Positions 1 to 34,135 of a DNA stretch of 34,135 nucleotides are shown here, one piece after another. The stretch covers positions 1 to 34,135 of the forward strand of contig CAXBPH010000044.1 in NCBI GenBank assembly GCA_963977445.1. The letters are read 5' to 3'. A model generated the notes under the pieces. It searched no databases, was not told where the DNA came from, and saw only the letters and a program-made list of their open reading frames with translations. This stretch comes from an uncultured bacterium. GTDB lineage: Bacteria; Hydrogenedentota; Hydrogenedentia; Hydrogenedentales; JAEUWI01. Made by a program: the position numbers and the translations under genes. How positions within the stretch are numbered: position 1 is the first letter of the stretch; each line of letters opens with the position of its first letter.

Positions 1-187
1 CCGGACCGGGTAGACTCTCATAATACATGGATCAGTTTACAGGGGGCAGGCCAGAACGGTAATATATCAGAGACTGTGTCTATGAGATTGTATGCCAAAC
101 TATAAGTATTCATATAAACTACGTGGCAGTCAAACTCATGCTTTTCCAGGTCTTATCAATAGCCCGCCGTTAATCTTAGAGGCATAG

Positions 188-240
188 AAAGAGCGCAAAG
201 ACGTTAAATCTTTGCGCTCTTTGCGTTCTTTCGCGGCTAT
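188..240 (-). terminator. Hairpin/REP-like element just downstream of the aldolase-SDR gene; likely acts as its terminator
   Basis: AAAGAGCGCAAAGA (188-201) pairs with TCTTTGCGCTCTTT (209-222). 9-bp periodic TCTTTGCGC/TCTTTGCGT/TCTTTCGCG units continue to about 235. On the minus strand the stem ends in TTTCT. Confidence 0.6.
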
Positions 241-252
241 CAATCTTCCAAC

Positions 253-2301
253 TTACGCCAGCATCGTCTGTCCACCGGTCACGGGCAGGGCCTGGCCGGT
301 TTCGTATTGCTGCTGCGTCAGGTACACAATCGCGCGCAAGACGTCGGGTCCCGTGCAGCCGCGACCCATGGGGACTTTGGCTTCGTAGAAATGCTTAACC
401 TCTTCCACGGTCTTCGCGCCAGGCACTTTGCCGGAGTGGAGGTACTGGACGAACAAGCCCTTTTCCGGGTCGGACCACAGGGGGCCATCGAAGAAGTTGC
501 CGGGGCACACGCTGTTGACCTTGATGCCGTCTTCTACCAACTCCAGCGCAAAAGACTGGGTAAGTCCGATGCCGCCGAATTTACTGCCGGCGTAGGCACC
601 ATTCTTGTTCGAGCCGACCAAGCCGGACTTGGAATTAATCTGAACAATGTCGCTGAGATAGCTGGGCTTGGCATGGTGTTGACGGGCCATGATGGGCGCG
701 GCGTTCTGCACGCAGAGGAAGTAGCCTTTGTAGTTCACATTGGTGACGAAGTCGAAATCGGCTTCTGGCTGTTCTTTCACGCTACCCGCTTTGACCACGC
801 CCGCGTTGGCGACAAAAAGGTCGAGGCCGCCATAGAAACGCACCACCTGATGCATGGCCTCAGCGAGGCTCGCACTGTCCGTCACGTTCATGGCAAGGCC
901 CGTGGCGCGTCCGACGCCAAACTCGGCAACCAGGCTTTCCGCAGCCATTGCCGTGCCCTCGGCATTGATATCCGCCAGGACCACGTGGGCGCCTTCGGCC
1001 GCGAGTCCCTTGGCGATTTCGAGACCGAAACCCTGGGCAGCACCGGTAACCAGCGCCACCTTGCCGTCCACAGCACCCTTGGCACGGGCACCCTGGGCGA
1101 CTTTGCGACGATAATTTTCCACTTCCCAGTTTTCGATGAAGTCCCGGTCCACTTTGGTCATGTACTCAATGCCACTGATTTTGCGGGCACCAGCCATAAT
1201 TTTAATGTCGTCGATGTAGATGTCCCGCACGGTGGCAGCGTCTTTTTGCGTATCGCCCACGGTGAACATGCCGAGGCCCTGCACCAGAATAACCAGCGGG
1301 GCGAAACCCGTCTTCTCGGTGTGGTCCACAATCGACTTCGCCAGATGCTCGCAATGAGAGGCTTCGTCCATCGTTGGATCACCCACCAACCAGAGGGGGA
1401 AGGATTTACAGTAGACAATCTGGTCGGGAATCATGGGACCGCCCAGGGCTGTCTCTTTACCATCTTGTCCGCCGACAAAGGCAGCAACCACTTCGGAATC
1501 GTCAAAGGTGACGACCTTGAGGTTGGGTCCGTCGGAGAGAAGGGCGCGAAGCATGGGGCCCATACGGTTCACCAGCTCGACGCGATGTTCGTCTTTCAGC
1601 GAGAAAATCTTGCCAAAAGGCGTGGGGGAGAGCGCGCCCATGAACGCAGTAATTTCACCCAATATCTTGTCGGTCCTGGTCTTGATCTCGTCAGGCGTTT
1701 CGCCACTGATGATGAGGCCGTGGTTCCCCATGAACACCGCTTCGGGCTCGGCCTTGCCGGTTCTCTTGGTGTATTCGGCCATGGCGTCGGCGAGTCCCTT
1801 AGAGAGGACATAGCCCGGCGTCACATAGGGCAGCCACAACACGCGGTCACCAAAGATTTTCTCGGTGAGGGATTCGCCACCCCGGGCACAGGTGATCATG
1901 TTCACGATGGTCGAGTGGGTGTGGACCACGTAGGTGCCCGGCATGAGATGGTGGAGGACGCATTCGACCGACGGACGCTGGCCGCGTTCGGGGTAAATGC
2001 GGGCCGCCATGACGGCATCCTTGAACTGGGCTTCTCGGGTGTCGATTTCGTCGCTCAGGGTGCTATTGAGGAGTTCGTCGAGGGCGTCACGGTCCATCTC
2101 CACAAAACCTTCGGGGGCGATATCGGCCAGAGAGGTGCCACTGCCCTTTACCTGGAGGCGGCGACCTTCCTTGACGGAGGTGTTGCCACCACCCGCAATA
2201 ACGAAGCTCGGGTCCGTGCCGTAAAACTGGGACAGGGCAACGAGTTTGTCCATGGGCGTGCTGAGGGTGGAAAAATCGGGCCAGGGGATGGGGGACGACA
2301 T
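253..2301 (-). CDS. Bifunctional class II aldolase / short-chain dehydrogenase (RhaEW-like architecture; SDR domain resembles sorbitol-6-phosphate dehydrogenase SrlD/SorD)
   Basis: N-terminal class II aldolase motifs GGGNTSVK, RPSVE, HTH and NHGL, then a second degenerate aldolase-like domain. C-terminal SDR with TGAAQGFG, NSKSG, YAGSK and CPGNFFDGPLW. Start moved to ATG 2301, which has GGAG 7 nt upstream; the ORF track starts at 2367. Confidence 0.85.
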   Translation of the reverse strand: MSSPIPWPDFSTLSTPMDKLVALSQFYGTDPSFVIAGGGNTSVKEGRRLQVKGSGTSLADIAPEGFVEMDRDALDELLNSTLSDEIDTREAQFKDAVMAARIYPERGQRPSVECVLHHLMPGTYVVHTHSTIVNMITCARGGESLTEKIFGDRVLWLPYVTPGYVLSKGLADAMAEYTKRTGKAEPEAVFMGNHGLIISGETPDEIKTRTDKILGEITAFMGALSPTPFGKIFSLKDEHRVELVNRMGPMLRALLSDGPNLKVVTFDDSEVVAAFVGGQDGKETALGGPMIPDQIVYCKSFPLWLVGDPTMDEASHCEHLAKSIVDHTEKTGFAPLVILVQGLGMFTVGDTQKDAATVRDIYIDDIKIMAGARKISGIEYMTKVDRDFIENWEVENYRRKVAQGARAKGAVDGKVALVTGAAQGFGLEIAKGLAAEGAHVVLADINAEGTAMAAESLVAEFGVGRATGLAMNVTDSASLAEAMHQVVRFYGGLDLFVANAGVVKAGSVKEQPEADFDFVTNVNYKGYFLCVQNAAPIMARQHHAKPSYLSDIVQINSKSGLVGSNKNGAYAGSKFGGIGLTQSFALELVEDGIKVNSVCPGNFFDGPLWSDPEKGLFVQYLHSGKVPGAKTVEEVKHFYEAKVPMGRGCTGPDVLRAIVYLTQQQYETGQALPVTGGQTMLA

Positions 2302-2341
2302 ATGAGGACTCCGGGGTCTTTTGAGAGGTGATTCCATATCG

Positions 2342-2481
2342 GGAGAGTGGGTTTTCCTACCCGCCATAAAGCGGGCGTGAAGTCATCACGCCCGCGTATG
2401 CTTTTTAATGACGCTCTGGGTCACGGCATAGCTTGTCAAACTAAGTTTGCATTGTTGCGGACAGGAATGTCCGCACTCCTA
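2342..2481. repeat. REP-doublet (REPIN)-like element with a central hairpin
   Basis: Left unit GGAGAGTGGGT-TTTCCT-ACCCGC (from 2342). Central 10-bp hairpin GCGGGCGTGA-AGTCA-TCACGCCCGC (2371-2395). Right inverted unit GCGGACA-GGAA-TGTCCGC-ACTCCTA (2457-2481). Confidence 0.55.
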
Positions 2482-3747
2482 TCCAATCGCGGGGGCGTTG
2501 GCCATGAGATAGGCTTCCGCTTCGTTGGACCACAGACCGTTGTTGCTGGCCGTGATTTCCGCGAGCTTTGCATAGAACGGGTCGTCTTTGCCCAGGTCGG
2601 CCAAATCAGAGAGTGCCACGAGAGGCAGGTTACTGTTGGTGTAAATCAGCTTTTTGCCACCGGGAATGTTCGGCAGATTAGCAATCGTCTCGGCAGCGGC
2701 ATTGAGACCACCAATGTGGGTGATCATGACGGCCGGCGTGAGTTTGCCTTCGCCCATATACTTGAGGGCGATTCGCATGTCGTTGGTGTCACCGCCGCTG
2801 TTGGCAGCCACGTGATGCGACGCATAGTGGACGTCGTAGAAATTGATGGTGGCCTTGAAGGCCGTGTCGGAAGGACCGGCAAAGAAGTTCAGACAGCCAT
2901 TGGTGCCCATGATGGCGCTCGCCTGCTCGATAAGGCCGCCAACGGGAGCAAAGACGAATACGTCGGCATAGCCTTTGCCATCGGTGATGTCTTTCATGTC
3001 CTGTACAGGATTGCCGCCGCCCGTATTCACATAATGAAGCTCAACACCATTGGCCTTTGCATCGGCCACGGTGAAGAGGGAGGCCGCACGGTCCAGGCGG
3101 GCCTGATCGATATCGGTCACCACCAGAATTTTCGGCTTGTTGGGTCCGTGAATCGCATAGTCGATAGCGCCAAGCCCCATGGGCCCCGTGCCACCGAGAA
3201 GGGCCATGTTGCCTTCCGTATCGATGCCCATCTTGTGCTCATAGGAGCCGTGGGCGAAGTGATACTGAACATTGAAGCCACCTACCACGCAGGAAACGGG
3301 CTCGGCGAGGGACGCCTGGAAATAACCTTCGCCTTCATAAGAAAGGAGGCAGTCCTGGTCCATCACTTCCTTGGGGATGATGATTTTGGTGGCATGGCCG
3401 CCCAAGTACTGGAAGGAATAGCCGGGGGCGTCGAATTCGCGACCGGGCAGGTTCAGGGCGGGCTGGAGGCTGTATTTCGCGCCTACCTTTACCTTGTCCG
3501 CCTGGTTCTTGCCGACCTGAAGGATTTCGCCGCACATCTCGTGGCCCACAATGATGGGCTTGGTCGCGATGTCTGCCGGGACCCGTTTGTGGTCGGCACC
3601 CTGCTGGAGCACCTTATACGTGGACATGCAGATACTATTCGTACGCACATCCGCGAGGATTTCGTCGTCGCCGATTTCGGGAAGCTCAAAGCTTTCAAGG
3701 CGAAGGTCATGTTTGTCATAGAGACGAAGAGCGCGGGTTTGGGTCAT
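2479..3747 (-). CDS. Zn-dependent medium-chain dehydrogenase, L-sorbose-1-phosphate reductase (SorE)-like
   Basis: LRLYDKHDLRLESFELP N-terminus, ICMSTYK, Zn motif GHE, SLAEP, nucleotide-binding GGTGPMG, GCLNFFAGP, IPGGKKLIY. AAGGA RBS upstream of the ATG. Confidence 0.85.
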   Translation of the reverse strand: MTQTRALRLYDKHDLRLESFELPEIGDDEILADVRTNSICMSTYKVLQQGADHKRVPADIATKPIIVGHEMCGEILQVGKNQADKVKVGAKYSLQPALNLPGREFDAPGYSFQYLGGHATKIIIPKEVMDQDCLLSYEGEGYFQASLAEPVSCVVGGFNVQYHFAHGSYEHKMGIDTEGNMALLGGTGPMGLGAIDYAIHGPNKPKILVVTDIDQARLDRAASLFTVADAKANGVELHYVNTGGGNPVQDMKDITDGKGYADVFVFAPVGGLIEQASAIMGTNGCLNFFAGPSDTAFKATINFYDVHYASHHVAANSGGDTNDMRIALKYMGEGKLTPAVMITHIGGLNAAAETIANLPNIPGGKKLIYTNSNLPLVALSDLADLGKDDPFYAKLAEITASNNGLWSNEAEAYLMANAPAIG

Positions 3748-3787
3748 GATGTGATTGCTTCCTTAATTGAGGCTCTTTGAAAGAGCT

Positions 3788-3845
3788 TGATTGTTTGTGA
3801 TTGATTTCTGTCATAAATATAGTATAATCTATCATGAAATTGCAA
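3788..3845. promoter_or_regulatory. Divergent sigma70-type promoter region with candidate DeoR operator
   Basis: Plus strand TTGATT (3801-3806)-N16-TATAAT (3823-3828). Minus strand TTGCAA (3845-3840)-N18-TATATT. TGATTG direct repeats at 3788 and 3798, also at 3752. AT-rich patch. Confidence 0.5.
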
Positions 3846-3853
3846 GGACGCCC

Positions 3854-4645
3854 ATGACACCGACAAGAACGATAAAGCATAAAGAGCTCGCTGCCGAACG
3901 ACTGGATCGCCTACGCGCTATTCTACGCGAAACGACCGTTGTGAGGGTAGACGAGCTATGCGCGGCGCTGGAGGTGTCCCCCGCGACGGTGCGGCGTGAT
4001 CTGGAGGAATTGGAGCGCCGTGGTGAGGCCCGACGGGTCCATGGCGGTGCGGTGGCGGTGAAGAAGAAACGCTATGAAGAGCCCGTTTTTGATGACAAGG
4101 CCGCCATAGCGCCCGGTCAGAAAGAGCGCATCGCCTTGAGAGCCCTTGAATTAATTGGGGCCCGGGAAACCATCTATCTCGATGGCGGCAGCACGGTGTT
4201 GGCCCTGGCGCGACTCCTTCGCGATCGGACCGGCCTCACGGTAGTGACCAATTCACTACGGGCGGCGTCGGAGTTGGCAGGAAGTGGTCCCCAGTTGATT
4301 TTGATTGGCGGCGAGTTACGGCGTCTCAGCCAGACCATGGTGGGGCCGTTGACGCGCTTCATGCTCGAAGAGCTACATATCGACCGCGCCTTTATGGGCA
4401 CCATTGGCATTTCCCTGGAAGAGGGCATGACGACCACCGATGCGGGGGAGGCCTATACCAAAGAGCTCGTGATGCAGCGCGCCCGAGAGGTGGTCTTGCT
4501 GGCGGACAGTGGCAAAGTGGGGGTGGTCACCTTCGCACGGGCCGGTAAGCTGACGGAGGTGGGGACCTTGGTGACCGACGGTGAATTGCCCGAGGAATAT
4601 GAAACGTATTGCGCCGAAAATGGCGTTTCGGTGGTGGTGGCGTAA
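3854..4645 (+). CDS. DeoR/GlpR family transcriptional regulator
   Basis: HTH VSPATVRRDLEELE, RVHGGAV, sensor domain IYLDGGSTV, VVTNS, IGGELR, LLADSGK. AAGGA RBS before ATG 3854. Confidence 0.93.
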   Translation: MTPTRTIKHKELAAERLDRLRAILRETTVVRVDELCAALEVSPATVRRDLEELERRGEARRVHGGAVAVKKKRYEEPVFDDKAAIAPGQKERIALRALELIGARETIYLDGGSTVLALARLLRDRTGLTVVTNSLRAASELAGSGPQLILIGGELRRLSQTMVGPLTRFMLEELHIDRAFMGTIGISLEEGMTTTDAGEAYTKELVMQRAREVVLLADSGKVGVVTFARAGKLTEVGTLVTDGELPEEYETYCAENGVSVVVA

Positions 4646-4664
4646 AGGAAATTTACTGGAAAGC

Positions 4665-4833
4665 TGCAGGGTGCCACCTACACAGACACGAGGTACGAGT
4701 GGCTTTGTGGGTGCGGCGATGCAGCATTACACACGATATATCGAGAGGTCGTTGGACCTCATAGACAAGCCGGGTCAACCTGCACCCACAAGCTTGCCGG
4801 GAACCGGCGGCGCGTGTAGGTGGCACCCATGCA
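4665..4833. repeat. Nested long inverted repeat (REP-derived mosaic or structured leader RNA)
   Basis: GGGTGCCACCTACAC (4669-4683) is a perfect 15-bp complement of 4814-4828. TTGTGGGTGC (4705-4714) pairs with 4782-4791. Internal hairpins at 4745-4760 and 4796-4808. Confidence 0.65.
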
Positions 4834-4863
4834 TTTGTACTTGAACAAACGACAGGAAAACCC

Positions 4864-6216
4864 ATGCACGAAATCAAACTACCCCAATTGGGACAGAGTG
4901 TGGAAGAGGCCGAAATTACCCAGTGGCTGAAGAAGGAAGGGGACACCGTCGAACAGGGCGAACCCATCTTCACCATTCAGACCGACAAGGCCGAAATCGA
5001 AGCCGAATCCACGGCCAGTGGCATCCTTCGGAAAATCATCATTCCTGAAGAGGTTGAGGTCCCTGTGTTGACCGTCGTTGCTCTCGTGGGTGAGGCCGAC
5101 GAAGCCCTGCCCGACCTGGCCCAATATGCCGTCGGCGGTGCACCGGCTCCCGGTGCAGAAGTGCCTGCCGCAGCAGCACCCGCACCCGTCGTTGAAACGG
5201 CCGCGCCGGTAGCGGAAAGTGCCGCACCGGTAGCGGGGGAGAGCGTCGCCAGCGGTGCCATGTCACCCCGCGCACGGTCCACGGCCCAGCGCCTCAACGT
5301 TGACGCCGCCTACTTGAGTGCCTCGGGGCCCGACGGACGGATCATCGAAGAAGACGTGCTCGACTATGACAAGAAGCGTGGTTCCGTTCGCTCAACCCCC
5401 ACGGCCCGCCGCGTGGCCAGGGAGCAGGGCATCGACATCACCGCTGTCGCACCGGGCGAAACCGGTCGCATCCACAAAGGCGATGTGTTGGGTGCTTCAT
5501 CCGCCACACCGACCGCGGCTGCCCAGGCGCAAAGCGCGCCTGTTGCCCAGCCCCTCACCGGCGCAGTGGTACCCCTTACGCCCATGCGTCGCATCATCGC
5601 CCAGCGCATGGTCGAGAGCAAGTTTGGCGCACCCCATTTTTACATCACCGTAGAAGTGGACATGAAAGAATCCGTTGCCTACCGCAGCGCGCTGCCCAAC
5701 TTCAAACCCTCCTTCAACGACCTTGTCATGCGTGCGACGACCCGGGCCATCCAGTCCTTCCCCATGGTCAACGCCAAGTGGCTGGGTGACGGCATCGAGA
5801 TGCGCGACACCATCAACCTCGGTTTTGCCGTGGCCATGGAAGCCGGCCTGATTGTTCCCGTCGTCAAGGGCATTCAGAACAAGTCCCTCCAAGACATCAA
5901 TAAAGAGTGCAAGGCCCTGGCCGAAAAGGCGCGGACCGGCAAGCTGGTGCCCGAAGATTACGCGGGCAGCACCTTCACCATCTCCAACCTCGGAGCCTTT
6001 GGCGTGGATTCCTTCACCGCCATCATCAACCAGCCCGACAGCGCAATCCTGGCCATTGGTCAAATCAAGGATCAGGCCGTGGTTATCGACGGCGGCATCC
6101 AGGTGCGTCCCATGATGAAACTCACCCTGAGCAGTGACCACCGCGTTATCGACGGTGCCGTGGCCGCCCAGTTTATGGGACGTCTCAAGACCCTACTGGA
6201 AACGGCAGACTTTTAA
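4864..6216 (+). CDS. Dihydrolipoamide acyltransferase (E2 of a 2-oxoacid/acetoin dehydrogenase-type complex)
   Basis: Lipoyl domain with TDKA, Ala/Pro-rich linker, two PSBD motifs (SPRAR..SGPDGRIIEEDV and TPTARRVARE..GRIHKGDV), catalytic TFTISNLG and DHRVIDG. Confidence 0.95.
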   Translation: MHEIKLPQLGQSVEEAEITQWLKKEGDTVEQGEPIFTIQTDKAEIEAESTASGILRKIIIPEEVEVPVLTVVALVGEADEALPDLAQYAVGGAPAPGAEVPAAAAPAPVVETAAPVAESAAPVAGESVASGAMSPRARSTAQRLNVDAAYLSASGPDGRIIEEDVLDYDKKRGSVRSTPTARRVAREQGIDITAVAPGETGRIHKGDVLGASSATPTAAAQAQSAPVAQPLTGAVVPLTPMRRIIAQRMVESKFGAPHFYITVEVDMKESVAYRSALPNFKPSFNDLVMRATTRAIQSFPMVNAKWLGDGIEMRDTINLGFAVAMEAGLIVPVVKGIQNKSLQDINKECKALAEKARTGKLVPEDYAGSTFTISNLGAFGVDSFTAIINQPDSAILAIGQIKDQAVVIDGGIQVRPMMKLTLSSDHRVIDGAVAAQFMGRLKTLLETADF

Positions 6217-6224
6217 ACATTCCC

Positions 6225-6380
6225 CTCGTTCCCAAGCGCTGCTTGGGAATGCAGGTGCCGGAGCTCTGCTCCGAAGGTGGAGGCGATGACGCCTACGCCT
6301 CCTATAAATGATTGAAACCTCGTGAGCTCTTCGAAGCGGAGCTTCGGGATACGCATTCCCAAGCGGAGCTTGGGAACGAG
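6225..6380. repeat. REPIN/MITE-like element made of two pairs of palindromes
   Basis: 28-bp terminal inverted repeats CTCGTTCCCAAGC-NCN-GCTTGGGAATGC match at 26/28 and are each self-palindromic. Inner palindromes CGGAGC-TCT-GCTCCG (6259-6273) and CGAAGC-GGA-GCTTCG (6332-6346). Confidence 0.8.
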
Positions 6381-6397
6381 AGAAAAGGAAACATACT

Positions 6398-8926
6398 ATG
6401 CCCAAACCACTTATGGTAGACCCCAAAGTAGTCCGCAAGGCCAATACCATTGACCTCGGCTCCATCCAGGTCAACGCCTACAAGAAAAGCATCAAAGAAG
6501 AGCTGAAGAGCAACAAGGCCATCACACCAGAGCGCCTCCTCCGGGCCTACCGCGACATGGTGGTCATCCGCGAATTCGAAAACATGCTCGACAGCATCAA
6601 AAAGACCCAGAGCTACGAAGGCATCAACTACAACCACGCGGGCCCGGCCCACTTGTCCACGGGACAGGAAGCCGCCGCCGTCGGTGAATGTTTTCACCTG
6701 GGCGTCAACGACCATATTTTCGGTAGCCACCGGAGCCACGGCGAAGTTATCGCCAAGGGCATGCGCGCCATTGACGAGCTGAAGGGTGCCGAACTTACGA
6801 CCCTCATGTCCGATTTCTGGGACGGCCGCGTACTCAACATTGTTGAGAAAAACGAAGCCAACTGGGCCGGCCTCAACGTGGGCAAAAAATCTGCGCTGAA
6901 AACCGGCGACGACGAAGAACTCGGTGTTGACTTCCTTCTCTATGGCCTCCTCGCGGAAATCTTTGGCCGCGAAACGGGCTTCAACAAGGGCATGGGCGGC
7001 TCCATGCACGTGTTCTTCACGCCCTTCGGTGTGTACCCCAACAACGCCCTCGTTGGTGGTAGTGCGGACATCGCGACCGGTGCAGCGCTCTACAAGAAGG
7101 TCCAACAGGCCGGTGGCATCACCGTGGCGAACATCGGCGACGCCTCCATGGGTTGCGGTCCCGTATGGGAAGCCCTCGGCTTCTCCTCCATGGGCCAGTT
7201 TACCCGCCTGTGGGAAAAAGAATTCCAGGGCGGCCTTCCCATCGTGTTCAACTTCATGAACAACTTCTACGGCATGGGCGGCCAGCCCATCGGCGAAACC
7301 ATGGGCTTTGACCACCTCGCCCGTATTGGCGCCGCGGTGAACAGCGACAACATGCACGCCGAAACCATCGACGGTAACAATCCCCTCAGCGTGGCCGACG
7401 CCTATCAGCGCAAAATGGAACTCATCAAGTCCGGCAAAGGTCCCGTACTCCTCGACGTGCAGTGCTATCGTCAGACGGGCCACTCCCCGAGTGACCAGTC
7501 CTCCTACCGCGAGCGCGACGAGATCGATATGTGGCGTAAGGCCGATGCCATCGTCGAATTCGGCGGCAAGCTCGTCAGCGCTGGTGTGGCCAGTCAGGAT
7601 GACCTCGACGCCATCCAGGCCTATGCCACCCGCAAGTGCACCAAGGCCTGCAAACTGGCCGTGGACTATGACCACTCACCCCGCCTCGTGCTCGGTGCCC
7701 GCACGGGTATCGCCGACATGATGTTCTGCAACGAAATCGACGAGACCCTGCCCGGCCTTCGTCGTGAAGACGATGTGAACATCCCCATGAGCGAAATCCC
7801 CCGCATTCAGCAGATCGCCAAAAAATCCCGTAGCGGTATCGATGCCAGCGGAAAGGTCCTCAAGGGAACCAAGGCCGTGACCTACGGCGAGGCCATTTTC
7901 GAATCCATCGTTCACCATTTCTACAACGACCACCGTCTCATCGCCTATGGCGAAGAAAACCGCGACTGGGGTGGTGCCTTCGCCGTCTACCAGGGCCTTA
8001 CGGAAGCGCTGCCTTACCGTCGCCTCTTCAACTCGCCCATCTCCGAAGCGGCCATCGTCGGCACCGGTGTGGGTTATGCCCTCGAAGGCGGCAAGGCCCT
8101 CGTGGAACTCATGTATTGCGATTTCCTCGGCCGCGCGGGCGACGAAGTCTTCAACCAGATGGCCAAATGGCAGGCCATGTCCGGCGGCTATTGCAAAATG
8201 CCCGTCGTACTCCGCGTCTCCGTGGGTAACAAATATGGTGCCCAGCACTCCCAGGATTGGACCGCTCTCTGCGCCCACATCCCCGGACTCAAAGTCGTAT
8301 TCCCCGCGACGCCCTACGACGCCAAAGGCATGATGGCCACCGCCCTCAGCGGCAACGACCCCGTTGTCTTCTTCGAGAGCCAGCGCCTCTACACCGTGCC
8401 CGAAACCGTCCACGAAGGCGGCGTGCCCGAAGAGTACTACCGCATTCCCCTCGGCGAGCCCCACGTGGCGAAGGAAGGCAACGACCTCACCATCCTCACC
8501 TTCGGTGCGACCCTCTACCGCGCGCTGGACGCCGCCAAGCAGTTCGAAGCCGAACACGGCGTCTCCGTGGAAGTCATCGACGGCCGCAGCCTCGTGCCCT
8601 TCGACTACGACATCCTGTACAAGTCCGTGAAGAAGACGGGCCGCCTCATCCTCGCCAGCGACGCCTGCGAACGGGGCAGCTTCATGCACACCATCGCATC
8701 GCGCATCAGCACCATGGCCTTCGATCACCTCGACGCACCGGCCGTCGTCTTGGGTGCCGAAAACTGGATCGTGCCCCCGGCGGAAATGGAAGAGGAATAC
8801 TTCCCCCAGGTCAACTGGTTCCTCGACGCCTTCCACACCCACTTCAAGCCTTTGGCTGGCTACACCCCCACGAACAATTTCAGCGCGGGGGAGATGCTGA
8901 GCCTTTCGAAGATGGATGTCTGCTAA
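6398..8926 (+). CDS. Fused E1 alpha/beta thiamine-diphosphate-dependent dehydrogenase (PDH/acetoin dehydrogenase-like)
   Basis: Alpha part: HLSTGQEA, HRSHG, KGMGGSMH, ThDP motif GDA...NN, YRQTGHS. Beta part: RLFNSPISEAAIVG, ELMYCDF, GAQHSQ, FPATPYDAKG, PVVFFE, VIDGRSLVP. Confidence 0.93.
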   Translation: MPKPLMVDPKVVRKANTIDLGSIQVNAYKKSIKEELKSNKAITPERLLRAYRDMVVIREFENMLDSIKKTQSYEGINYNHAGPAHLSTGQEAAAVGECFHLGVNDHIFGSHRSHGEVIAKGMRAIDELKGAELTTLMSDFWDGRVLNIVEKNEANWAGLNVGKKSALKTGDDEELGVDFLLYGLLAEIFGRETGFNKGMGGSMHVFFTPFGVYPNNALVGGSADIATGAALYKKVQQAGGITVANIGDASMGCGPVWEALGFSSMGQFTRLWEKEFQGGLPIVFNFMNNFYGMGGQPIGETMGFDHLARIGAAVNSDNMHAETIDGNNPLSVADAYQRKMELIKSGKGPVLLDVQCYRQTGHSPSDQSSYRERDEIDMWRKADAIVEFGGKLVSAGVASQDDLDAIQAYATRKCTKACKLAVDYDHSPRLVLGARTGIADMMFCNEIDETLPGLRREDDVNIPMSEIPRIQQIAKKSRSGIDASGKVLKGTKAVTYGEAIFESIVHHFYNDHRLIAYGEENRDWGGAFAVYQGLTEALPYRRLFNSPISEAAIVGTGVGYALEGGKALVELMYCDFLGRAGDEVFNQMAKWQAMSGGYCKMPVVLRVSVGNKYGAQHSQDWTALCAHIPGLKVVFPATPYDAKGMMATALSGNDPVVFFESQRLYTVPETVHEGGVPEEYYRIPLGEPHVAKEGNDLTILTFGATLYRALDAAKQFEAEHGVSVEVIDGRSLVPFDYDILYKSVKKTGRLILASDACERGSFMHTIASRISTMAFDHLDAPAVVLGAENWIVPPAEMEEEYFPQVNWFLDAFHTHFKPLAGYTPTNNFSAGEMLSLSKMDVC

Positions 8927-8956
8927 GAACAAATAATTAAGATAGGCACCTGATAC

Positions 8957-8995
8957 CCGGAGCCGTTCGCAAGAGCGGCTCCGGTATTTTTGTTT
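8957..8995 (+). terminator. Intrinsic terminator of the deoR-E2-E1 arm
   Basis: CCGGAGCCGTTC-GCAA-GAGCGGCTCCGG stem with a GNRA loop, followed by TATTTTTGTTT. Confidence 0.85.
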
Positions 8996-9291
8996 CATGG
9001 AAAAGTACTTGGGGTTCTCAATTGGAAGATGTGTTTTCGGGTAGTTGGTCGTGCCGCGCGATCCCAAAAGGCGAGTTTCAACGAGTCCTGACGGGTTCGT
9101 GCGTGAATCGTTGCACCGAACACGACACGTGCCCTGGCAAAGACTACCGTGAGCAACATACGCACCATCCGATGCGCCCTGCCGGCATAACCTGAGAAAC
9201 CATGCAAAGGCCTTCAAGGATGCACGTAAGAAATACGAAGCCCTGCCCAGACAGTACGGGCAAGGTTTAAAATATTGAAGGAAAGCAGTTC

Positions 9292-10575
9292 ATGTATGCA
9301 GGTATAGATTTTGGCACCTCCAACTGTGCGCTGGGCATCTGGCAGGAGGGTAGGCCTCACTTGGTGCCGCTGGAAGGCAATAGCGCCTATCTGCCCGCGG
9401 CCATATACACGCCTCTGGGTAAAAGCACATCGACCACCATCGCTCCAGGGACGCAAACCCTCGACGACACGTTGCGTTCAAGCGATGGCATTCTCTTTGG
9501 AAATGCCGCGATGGCGCAGCACTACAATCGTCCGGGCGAGGGGATACTTGCAAAATCCCCCAAACTCTTTCTCGGATTCCCAGAGCTGCGGGCATCCGGC
9601 GTGGAGCGGTTCTCAAAAATCGTGGGCCTCGTGCTTTCCCATATCAAGGAAACGGCGGAAGCACAGATGGGTCATCCCTTCCATAGCGTGGTGCTCGGGC
9701 GACCCGTAAACTTTTCATCCTCCGGTGACCAGGACGCCAATCGCCAGGGAGAGCGAATACTTTGGAATGGGGCAACGGCTGCGGGCTTTGAAAAGATTTC
9801 CTTTCTTCTCGAACCCATCGCGGCGGCTCTCGATTTCGAAGCAAAACTAAGCAAAGATGTAGTGGCGTTGATTGTGGACTCCGGTGGCGGCACGACCGAC
9901 TGCACCATGGCAACCTTAGGGCCATCGTATTCAGGCACCTCCAGCGTGGAAGACCGGGTGTTGGCCAATTCCGGGACGCGGGCAGGGGGCGTGGATTTCG
10001 ATAGGTCCATCGCGAGGCAGATAGTAATGCCACACTTCGGAGAGAATACCCGTTTGGAAAATGGTGAGGCCATTCCCAATCGATTGTTTTCACAGGCCAT
10101 CGCGATTAACGAGATGAAAACGATGGAAAAATTCTATGCACGGAACCTCAATGGTTTCCTGGCCAGCCCTGTTTGCCCCGAGAAAGTAAATCGGCTAAAG
10201 CGTCTGCACAAGAACCGTCAGGGCCAACAATTGGTCGGGAGCTGCGAGAATGCCAAGATTGCGCTGTCCGACGCCGAGGAGTGCACCATCACACTTGAAT
10301 ATATAGAAGAAGGTTTCTGTGTCCCGATAAATCGTGACGCCCTTCATGCGGTCGTTGAGGGGACATTGGAGAAGATTTCCAACCTTATCAGCGAAGTAGT
10401 AGAGGAAGCCCAGACGAACCCCGATCTTGTCTACGTAACCGGTGGCACCGCCAAGTCACCCCTATTAATGGCACGCATCCAATCCCACTTCCCGGACCTG
10501 GAAATCGTTTCGGGTGACAATTTCGGTAGTGTGGCTTCGGGCCTGGCACTCCACGCCCATCGCATGTACGGATAA
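9292..10575 (+). CDS. Hsp70-family protein, YegD-like (nucleotide-binding domain only)
   Basis: GIDFGTSN, VVLGRPVNF, EPIAAA, DSGGGTTD, YVTGGTAKSP, FGSVASGLA. 427 aa with no DnaK substrate-binding domain. Confidence 0.88.
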   Translation: MYAGIDFGTSNCALGIWQEGRPHLVPLEGNSAYLPAAIYTPLGKSTSTTIAPGTQTLDDTLRSSDGILFGNAAMAQHYNRPGEGILAKSPKLFLGFPELRASGVERFSKIVGLVLSHIKETAEAQMGHPFHSVVLGRPVNFSSSGDQDANRQGERILWNGATAAGFEKISFLLEPIAAALDFEAKLSKDVVALIVDSGGGTTDCTMATLGPSYSGTSSVEDRVLANSGTRAGGVDFDRSIARQIVMPHFGENTRLENGEAIPNRLFSQAIAINEMKTMEKFYARNLNGFLASPVCPEKVNRLKRLHKNRQGQQLVGSCENAKIALSDAEECTITLEYIEEGFCVPINRDALHAVVEGTLEKISNLISEVVEEAQTNPDLVYVTGGTAKSPLLMARIQSHFPDLEIVSGDNFGSVASGLALHAHRMYG

Positions 10576-10809
10576 GGGAACGCGCCCGCGTTGTTTTATG
10601 GAACACATGAGACGGATAGGCCCCACGATATTCTCCTGGAATCTCTCGTGGATAATATAGATGAGTCCATCAAAACTGTTGCCATTTTACAAGATTCCGA
10701 TGGAAGGGTTCTATTGACCCAGTATCGCGACAGATTCACGTAACCTATGAAAATAAAGGCTCTATATAGCCTGACTCGACTAATAATGGGTTGGAATTGA
10801 CAAAACGAT

Positions 10810-10985
10810 GGTCCATCCGAAGATTATAGCCGGATATGCGCCACCTACCCTATGCCATTTAGCCCCAACACCACCCTGACGCAATACTCGCCCGAAAAGA
10901 CCACTTACATTCTGTAGAAATTTGCGTTTTACCCGCTTTAGCAGGTAGAATTCGACGTCTCGTAGTGGGTCCATCCGAAGGCTAT
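10810..10985. repeat. 13-bp direct repeat pair in the intergenic region upstream of typA
   Basis: GGTCCATCCGAAG at 10810-10822 and 10968-10980, both followed by NN-TAT. Confidence 0.5.
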
Positions 10986-11115
10986 TCAAGCCCGATCCCT
11001 GCCTTTTGCAGGAGAGGTCAGCGGCAATCGGCACCTCAGCCCTCATACCTTAACACCCGGTTTCCCTTCATGTTCCACAGGTGTGGTTCAAGGAAGCTCA
11101 GGAGAAGTTCCGTTC

Positions 11116-13011
11116 ATGCATGCCATCGATAAGATTCGTAATTTGGCCATTATTGCCCACATTGATCACGGCAAAACCACCCTCATTGACAGTATTTTCG
11201 CAGCGACACACGTCCGCCGAAACAATGAAGCGGTGACCGAGCGGGTCATGGATAATAACGAATTGGAACGGGAGCGGGGGATCACGATCCGCGCCAAGCA
11301 TTGCACGGTGGCGTGGGAAGATTACCTCATCAATATTATCGATACGCCCGGCCACGCGGACTTTTCCGGCGAAGTAGAGCGTACCCTTTCGATGGTGGAC
11401 TCGGTGTTGCTGCTGGTGGACGCCAATGAAGGCCCCATGCCCCAGACCCGTTATGTGCTCACCCGGGCGCTCCGTCTTGGCTATCGTCCCATTGTTATCG
11501 TAAACAAGGTGGACCGGCCCCAGGCCCAGCCCGATATTGCCCTCGACAAGACCTTCGATCTCTTCGTTGAATTGGGTGCGACCGACGAACAGTGCGACTT
11601 TCCCGTCCTTTACGGTTCCGGGCTTGACGGTTGGTTGGTACGTGACCTGGAAGACGATGCCCACGAAGGCATGCAGGCCCTTTTCGAAACCATCATCAGC
11701 GATGTACCCGCCCCGACAGGTGATCCGGAAGCGCCCTTCCTCATGCAGATCAGCACCATCGGCTGGCGCGACCACATTGGCCGTACCGGCATGGGACGCG
11801 TGCTTCAGGGCAGCCTGAACAAGGGTGATAAGTTCCGCCGCGTTTCCACCCAGTGGATTGGCGAGAAACTGGCCCAGCATGATGACTTCCATCATGAGCG
11901 GGAATGGGATATTACGGAAGACAAGACCGAAAAGTGCACCTATCTCTGGGTGACCCGTGGTCTTGAAAGTGAATTGGTTGACACGGTCCGGGCCGGTGAC
12001 ATTGTTACAATTGCAGGCCCCGGGGACATCAATATTGGTGATACCTTCTCCCACGTGGACCTCGATAATGTGCTCCACCCGCTGGAAATTGAAGAGCCCA
12101 CCGTTTCCATGAACTTCATGATGAACAATGGTCCCTTCTCCGGTCAGGAAGGTGACGCGGTCACCCTGCGTCAGATTGCTGTCCGACTGGAAAAAGAAAT
12201 GCGTACCAACGTGGCGCTCCGGGTCGAAGAGACCGAACGCGGCGATTCCCTGAAGGTTTCCGGTCGTGGCGAACTTCACCTGGCCATCCTCCTCGAAGAA
12301 ATGCGTCGGGAAGGCATGGAACTTTGCGTGTCGCCCCCTGAAGTTATCATCCACCGTGATGAAAACAACAAGCGCCTGGAGCCGATAGAGCTGCTGAGCA
12401 TCGATACCCCCGGCGAATTCCAGGGCACGGTTATCGAAAAGCTGGCCCAGCGTAAGGGTGAGTTGTCCCACATGCACATCGAAGATTCGGGCATGGTACG
12501 ACTTGAATTCCGTATTCCTACCCGTGGTCTCATTGGCTATCGCGGCGAGTTCCTTACGGATACCCGCGGCATGGGCATCATGGCATCCCGTTTTGAGGGC
12601 TATGGCCCCTGGTGCGGTGATGTAGTCACCCGTAAGCGCGGCTCCATGGTCAGCATGGAAACCGGCCAGAGCACCTCCTACAGCCTCGAAAACCTCCAAC
12701 AGCGCGGCACCCTCTTCCTGGGCTCCATGGTTGGCGTCTATGAAGGCATGATTATCGGTGAATATTCCCGTCCCGGCGATATGCCCTGTAAGCCTACCAA
12801 GAAGAAGGCCCTCACCAACCACCGCGCCTCCGGTAAAGACCACAGCACGGGCCTGGAAGTTCCCCGCGAACTCACCCTCGACACCGCACTGGAATGGATT
12901 GCGCCCGATGAGTTGGTGGAAATCACCCCAAAAGGCATCCGGGTCCGCAAATCGGTACTGAACGCTGAAGAGCGCAAGCGTGACGAGAAGCGCCGGTCAG
13001 CAACCGCCTGA
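11116..13011 (+). CDS. typA: Translational GTPase TypA/BipA
   Basis: [77 protein letters not shown] upstream of ATG 11116. Confidence 0.97.
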
Positions 13012-13034
13012 TCACCCGCATAATTCTATAGCAG

Positions 13035-13074
13035 AAAGGCTGGATACCCGATTGGGTATCCAGCCTTTTTCTTT
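13035..13074. terminator. Probably bidirectional intrinsic terminator between convergent typA and the glycosyltransferase gene
   Basis: AAAGGCTGGATACCC-GATT-GGGTATCCAGCCTTT perfect 15-bp stem, followed by TTCTTT. Confidence 0.88.
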
Positions 13075-13093
13075 GAAATTAACGCACACAAGC

Positions 13094-14299
13094 TCAGGCG
13101 AAGTTTTCTTTCAGCAGGGCCACAATCGCCTGTAGCCGGTGTTGGTAGGTGTGTTCACCCAATACCCGGGCACGGGCACGCTCCGTTATTTCACGGCGGG
13201 ATTTGGGATGGGCCATGAACCAGTTCATTTTGTCTCGGCCATCTTCAAAGCCGTCGTAGGTCACCACTTCCTTCTCCACGTCAAAAAGGTCATGAAGGGC
13301 CGCCTGATTATCCGTCAAGAGGAAGCCACCGGCAGCAGGACAGTCAAATACACGCTGATTGACGGTCGTGGCCATTTGCACACTGGTTACGTTCAGATTG
13401 ACCGGACAGTTTCGGTAGTAAGGCCCCAATTCTCCTTCGTAGCCAAGGGATGGGCCAATCTGGGTGGTGAGTGCTTCCCACATGGAGTCGCCACGCACAT
13501 GGAGTCCGTGGGGCCCCAGCGTAACGATCAGCTCAGAACGAAGACGCCGGGTCCCTTCGATGAAAAAAACACGTTCTGCGTGGTAGAGGGCCGCCTTGTC
13601 AAACCCTGCCGCTGCCGCACCCAGGATGGATGAACCGCCCTCGGCAAAATTGGCGCGGGTCACCCGACCGGAGTCAAAGGCGTCATCCACTGCGGCTCGC
13701 AATGCGGGAACCTGCATCACGAGCCTCATCTCTTTGTCGGCCTCGTGAATCATAGAGTTTCCGACAAACGTAGGGGGGTGGGGATGTTCGTCCACCGGGG
13801 GATGGCTAAAGATGCTTTCGTCCACACCCAGGGGCATGACATGAACGTGACCGAAGCCACATTCCTGTAGAAAACTCACGTAGGCGCATTCCCACGTGAG
13901 GGCTACCGAAGTGGGCGTGGTCGAGGAAGTATTGCCGTCCATAATGGTTCGGGGACCATCGACGAACCAGGTAACGTGGGGGACACCCACATCGTCGAGA
14001 AACCGGGCGAACATGCCATCCACATCCATGCCACTCAGGTTTATCGACAACACGAAATCGGGCTGGTGCGTTAATATCGCCTGAAACAGATCTTTTAACA
14101 TGTCCCGCGACATGGTACCTATCATTTTTACGGGTACGCGACGCACCTCCCAACCCATGGTTGCCGCCGCCCGTGCACAGGCTTGATCCAGCCAGTAATT
14201 ACTTTCCATAACCAGCATCCGAACCGGGCGCGGCCCAAACTTCTGGTAAGACATATGCTGTGCGAGCGTGGGTGTAATTTCGAGTCGAAAGGGTTCCAT
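13094..14299 (-). CDS. CgeB-like glycosyltransferase (GT-B; DUF3880/Glyco_trans_1_2 type)
   Basis: VTWFVD, MPLGVD, TFVGN, NQRVFDCPAAGGFLLTD, ARARVLGEHTYQHR. Confidence 0.8.
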   Translation of the reverse strand: MEPFRLEITPTLAQHMSYQKFGPRPVRMLVMESNYWLDQACARAAATMGWEVRRVPVKMIGTMSRDMLKDLFQAILTHQPDFVLSINLSGMDVDGMFARFLDDVGVPHVTWFVDGPRTIMDGNTSSTTPTSVALTWECAYVSFLQECGFGHVHVMPLGVDESIFSHPPVDEHPHPPTFVGNSMIHEADKEMRLVMQVPALRAAVDDAFDSGRVTRANFAEGGSSILGAAAAGFDKAALYHAERVFFIEGTRRLRSELIVTLGPHGLHVRGDSMWEALTTQIGPSLGYEGELGPYYRNCPVNLNVTSVQMATTVNQRVFDCPAAGGFLLTDNQAALHDLFDVEKEVVTYDGFEDGRDKMNWFMAHPKSRREITERARARVLGEHTYQHRLQAIVALLKENFA

Positions 14300-14419
14300 G
14301 ACGCAATTCTAACAGGGGGCAAATCGGCGTGCAATTGCGCGGTTGTATCTCACCACGAAGCAGGCAGTAGAATACCAGGAACGACGGATTAATTTTGAGA
14401 AAACCTACGGGAGTAGAAC

Positions 14420-14887
14420 ATGGAACGATTCGACGATACCTTTGCGAAAACCGTGGTCACTCGTTTTGGTGAACTGGCAGAAGACGCCACACCCCAATGG
14501 GGAACGATGAGTAAGGCACACGTCATTGGCCACTTGGAAAAAGTTCTTTGCTACACCTTGGGGCAAGGTCCTGAAATGCCCTTTCGGGGCAATTTCATGA
14601 CACGAAATGTCTTTCGTCACCTTGTCCTTTTCGGATTGAGGGAGATTCCCCACAACATTCGGGTTCCCCGGCCGGAAGGCGTGACCAAAGAACAGTTCTT
14701 TCCCTCCGCCACCATCGAAGAACTCGCCACAACCATCGACACCTACCTGGCAGCAATACCCACGGGCACCTTAGCCACCCGTATACACCCCTTTTTCGGC
14801 CCCCTGAACACACGCGCCTGGCAGCGATTTCACCGACTGCATTTTATACATCATATGAAGCAATTCGATCTGGGTGAGGGCTTCTGA
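14420..14887 (+). CDS. DUF1569 / DinB-like protein
   Basis: PQWGTMS..HVIGHL and HPFFGPL...W..FHRLHFIHHMKQF His-rich motifs. GGAG RBS. Confidence 0.8.
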   Translation: MERFDDTFAKTVVTRFGELAEDATPQWGTMSKAHVIGHLEKVLCYTLGQGPEMPFRGNFMTRNVFRHLVLFGLREIPHNIRVPRPEGVTKEQFFPSATIEELATTIDTYLAAIPTGTLATRIHPFFGPLNTRAWQRFHRLHFIHHMKQFDLGEGF

Positions 14888-15603
14888 AAGGGCGGCCCGT
14901 TACCATAGGCATCCTGTTGATTGGTACCGGACTATTCCTGGCCTTCCAACGCTACACGGGCCCCGTATCGGAGTATATAATTCGTCGCGTGAATGGAGAG
15001 AAAACGACCGCAGACCGTCTTGCGGAGTTCGGCAATGAGGCCCGGGCGCGGATGGCCCCGGCTTTCGCACAGGCGGAGGTTGCCTATCCGCCTGAATGGG
15101 TCACGCTGGTAGCCATTAAGTCTGATCGCTCTTTGGCCGTCTACGGTGGACACGCCGCGGAAGATCCGCGCCACGTGATTACCTACCCCGTCCAGGGCCA
15201 GAGTGGGGAACTGGGGCCCAAACTTCGGGAAGGAGATCGCCAGGTTCCGGAAGGCCTCTACAATATCGAGGCCCTCAATCCCAACAGCCGGTTTTATGTG
15301 TCCCTGCGCCTCAACTACCCCAACGCCTGGGATCAGGCCCGAGCCGCCGATGATGGGCGCAACGAACCCGGAAGCGATATCTATATTCACGGCCAACGTG
15401 CGTCGGTGGGCTGTCTGGCCATGGGCGATGTGGCCATCGAAGAACTCTATACGCTCGTTGCCGATTGCGGCATGAAAAATGTCCGTGTAATCATCGCGCC
15501 CGTCGATTTTCGACATGCCACCGCGCCCGACGAACTGTCTGAAAAACTCCCCTGGCTGGACGCCTTGTATGGCGATATCAGGGCCGCTTTAGCGACGTTA
15601 TAG
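14884..15603 (+). CDS. L,D-transpeptidase (YkuD) family protein, YafK/DpaA-like, with N-terminal membrane anchor
   Basis: GPKLREGDRQVPEGLY, NPNSRFYVSLRLNYPN, catalytic IYIHG..SVGC. The start is uncertain: CTG 14884 (overlapping the upstream TGA) or TTG 14917. Confidence 0.85.
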   Translation: MKGRPVTIGILLIGTGLFLAFQRYTGPVSEYIIRRVNGEKTTADRLAEFGNEARARMAPAFAQAEVAYPPEWVTLVAIKSDRSLAVYGGHAAEDPRHVITYPVQGQSGELGPKLREGDRQVPEGLYNIEALNPNSRFYVSLRLNYPNAWDQARAADDGRNEPGSDIYIHGQRASVGCLAMGDVAIEELYTLVADCGMKNVRVIIAPVDFRHATAPDELSEKLPWLDALYGDIRAALATL

Positions 15604-15694
15604 CCGGTATTTCTTGCATTTTTACCTGCCTTCACAGTAGCATAGCGCCCGTAGTTGCCCACCCCTGTTACCTCTCACAATCCGGAACGACCCC

Positions 15695-16924
15695 ATGCAC
15701 GAAATATTTCTAATCAGCGTCAATGGCGAAGACCGTCCCGGCGTCACCCACTCACTGAGTACAATCCTGGCCACCTACGACGTAACCATTCTCGATATCG
15801 GTCAGGCTGTAATTCATAAAATGCTTTCCCTCGGCATGCTGGTGCGTGTCCCCGACACCGCCCATTCCGCGCCCATACTCAAGGATCTCCTCTTCAAGGC
15901 CCACGAACTCGGCGTTCAGATTCAGTTTGAACCGGTACCGGTGGAAGACTACAACCTCTGGGTATCCCAACAAGGCAAAGCGCGCCATATTATCACCCTC
16001 CTGGGCGAGCGCCTCGAAGCCGAGCATATCGCCTCGGTAACGGAACTGCTCGCGACCCATGGCCTCAATATCGACATAATTCACCGCCTTTCCGGCCGTA
16101 TTCCTATGGATGAGATGGCAAAGGCCCCCTATGCCTGCGTGGAAATGTCGGTTCGGGGTATCGCGGAGGATGCCGACGAACTCCGGGCGCGTTTTCTGCA
16201 ACTCTCTCACGATACGGGTATAGACATTGCCTTCCAGGCCGACGACCTCTATCGACGGCACCGTCGACTCGTGGCCTTCGATATGGATTCCACCCTGATA
16301 CAGACCGAGGTCATCGACGAGCTTGCCAAAGCCGCCGGCGTCGGGGAAGAAGTCTCCACCATCACCGAAGCCGCCATGCGGGGCGAGTTGGATTTCAAAG
16401 AGAGTCTCCGACAGCGTCTCGCCCTTCTTAAGGGACTGGACGAGTCTGTCATGGCCGGCATCGCCGAGCGCCTGCCCCTGACAGATGGTGCCGAGCGCCT
16501 CTTGTCCATGTTGAATCATCTGGGGTATACAACAGCTATCATTTCGGGCGGCTTCACCTATTTTGGCAACTATCTCCAGAAGAAACTCGGTGTCGATTAT
16601 GTTTTCGCCAATGAACTGGAAATCATCGACGGCAAACTAACGGGCAATGTAATTGGTGACATCGTGGATGGTGAAAAAAAGGCGGATTGCCTCCGGCAGT
16701 TAGCCCAAGAAGAGAATATCAGCCTCCACCAGGTCGTTGCCGTTGGGGATGGGGCCAATGATTTACCCATGCTCCGTCTTGCCGGCCTGGGCATCGCCTT
16801 CCGGGCAAAACCCCTGGTGATACAACACGCCCGTCACGCCTTGTCAACGGTTGGACTCGATGGCATCCTCTACTTGATTGGTGTTCGTGATCGGGAAGCC
16901 ACGGAACTCCCGCTGGCTGAGTAA
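15695..16924 (+). CDS. serB: Phosphoserine phosphatase with two N-terminal ACT domains
   Basis: ACT motif GEDRPGV, HAD motifs FDMDSTLI, ISGGF and VGDGANDL, EVIDELA, AMRGELDF. Confidence 0.96.
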   Translation: MHEIFLISVNGEDRPGVTHSLSTILATYDVTILDIGQAVIHKMLSLGMLVRVPDTAHSAPILKDLLFKAHELGVQIQFEPVPVEDYNLWVSQQGKARHIITLLGERLEAEHIASVTELLATHGLNIDIIHRLSGRIPMDEMAKAPYACVEMSVRGIAEDADELRARFLQLSHDTGIDIAFQADDLYRRHRRLVAFDMDSTLIQTEVIDELAKAAGVGEEVSTITEAAMRGELDFKESLRQRLALLKGLDESVMAGIAERLPLTDGAERLLSMLNHLGYTTAIISGGFTYFGNYLQKKLGVDYVFANELEIIDGKLTGNVIGDIVDGEKKADCLRQLAQEENISLHQVVAVGDGANDLPMLRLAGLGIAFRAKPLVIQHARHALSTVGLDGILYLIGVRDREATELPLAE

Positions 16925-17040
16925 GGGCGCAACGACCCAGTCTATCGAGGTCGGCACGGTGAAAGAGGCCGCCACCGCCCCCCTTGATTCAGAAAGGTTT
17001 TCGTGACATGGCGACTCCCTTCACGGTATAGTTTTGTCGT

Positions 17041-17913
17041 ATGATAACGCTGAGTTTCCTAGTGGCCCTTTGGGCCGCCCTGATTACCTGCCCCGTCGGC
17101 ATAGCCTATGGGAAGCGCCTGTTCCGCCGTGGCTTTCTTCTCAATGACCAGATTCGGGTGCGTGATTGCCCCCTGATTCCCATTGGTGGGATACTTTTCG
17201 TAGTCGCCCATATCCTCACTGGAACGATCACGGGCAATCCGACCATCGGTTGGGCCTTACCCGTGCCAATCGAATACTATTTGACCCCATCGCTTTGGGT
17301 GTTAAAAATTGTTTTTGCTACCTTTGCCCTATCGGCAATTGCGACGGTGGGATACCGCCAGGGTCATCCGCTCCGATTGCCCATACTCCTGTTCTCCGTG
17401 GTGGTTGTACTTGGCATGGACCAGTTAACGCGTCGCTCGGTCCAGCCCAATCTTGGGCAAATCCAGGACAAAACCCTCGGTGGCATCATCCTCCAGACCA
17501 ATCCATCGACCTGTGCTGCGGCGTCGGCAGCCAATATTGCCCGCCATTTCGGCATCCATACGAACGAAGCGGATATGGTGCAGCGACTCAACACGACCTG
17601 GGCGGGCACCAGTCCCGCCCAATTGATCTATGGGTTTCGCGCCCTGGGTCTCCAGGCGGTAAAAGTAAATGTAGCGGACCTGGATCTGAATCAGGTTCAT
17701 CCGCCCGCGATTCTCCTTGTGAAAGCGGGCGGGGAGGCGGATGCCCACGCCGTGGCCTATATGGGCCGTATTGGACCGGCATTTGAAGTGTGGGACCCCA
17801 ACAATGGCCGAAAACTCCTCGATGCAGAAGCCATTCGGGAGCGTTGGGATGGCCACGCTATCGAAGTAAAGCGCCCGCAACGTGTTGAGCAGGATCCGCC
17901 GGGAGTGGTATGA
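17041..17913 (+). CDS. Membrane protein with C-terminal C39-like cysteine peptidase domain
   Basis: About four N-terminal hydrophobic segments, then QTNPSTCAAAS (Q-x5-C), AHAV (His) and WDP (Asp), with W.G at the domain end. Confidence 0.75.
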   Translation: MITLSFLVALWAALITCPVGIAYGKRLFRRGFLLNDQIRVRDCPLIPIGGILFVVAHILTGTITGNPTIGWALPVPIEYYLTPSLWVLKIVFATFALSAIATVGYRQGHPLRLPILLFSVVVVLGMDQLTRRSVQPNLGQIQDKTLGGIILQTNPSTCAAASAANIARHFGIHTNEADMVQRLNTTWAGTSPAQLIYGFRALGLQAVKVNVADLDLNQVHPPAILLVKAGGEADAHAVAYMGRIGPAFEVWDPNNGRKLLDAEAIRERWDGHAIEVKRPQRVEQDPPGVV

Positions 17914-18057
17914 TTCCACACAGCCTCTGATCGTAACTCCGGTGCGGCTTCTTGAGCAGGAATGCCGTCTGGATGTCACTGCTTCAAAACACACGGAACA
18001 GGTAGGTTCGGGGCAGCCCAATTTACCCGCCCATTATCATCAACAAGGAAAAGTCGT

Positions 18058-19302
18058 TTGAAAACCCTTACCGTTCAGGTCCGCGACGATCATCTTGAAA
18101 CCATCGCGAAAACCAAGCCGATGACAGCCATTGCAGAGTTGATCTGGAATGCCCTGGATGCGGAAGCGACCACGGTAAATGTGGTGTTTGAGCAAAATGA
18201 GCTGGATGGCCTGGAAGCCATTCATATCATCGATAACGGCAATGGACTTCACTACGACGACGGTATTTTGGTCTTTCAGAGCCTCGGTGGCTCCTGGAAG
18301 AGTCCCAATGGGCGAACCCACGCGCTCCACAGGGAATTACACGGAAAATATGGCAAGGGCCGTTTTCGGGCCTTTACGCTCGGCTCCCATGCCTCCTGGA
18401 ACACCGTCTATGAAGAAGCGGGGGACCGCTACGCCTTCAGTATTTCCGGTAAGGCCGAGGCCTTGGGCCAGTTCTACGTCACCAATGCCAAAGGGGCCCC
18501 TGAGGCCGCTACAGGCATGACCGTATCCATATTGAACCCACCCCTCAATTGCGGCGTCCTCCTTGGGGTAAAAGCCCTACAGGAAGTGACCGATGTATTC
18601 GCCCTGTACCTCCGCCAGTACCCCAATGTTCGTATTACATTCAACAAAACGGTCATTGACCCGGCTAACGCGGAGAACGGCTTCGCCCGCTATACCCTTG
18701 AACCACTGATTATGGAAAACGGCGAGCGGGTCACTGCGGAACTGGAAGTGGTGGAGTGGAATATCTCCGGTAAACGCGGCGTCTATCTATGCGACGAGCA
18801 CGGATTTACCCGTCACAACGCCTTACCCCGACTCCACTTTCGCGGCTTCAGTTACAGCGCCTACCTCAAGTCCTCTCATATAACCGTTCTCGACCGGGAA
18901 GGCTTGCTCCAGGCCGGGGAATTGTGTGCGGACGTGCGCCAGATCCTGGACCAGACCCGGGCCAAGTTGCGGGAGCATTTTACCCTGCAGGAAGCCAAGC
19001 GGGCCGTCGACACCCTGGAACAGTGGCAGGCAGAATCGATTTATCCCTATCTCGGGGCCACCCGCACGGATGCGGAGTCCAATGAACGGCGCATATTCGA
19101 TATCTACGCCACCCATCTTCATCAGATCTTCCCAGAGTTTGCCGGTGCGAGTACCCGAAGCAAACGCCTTACCTTGTCACTGCTGAAAGAGCTTGTCGCT
19201 TCTGAGCCGACACGGGTGGCCCGGGTGCTTGATCAGGTATTGGATTTCCCCGAAGAAAAAGAAGAGGCCGTTCTGGAACTTATGCAGCGGCATTCGGGCT
19301 GA
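18058..19302 (+). CDS. GHKL (HATPase_c_3, MORC-like) ATP-binding protein
   Basis: Bergerat-fold motifs AELIWNALDA, IIDNGNG, HGKYGKGRF and TGMTV. TTG start at 18058 with AAGGA RBS. Confidence 0.85.
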   Translation: MKTLTVQVRDDHLETIAKTKPMTAIAELIWNALDAEATTVNVVFEQNELDGLEAIHIIDNGNGLHYDDGILVFQSLGGSWKSPNGRTHALHRELHGKYGKGRFRAFTLGSHASWNTVYEEAGDRYAFSISGKAEALGQFYVTNAKGAPEAATGMTVSILNPPLNCGVLLGVKALQEVTDVFALYLRQYPNVRITFNKTVIDPANAENGFARYTLEPLIMENGERVTAELEVVEWNISGKRGVYLCDEHGFTRHNALPRLHFRGFSYSAYLKSSHITVLDREGLLQAGELCADVRQILDQTRAKLREHFTLQEAKRAVDTLEQWQAESIYPYLGATRTDAESNERRIFDIYATHLHQIFPEFAGASTRSKRLTLSLLKELVASEPTRVARVLDQVLDFPEEKEEAVLELMQRHSG

Positions 19303-19377
19303 CCCACAGCCAAGCCTCGCGATTCACAGGGACGGGCACCTGCCCTCGAAGGCAAGACAAAATGCAGGTAAGGCGTC

Positions 19378-20637
19378 TCAGATTTTGAAGGAGAGGGCCG
19401 GATCCAGCAAGGGGGAGTGGGAGAGTGGCTCGACGATCCGATCGAGGGATTGGGCAACGTGTTCACCTTCATGCCGTATCCACGTTTCGGTGGCTTGTGG
19501 ATGGGCACCAACCTGGGCCTTGGCCTTCAAGGCAGACCGCCCGAATTCGATGCGACGACACCCCATGGACAGCCCATCGGAGATAACCGTTTGAAGGAGC
19601 GCGGGCAAGAGGGGTACGCCTGCCGATTTTTCCTGATCCCAGCCAAGGCAATAGCAAACCGCCGCATCTCGATCTCGAAGGGTCAACACGAAGGCGACCA
19701 GCGTCTCGCCAGAGAAGTACCCGCTACAGCGAAACCCGTCTTTTCCCAGTGTCTTCGCGAGTGAGGGAATCAAAGTGGCGGGCAGGCTAATCGTCCCAGG
19801 CCCCTCCTGGCGTTGAACCCCCTCGTAGAGCTCATGCATGCGATGGGAAAAGGGCTCCAAGTCTACGATATCCCGCTGAACAAATCCCGCACGCCGCAAA
19901 TCCCGAGTTACACGATAAACACCCATCCGGTGACGGACGTTGAGGTGCTCGAGATAATCTTCATAAACCTTCCACCGATCCGGCATTTCCATATGCATGG
20001 CAGGACTTGCATTGATTCGGCGATACTGGCAGGACCGTAAGGCCCGCGCATCGGATTCAATGGTTGACGCAATATCTTTGATGACGACGTAGTCCCGTTC
20101 CTGAACGAAACCCTCCAGACGCTGTACCCGCTGTATAAATGCGGAGATGGCTGGCCACAGGGCACCTAACCGGTACTCGGGGTGGACGGCGACGCCGTGA
20201 AATCCGCTGGCAAAAAAATCCCCACAGATGATGTACTTACGGGAAGCAACGGAGCCCGCAGAGGAGCGCTGAATGAGCGCCGAGCCCGGCGCGAGGGTGC
20301 CTGCCCAGTCCCGAGTCACAAATAGGGCATCGGTCGTTTTAGGGGGCTGTATCCTTGTGGAAAGTAGCTGCAGTCGTATCGCTGCGACCGGAACTTCCCG
20401 ATCATAAATCAGCCCGAAACAATTGCGCAAATCCCGCGGACCTGACGCCGCGACGGCGTCGAGATAGGGGCGCGACATGAACAGAGATTGCCCCGCCGCC
20501 AACTGGTCCCAGTCGGAAACATTGAGATGGCTAAGACCTTCGGCAATGGCACAGGTAATATTAGATAGTGCCTTTTTCGACGAACGCCCTTGTCGGGTGA
20601 GCGCAATACTGCCCACTCTCCGTTGTCTTAATCGCAT
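19378..20637 (-). CDS. Tandem GNAT-fold / FemAB-like acyltransferase
   Basis: DWDQL..SLFMSRPYL, VVIKD, WKVYEDYLEHL, IEFGRSALKAKAQVGA. Start uncertain (ATG 20637 or GTG 20616). Confidence 0.7.
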   Translation of the reverse strand: MRLRQRRVGSIALTRQGRSSKKALSNITCAIAEGLSHLNVSDWDQLAAGQSLFMSRPYLDAVAASGPRDLRNCFGLIYDREVPVAAIRLQLLSTRIQPPKTTDALFVTRDWAGTLAPGSALIQRSSAGSVASRKYIICGDFFASGFHGVAVHPEYRLGALWPAISAFIQRVQRLEGFVQERDYVVIKDIASTIESDARALRSCQYRRINASPAMHMEMPDRWKVYEDYLEHLNVRHRMGVYRVTRDLRRAGFVQRDIVDLEPFSHRMHELYEGVQRQEGPGTISLPATLIPSLAKTLGKDGFRCSGYFSGETLVAFVLTLRDRDAAVCYCLGWDQEKSAGVPLLPALLQTVISDGLSMGCRRIEFGRSALKAKAQVGAHPQATETWIRHEGEHVAQSLDRIVEPLSHSPLLDPALSFKI

Positions 20638-20916
20638 TGGATGAGCCCTCAACACAGCGCATGCGGACCAAATTCCCAAGACGCACGTGACCAACTACCG
20701 GTGCTTTAACCGGGCGCGAATCAAACGAGATGGCGTCTCCCGTCTCTGCGGGCACTGCACAACGACCTTCTCGGCAAACACTGTACTCTCGATTACATAG
20801 TAGCCCATTACCGTTATTCATGCAACGGCTATTTTTTAGAAAAGGCACTGGCTGGGAATGTCCCTGGTAACTTTGTTAGCCTACCGGCGGCGTCACATCG
20901 ACTACGAAGGTTAGTA

Positions 20917-21951
20917 TTGACTCCAGACACACTATGTGTAGGACGAAAAAACCATATTAGCGCGGGCACGGTTACGGCAATTGCATGCATTCAATGCGTC
21001 GGGGCACAGGGGGCGTCCGAAATCGAAGCCCAACAGTTCACCATTTCGGGCCCAAATTCTGACGCATACAATATCGAAGACGGACGGGCCGCTATTAATG
21101 CCGCCAGTGGGAATGTGAACATCGGCGGCACCTCGGCCTCCCGTGCGGACGACGCGGTGTTCCTATCTTCGGGATTCGTAGCAAGAATCTCTGGCGCGGG
21201 CGAAGGCATCTGGTGGCAAGAGGTCGCCACGGTAGAAACCGATTTCCAAAGCGACATACGCTGCCTGGCCAATGCACCGGAAGACGGCGTGCTGGCCGGT
21301 GGTTCTGAAGGCAATGTGGGCTATCTTGTTCGTACCGACGCCGACGGAACCACCCTATGGGAAGAACGCCTCGAAGGGACGGGGATTGGGCGGGTCAGCC
21401 ACATCCAGGCACTGTCCGATGACACCTATCTGGCCGTGGGCGAACCCGTCTATCGGAGTAGTGAACGCGGCTCCGGAATGGTCTCCCTGTTCACCGTAGA
21501 CGACACAGGCGCCCTATCCACACCCATCTTTTATGGCTCCGAAACCCTGGAGATCTTTCTGGATTTCGTGCCGCTGAATCCCGATGAATATCTGTTGCTC
21601 AGCAGTGCATCTACCGATTCAGAATACACCCCGAATCTCCGCCTCCGTTTTGTAGATGGCGCAGGCCAACTGATGTCGGAAAAACAGCAAACTGATGTCG
21701 AGCGCTATCCACTGAGTTTCATTCATTCACTTGGGGAGGGACAGGCCGTGCTACTGCGCTTTCGCGCAACGGAGGGGCAACTCGACGGTGTACTCAGAAC
21801 GGAAAGAATTCAGGATCGTACCGCGCAAAGCGGGACAACCATCGACTGTCCGATTCGGGGCACCAAGATAGCAGGCACCCTGGCCCTCACCAAGACCCGC
21901 TTCGCTGTGGCAACCTACAGTTCATACGCTTCTCTCGAAACTTCACAATAA
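20917..21951 (+). pseudogene. Probable exported beta-propeller-like protein, 3'-truncated by the IS remnant
   Basis: Repeated blade-like motifs (RISGAGEGIWW, RTDADGTTLWE, TVDDTG, FVDGAGQL) and a weak signal-like N-terminus. The last ~8 codons and the stop lie on the antisense strand of the transposase fragment. Confidence 0.55.
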
Positions 21952-22177
21952 AATCCTCGGTCGATTCGTCCAACCGATGTGGGCAATGATGGGGGCGGCA
22001 CGACTGATTCTCCAAGCCCTCTAACCCGCCGGTCCTATATCGTTCAAGCCACTTATAACCGCACGGACGCGAAATCCCGTAACGACGACACAACTCGGCC
22101 ATACTCCAGTTTCCAGACTCATAATCCACAACAAACCGGATTCGTTCATCCATCGCATTCGTCTCCTTCCACGACAT
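21887..22177 (-). pseudogene. IS481-family transposase fragment (N-terminal HTH only)
   Basis: MSWKETNAMDERIRFV...MAELCRRYGISRPCGYKWLERY..GLEGLENQSCRPHHCP with AAGGAG RBS. Transposase-like sequence ends near KFREKR and there is no DDE domain. Confidence 0.88.
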
Positions 22178-22262
22178 CGCAGATCTCCTTTCTGCAATAT
22201 AGTGAATGATCTGTAAACGATGTTCCCGGTCTGATCTGTAAACAGTGTATCCGGTCTGTACC
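21925..22262 (-). mobile_element. IS481-family remnant: left end plus the start of the transposase
   Basis: Minus-strand end reads GGTACAGACCGG (IS481 ends are normally TGT). Two tandem 25-bp repeats GATCTGTAAACnnTGTnnCCGGTCT at 22208-22232 and 22233-22257. The lower boundary is approximate. Confidence 0.8.
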
Positions 22263-22272
22263 TTTGGCCCGT

Positions 22273-22295
22273 GCAGGCGGGCCGCCTGCGCTCCC
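22273..22295. repeat. Single REP-like palindrome next to the IS end
   Basis: GCAGGCG-GGC-CGCCTGC-GCTCCC: a 7-bp stem plus RCTCC tail, the same layout as 2457-2479. Confidence 0.55.
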
Positions 22296-22575
22296 AATTG
22301 TCAAAGGCTTCTTTTAGGGCCATAGCGGTCAAGCTGCCGGTGCGTTGGCCTCTTTCAGGAGCTCGCCGGCACTGCTGAAATTAGCGAACCGGATTTGATC
22401 GAGGTTCTATCTTCGCGTATTTAGAGCAGAGTTCCAGGTGCGGATAGAGGACATCCTCAGACTCACGCTCCGACCACACGATATAGCGCCGCCGTGCACC
22501 TGCACACCTGCCTGTGCTATAGTTTGCGCCTCAATTGTTTCCCGAACCCATCACCGGCGGAGTTATACCCAAGCC

Positions 22576-25104
22576 ATGTCCAACGGCAATTATGAGCATC
22601 AGGATATCGAAAAAAAGTGGCAGGCGTTCTGGCTTGAAAACAAGTCTTTCAAGACCGTCCTCGACACCTCAAAGCCCAAGTATTACTGCCTGGACATGTT
22701 TCCCTATCCCAGCGGCGATGGGCTTCATGCAGGCCATCCGGAAGGCTACACGGCCACGGATATCATCTCGCGCTACAAGCGGATGAACGGGTTCAACGTG
22801 TTGCATCCTATGGGGTGGGACGCCTTCGGCCTGCCCGCCGAGCGCCACGCCGTCCGCACGGGCGAGCACCCGGCCATCATCACCAACAAAAACTGCGACA
22901 ATTTCCGCAACCAGATTCAGGCCTTGGGCCTTTCCTATGACTGGGACCGGGAAATCAACACGACCGATCCCAAGTACTATAAATGGACCCAGTGGATATT
23001 CAAGGTGCTCTACGACCGTGGCCTGGCCTACGAAGTCGAAGCTCCCGTCAACTGGTGTCCCGCCCTGGCCACCGTACTCGCCAACGAAGAAGTGAAAGAC
23101 GGCAAGTATGTGGATACAGGCGATCCCGTTGAAAAGCGCATGATGCGCCAGTGGATGCTCAAGATCACCGAGTATGCCGAGCGCCTCCTGGACGATCTCG
23201 ACGATCTCGATTGGCCCGACGGCATCAAGGCCATGCAGCGGGAGTGGATCGGAAAAAGCACCGGTGCCGACGTCGACTTTATGGTCGTGGGCTCTGGCGA
23301 TGTCTTTACCGTCTTTACCACCCGTCCCGACACGCTTTTTGGTGCCACCTATTGCGTCCTGGCCCCCGATCATCCCCTCGTGAAGATCATTACGACCGAC
23401 GCCCAGCGTGCCGACGTAGAAGCCTACGTCGAAACGACCGGAAAAAAGAGCTCCCAGGACCGGATGCGCGATGACAAGGCCAAAACCGGTGTTTTCACTG
23501 GTGCCCTCGCCATCAATCCCGTCAATGGCAAAGATGTGCCCATCTGGATTTCCGACTATGTCCTCGCGGAATACGGCTACGGCGCCATTATGGCCGTTCC
23601 TGCCCACGACACCCGGGACTACGAGTTTGCAAAGACCTTCGGTTTACCCATCACCGAGGTCATTTCCGGGGGCAACATAGAGGAAGAAGCCTTTACCGGC
23701 AACGGCGTCCTCGTCAACTCCTCCTTTATCGACGGCATGGAAGTGACCGAAGCGAAGCAGTGCATGGTCGAATGGCTCGACGAGCAAGGCATCGGTAAGG
23801 GCACGATCAACTATAAACTCCGGGACTGGCTCTTTTCCCGTCAGCGTTATTGGGGCGAACCTTTCCCGCTCATCCGCACCGAAGACGGCACGATGAAGAC
23901 CCTGCCGCTGACCGATCTGCCCCTGACCTTGCCGGAAATGGATGCCTACAAGCCCACCGCCGACGGCGCGCCGCCCTTGGCCCGCGCCACGGAATGGATG
24001 AACACCACCGACGCAGAGACGGGGAAGCCCGCTGTCCGCGAAACCAACACCATGCCCCAGTGGGCCGGGTCCTGCTGGTATTTCCTCCGTTATTGCGACC
24101 CCACCAACGATGATATGGCCTGGTCGAAAGAAGCGGAAGAATACTGGATGCCCGTCGACCTCTATGTGGGTGGTGCCGAGCACGCTGTATTGCACCTGCT
24201 CTACTCCCGCTTCTGGCACAAGGTCCTCTACGACGCGGGTTTTGTCCACACCAAAGAGCCCTTCCAAAAGCTCTTCAATCAGGGCATGATCCTGGCCTAT
24301 TCCTACAAGGATGAACAGGGCAAGTATTACTACCCCCACCAGGTTGAAAAACAAGGTGAGGGCTATGTGGTCAAAGAATCAGGCACGCCCGTCCAGACCC
24401 AAAACGAAAAAATGAGCAAATCCCGCTACAACGTGGTCAATCCCGACGATGTGGTAAAGGAATATGGTGCCGACTCCATGCGGCTCTATGAGATGTTCAT
24501 GGGGCCCCTGGACCGGGACAAGCCCTGGACCGATGAGGGTGTACAGGGTGTACACCGATTCCTCAAACGGGCCTGGTCCCTTTTCGTCGATGGCGATACG
24601 GGTGCCCTCCATGAGCGCATCGTGGAGAGCGGGGGAGACGCCTCCATGGCCAAAGAACTTCACAAAACCATCAAGGCCGTGACCCACGATATCGAAACCA
24701 TGCTGTTCAACACGGCCATCGCGCGTATGATGGAATTCGTCAATGCCGCCATGAAGGTGAAGACCATCGACAAGGCCATCATGGAGCAATTTGCCCTGCT
24801 TCTTGCGCCCTTCGCGCCCCACTTGGGTGAAGAAGTGTGGCAACGCCTGGGTCACGAGGATACCCTCACCTACGCGGCTTGGCCCCAATGGGACGAGTCC
24901 TTGCTGGTGGAAAACACCATCACCTTGCCGGTTCAGCTCAATGGTAAGCCCCGCGACGTCATCGAGGTGGCCGTAGACGCCGACAAAGACACGATTCTGG
25001 CCGCAGCGAAGGCCGCACCCAAGGTGGCCGGGGCACTGGAAGGCAAGACCATCGTCAAAGAAATCTACGTACCCGGAAGAATCGTCAACCTGGTCGTAAA
25101 ATAG
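22576..25104 (+). CDS. leuS: Leucine--tRNA ligase
   Basis: [14 protein letters not shown] (HIGH), [10 protein letters not shown], editing domain [10 protein letters not shown] and [39 protein letters not shown] 22576, with an extended -10 TGCTATAGT at 22515-22523. Confidence 0.98.
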
Positions 25105-25195
25105 TCCCCGCCAATGGATGCACGACGTTGGTCGTCTATTGAATATTTTGGTTGGAAAATCGTCAACATAGTATCATGGTACCCATGCTGCATCG

Positions 25196-25348
25196 GTGCA
25201 GCGACATGATTTGTTTAACTACTTTTTGAAAGGTTGGTGTTCGGTGGGTTTGTTAGCGCTCGTTGTTGGAATTGCTTCCAACATCATCCAGTTTGTCGTA
25301 TTTACCATTCAGGCCATTCTTCTGGTCCTCTTCGGTCTTCCGCTCTAG
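25196..25348 (+). CDS. Putative small membrane protein (50 aa), not in the ORF track
   Basis: Hand translation from GTG 25196 (alternative TTG 25211): MQRHDLFNYFLKGWCSVGLLALVVGIASNIIQFVVFTIQAILLVLFGLPL*. No clear RBS. Confidence 0.45.
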   Translation: MQRHDLFNYFLKGWCSVGLLALVVGIASNIIQFVVFTIQAILLVLFGLPL

Positions 25349-25878
25349 GATGATCGCGGGGCTGCTGAGAACTCCTCGGAGTTCCAGTGCCCACTGGCAA
25401 TAGGAATGTCCCCGGTGGCCTGCGCCTTGATATAGGTCCAGGCCACCGTTGGACCCTTGTCGGTCAATAGCCCCACGAGAACCCGCTCGTAGAGGCTCTC
25501 TTTCTTGCTCGCAGGCTGGAAGCCTTCATAGTGATCCAGCAGGGGCATCACGTGTCGTGGGTTCTTCAACAGCACGATATCGCCCAATACCCAGCCCCAA
25601 TCTCCTGCCGCAGGTCCGCAATCGGGAATTTCCGTGGTGTGGCACCGGTCGGCATCATCCTCCGGCCGTGCCGTTCCCCGGGCCAGGATCTTCGCTTCGG
25701 GCACGTTCATCCCGGGATATCCGGCCGGTAAATGCCTCAATTCACCCCAGACTCGGGCCGGTGTTGTTTCAATCACATAATCTGCCAGGAGCATATAGTT
25801 TCGCCCGCCCGGTCGTAGTGTACCGTAGAGAAACAACGGTATGGCATCCCGACACATAGTAAAGCTTTCCGAGCTCAT
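25345..25878 (-). CDS. Gamma-glutamylcyclotransferase (GGCT/AIG2-like) family protein
   Basis: LFLYGTLRPG, GYPG, LDHYEG, LYER, AWTY, IASGHW. GAGGAG RBS before ATG 25878. Confidence 0.85.
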   Translation of the reverse strand: MSSESFTMCRDAIPLFLYGTLRPGGRNYMLLADYVIETTPARVWGELRHLPAGYPGMNVPEAKILARGTARPEDDADRCHTTEIPDCGPAAGDWGWVLGDIVLLKNPRHVMPLLDHYEGFQPASKKESLYERVLVGLLTDKGPTVAWTYIKAQATGDIPIASGHWNSEEFSAAPRSS

Positions 25879-26035
25879 TAAATCACTCCTCAATAGGCTT
25901 GAAGACGGGGGGAGGTCATCGGGTATTCCGCCCTGAAACACGGCCGTCCAGCTGAACGTTGTCCCCGTGAGTATACAAAAAAACCGTCTTTCGCACTTCT
26001 CAGCGCGAAAGACGGTCTTCAAAAATCAGGAATAC

Positions 26036-26680
26036 TTATCGGGCCAGCTTCATCAGGTTACCGCGATACTCTTTGCTCTTCTTCGAGTTACCATAGTCGG
26101 CTCGGTCACCAATATAGCCCCGCTGTGCGCGCTTGGCATCGGTCTCATCGGGGTTAATATCTTTGCGTGCTTCCCAAGCCTCATTGCGTGCCTGGCGAAT
26201 TTCACGGGCGTCCCGCTGGCGGATATCGATTTTGGTATCGCCTTCAAGGGGATAGTAGTCAACCGCTTTCTGGCCGGGGAAGAAATACCAGCTGAAGAGA
26301 AAATCGCTGCTGTTGCGCAAGAAAAAGTCCCGTTCGAGAATGGTATTTGCGGAACCGAGACGTTTGTAATCGCCCGCAGGGGGGACCGGAGCAAAAACAG
26401 CTCCGCGATATACGCTTTCGCCCAATTCTACCGTGCCGCGGCGAAGGCCACGCAATCCCTGTACGGAACCGAGTGCGGGTGTATGAAGATTCCCTTCCAG
26501 CAATTGGTCGCCCGTGTGGAAGACCAAGGACTTCGCACCACGATAGAGCCACTTATAGGGCCGCAGGGCCGGTTCCTCGGCGTTGCCAAATTGCCCGGTA
26601 TAGGCCGGTTCAACACTGTATCCTGGCAATGCGACGGCGGCCGTCGCCATAATCAAGATTCCTGTGAGAATGCGCATCAT
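26036..26680 (-). CDS. Exported hypothetical protein
   Basis: Signal-peptide-like MMRILTGILIMATAAVALPGYS, GGAAGGA RBS, candidate promoter TTGCTT-N17-TACTAT (26768-26740). No family recognised. Confidence 0.7.
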   Translation of the reverse strand: MMRILTGILIMATAAVALPGYSVEPAYTGQFGNAEEPALRPYKWLYRGAKSLVFHTGDQLLEGNLHTPALGSVQGLRGLRRGTVELGESVYRGAVFAPVPPAGDYKRLGSANTILERDFFLRNSSDFLFSWYFFPGQKAVDYYPLEGDTKIDIRQRDAREIRQARNEAWEARKDINPDETDAKRAQRGYIGDRADYGNSKKSKEYRGNLMKLAR

Positions 26681-26822
26681 ATTCCTTCCACGTACTTGGG
26701 GCTCGTTCCCCTGCCACAAATTTCAGGCTATTGGACTTTATAGTACCCCAAGCACCGGTCAAAAGCAATCGTTTTTCACAGATTATGTTAACTAAACAGG
26801 GCGGGCACTTCTCAATAGGTAT

Positions 26823-28289
26823 TCAGTTATTCCCCGTAAAACCAACGAAGTTTCGCCGACCGTTACCGAGGAAATAGCCGAAAAAGCTATGGAGACCATG
26901 GTATTTGGCCTTCACATCGGACCAGGAACTGATGTTCCGAAGCATACGGAATATCTGCGCCGGGCGGAGATAAAACTCCCGCAACCCAATGTCTACCAAT
27001 TCGTTGATGTCTTCGCTACTGAGGCCTTCGAGATTGATAGTGGGGGCCTGCTCGTAGTCGTCCGTCACCCAATCACGCCAGTCTTTAGGGATAAGCGCGC
27101 CATCCTTCTTCGCCCATTCATAATAGGACGTGCCGGGATAGGCCACGACACCCGTGAACTGGGCGGTGTCTATTTTGAGTTCTTTCGACATCTTAATGGT
27201 CTTCATGGCCGTTTCCCGGGATTCCTCGGGACCACCCACCATGAAACAACCATGAATACGAAGTTTGGCCTTGGCCGCATTCTCGGCGAAGGTATACATC
27301 TGATCAACCGTGGTGCCCTTTTTGGTGTTGTTCAGAATTTTCTGATCACCAAATTCAAAGCCCACGCACAACATACGGCAACCCGAACGCTTCATGAGAC
27401 GCAAGGTCTCCAGGTCATTCAAGTCCACCCGCGCATTGGCGCTCCAGGACAACTTGACGTCCCGACGGATAATTTCTTCACAAAGCAGCTGCAGTCGTTC
27501 GCGGGCAATACGCATGGTGAGTGTATCGTCTTCAAACATGACTTCCCGCAGGCCGGGGATGATTCTCTTGTTGTATTCCATTTCGTCAACGACCCGCTCC
27601 ACCGAATGGGTGCGATAGCGGTGGCCGTTCATCACCTGGGGAATCTGACAATAGGAACAGCGATAGCGACAACCCCGACCGGTAATAGCCGTAACGAAGG
27701 GGAATAGCTTTGCACCATCTTTGTAGTTATTCATATCCAGGTGATGCCAGGCAGGGAAGGGGAGTTCGTCTAAGTCCTCGATATAGGGCATATCGGGATT
27801 TTCTTTATACACGTCGCCATCCATGTAGGAGACGCCCTTGCAATCCTTTATCGCCGTGCCACCGGCCAAATCGCGCAATATATAGTCGAACTCGTGGCGA
27901 GCAACGCCATCCAGGACTCCGTTGGCGGATCGCAGGGTGGACTCGGGCTCAGCGGACACGTGGGGCCCGACCATAATGTGCGTCCCACCGACCGCTTCTT
28001 TGCACAGGCGCACGGATTCAATATCGGCGTAGATGGAGGGGGTGGTGGCCTGATAGACCGTCATGTCGGGCTTAAAATCTTTGAGGTGGCGCCGAATGAC
28101 CTCTTCCGTAGGCATATTCTGGGCCTGGCTGTCGAGAAACAGCAAATCATGGCCGTTGTGCTCTATTACGGCTGCAGCGGTGGCAAGATAGTCAGGGTGA
28201 CGTTGCACCCGACCCCGAGACCGGGCAAACCACCGGGCTGATTTGGTGAAGTCTTTCCCAAACATGGGATTAAGAACAGCTACCCGCAT
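26823..28289 (-). CDS. Cobalamin-binding radical SAM protein (HpnJ-like clade)
   Basis: N-terminal B12-binding-type domain (TTPSIYAD, VGPHVS), LDELPFP, GRGCRYRCSYC (CxxxCxxC), FEDDT, HGCFMVG, YPGT. Confidence 0.9.
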   Translation of the reverse strand: MRVAVLNPMFGKDFTKSARWFARSRGRVQRHPDYLATAAAVIEHNGHDLLFLDSQAQNMPTEEVIRRHLKDFKPDMTVYQATTPSIYADIESVRLCKEAVGGTHIMVGPHVSAEPESTLRSANGVLDGVARHEFDYILRDLAGGTAIKDCKGVSYMDGDVYKENPDMPYIEDLDELPFPAWHHLDMNNYKDGAKLFPFVTAITGRGCRYRCSYCQIPQVMNGHRYRTHSVERVVDEMEYNKRIIPGLREVMFEDDTLTMRIARERLQLLCEEIIRRDVKLSWSANARVDLNDLETLRLMKRSGCRMLCVGFEFGDQKILNNTKKGTTVDQMYTFAENAAKAKLRIHGCFMVGGPEESRETAMKTIKMSKELKIDTAQFTGVVAYPGTSYYEWAKKDGALIPKDWRDWVTDDYEQAPTINLEGLSSEDINELVDIGLREFYLRPAQIFRMLRNISSWSDVKAKYHGLHSFFGYFLGNGRRNFVGFTGNN

Positions 28290-28547
28290 TTTTCTGCACT
28301 CCTTGCATTAACTCCCCACCGGCACGATGGGTCATAAAGTAAACGACTCACTCGGTTCAGATATTTCCGGATCCGTCCAAAACCATCTGTATTTTTCCCA
28401 GTATGCTGCAGTATAGCACAAGAGAAATAAATAGGGGGGCAAAAGATTTTCAGGTAAACAGAACCCTGCCCGCTGGTCTATATATCGGCAGATTACGGAT
28501 ACTCCTGACCCGGGCGCAGATCGGGAACACCCGAATGCCAACGCCAC

Positions 28548-28997
28548 TCAATCCGCCCAGTAGTTGCCCAGATAGCGATCCGGCTCATTCTGGCCTTTGA
28601 GGATGGAACGTAGTTGGGTAGCAAAGGCAGGGCGCATGGTGCACTGTTCCAACGTATCGATCGGTATAAATGCAAATTCCACCACCCGCTCGTCAATGCC
28701 AATCTCGGGTCTGCCCTGCAGGATCGTCGCGAAGAAGTGAATGTTCACGATATGCCGATGATGATCGGGGGCAATGGAATCATTCATGAAACCAAAGGTG
28801 CCAACGGAGACGTCGAGGCACAATTCCTCTCGTAACTCGCGACATAGCGCGTCAGGCAAGGACTCCCCCTGATCCACACCACCACCGGGGAGCATCCAAT
28901 ACGATTGGCCATCCTTTTCATGACGTACCATCAGCACGGCGTTATCCTCCACAATAATGGCGGCCACCCGTATTCTGGGATGTAATTCAGAACTCAT
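28548..28997 (-). CDS. NUDIX hydrolase
   Basis: RIRVAAIIV, WMLPGGGVDQGESLPDALCRELREEL Nudix box. Likely start is ATG 28997 or GTG 29000, not 29450. Confidence 0.9.
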   Translation of the reverse strand: MSSELHPRIRVAAIIVEDNAVLMVRHEKDGQSYWMLPGGGVDQGESLPDALCRELREELCLDVSVGTFGFMNDSIAPDHHRHIVNIHFFATILQGRPEIGIDERVVEFAFIPIDTLEQCTMRPAFATQLRSILKGQNEPDRYLGNYWAD

Positions 28998-29083
28998 CAC
29001 GACGAATCTCTTTCCAGAGAATATCCATGGGCCTCTTCTAGGATGCCCAACAGCAAACCCGAAACGCGGTGGCCTTCGACGGG

Positions 29084-29112
29084 TTGCAATAGTGTATGTG
29101 GGTACGTAAGAT
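29084..29112 (+). promoter_or_regulatory. Candidate sigma70 promoter of the BNR protein gene
   Basis: TTGCAA-N17-TAAGAT. Confidence 0.4.
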
Positions 29113-29202
29113 GCATGATTGCCTTGCTCTGTGCCAGATGCGTGTTCAGAGCCTAAAATAACGAATTGACACGAGTCAAACTTAGAGAGAGGGAATGCGT
29201 TA

Positions 29203-30303
29203 ATGAATCTCGTCCAACTCAAAAAAATGGCCGTGCCAGTCACTCTTGGACTGGCCCTGGTATTGGGCATGTCGGCTGCCGAGGCCGAGTCAGATATTCT
29301 GACCCCCAAGCAGTTTGCAGACAACGTGCGCGAAGCCGGCGGCAGCGTGAGCTTCGTCTTTGGTGCCATACGCCCCTTCGACCAATGCCACGCCTCGACC
29401 ATTACCCAGGCCAGCGACGGTACACTCGTCACCGCCTGGTTTGGCGGCACACGGGAAAAAGGCGACGATGTCGGTATCTGGTCCTCCTATCTCGACGGTG
29501 AAAAATGGTCCGAGCCCGTGCAAGTGGCTAAGATCAACGAAACGCCCCACTGGAATCCCGTATTGATGACGGACGCCGATGGCAAGATACATCTCTTTTT
29601 CAAAGTAGGGCCAGAAATACCCCACTGGCAGACCTACTGGATGCATAGTGATGACGGCAAGACCTGGACCGAGGCCGAAGAACTCGTGGCCGGTGACCAC
29701 GGTGGCCGTGGCCCTGTGAAGAATAAGGCCATCATTCTGAGCGACGGCACTTGGCTCGCCCCGGCGTCGACCGAGTTAGACGGCTGGAATGCCTTCGCTG
29801 ACCGTTCTACCGATGGCGGCAAAACCTGGACACGCTCCGAAGACTTCGGCATCGACCACGACACGTTCTCGGGGAAAGGCGTGATTCAGCCCACCTTCTG
29901 GGAATCAACACCGGGCAATGTCCATGCCCTGCTCCGTTCGACCGATGGGAAGATCTGGCGCACCGATTCTGAAGATGGGGGAAAGACCTGGGCCAATATT
30001 TATGATTCCGGCCTCCCCAATAACAACAGCGGTGTTGATGCCCTGAAGCTCGACGACGGTCGGGTTCTGTTGGTATACAACAACGTCTCCGGCAACTGGA
30101 AAGCCCGTACTCCGCTGGCCTTCTCCGTTTCGAGTGACAATGGAAAAACCTGGAAGACCATAGCCAACCTGGAAGACGATGCTGACCTGAAGAGCGAATT
30201 CTCCTACCCGGCCATCATCAAGACCGACACGGGTATCGCCATCACCTACACCTTTCTGCGGGAGCGCGTCCGCTGCTGGCAGATTCCGCTGAGCGCCCTC
30301 TAA
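29203..30303 (+). CDS. Exported BNR/Asp-box sialidase-fold protein (BNR_2 type)
   Basis: Signal peptide, CHASTI, AWFGGTRE, WNPVL, Asp boxes SDDGKTW, STDGGKTW, SEDGGKTW and SSDNGKTW, IQPT, PNNNSG, RTPL, FSYP. Confidence 0.9.
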   Translation: MNLVQLKKMAVPVTLGLALVLGMSAAEAESDILTPKQFADNVREAGGSVSFVFGAIRPFDQCHASTITQASDGTLVTAWFGGTREKGDDVGIWSSYLDGEKWSEPVQVAKINETPHWNPVLMTDADGKIHLFFKVGPEIPHWQTYWMHSDDGKTWTEAEELVAGDHGGRGPVKNKAIILSDGTWLAPASTELDGWNAFADRSTDGGKTWTRSEDFGIDHDTFSGKGVIQPTFWESTPGNVHALLRSTDGKIWRTDSEDGGKTWANIYDSGLPNNNSGVDALKLDDGRVLLVYNNVSGNWKARTPLAFSVSSDNGKTWKTIANLEDDADLKSEFSYPAIIKTDTGIAITYTFLRERVRCWQIPLSAL

Positions 30304-30604
30304 ACGGTCCAGCGCACCACATAAGTCTCTATCGTCGGGGAGGGTTTCCAGGATACCCTTCCCGATTTCATTTTGTAGCTGCCCGACGTGGTTGTTGCCG
30401 TCCTTCGTGTCACATCCACCAGACATAAAGCTACGCCTCCTCGCTGCCGATAAAACACTTGTGTTGGATCGGTATTTGTGCCGTCGAGAACCTTTGCGGG
30501 ATTACTCTTGACATTCTTGCGCACAGGAACGATGCTGAAGTTGTGCTGCGGTAGTGCATGGTATACCGTAGCAATCTCAACGCTGCATTGCAGAAGGGCC
30601 AAGT

Positions 30605-33055
30605 ATGAAACGTGTCGCAAAAATCACATTGCCATACACGTTTTGCCTCTTTGCTGCCTTTGGCGGGGTCCTATTCCTCTCCAGCGTGGTCACCGGGATT
30701 CAAATCCACACAGACACCGCCAAGGCCCTTCCGAAACAAGCATTCCAGGTTCTCTCCGGGGGCCTCGACCGCAACGATGACGTTCTCAACGACCTCTTTC
30801 GCCCGGCACTTGACCACCTGCGGACCGGGCAGCAATGGCTGGTCCACGACACCCTGACCCGGGATAATTTCGAATCGTGGCCGGCCCTGCTGCTGCCACC
30901 GCTCGCCGAACAACCGCACATTCGCACAATCGGCGCCGTCAACGATGACGGGCCCCTATGGTCCGCCGAGCGTCTGGGTAACGCCTGGATCGGCACATGG
31001 CAGGGCGAAGTCGACGGCACCCCGGCCACTTTCCAGGCCGATTGGGACCTACACGGTCAACCACTGCCTGCGAGCCAACTCCCCCCAATGGGGAACAAAA
31101 AGCGATATGCTGCCGCACTCGAAAATCTCTCCGACCAGGATCTCGGGGCTCGGCACCGCGTCTATGTGGACGTACCACCAAGCACGGATTCCGAAAAGAC
31201 CATACTGCTGGCCATGGCGACCGGCAATGACGTAAATCAGTCCGCCATCGTGTTTGTTGAGTTGGAAACACCCTATGGCGCAACGCGCACAATCGCGAAC
31301 CAGGACGGTGTCGCCCTTCATCTTGATCCCAGGGGGCGTCGCATAGGCCAACTGGAACAGAGTCGAACCGCGGAAATACTCGTCGAGCAGGCAGTCCCTG
31401 ATCGGGCCAATCTTGCGTTGCGTACCCTTTTCCCAAGTGCCCACCCCGAAGAAACGCCCCAGTGGTATCTCGCCCGCCCTTTTTCCGTTGGACCCAATCA
31501 CACCTGGTGGAGCATAGCGTCAATCGGCCAGGACCAACTCCCCGCACCCACCTTACCTGTGTTTCGCTACGCCCTAACCGCACTACTCGTGGGCCTCTTC
31601 GGTGCCCTCATCGTAGCCATCTATCTCGGTTGGAAAATACGTGCGCCCCTGGCGCATATAGCACGACGGGCACGAACCATTCGTGAAATCGACGAACACT
31701 ATGTCCCGTGGCCCAAATCACGTTTAACGGAAGTAAACACCCTGACCAACGCCCTGGAAGAGCTCTATGAAACGGCTGTGGAGCATCTGGATTATCACGA
31801 AGCCCCCCTGGTCGTGTGGGCACAACCTGAAGCCCTCACCAGTTCCGACGGCATTGTAGATGCCCAGCCCTTGAAGCGCCATATCAATCTGCGGGCGACG
31901 TCTGAGCGGGATGAAATAAAGACGGAGGAGAACGGGTCGGCGGGTGCCGTGATCAACGTCGCCGGTCAGGCCAGTGGCGTACCCGCCGTGCCGACGGCAC
32001 AAATACAGGCCCTCCTTGGCACCCGAAAAGAGGTCCGGCGACTTCACGGCCAGTTGGCCGGAGCGTGTGAAGAACTCCGAACAGCCGATGCCCACGTTAA
32101 GGTAGGTGAGGAGCGCATGAAACGACAGCGCGCCACCCTCCGCCAGATTGATAAGCAATTCCATCGGGACAATACCATTTCAATCGACAATCTCCACTCC
32201 ATACGAGAATGTCTTGGTGCGCGAAGTGTGGCGCTATGGCGATTCCGAGGTGGGGTGGCTGGTACGCTCACCCTTCGCTTGTCCACGGAGTCTTCCCCCG
32301 ATACCACGCCCATTACGGCCGGAATTGTTCTTCGCGCCCTCCTGCAGGAAGAGCCCATTGTTTCGACGCGGGACGTACAGCAGGACCCCCGCCTGAGTGA
32401 CCTCGCCTGCCACCCCCAGTGGACGGAACGCCGGTGTCCGATGCTCATTGCGCCCTTGCGTTTCCGGAAGCGTATCTTGGGATTTCTACTGGTCGAACAT
32501 GGGCAGGCGATGGGATCGTGGAAAGTCGACGAGGAAACGTTCCTCATAAACTGTGCAACCCAGTGCACCATGGTCATCGCATCCAATCACCAGAATCCCT
32601 CGGTAACCGTAGCGCCGCAACACCCCTATGAAAACGGCAATGGAACAAAAAATGGCACGGCACCCGCCAGCGGCCACAAGAACGGAAATGGAAGCCATAC
32701 GAATGGCCACCACGACGAGCCGACGGAGACCGATCTGATCACCTGGGAAACGGATTTGGCGGGCTGTATCAAGTCTATTCAAGGCGATGTGCAGGGCATC
32801 TACGGCTATGCCATCAATTCCTTGATTGGTCAACCACTCACATTTTTGTCGTCCCGTGAAGAGGGCGACCGAGATCTCCTGCAGCTACGCCAGGTACTGT
32901 CCGGTGCCCCCTGCGTGGGCCACGAGTCTCACCACCAGCATGTCGATGGCACCACCATCACCCTTCGGGTCTGGGCAGAAGCACAGCGAGACGCCTCCGG
33001 CCGGGTCGTTGGTGTTCGTGGCACCGCATCGATTGCATCCATTCCCGCCCTCTGA
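30605..33055 (+). CDS. Membrane sensor: TM-extracytoplasmic domain-TM-HAMP-coiled coil-GAF-PAS/PAC, no output domain
   Basis: Two TM segments, HAMP (PLAHIA...EVNTLTNALEEL), GAF (LGARSVALW...DPRL...MLIAPL...LGFL...W..DEETFL), PAS/PAC (WETDLAG...IYGY...LIGQ...DG...RDASGRVVGVRG), then stop. Confidence 0.78.
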   Translation: MKRVAKITLPYTFCLFAAFGGVLFLSSVVTGIQIHTDTAKALPKQAFQVLSGGLDRNDDVLNDLFRPALDHLRTGQQWLVHDTLTRDNFESWPALLLPPLAEQPHIRTIGAVNDDGPLWSAERLGNAWIGTWQGEVDGTPATFQADWDLHGQPLPASQLPPMGNKKRYAAALENLSDQDLGARHRVYVDVPPSTDSEKTILLAMATGNDVNQSAIVFVELETPYGATRTIANQDGVALHLDPRGRRIGQLEQSRTAEILVEQAVPDRANLALRTLFPSAHPEETPQWYLARPFSVGPNHTWWSIASIGQDQLPAPTLPVFRYALTALLVGLFGALIVAIYLGWKIRAPLAHIARRARTIREIDEHYVPWPKSRLTEVNTLTNALEELYETAVEHLDYHEAPLVVWAQPEALTSSDGIVDAQPLKRHINLRATSERDEIKTEENGSAGAVINVAGQASGVPAVPTAQIQALLGTRKEVRRLHGQLAGACEELRTADAHVKVGEERMKRQRATLRQIDKQFHRDNTISIDNLHSIRECLGARSVALWRFRGGVAGTLTLRLSTESSPDTTPITAGIVLRALLQEEPIVSTRDVQQDPRLSDLACHPQWTERRCPMLIAPLRFRKRILGFLLVEHGQAMGSWKVDEETFLINCATQCTMVIASNHQNPSVTVAPQHPYENGNGTKNGTAPASGHKNGNGSHTNGHHDEPTETDLITWETDLAGCIKSIQGDVQGIYGYAINSLIGQPLTFLSSREEGDRDLLQLRQVLSGAPCVGHESHHQHVDGTTITLRVWAEAQRDASGRVVGVRGTASIASIPAL

Positions 33056-33363
33056 TCACCCTGTATCGCCCTTCCTGCGGCACGGTTGGCCCATAAGCCT
33101 GAACTTCCATGACGTGCGCCCATTATGGTATAACGTCCCTTGGTTTATGAATAGATTCCGAGTCGCCCCTCATCCCCGAGGGCCATCGGGTCATGACTTC
33201 CCACTTGGAGTACAAACGTGGCAAGCCGCAAGCCATTATCACGTGACCGAGCCTGATCATCGATGCCTTGGAAGCACTTAGACGTCCAATCTACGCGCGC
33301 TTGTGCACCTACCTGAAAACGATGGAATTTCATCGATTGCAATCTGGAAGGAGTAACTACAAC

Positions 33364-34135
33364 ATGTTTCGAACTATTACGCTGGGGTTAATGACGCTCG
33401 CGGGGGTCGTTGGTGCGACCCATGCCAGTGCCGACACCGCACCCTTTAAAATTGGTCTGTATGGCCAGGAAGTAGCCGAAAAATACACCACCGCTGATGG
33501 GCTCCCGTCGAATGACGTAGCCCATCTTTCTGTATTTGAAGGGCGCATCCAGGCAGTGACTGCCGAGGGTACCGCCCAGTTTGAAGACGGAAAGTGGGTT
33601 GCAGACCCCTATTCGACCCAGGATGTCCTCTTCAATGATGCCATCTGGCGTGATGATTACCGCATCATTGCCTCTGATCGCGGTCTCTTTCGTCGCGACA
33701 GCGCGGGGGAGGTCCTTGAGCTGGTACCCGGAGCCGCCGTACAACTGGCAGAGTCGCCCGAAGGCGTCATCTACGCAGCAACGAGCACCGGACTCTACGC
33801 CGGTGAGAATGAGACCTTCGAAGCCGTTAGCATCGAGGACGGCCTTGGTCGTTCCTGGGGCACGAGCGACGTTCGTGGCGTAGCCTTCGATACGAAAGGA
33901 CGTCTCTGGTTTGCCACGTTAGCAGGCGTAGGATGTCGCGAAGGAAATACCTGGACCTTCTACACCGGCAACGAAGGTCTGCCCTACAACGATTTTACCG
34001 GTGTGGCGACCACGCCCAACGGCGAAGTCTGGTTCAGCACCCACTTGGGTGCCGTCCGATTTAATGGCACCGAATGGTCCTATCGCCAGGGTGGACGCTG
34101 GCTGCCCCATGATGATATTCGTGATATCGCTGTTG
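33364..34135 (+). CDS. Exported beta-propeller protein with two-component-regulator propeller (Reg_prop)-like repeats; runs off the window end
   Basis: Hand translation MFRTITLGLMTLAGVVGATHASA..., YTTADGLPSNDV, DVRGVAFDTKGRLWFAT, EGLPYNDF, GEVWFST, WLPHDDIRDIAV. AAGGAG RBS and no stop before 34135. Confidence 0.85.
   Translation, partial: MFRTITLGLMTLAGVVGATHASADTAPFKIGLYGQEVAEKYTTADGLPSNDVAHLSVFEGRIQAVTAEGTAQFEDGKWVADPYSTQDVLFNDAIWRDDYRIIASDRGLFRRDSAGEVLELVPGAAVQLAESPEGVIYAATSTGLYAGENETFEAVSIEDGLGRSWGTSDVRGVAFDTKGRLWFATLAGVGCREGNTWTFYTGNEGLPYNDFTGVATTPNGEVWFSTHLGAVRFNGTEWSYRQGGRWLPHDDIRDIAV

Follow-up and report, generated by a model that had tools for sequence, protein, structure and literature searches.

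A divergent Hydrogenedentota locus that joins a ThDP/lipoamide complex to RhaEW-like and SorE-like genes, a probable member of a deoxyhexose catabolic module

Rhamnose and fucose rank among the main sugars in the glycans of pectin, algae and mucin, and the textbook routes for their degradation end at lactaldehyde. In the RhaEW/RhaR pathway, known from Bacillus subtilis and Chloroflexus aurantiacus, the fusion enzyme RhaEW yields DHAP and L-lactate, and is stated in the available sections of the paper to be "always" encoded within the rha locus; lactate dehydrogenase genes belong to some RhaR regulons (PMC3870299). A larger gene set has been printed for Caldicellulosiruptor, comprising FucA, RhaD1, an SrlD-like SDR, a SorE-like MDR, E2/E3/E1, RhaR2 and RhaA, the E2/E3/E1 genes being homologous to those of acetoin dehydrogenase according to the annotation in the available parts of both papers (PMC8579813; PMC4187192). 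In C. bescii, the matching genes Athe_0695-0706 lie under the DeoR regulator RhaR2; the module is labeled a "predicted dehydrogenase in rhamnose utilization", and Athe_0702-4 is proposed as the final step of rhamnose catabolism (PMC8579813). The orthologous C. saccharolyticus cluster, Csac_0865-0876, is upregulated on rhamnose, and each rhamnose gives one acetate, one CO2 and one 1,2-propanediol (PMC4187192). The module has thus been noticed in print, without an assigned function, in both Caldicellulosiruptor papers as far as their available sections go, and the word "undescribed", which the first-pass annotation applied to the system analyzed here, is too strong.

The window is a stretch of 34,135 nucleotides that runs from base 1 of contig C44 of a Hydrogenedentota MAG; sequence beyond the downstream side of AldSDR lies out of view. 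The locus (positions 253-8995) is divergent, with the genes for AldSDR and MDR on the minus arm and those for DeoR, E2 and E1 on the plus arm (Table 1). All five genes are found where the first-pass annotation had placed them, as judged from the ORF list and Pfam and NCBIfam profiles, and the hairpins described as bounding the locus are indeed strong stems, of which the one 3' of AldSDR could be a bidirectional transcription terminator. A further hairpin lies between the MDR and AldSDR genes at 2371-2395. At locus L031 of the same genus, AldSDR is followed by an ORF of 307 aa that matches no Pfam family. The locus is very probably the Hydrogenedentota version of a conserved L-rhamnose/L-fucose catabolic module. 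The favored explanation as a whole, to which we give a probability of roughly 0.4, is that a DeoR-controlled complex works with a RhaEW-like AldSDR and a SorE-family MDR in a pathway that would take a C3 unit through pyruvate to acetyl-CoA.

Table 1. Features of the divergent locus and its flanks (positions in the window)
Feature	Position	Strand	Basis or detail
Palindromic hairpin 3' of AldSDR	188-222		perfect 14-bp palindrome, 14 pairs
AldSDR, class II aldolase domain fused to SDR domain, RhaEW-like	253-2367	-	704 aa; Pfam
MDR (ADH422), SorE-family medium-chain Zn dehydrogenase	2479-3747	-	422 aa; Pfam weak, homology
Divergent promoter region, MDR/DeoR	3748-3854		repeat and promoter-like site
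DeoR-family regulator	3855-4645	+	listed ORF 3791-4645; 263 aa from ATG 3855 (likely start)
Dispersed palindromic repeat (REP/MITE-like), DeoR-E2 spacer	4669-4828		inverted repeats, blastn
E2 dihydrolipoyl acyltransferase	4864-6216	+	lipoyl, E3-binding and catalytic domains
Second dispersed palindromic repeat, E2-E1 spacer	6220-6385		inverted arms, blastn
Fused E1 alpha-beta, ThDP-dependent	6398-8926	+	842 aa; Pfam
Intrinsic-terminator-like hairpin 3' of E1	8957-8984	+	12 pairs, 9 G-C, then T-run

AldSDR has the domain composition of a RhaEW-type fusion, with Pfam matches to Aldolase_II (70.6 bits) and adh_short (158.3 bits) and the motifs HTH at residues 149-151, TGAAQGFG at 441 and YAGSK at 592. 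It is the only RhaE-type aldolase match in its genome and scores 347.9 bits against TIGR02632 (RhaD_aldol-ADH), below the cut-off of 567.75. Its SDR domain shares just 28% identity with SorD of Klebsiella, and the label "SorD-like" of the first-pass annotation gives way to RhaEW-like. The genome encodes RhaA on contig C48 (55% identity) and RhaB on contig C20 (48%), both among unrelated genes, and AldSDR is not encoded in a rha locus here; its orthologue in genome G032 does adjoin RhaA. The MDR matches the Pfam families ADH_N and ADH_zinc_N weakly. Its description as SorE-like is borne out by 51.3% identity over 100% of the query to the annotated SorE of the classical Klebsiella sor operon, and by full-length identity of 51% to the annotated sorE products of Klebsiella, Citrobacter and Serratia. 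Cys40, His69-Glu70 and Glu149 are predicted as candidate catalytic zinc ligands, an NAD motif, GTGPMG, is found at 186, and the structural-zinc cysteine cluster is absent from the MDR sequence; among proteins of known structure, xylitol and sorbitol dehydrogenases come nearest. A sorbose pathway was rejected because PTS and SorC are absent from the window, leaving the MDR gene outside any sorbose PTS operon, and because related loci carry RhaA, RhaB, RhaT and FucI. The gene context instead makes a deoxyhexose, either rhamnose or fucose, the very probable substrate in place of sorbose.

The E1 exceeds the Pfam cut-offs for E1_dh (142.4 bits), Transket_pyr (107.7 bits) and Transketolase_C (94.2 bits). 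GDA at 247-249 followed by NN at 288-289, GHS at 361-363 and HSQ at 617-619 are invariant in an alignment of nine E1 sequences; we take the GDG...NN motif to bind ThDP and the two histidines to belong to the active site. These catalytic motifs are kept as in ordinary E1s and do not discriminate between 2-oxoacid and ketol substrates. The best curated models are those of PDH alpha (TIGR03182, 192.4 against a cut-off of 393.85) and PDH beta (NF006667, 245 against 321), and both scores leave the E1 outside the curated pyruvate dehydrogenase equivalogs. In a tree built with FastTree only, it forms a separate clade on a long divergent stem. The E2 has the features of an acyltransferase, with 2-oxoacid_dh (269.2 bits), E3_binding and Biotin_lipoyl domains, a lipoyl DKA motif at 41-43 and a catalytic DHRVIDG motif at 425; its best curated model is likewise of PDH type (TIGR01349, 355.7 against 445). 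The first-pass annotation had reported no PTS, kinase or E3, which holds in cis (none in positions 1-9000) but not genome-wide: lpd genes are present at C83:9286-10647 and C232:1145-2521, in addition to RhaB on C20. The E3 of the complex is proposed to be supplied in trans from contig C83.

The complex is not the housekeeping PDH, in agreement with the first-pass annotation. This E1 is the only PF00676-type match in the genome, which leaves a small probability for a BCKDH role. The suggested check for a separate PDH located an aceE fragment at the end of contig C194 and aceF and lpd at the start of C232, all apart from the locus, which excludes the complex as the only PDH of the genome. A full aceE adjoins an E2 gene in all five relatives checked.

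The regulator matches HTH_DeoR (57.1 bits) and DeoRC (155.9 bits), and its best NCBIfam matches, all under cut-off, are of the GlpR, AgaR and SrlR types. Its true start is likely ATG 3855 and not TTG 3791 of the listed ORF, because the resulting length equals that of the same-genus orthologue. Between the MDR and DeoR genes, a direct repeat, GATTG-N5-GATTG, is found at 3789 and a promoter-like TTGATT-16-TATAAT at 3801-3828; the repeat is a candidate DeoR operator, and the promoter block that contains it is kept in the same-genus loci L031-L034. A stricter motif, TGATTG-N4-TGATTG, occurs only twice genome-wide. The candidate operator is absent from the 300 bp upstream of rhaA, rhaB and a mannitol-1-phosphate-dehydrogenase-like (MtlD-like) gene, and a common regulon with these genes could thus not be shown. 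Dispersed palindromic repeats fill both of the wide spacers that flank E2. In the DeoR-E2 spacer, inverted repeats pair 4669-4683 with 4814-4828 and 4705-4714 with 4782-4791, and units of ~48 bp give 35 blastn matches on many contigs of the genome; the E2-E1 spacer has inverted arms of 57 nt and 46 blastn matches in the genome. The "hairpins" of both spacers were rejected as locus-specific signals, the repeats being dispersed genome-wide.

Neighborhood comparisons, for which the E1 search used the nine-sequence alignment (a 24-sequence version was too diverse), place homologues of this E1 beside sugar genes and DeoR across phyla, as the first-pass annotation had anticipated. Outside the phylum, 70 E1-centered loci were collected, 51 of them at least 12 kb long. 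At least one of SorE-like MDR, SrlD/RhaW-like SDR, PHP, RhaA, RhaB or class II aldolase is present in 38 of the 70 and in 32 of the 51 long loci. By gene, the counts among the 70 are E2 39, E3 in cis 35, SDR or AldSDR 35, PHP 29, SorE-like MDR 25, DeoR 21, GntR 12, RhaB 6, RhaA 5, aldolase 4 and LplA 4; a DeoR or GntR gene adjoins in 29/51 long loci. The linkage also appears from the MDR side, where E1/E2/E3 genes are present in 11 of 44 long metagenome loci and the commonest neighbors are SDR or AldSDR (24/44) and PHP (18/44). Every subclade of the E1 tree contains loci with this linkage, which spans six or more phyla. Full sets (E1/E2/E3, DeoR, MDR, SDR, aldolase, RhaA) are found in loci L084, L090 and L099, and related loci also carry RhaT, FucI next to DeoR-E2-E3-E1, or, in two clusters, LipB and LipA. 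RhaA lies beside a ~360-aa aldolase in three of five clostridial genomes checked, two of which have RhaB in the E1 cluster (L129, L120), and a clostridial SDR exceeds the sorbitol-6-phosphate dehydrogenase (SrlD) equivalog cut-off (365.6 against 307). A second E1 lineage (37-42% identity) in genomes G032 and G002 also adjoins the MDR and DeoR genes together with AldSDR or PHP genes. In a hand cross-tabulation, 84 of the 113 genomes that have E1 encode RhaA, against 4 of the 22 that lack it.

Of 135 genomes of the phylum, 111 encode the E1, but just 19 have the MDR and 12 this type of AldSDR; E1 is therefore not dependent on MDR or AldSDR. This distribution, the solitary position of E1 in unconserved surroundings in 30 of 40 sampled Hydrogenedentota loci, its status as the sole PF00676-type protein of the genome, and the JGI label "2-oxoisovalerate dehydrogenase E1" on homologues would fit a general second 2-oxoacid dehydrogenase, either branched-chain or an alternative PDH isoenzyme, with sugar genes merely nearby. 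Such an enzyme is nevertheless improbable, given the recurrence of sugar linkage in every E1 subclade and its recovery from the MDR side, the adjoining DeoR/GntR genes, and an E2 nearest to PDH-type rather than branched-chain models; even in the "orphan" E1 lineages, E2-E3 still lie beside the MtlD-like gene.

In the favored, pyruvate-oxidizing pathway, a DeoR-type repressor would control an acetyl-transferring ThDP/lipoamide complex, the RhaEW-like AldSDR and the SorE-family dehydrogenase. RhaA and RhaB, whose genes lie on other contigs, would form L-rhamnulose-1-phosphate, which AldSDR would cleave to DHAP and a C3 unit, L-lactate being the product of RhaEW in other species. The C3 unit would then become pyruvate, with the SorE-like MDR a candidate here or for lactaldehyde or ketose redox, and E1/E2/E3 would convert pyruvate to acetyl-CoA, CO2 and NADH. 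Pyruvate is tentatively assigned as the E1 substrate: the curated models that E1 and E2 match best are of PDH type, the genome holds RhaA, RhaB and a single RhaE-type aldolase, and the available sections on RhaEW (DHAP and L-lactate, lactate dehydrogenase in some RhaR regulons; PMC3870299) and on C. saccharolyticus (a rhamnose-induced cluster, equimolar acetate and CO2; PMC4187192) are consistent with it. Several observations argue against this assignment. Neither lactate dehydrogenase nor lactate permease is found among the 63 neighbor proteins scanned, these genomes have other means of oxidizing pyruvate (AceEF here), E1 and E2 fall under every PDH cut-off with E1 on a long branch, and E1 is far more widespread in the phylum than MDR and AldSDR. 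In addition, no common operator was found upstream of rhaA, rhaB and the MtlD-like gene, this pathway gives no role to the PHP protein or to the MtlD-like gene next to E2-E3, and the SorE-like MDR and the SrlD-passing clostridial SDR suit sugar-phosphate better than C3 chemistry. In the Hydrogenedentota genome itself, PHP has only a weak partial match to a 255-aa ORF on contig C290, which is not an orthologue.

Sugar-phosphate chemistry would be accommodated by a shift of the carbonyl group. The SorE-like MDR would reduce C2 of L-rhamnulose-1-phosphate or L-fuculose-1-phosphate to a 6-deoxyhexitol phosphate, and an SrlD/RhaW-like SDR or MtlD-like enzyme would oxidize the methyl-adjacent carbon, giving a 1-deoxy-ketohexose-6-phosphate (CH3-CO-CHOH-R). 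E1 would split this compound as acetoin dehydrogenase splits acetoin, so that E1/E2/E3 yield acetyl-CoA, NADH and a tetrose-4-phosphate with neither CO2 nor lactaldehyde, and the class II aldolase-fold domain or PHP protein would fix stereochemistry or handle the tetrose phosphate. AcoABCL, which cleaves acetoin and methylacetoin, offers a precedent for the cleavage. The identity of the MDR to genuine SorE, the clostridial SDR, and the recurrence of three unrelated polyol-phosphate dehydrogenase families (MDR, SDR, MtlD-like) near E1/E2/E3 all point this way, as do the SDR/AldSDR and PHP neighbors of MDR, the placement of RhaB in an operon with E2-E3-PHP-SDR-MDR while RhaA and aldolase lie elsewhere, the lipoylation genes within anaerobe clusters and the divergent E1 stem. 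We nonetheless consider this route somewhat less likely than the oxidation of pyruvate. The chemistry as a whole is without precedent, and no paper that describes it was found in literature searches on rhamnulose with a lipoyl complex, on rhamnose with acetoin dehydrogenase and rhamnulokinase, on sorbose-1-phosphate reductase with rhamnose, on a rhamnulose-1-phosphate reductase, or on rhamnitol and 1-deoxy-ketohexoses. In Bacteroidota, as in this locus, the SDR forms a single chain with a RhaE aldolase, and RhaEW yields DHAP and lactate in the available account (PMC3870299); because C. saccharolyticus makes one 1,2-propanediol from each rhamnose, nothing is left to flow through this route under the conditions used, as far as the available sections show (PMC4187192). 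Lactaldehyde, the product common to rhamnose and fucose degradation, accounts more simply for the linkage to genes of both sugars, and E1 occurs in far more genomes of the phylum than MDR or this AldSDR type.

That common product could itself be the substrate, with the complex converting L-lactaldehyde or a near C3 hydroxy-carbonyl to lactyl-CoA or acetyl-CoA. Both sugar routes linked to the module form lactaldehyde, and such an activity has been suggested for Caldicellulosiruptor, which is described, in the available text, as lacking the usual lactaldehyde reductase and dehydrogenase genes, with Athe_0702-4 proposed as the final step (PMC8579813). The excretion of 1,2-propanediol rather than lactate by Caldicellulosiruptor (PMC4187192, available sections) and the absence of phosphotransacylase and kinase genes among the neighbors scanned make this substrate a doubtful one, well behind the carbonyl shift. 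To our knowledge, moreover, no E1 of this family accepts an aldehyde.

Polysaccharide degraders of at least six phyla keep a dedicated ThDP/lipoamide complex inside their deoxy-sugar clusters, and because it recurs there, current metabolic models are missing either a pathway extension or new chemistry. Many of the groups that carry the module are presumably anaerobic, and some module clusters have their own lipoylation genes. If the carbonyl shift were true, this would be the first lipoamide complex with a sugar phosphate as its physiological substrate. Knowing which of the two applies would change the carbon and redox balances predicted for communities of the gut, rumen, sediment and wastewater.

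Four known systems come closest to the locus. No paper was found that joins Hydrogenedentes to the rhamnose chemistry of the module. The Caldicellulosiruptor cluster is alike in gene set by the annotation in the available parts of the papers, and its order E2-E3-E1-DeoR is that of clostridial loci L086, L088, L117 and L120; four of its kinds of gene co-occur in cis here, with E3 and RhaA in trans. The window differs in having no cis E3, RhaA, RhaB or PHP, in the fusion of aldolase to SDR and in the order DeoR-E2-E1. Similar to the RhaEW/RhaR pathway, the locus has an Aldolase_II-SDR fusion, a DeoR-type regulator and a direct repeat of ~10-bp period (here a candidate operator, against a period of 10-11 bp expected for RhaR), with RhaA and RhaB in the genome (PMC3870299, available sections). 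Unlike that pathway, rhaA and rhaB are unlinked, AldSDR falls under the TIGR02632 cut-off, and a lipoamide complex and SorE-like MDR are present; the available text of PMC3870299 makes no mention of this MDR, pyruvate dehydrogenase, a dehydrogenase complex or acetoin. With AcoABCL and alpha2beta2-type PDH, the complex shares an alpha/beta ThDP E1, a lipoyl E2 with a catalytic domain and lipoamide dehydrogenase, but E1 alpha and beta form one chain that is extended at its N terminus and carries an insert, scores lie under cut-off, the stem is long and separate, and the regulator is of sugar type. Finally, Klebsiella sorCDFBAME (L243) resembles the locus in its SorE and in the presence of an SDR partner, whereas here PTS and SorC are replaced by a context of deoxyhexose genes and a lipoamide complex.

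With a probability of roughly 0.85, the E1 and E2 of the window belong to a conserved module for which the link is to the catabolism of rhamnose and fucose. The locus spans positions 253–8995, is closed by hairpins at both ends, and comprises five genes, two on one arm and three on the other. The motif sets expected for SDR, aldolase, MDR, E2, and E1 proteins are all found: TGxxxGxG and YxxxK in the SDR domain and HxH in the aldolase domain of AldSDR; Cys40, His69-Glu70, and GxGxxG in ADH422; DKA and DHRxxDG in E2; and GDA...NN, GHS, and HSQ in E1. The two spacers of the E1 arm are filled by two families of palindromic repeat units (~48 bp and ~55 bp) that look REP/MITE-like and have 35 and 46 blastn matches, many of them on other contigs of the same genome. 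Neither of the two genes listed downstream of the locus is kept adjoining E1 outside the genus.

Features of the locus and its flank (window positions) and of related loci (contig or locus handle, then positions)
Feature	Position	Strand	Length	Description
AldSDR	253–2367	minus	704 aa	Class II aldolase domain fused to short-chain dehydrogenase (SDR)
ADH422	2479–3747	minus	422 aa	Medium-chain Zn dehydrogenase (MDR)
DeoR regulator	3855 (likely start)–4645	plus
DeoR–E2 spacer	4669–4828			Palindromic repeat units
E2	4864–6216	plus		Lipoyl, E3-binding, and catalytic domains
E2–E1 spacer	6220–6385			Palindromic repeat units
Fused E1 alpha-beta	6398–8926	plus	842 aa
YegD-like gene	9292–10575			Hsp70-family chaperone; NF008673, 408 bits, above cut-off
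typA/bipA	11083–13011			Downstream of the locus, after the YegD-like gene
lpd, own genome	C83:9286–10647			Most likely E3 of the window complex
Operon L160, own genome	C83:6898–11868			MtlD-like gene, lipoamide dehydrogenase, YfhO membrane protein
Weak match, own genome	C19:28346–29239		370-aa frame	2-oxoacid_dh catalytic domain
PHP-domain protein	L136:12489–13730
PHP-domain protein	L096:3295–4599
Protein adjoining RhaB, own genome (C20)	L158:4748–6748		666 aa	4Fe-4S dicluster and two CCG domains

In the genome of the window (7.1 Mb, 464 contigs, 94% complete), the window copy is the only PF00676-type E1. Proteins closely homologous to it are named as Hydrogenedentota. An aceE fragment runs off the end of contig C194, the start of contig C232 cuts an E2 gene that is followed by lpd, and a full aceE adjoins an E2 in all five relatives checked. 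Together, these genes identify the window complex as a second complex and bear out the first-pass annotation, which had held that it is not the housekeeping PDH. A third, weak catalytic-domain match (71.5 and 56.8 bits) is seen on contig C19. The E3 of the window complex is most likely the lpd on contig C83. In three other Hydrogenedentota genomes (G034, G092, and G132), an operon is composed of a mannitol-1-phosphate-dehydrogenase-like gene, an orthologue of the window E2 (56–60% identity), an E3, and YfhO. L160 is of the same operon type without the E2, and the E2 therefore appears to have been relocated to the neighbourhood of E1 in the window lineage.

The E1 search returned 902 confirmed relatives, the best 80 of which were kept; ten of these, from Hydrogenedentota or unlabelled close relatives, were left out. 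The remaining 70 loci (L081–L150) come from Bacillota, Bacteroidota, Planctomycetota, Armatimonadota, Spirochaetota, Verrucomicrobiota, Lentisphaerota, Chloroflexota, and other phyla. Near E1, these loci contain E2 (39/70), E3 (35/70), an SDR or AldSDR (35/70), a ~420-aa PHP-domain protein (29/70), a SorE-like MDR (25/70), DeoR (21/70) or GntR (12/70) regulators, RhaB (6/70), RhaA (5/70), a separate ~360-aa class II aldolase (4/70), and LplA (4/70). Other neighbours include RhaT, HAD phosphatases, LipB with LipA, and a PfkB kinase with an MtlD-like gene, and an L-fucose isomerase gene lies immediately upstream of DeoR-E2-E3-E1. Of the 70 loci, 38 carry one or more sugar-type partners; among the 51 that reach 12 kb or more, 32 do. 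In a FastTree phylogeny, the window-type (type A) E1 sequences group tightly at the end of a long stem. Their subclades track phyla, and sugar-gene linkage is found in each subclade. The proposed tie of E1 to sugar genes holds across phyla. In two Bacillota loci (L107 and L130), LipB/LplA-like and radical-SAM (LipA-like) genes lie between the MDR and E2, and four further clusters carry LplA. The placement of lipoylation genes points to the complex as a main lipoylated protein in the organisms bearing them.

A reciprocal search of metagenome contigs with ADH422 yielded 80 loci, of which 44 reach 8 kb or more. Across those 44, the MDR is accompanied by an SDR in 16 and by AldSDR in a further 8, by a PHP protein in 18, by E1, E2, E3, and DeoR in 11 each, and by RhaB in 7. 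By these counts the tightest core is MDR, SDR, and PHP protein, often joined to the E1/E2/E3 complex. The third core partner emerged from two ORF clusters without a clear Pfam match, which constitute a single PHP-domain family of 412–434 aa; no orthologue was found in the window genome.

Within Hydrogenedentota, type-A E1 (62–100% identity, whole or fragment) is present in 111 of 135 genomes by hand count of the listed rows, RhaA in 88, ADH422 in 19, and window-type AldSDR in 12, the last count omitting six other matches of the same search that are 30–41% identical aldolases. RhaA is found in 84 of 113 E1-bearing genomes versus 4 of 22 E1-less ones, a hand cross-tabulation that, the genomes being kin, does not amount to a statistical test. 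Among 40 sampled loci, DeoR and E2 lie beside type-A E1 in eight, all from families f1, f11, and f12, and E1 is solitary in unconserved surroundings in 30. Two genomes without type-A E1, G032 (L066) and G002 (L055), have a second lineage of ~765-aa fused E1 (37–42% identity; 40–42% in the genome-by-genome count), accompanied by E2 and E3. This divergent E1 adjoins ADH422 in both, together with DeoR, RhaA, and AldSDR in one and with PHP and SDR in the other. RhaA and RhaB of the window genome are on other contigs, surrounded by unrelated genes. The 666-aa protein adjoining RhaB is LutA/LutB- or GlcF-like, a candidate oxidase of the lactate or glycolate type. In three of five clostridial genomes checked, RhaA adjoins the ~360-aa aldolase on a contig other than that of the E1 cluster, and in two of them (L129 and L120) RhaB is within the E1 cluster.

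Across its full length, ADH422 shares 51% identity with the annotated SorE of a classical Klebsiella sor operon, and its nearest solved structures are polyol dehydrogenases. The SDR domain of the window shares only 28% identity with Klebsiella SorD. The best matches of this SDR are sorbitol-6-phosphate dehydrogenase models (237.5 bits, short of the 307 cut-off), a cut-off exceeded by the SDR of one clostridial cluster. The nearest model to AldSDR is RhaEW, again with a score under the cut-off. According to PMC3870299, RhaEW of Chloroflexus and Bacillus forms DHAP and L-lactate from rhamnulose-1-P but neither of them without NAD+, and some RhaR regulons include lactate dehydrogenase genes; a search of its text found no mention of a lipoamide complex. 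PMC4187192 gives the rhamnose products of Caldicellulosiruptor saccharolyticus as 1,2-propanediol, acetate, H2, and CO2 at 1:1:1:1.

Pyruvate is tentatively favoured as the E1 substrate, at somewhat under even odds, in agreement with what RhaEW produces, with the PDH-like models that score best, and with the product ratio in Caldicellulosiruptor; this assignment does not account for the SorE-like MDR, PHP protein, or MtlD-like gene and would duplicate the pyruvate oxidation already present. The sugar-phosphate dehydrogenases and the divergence of E1 would be accounted for if a carbonyl shift by MDR and SDR gave a 1-deoxy-ketose phosphate that E1 then cleaved as in acetoin dehydrogenase, a somewhat less likely route that is without precedent and conflicts with one propanediol per rhamnose. 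The NAD+ requirement of RhaEW for DHAP release would also fit an oxidation preceding C-C cleavage. That the complex is a general 2-oxoacid dehydrogenase is improbable compared with either pyruvate oxidation or ketose phosphate cleavage.

Similar gene sets have been described in Caldicellulosiruptor. In C. bescii, according to PMC8579813, Athe_0695 is FucA, 0696 RhaD1, 0698 SrlD, 0699 SorE ("Sorbose?"), 0705 RhaR2 (DeoR), and 0706 RhaA, and Athe_0702-4 encode E2/E3/E1, acetoin dehydrogenase homologues labelled "predicted dehydrogenase in rhamnose utilization" and given no assigned function in that paper. The final lactaldehyde step was suggested there as the role of Athe_0702-4; direct action of the window complex on lactaldehyde is a long shot beside the pyruvate and ketose phosphate readings. 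The orthologous cluster Csac_0865-0876 is strongly upregulated on rhamnose, and its presence tracks growth on this sugar (PMC4187192). A literature search beyond these three papers found none on the chemistry of the module. The five-gene locus of the first-pass annotation is confirmed, and its interpretation is supported in part: the complex is sugar-linked and separate from the housekeeping PDH, but the term "undescribed" goes too far in view of PMC8579813 and PMC4187192. The module is wide-ranging and already noticed in print, with a biochemical role that is putative.
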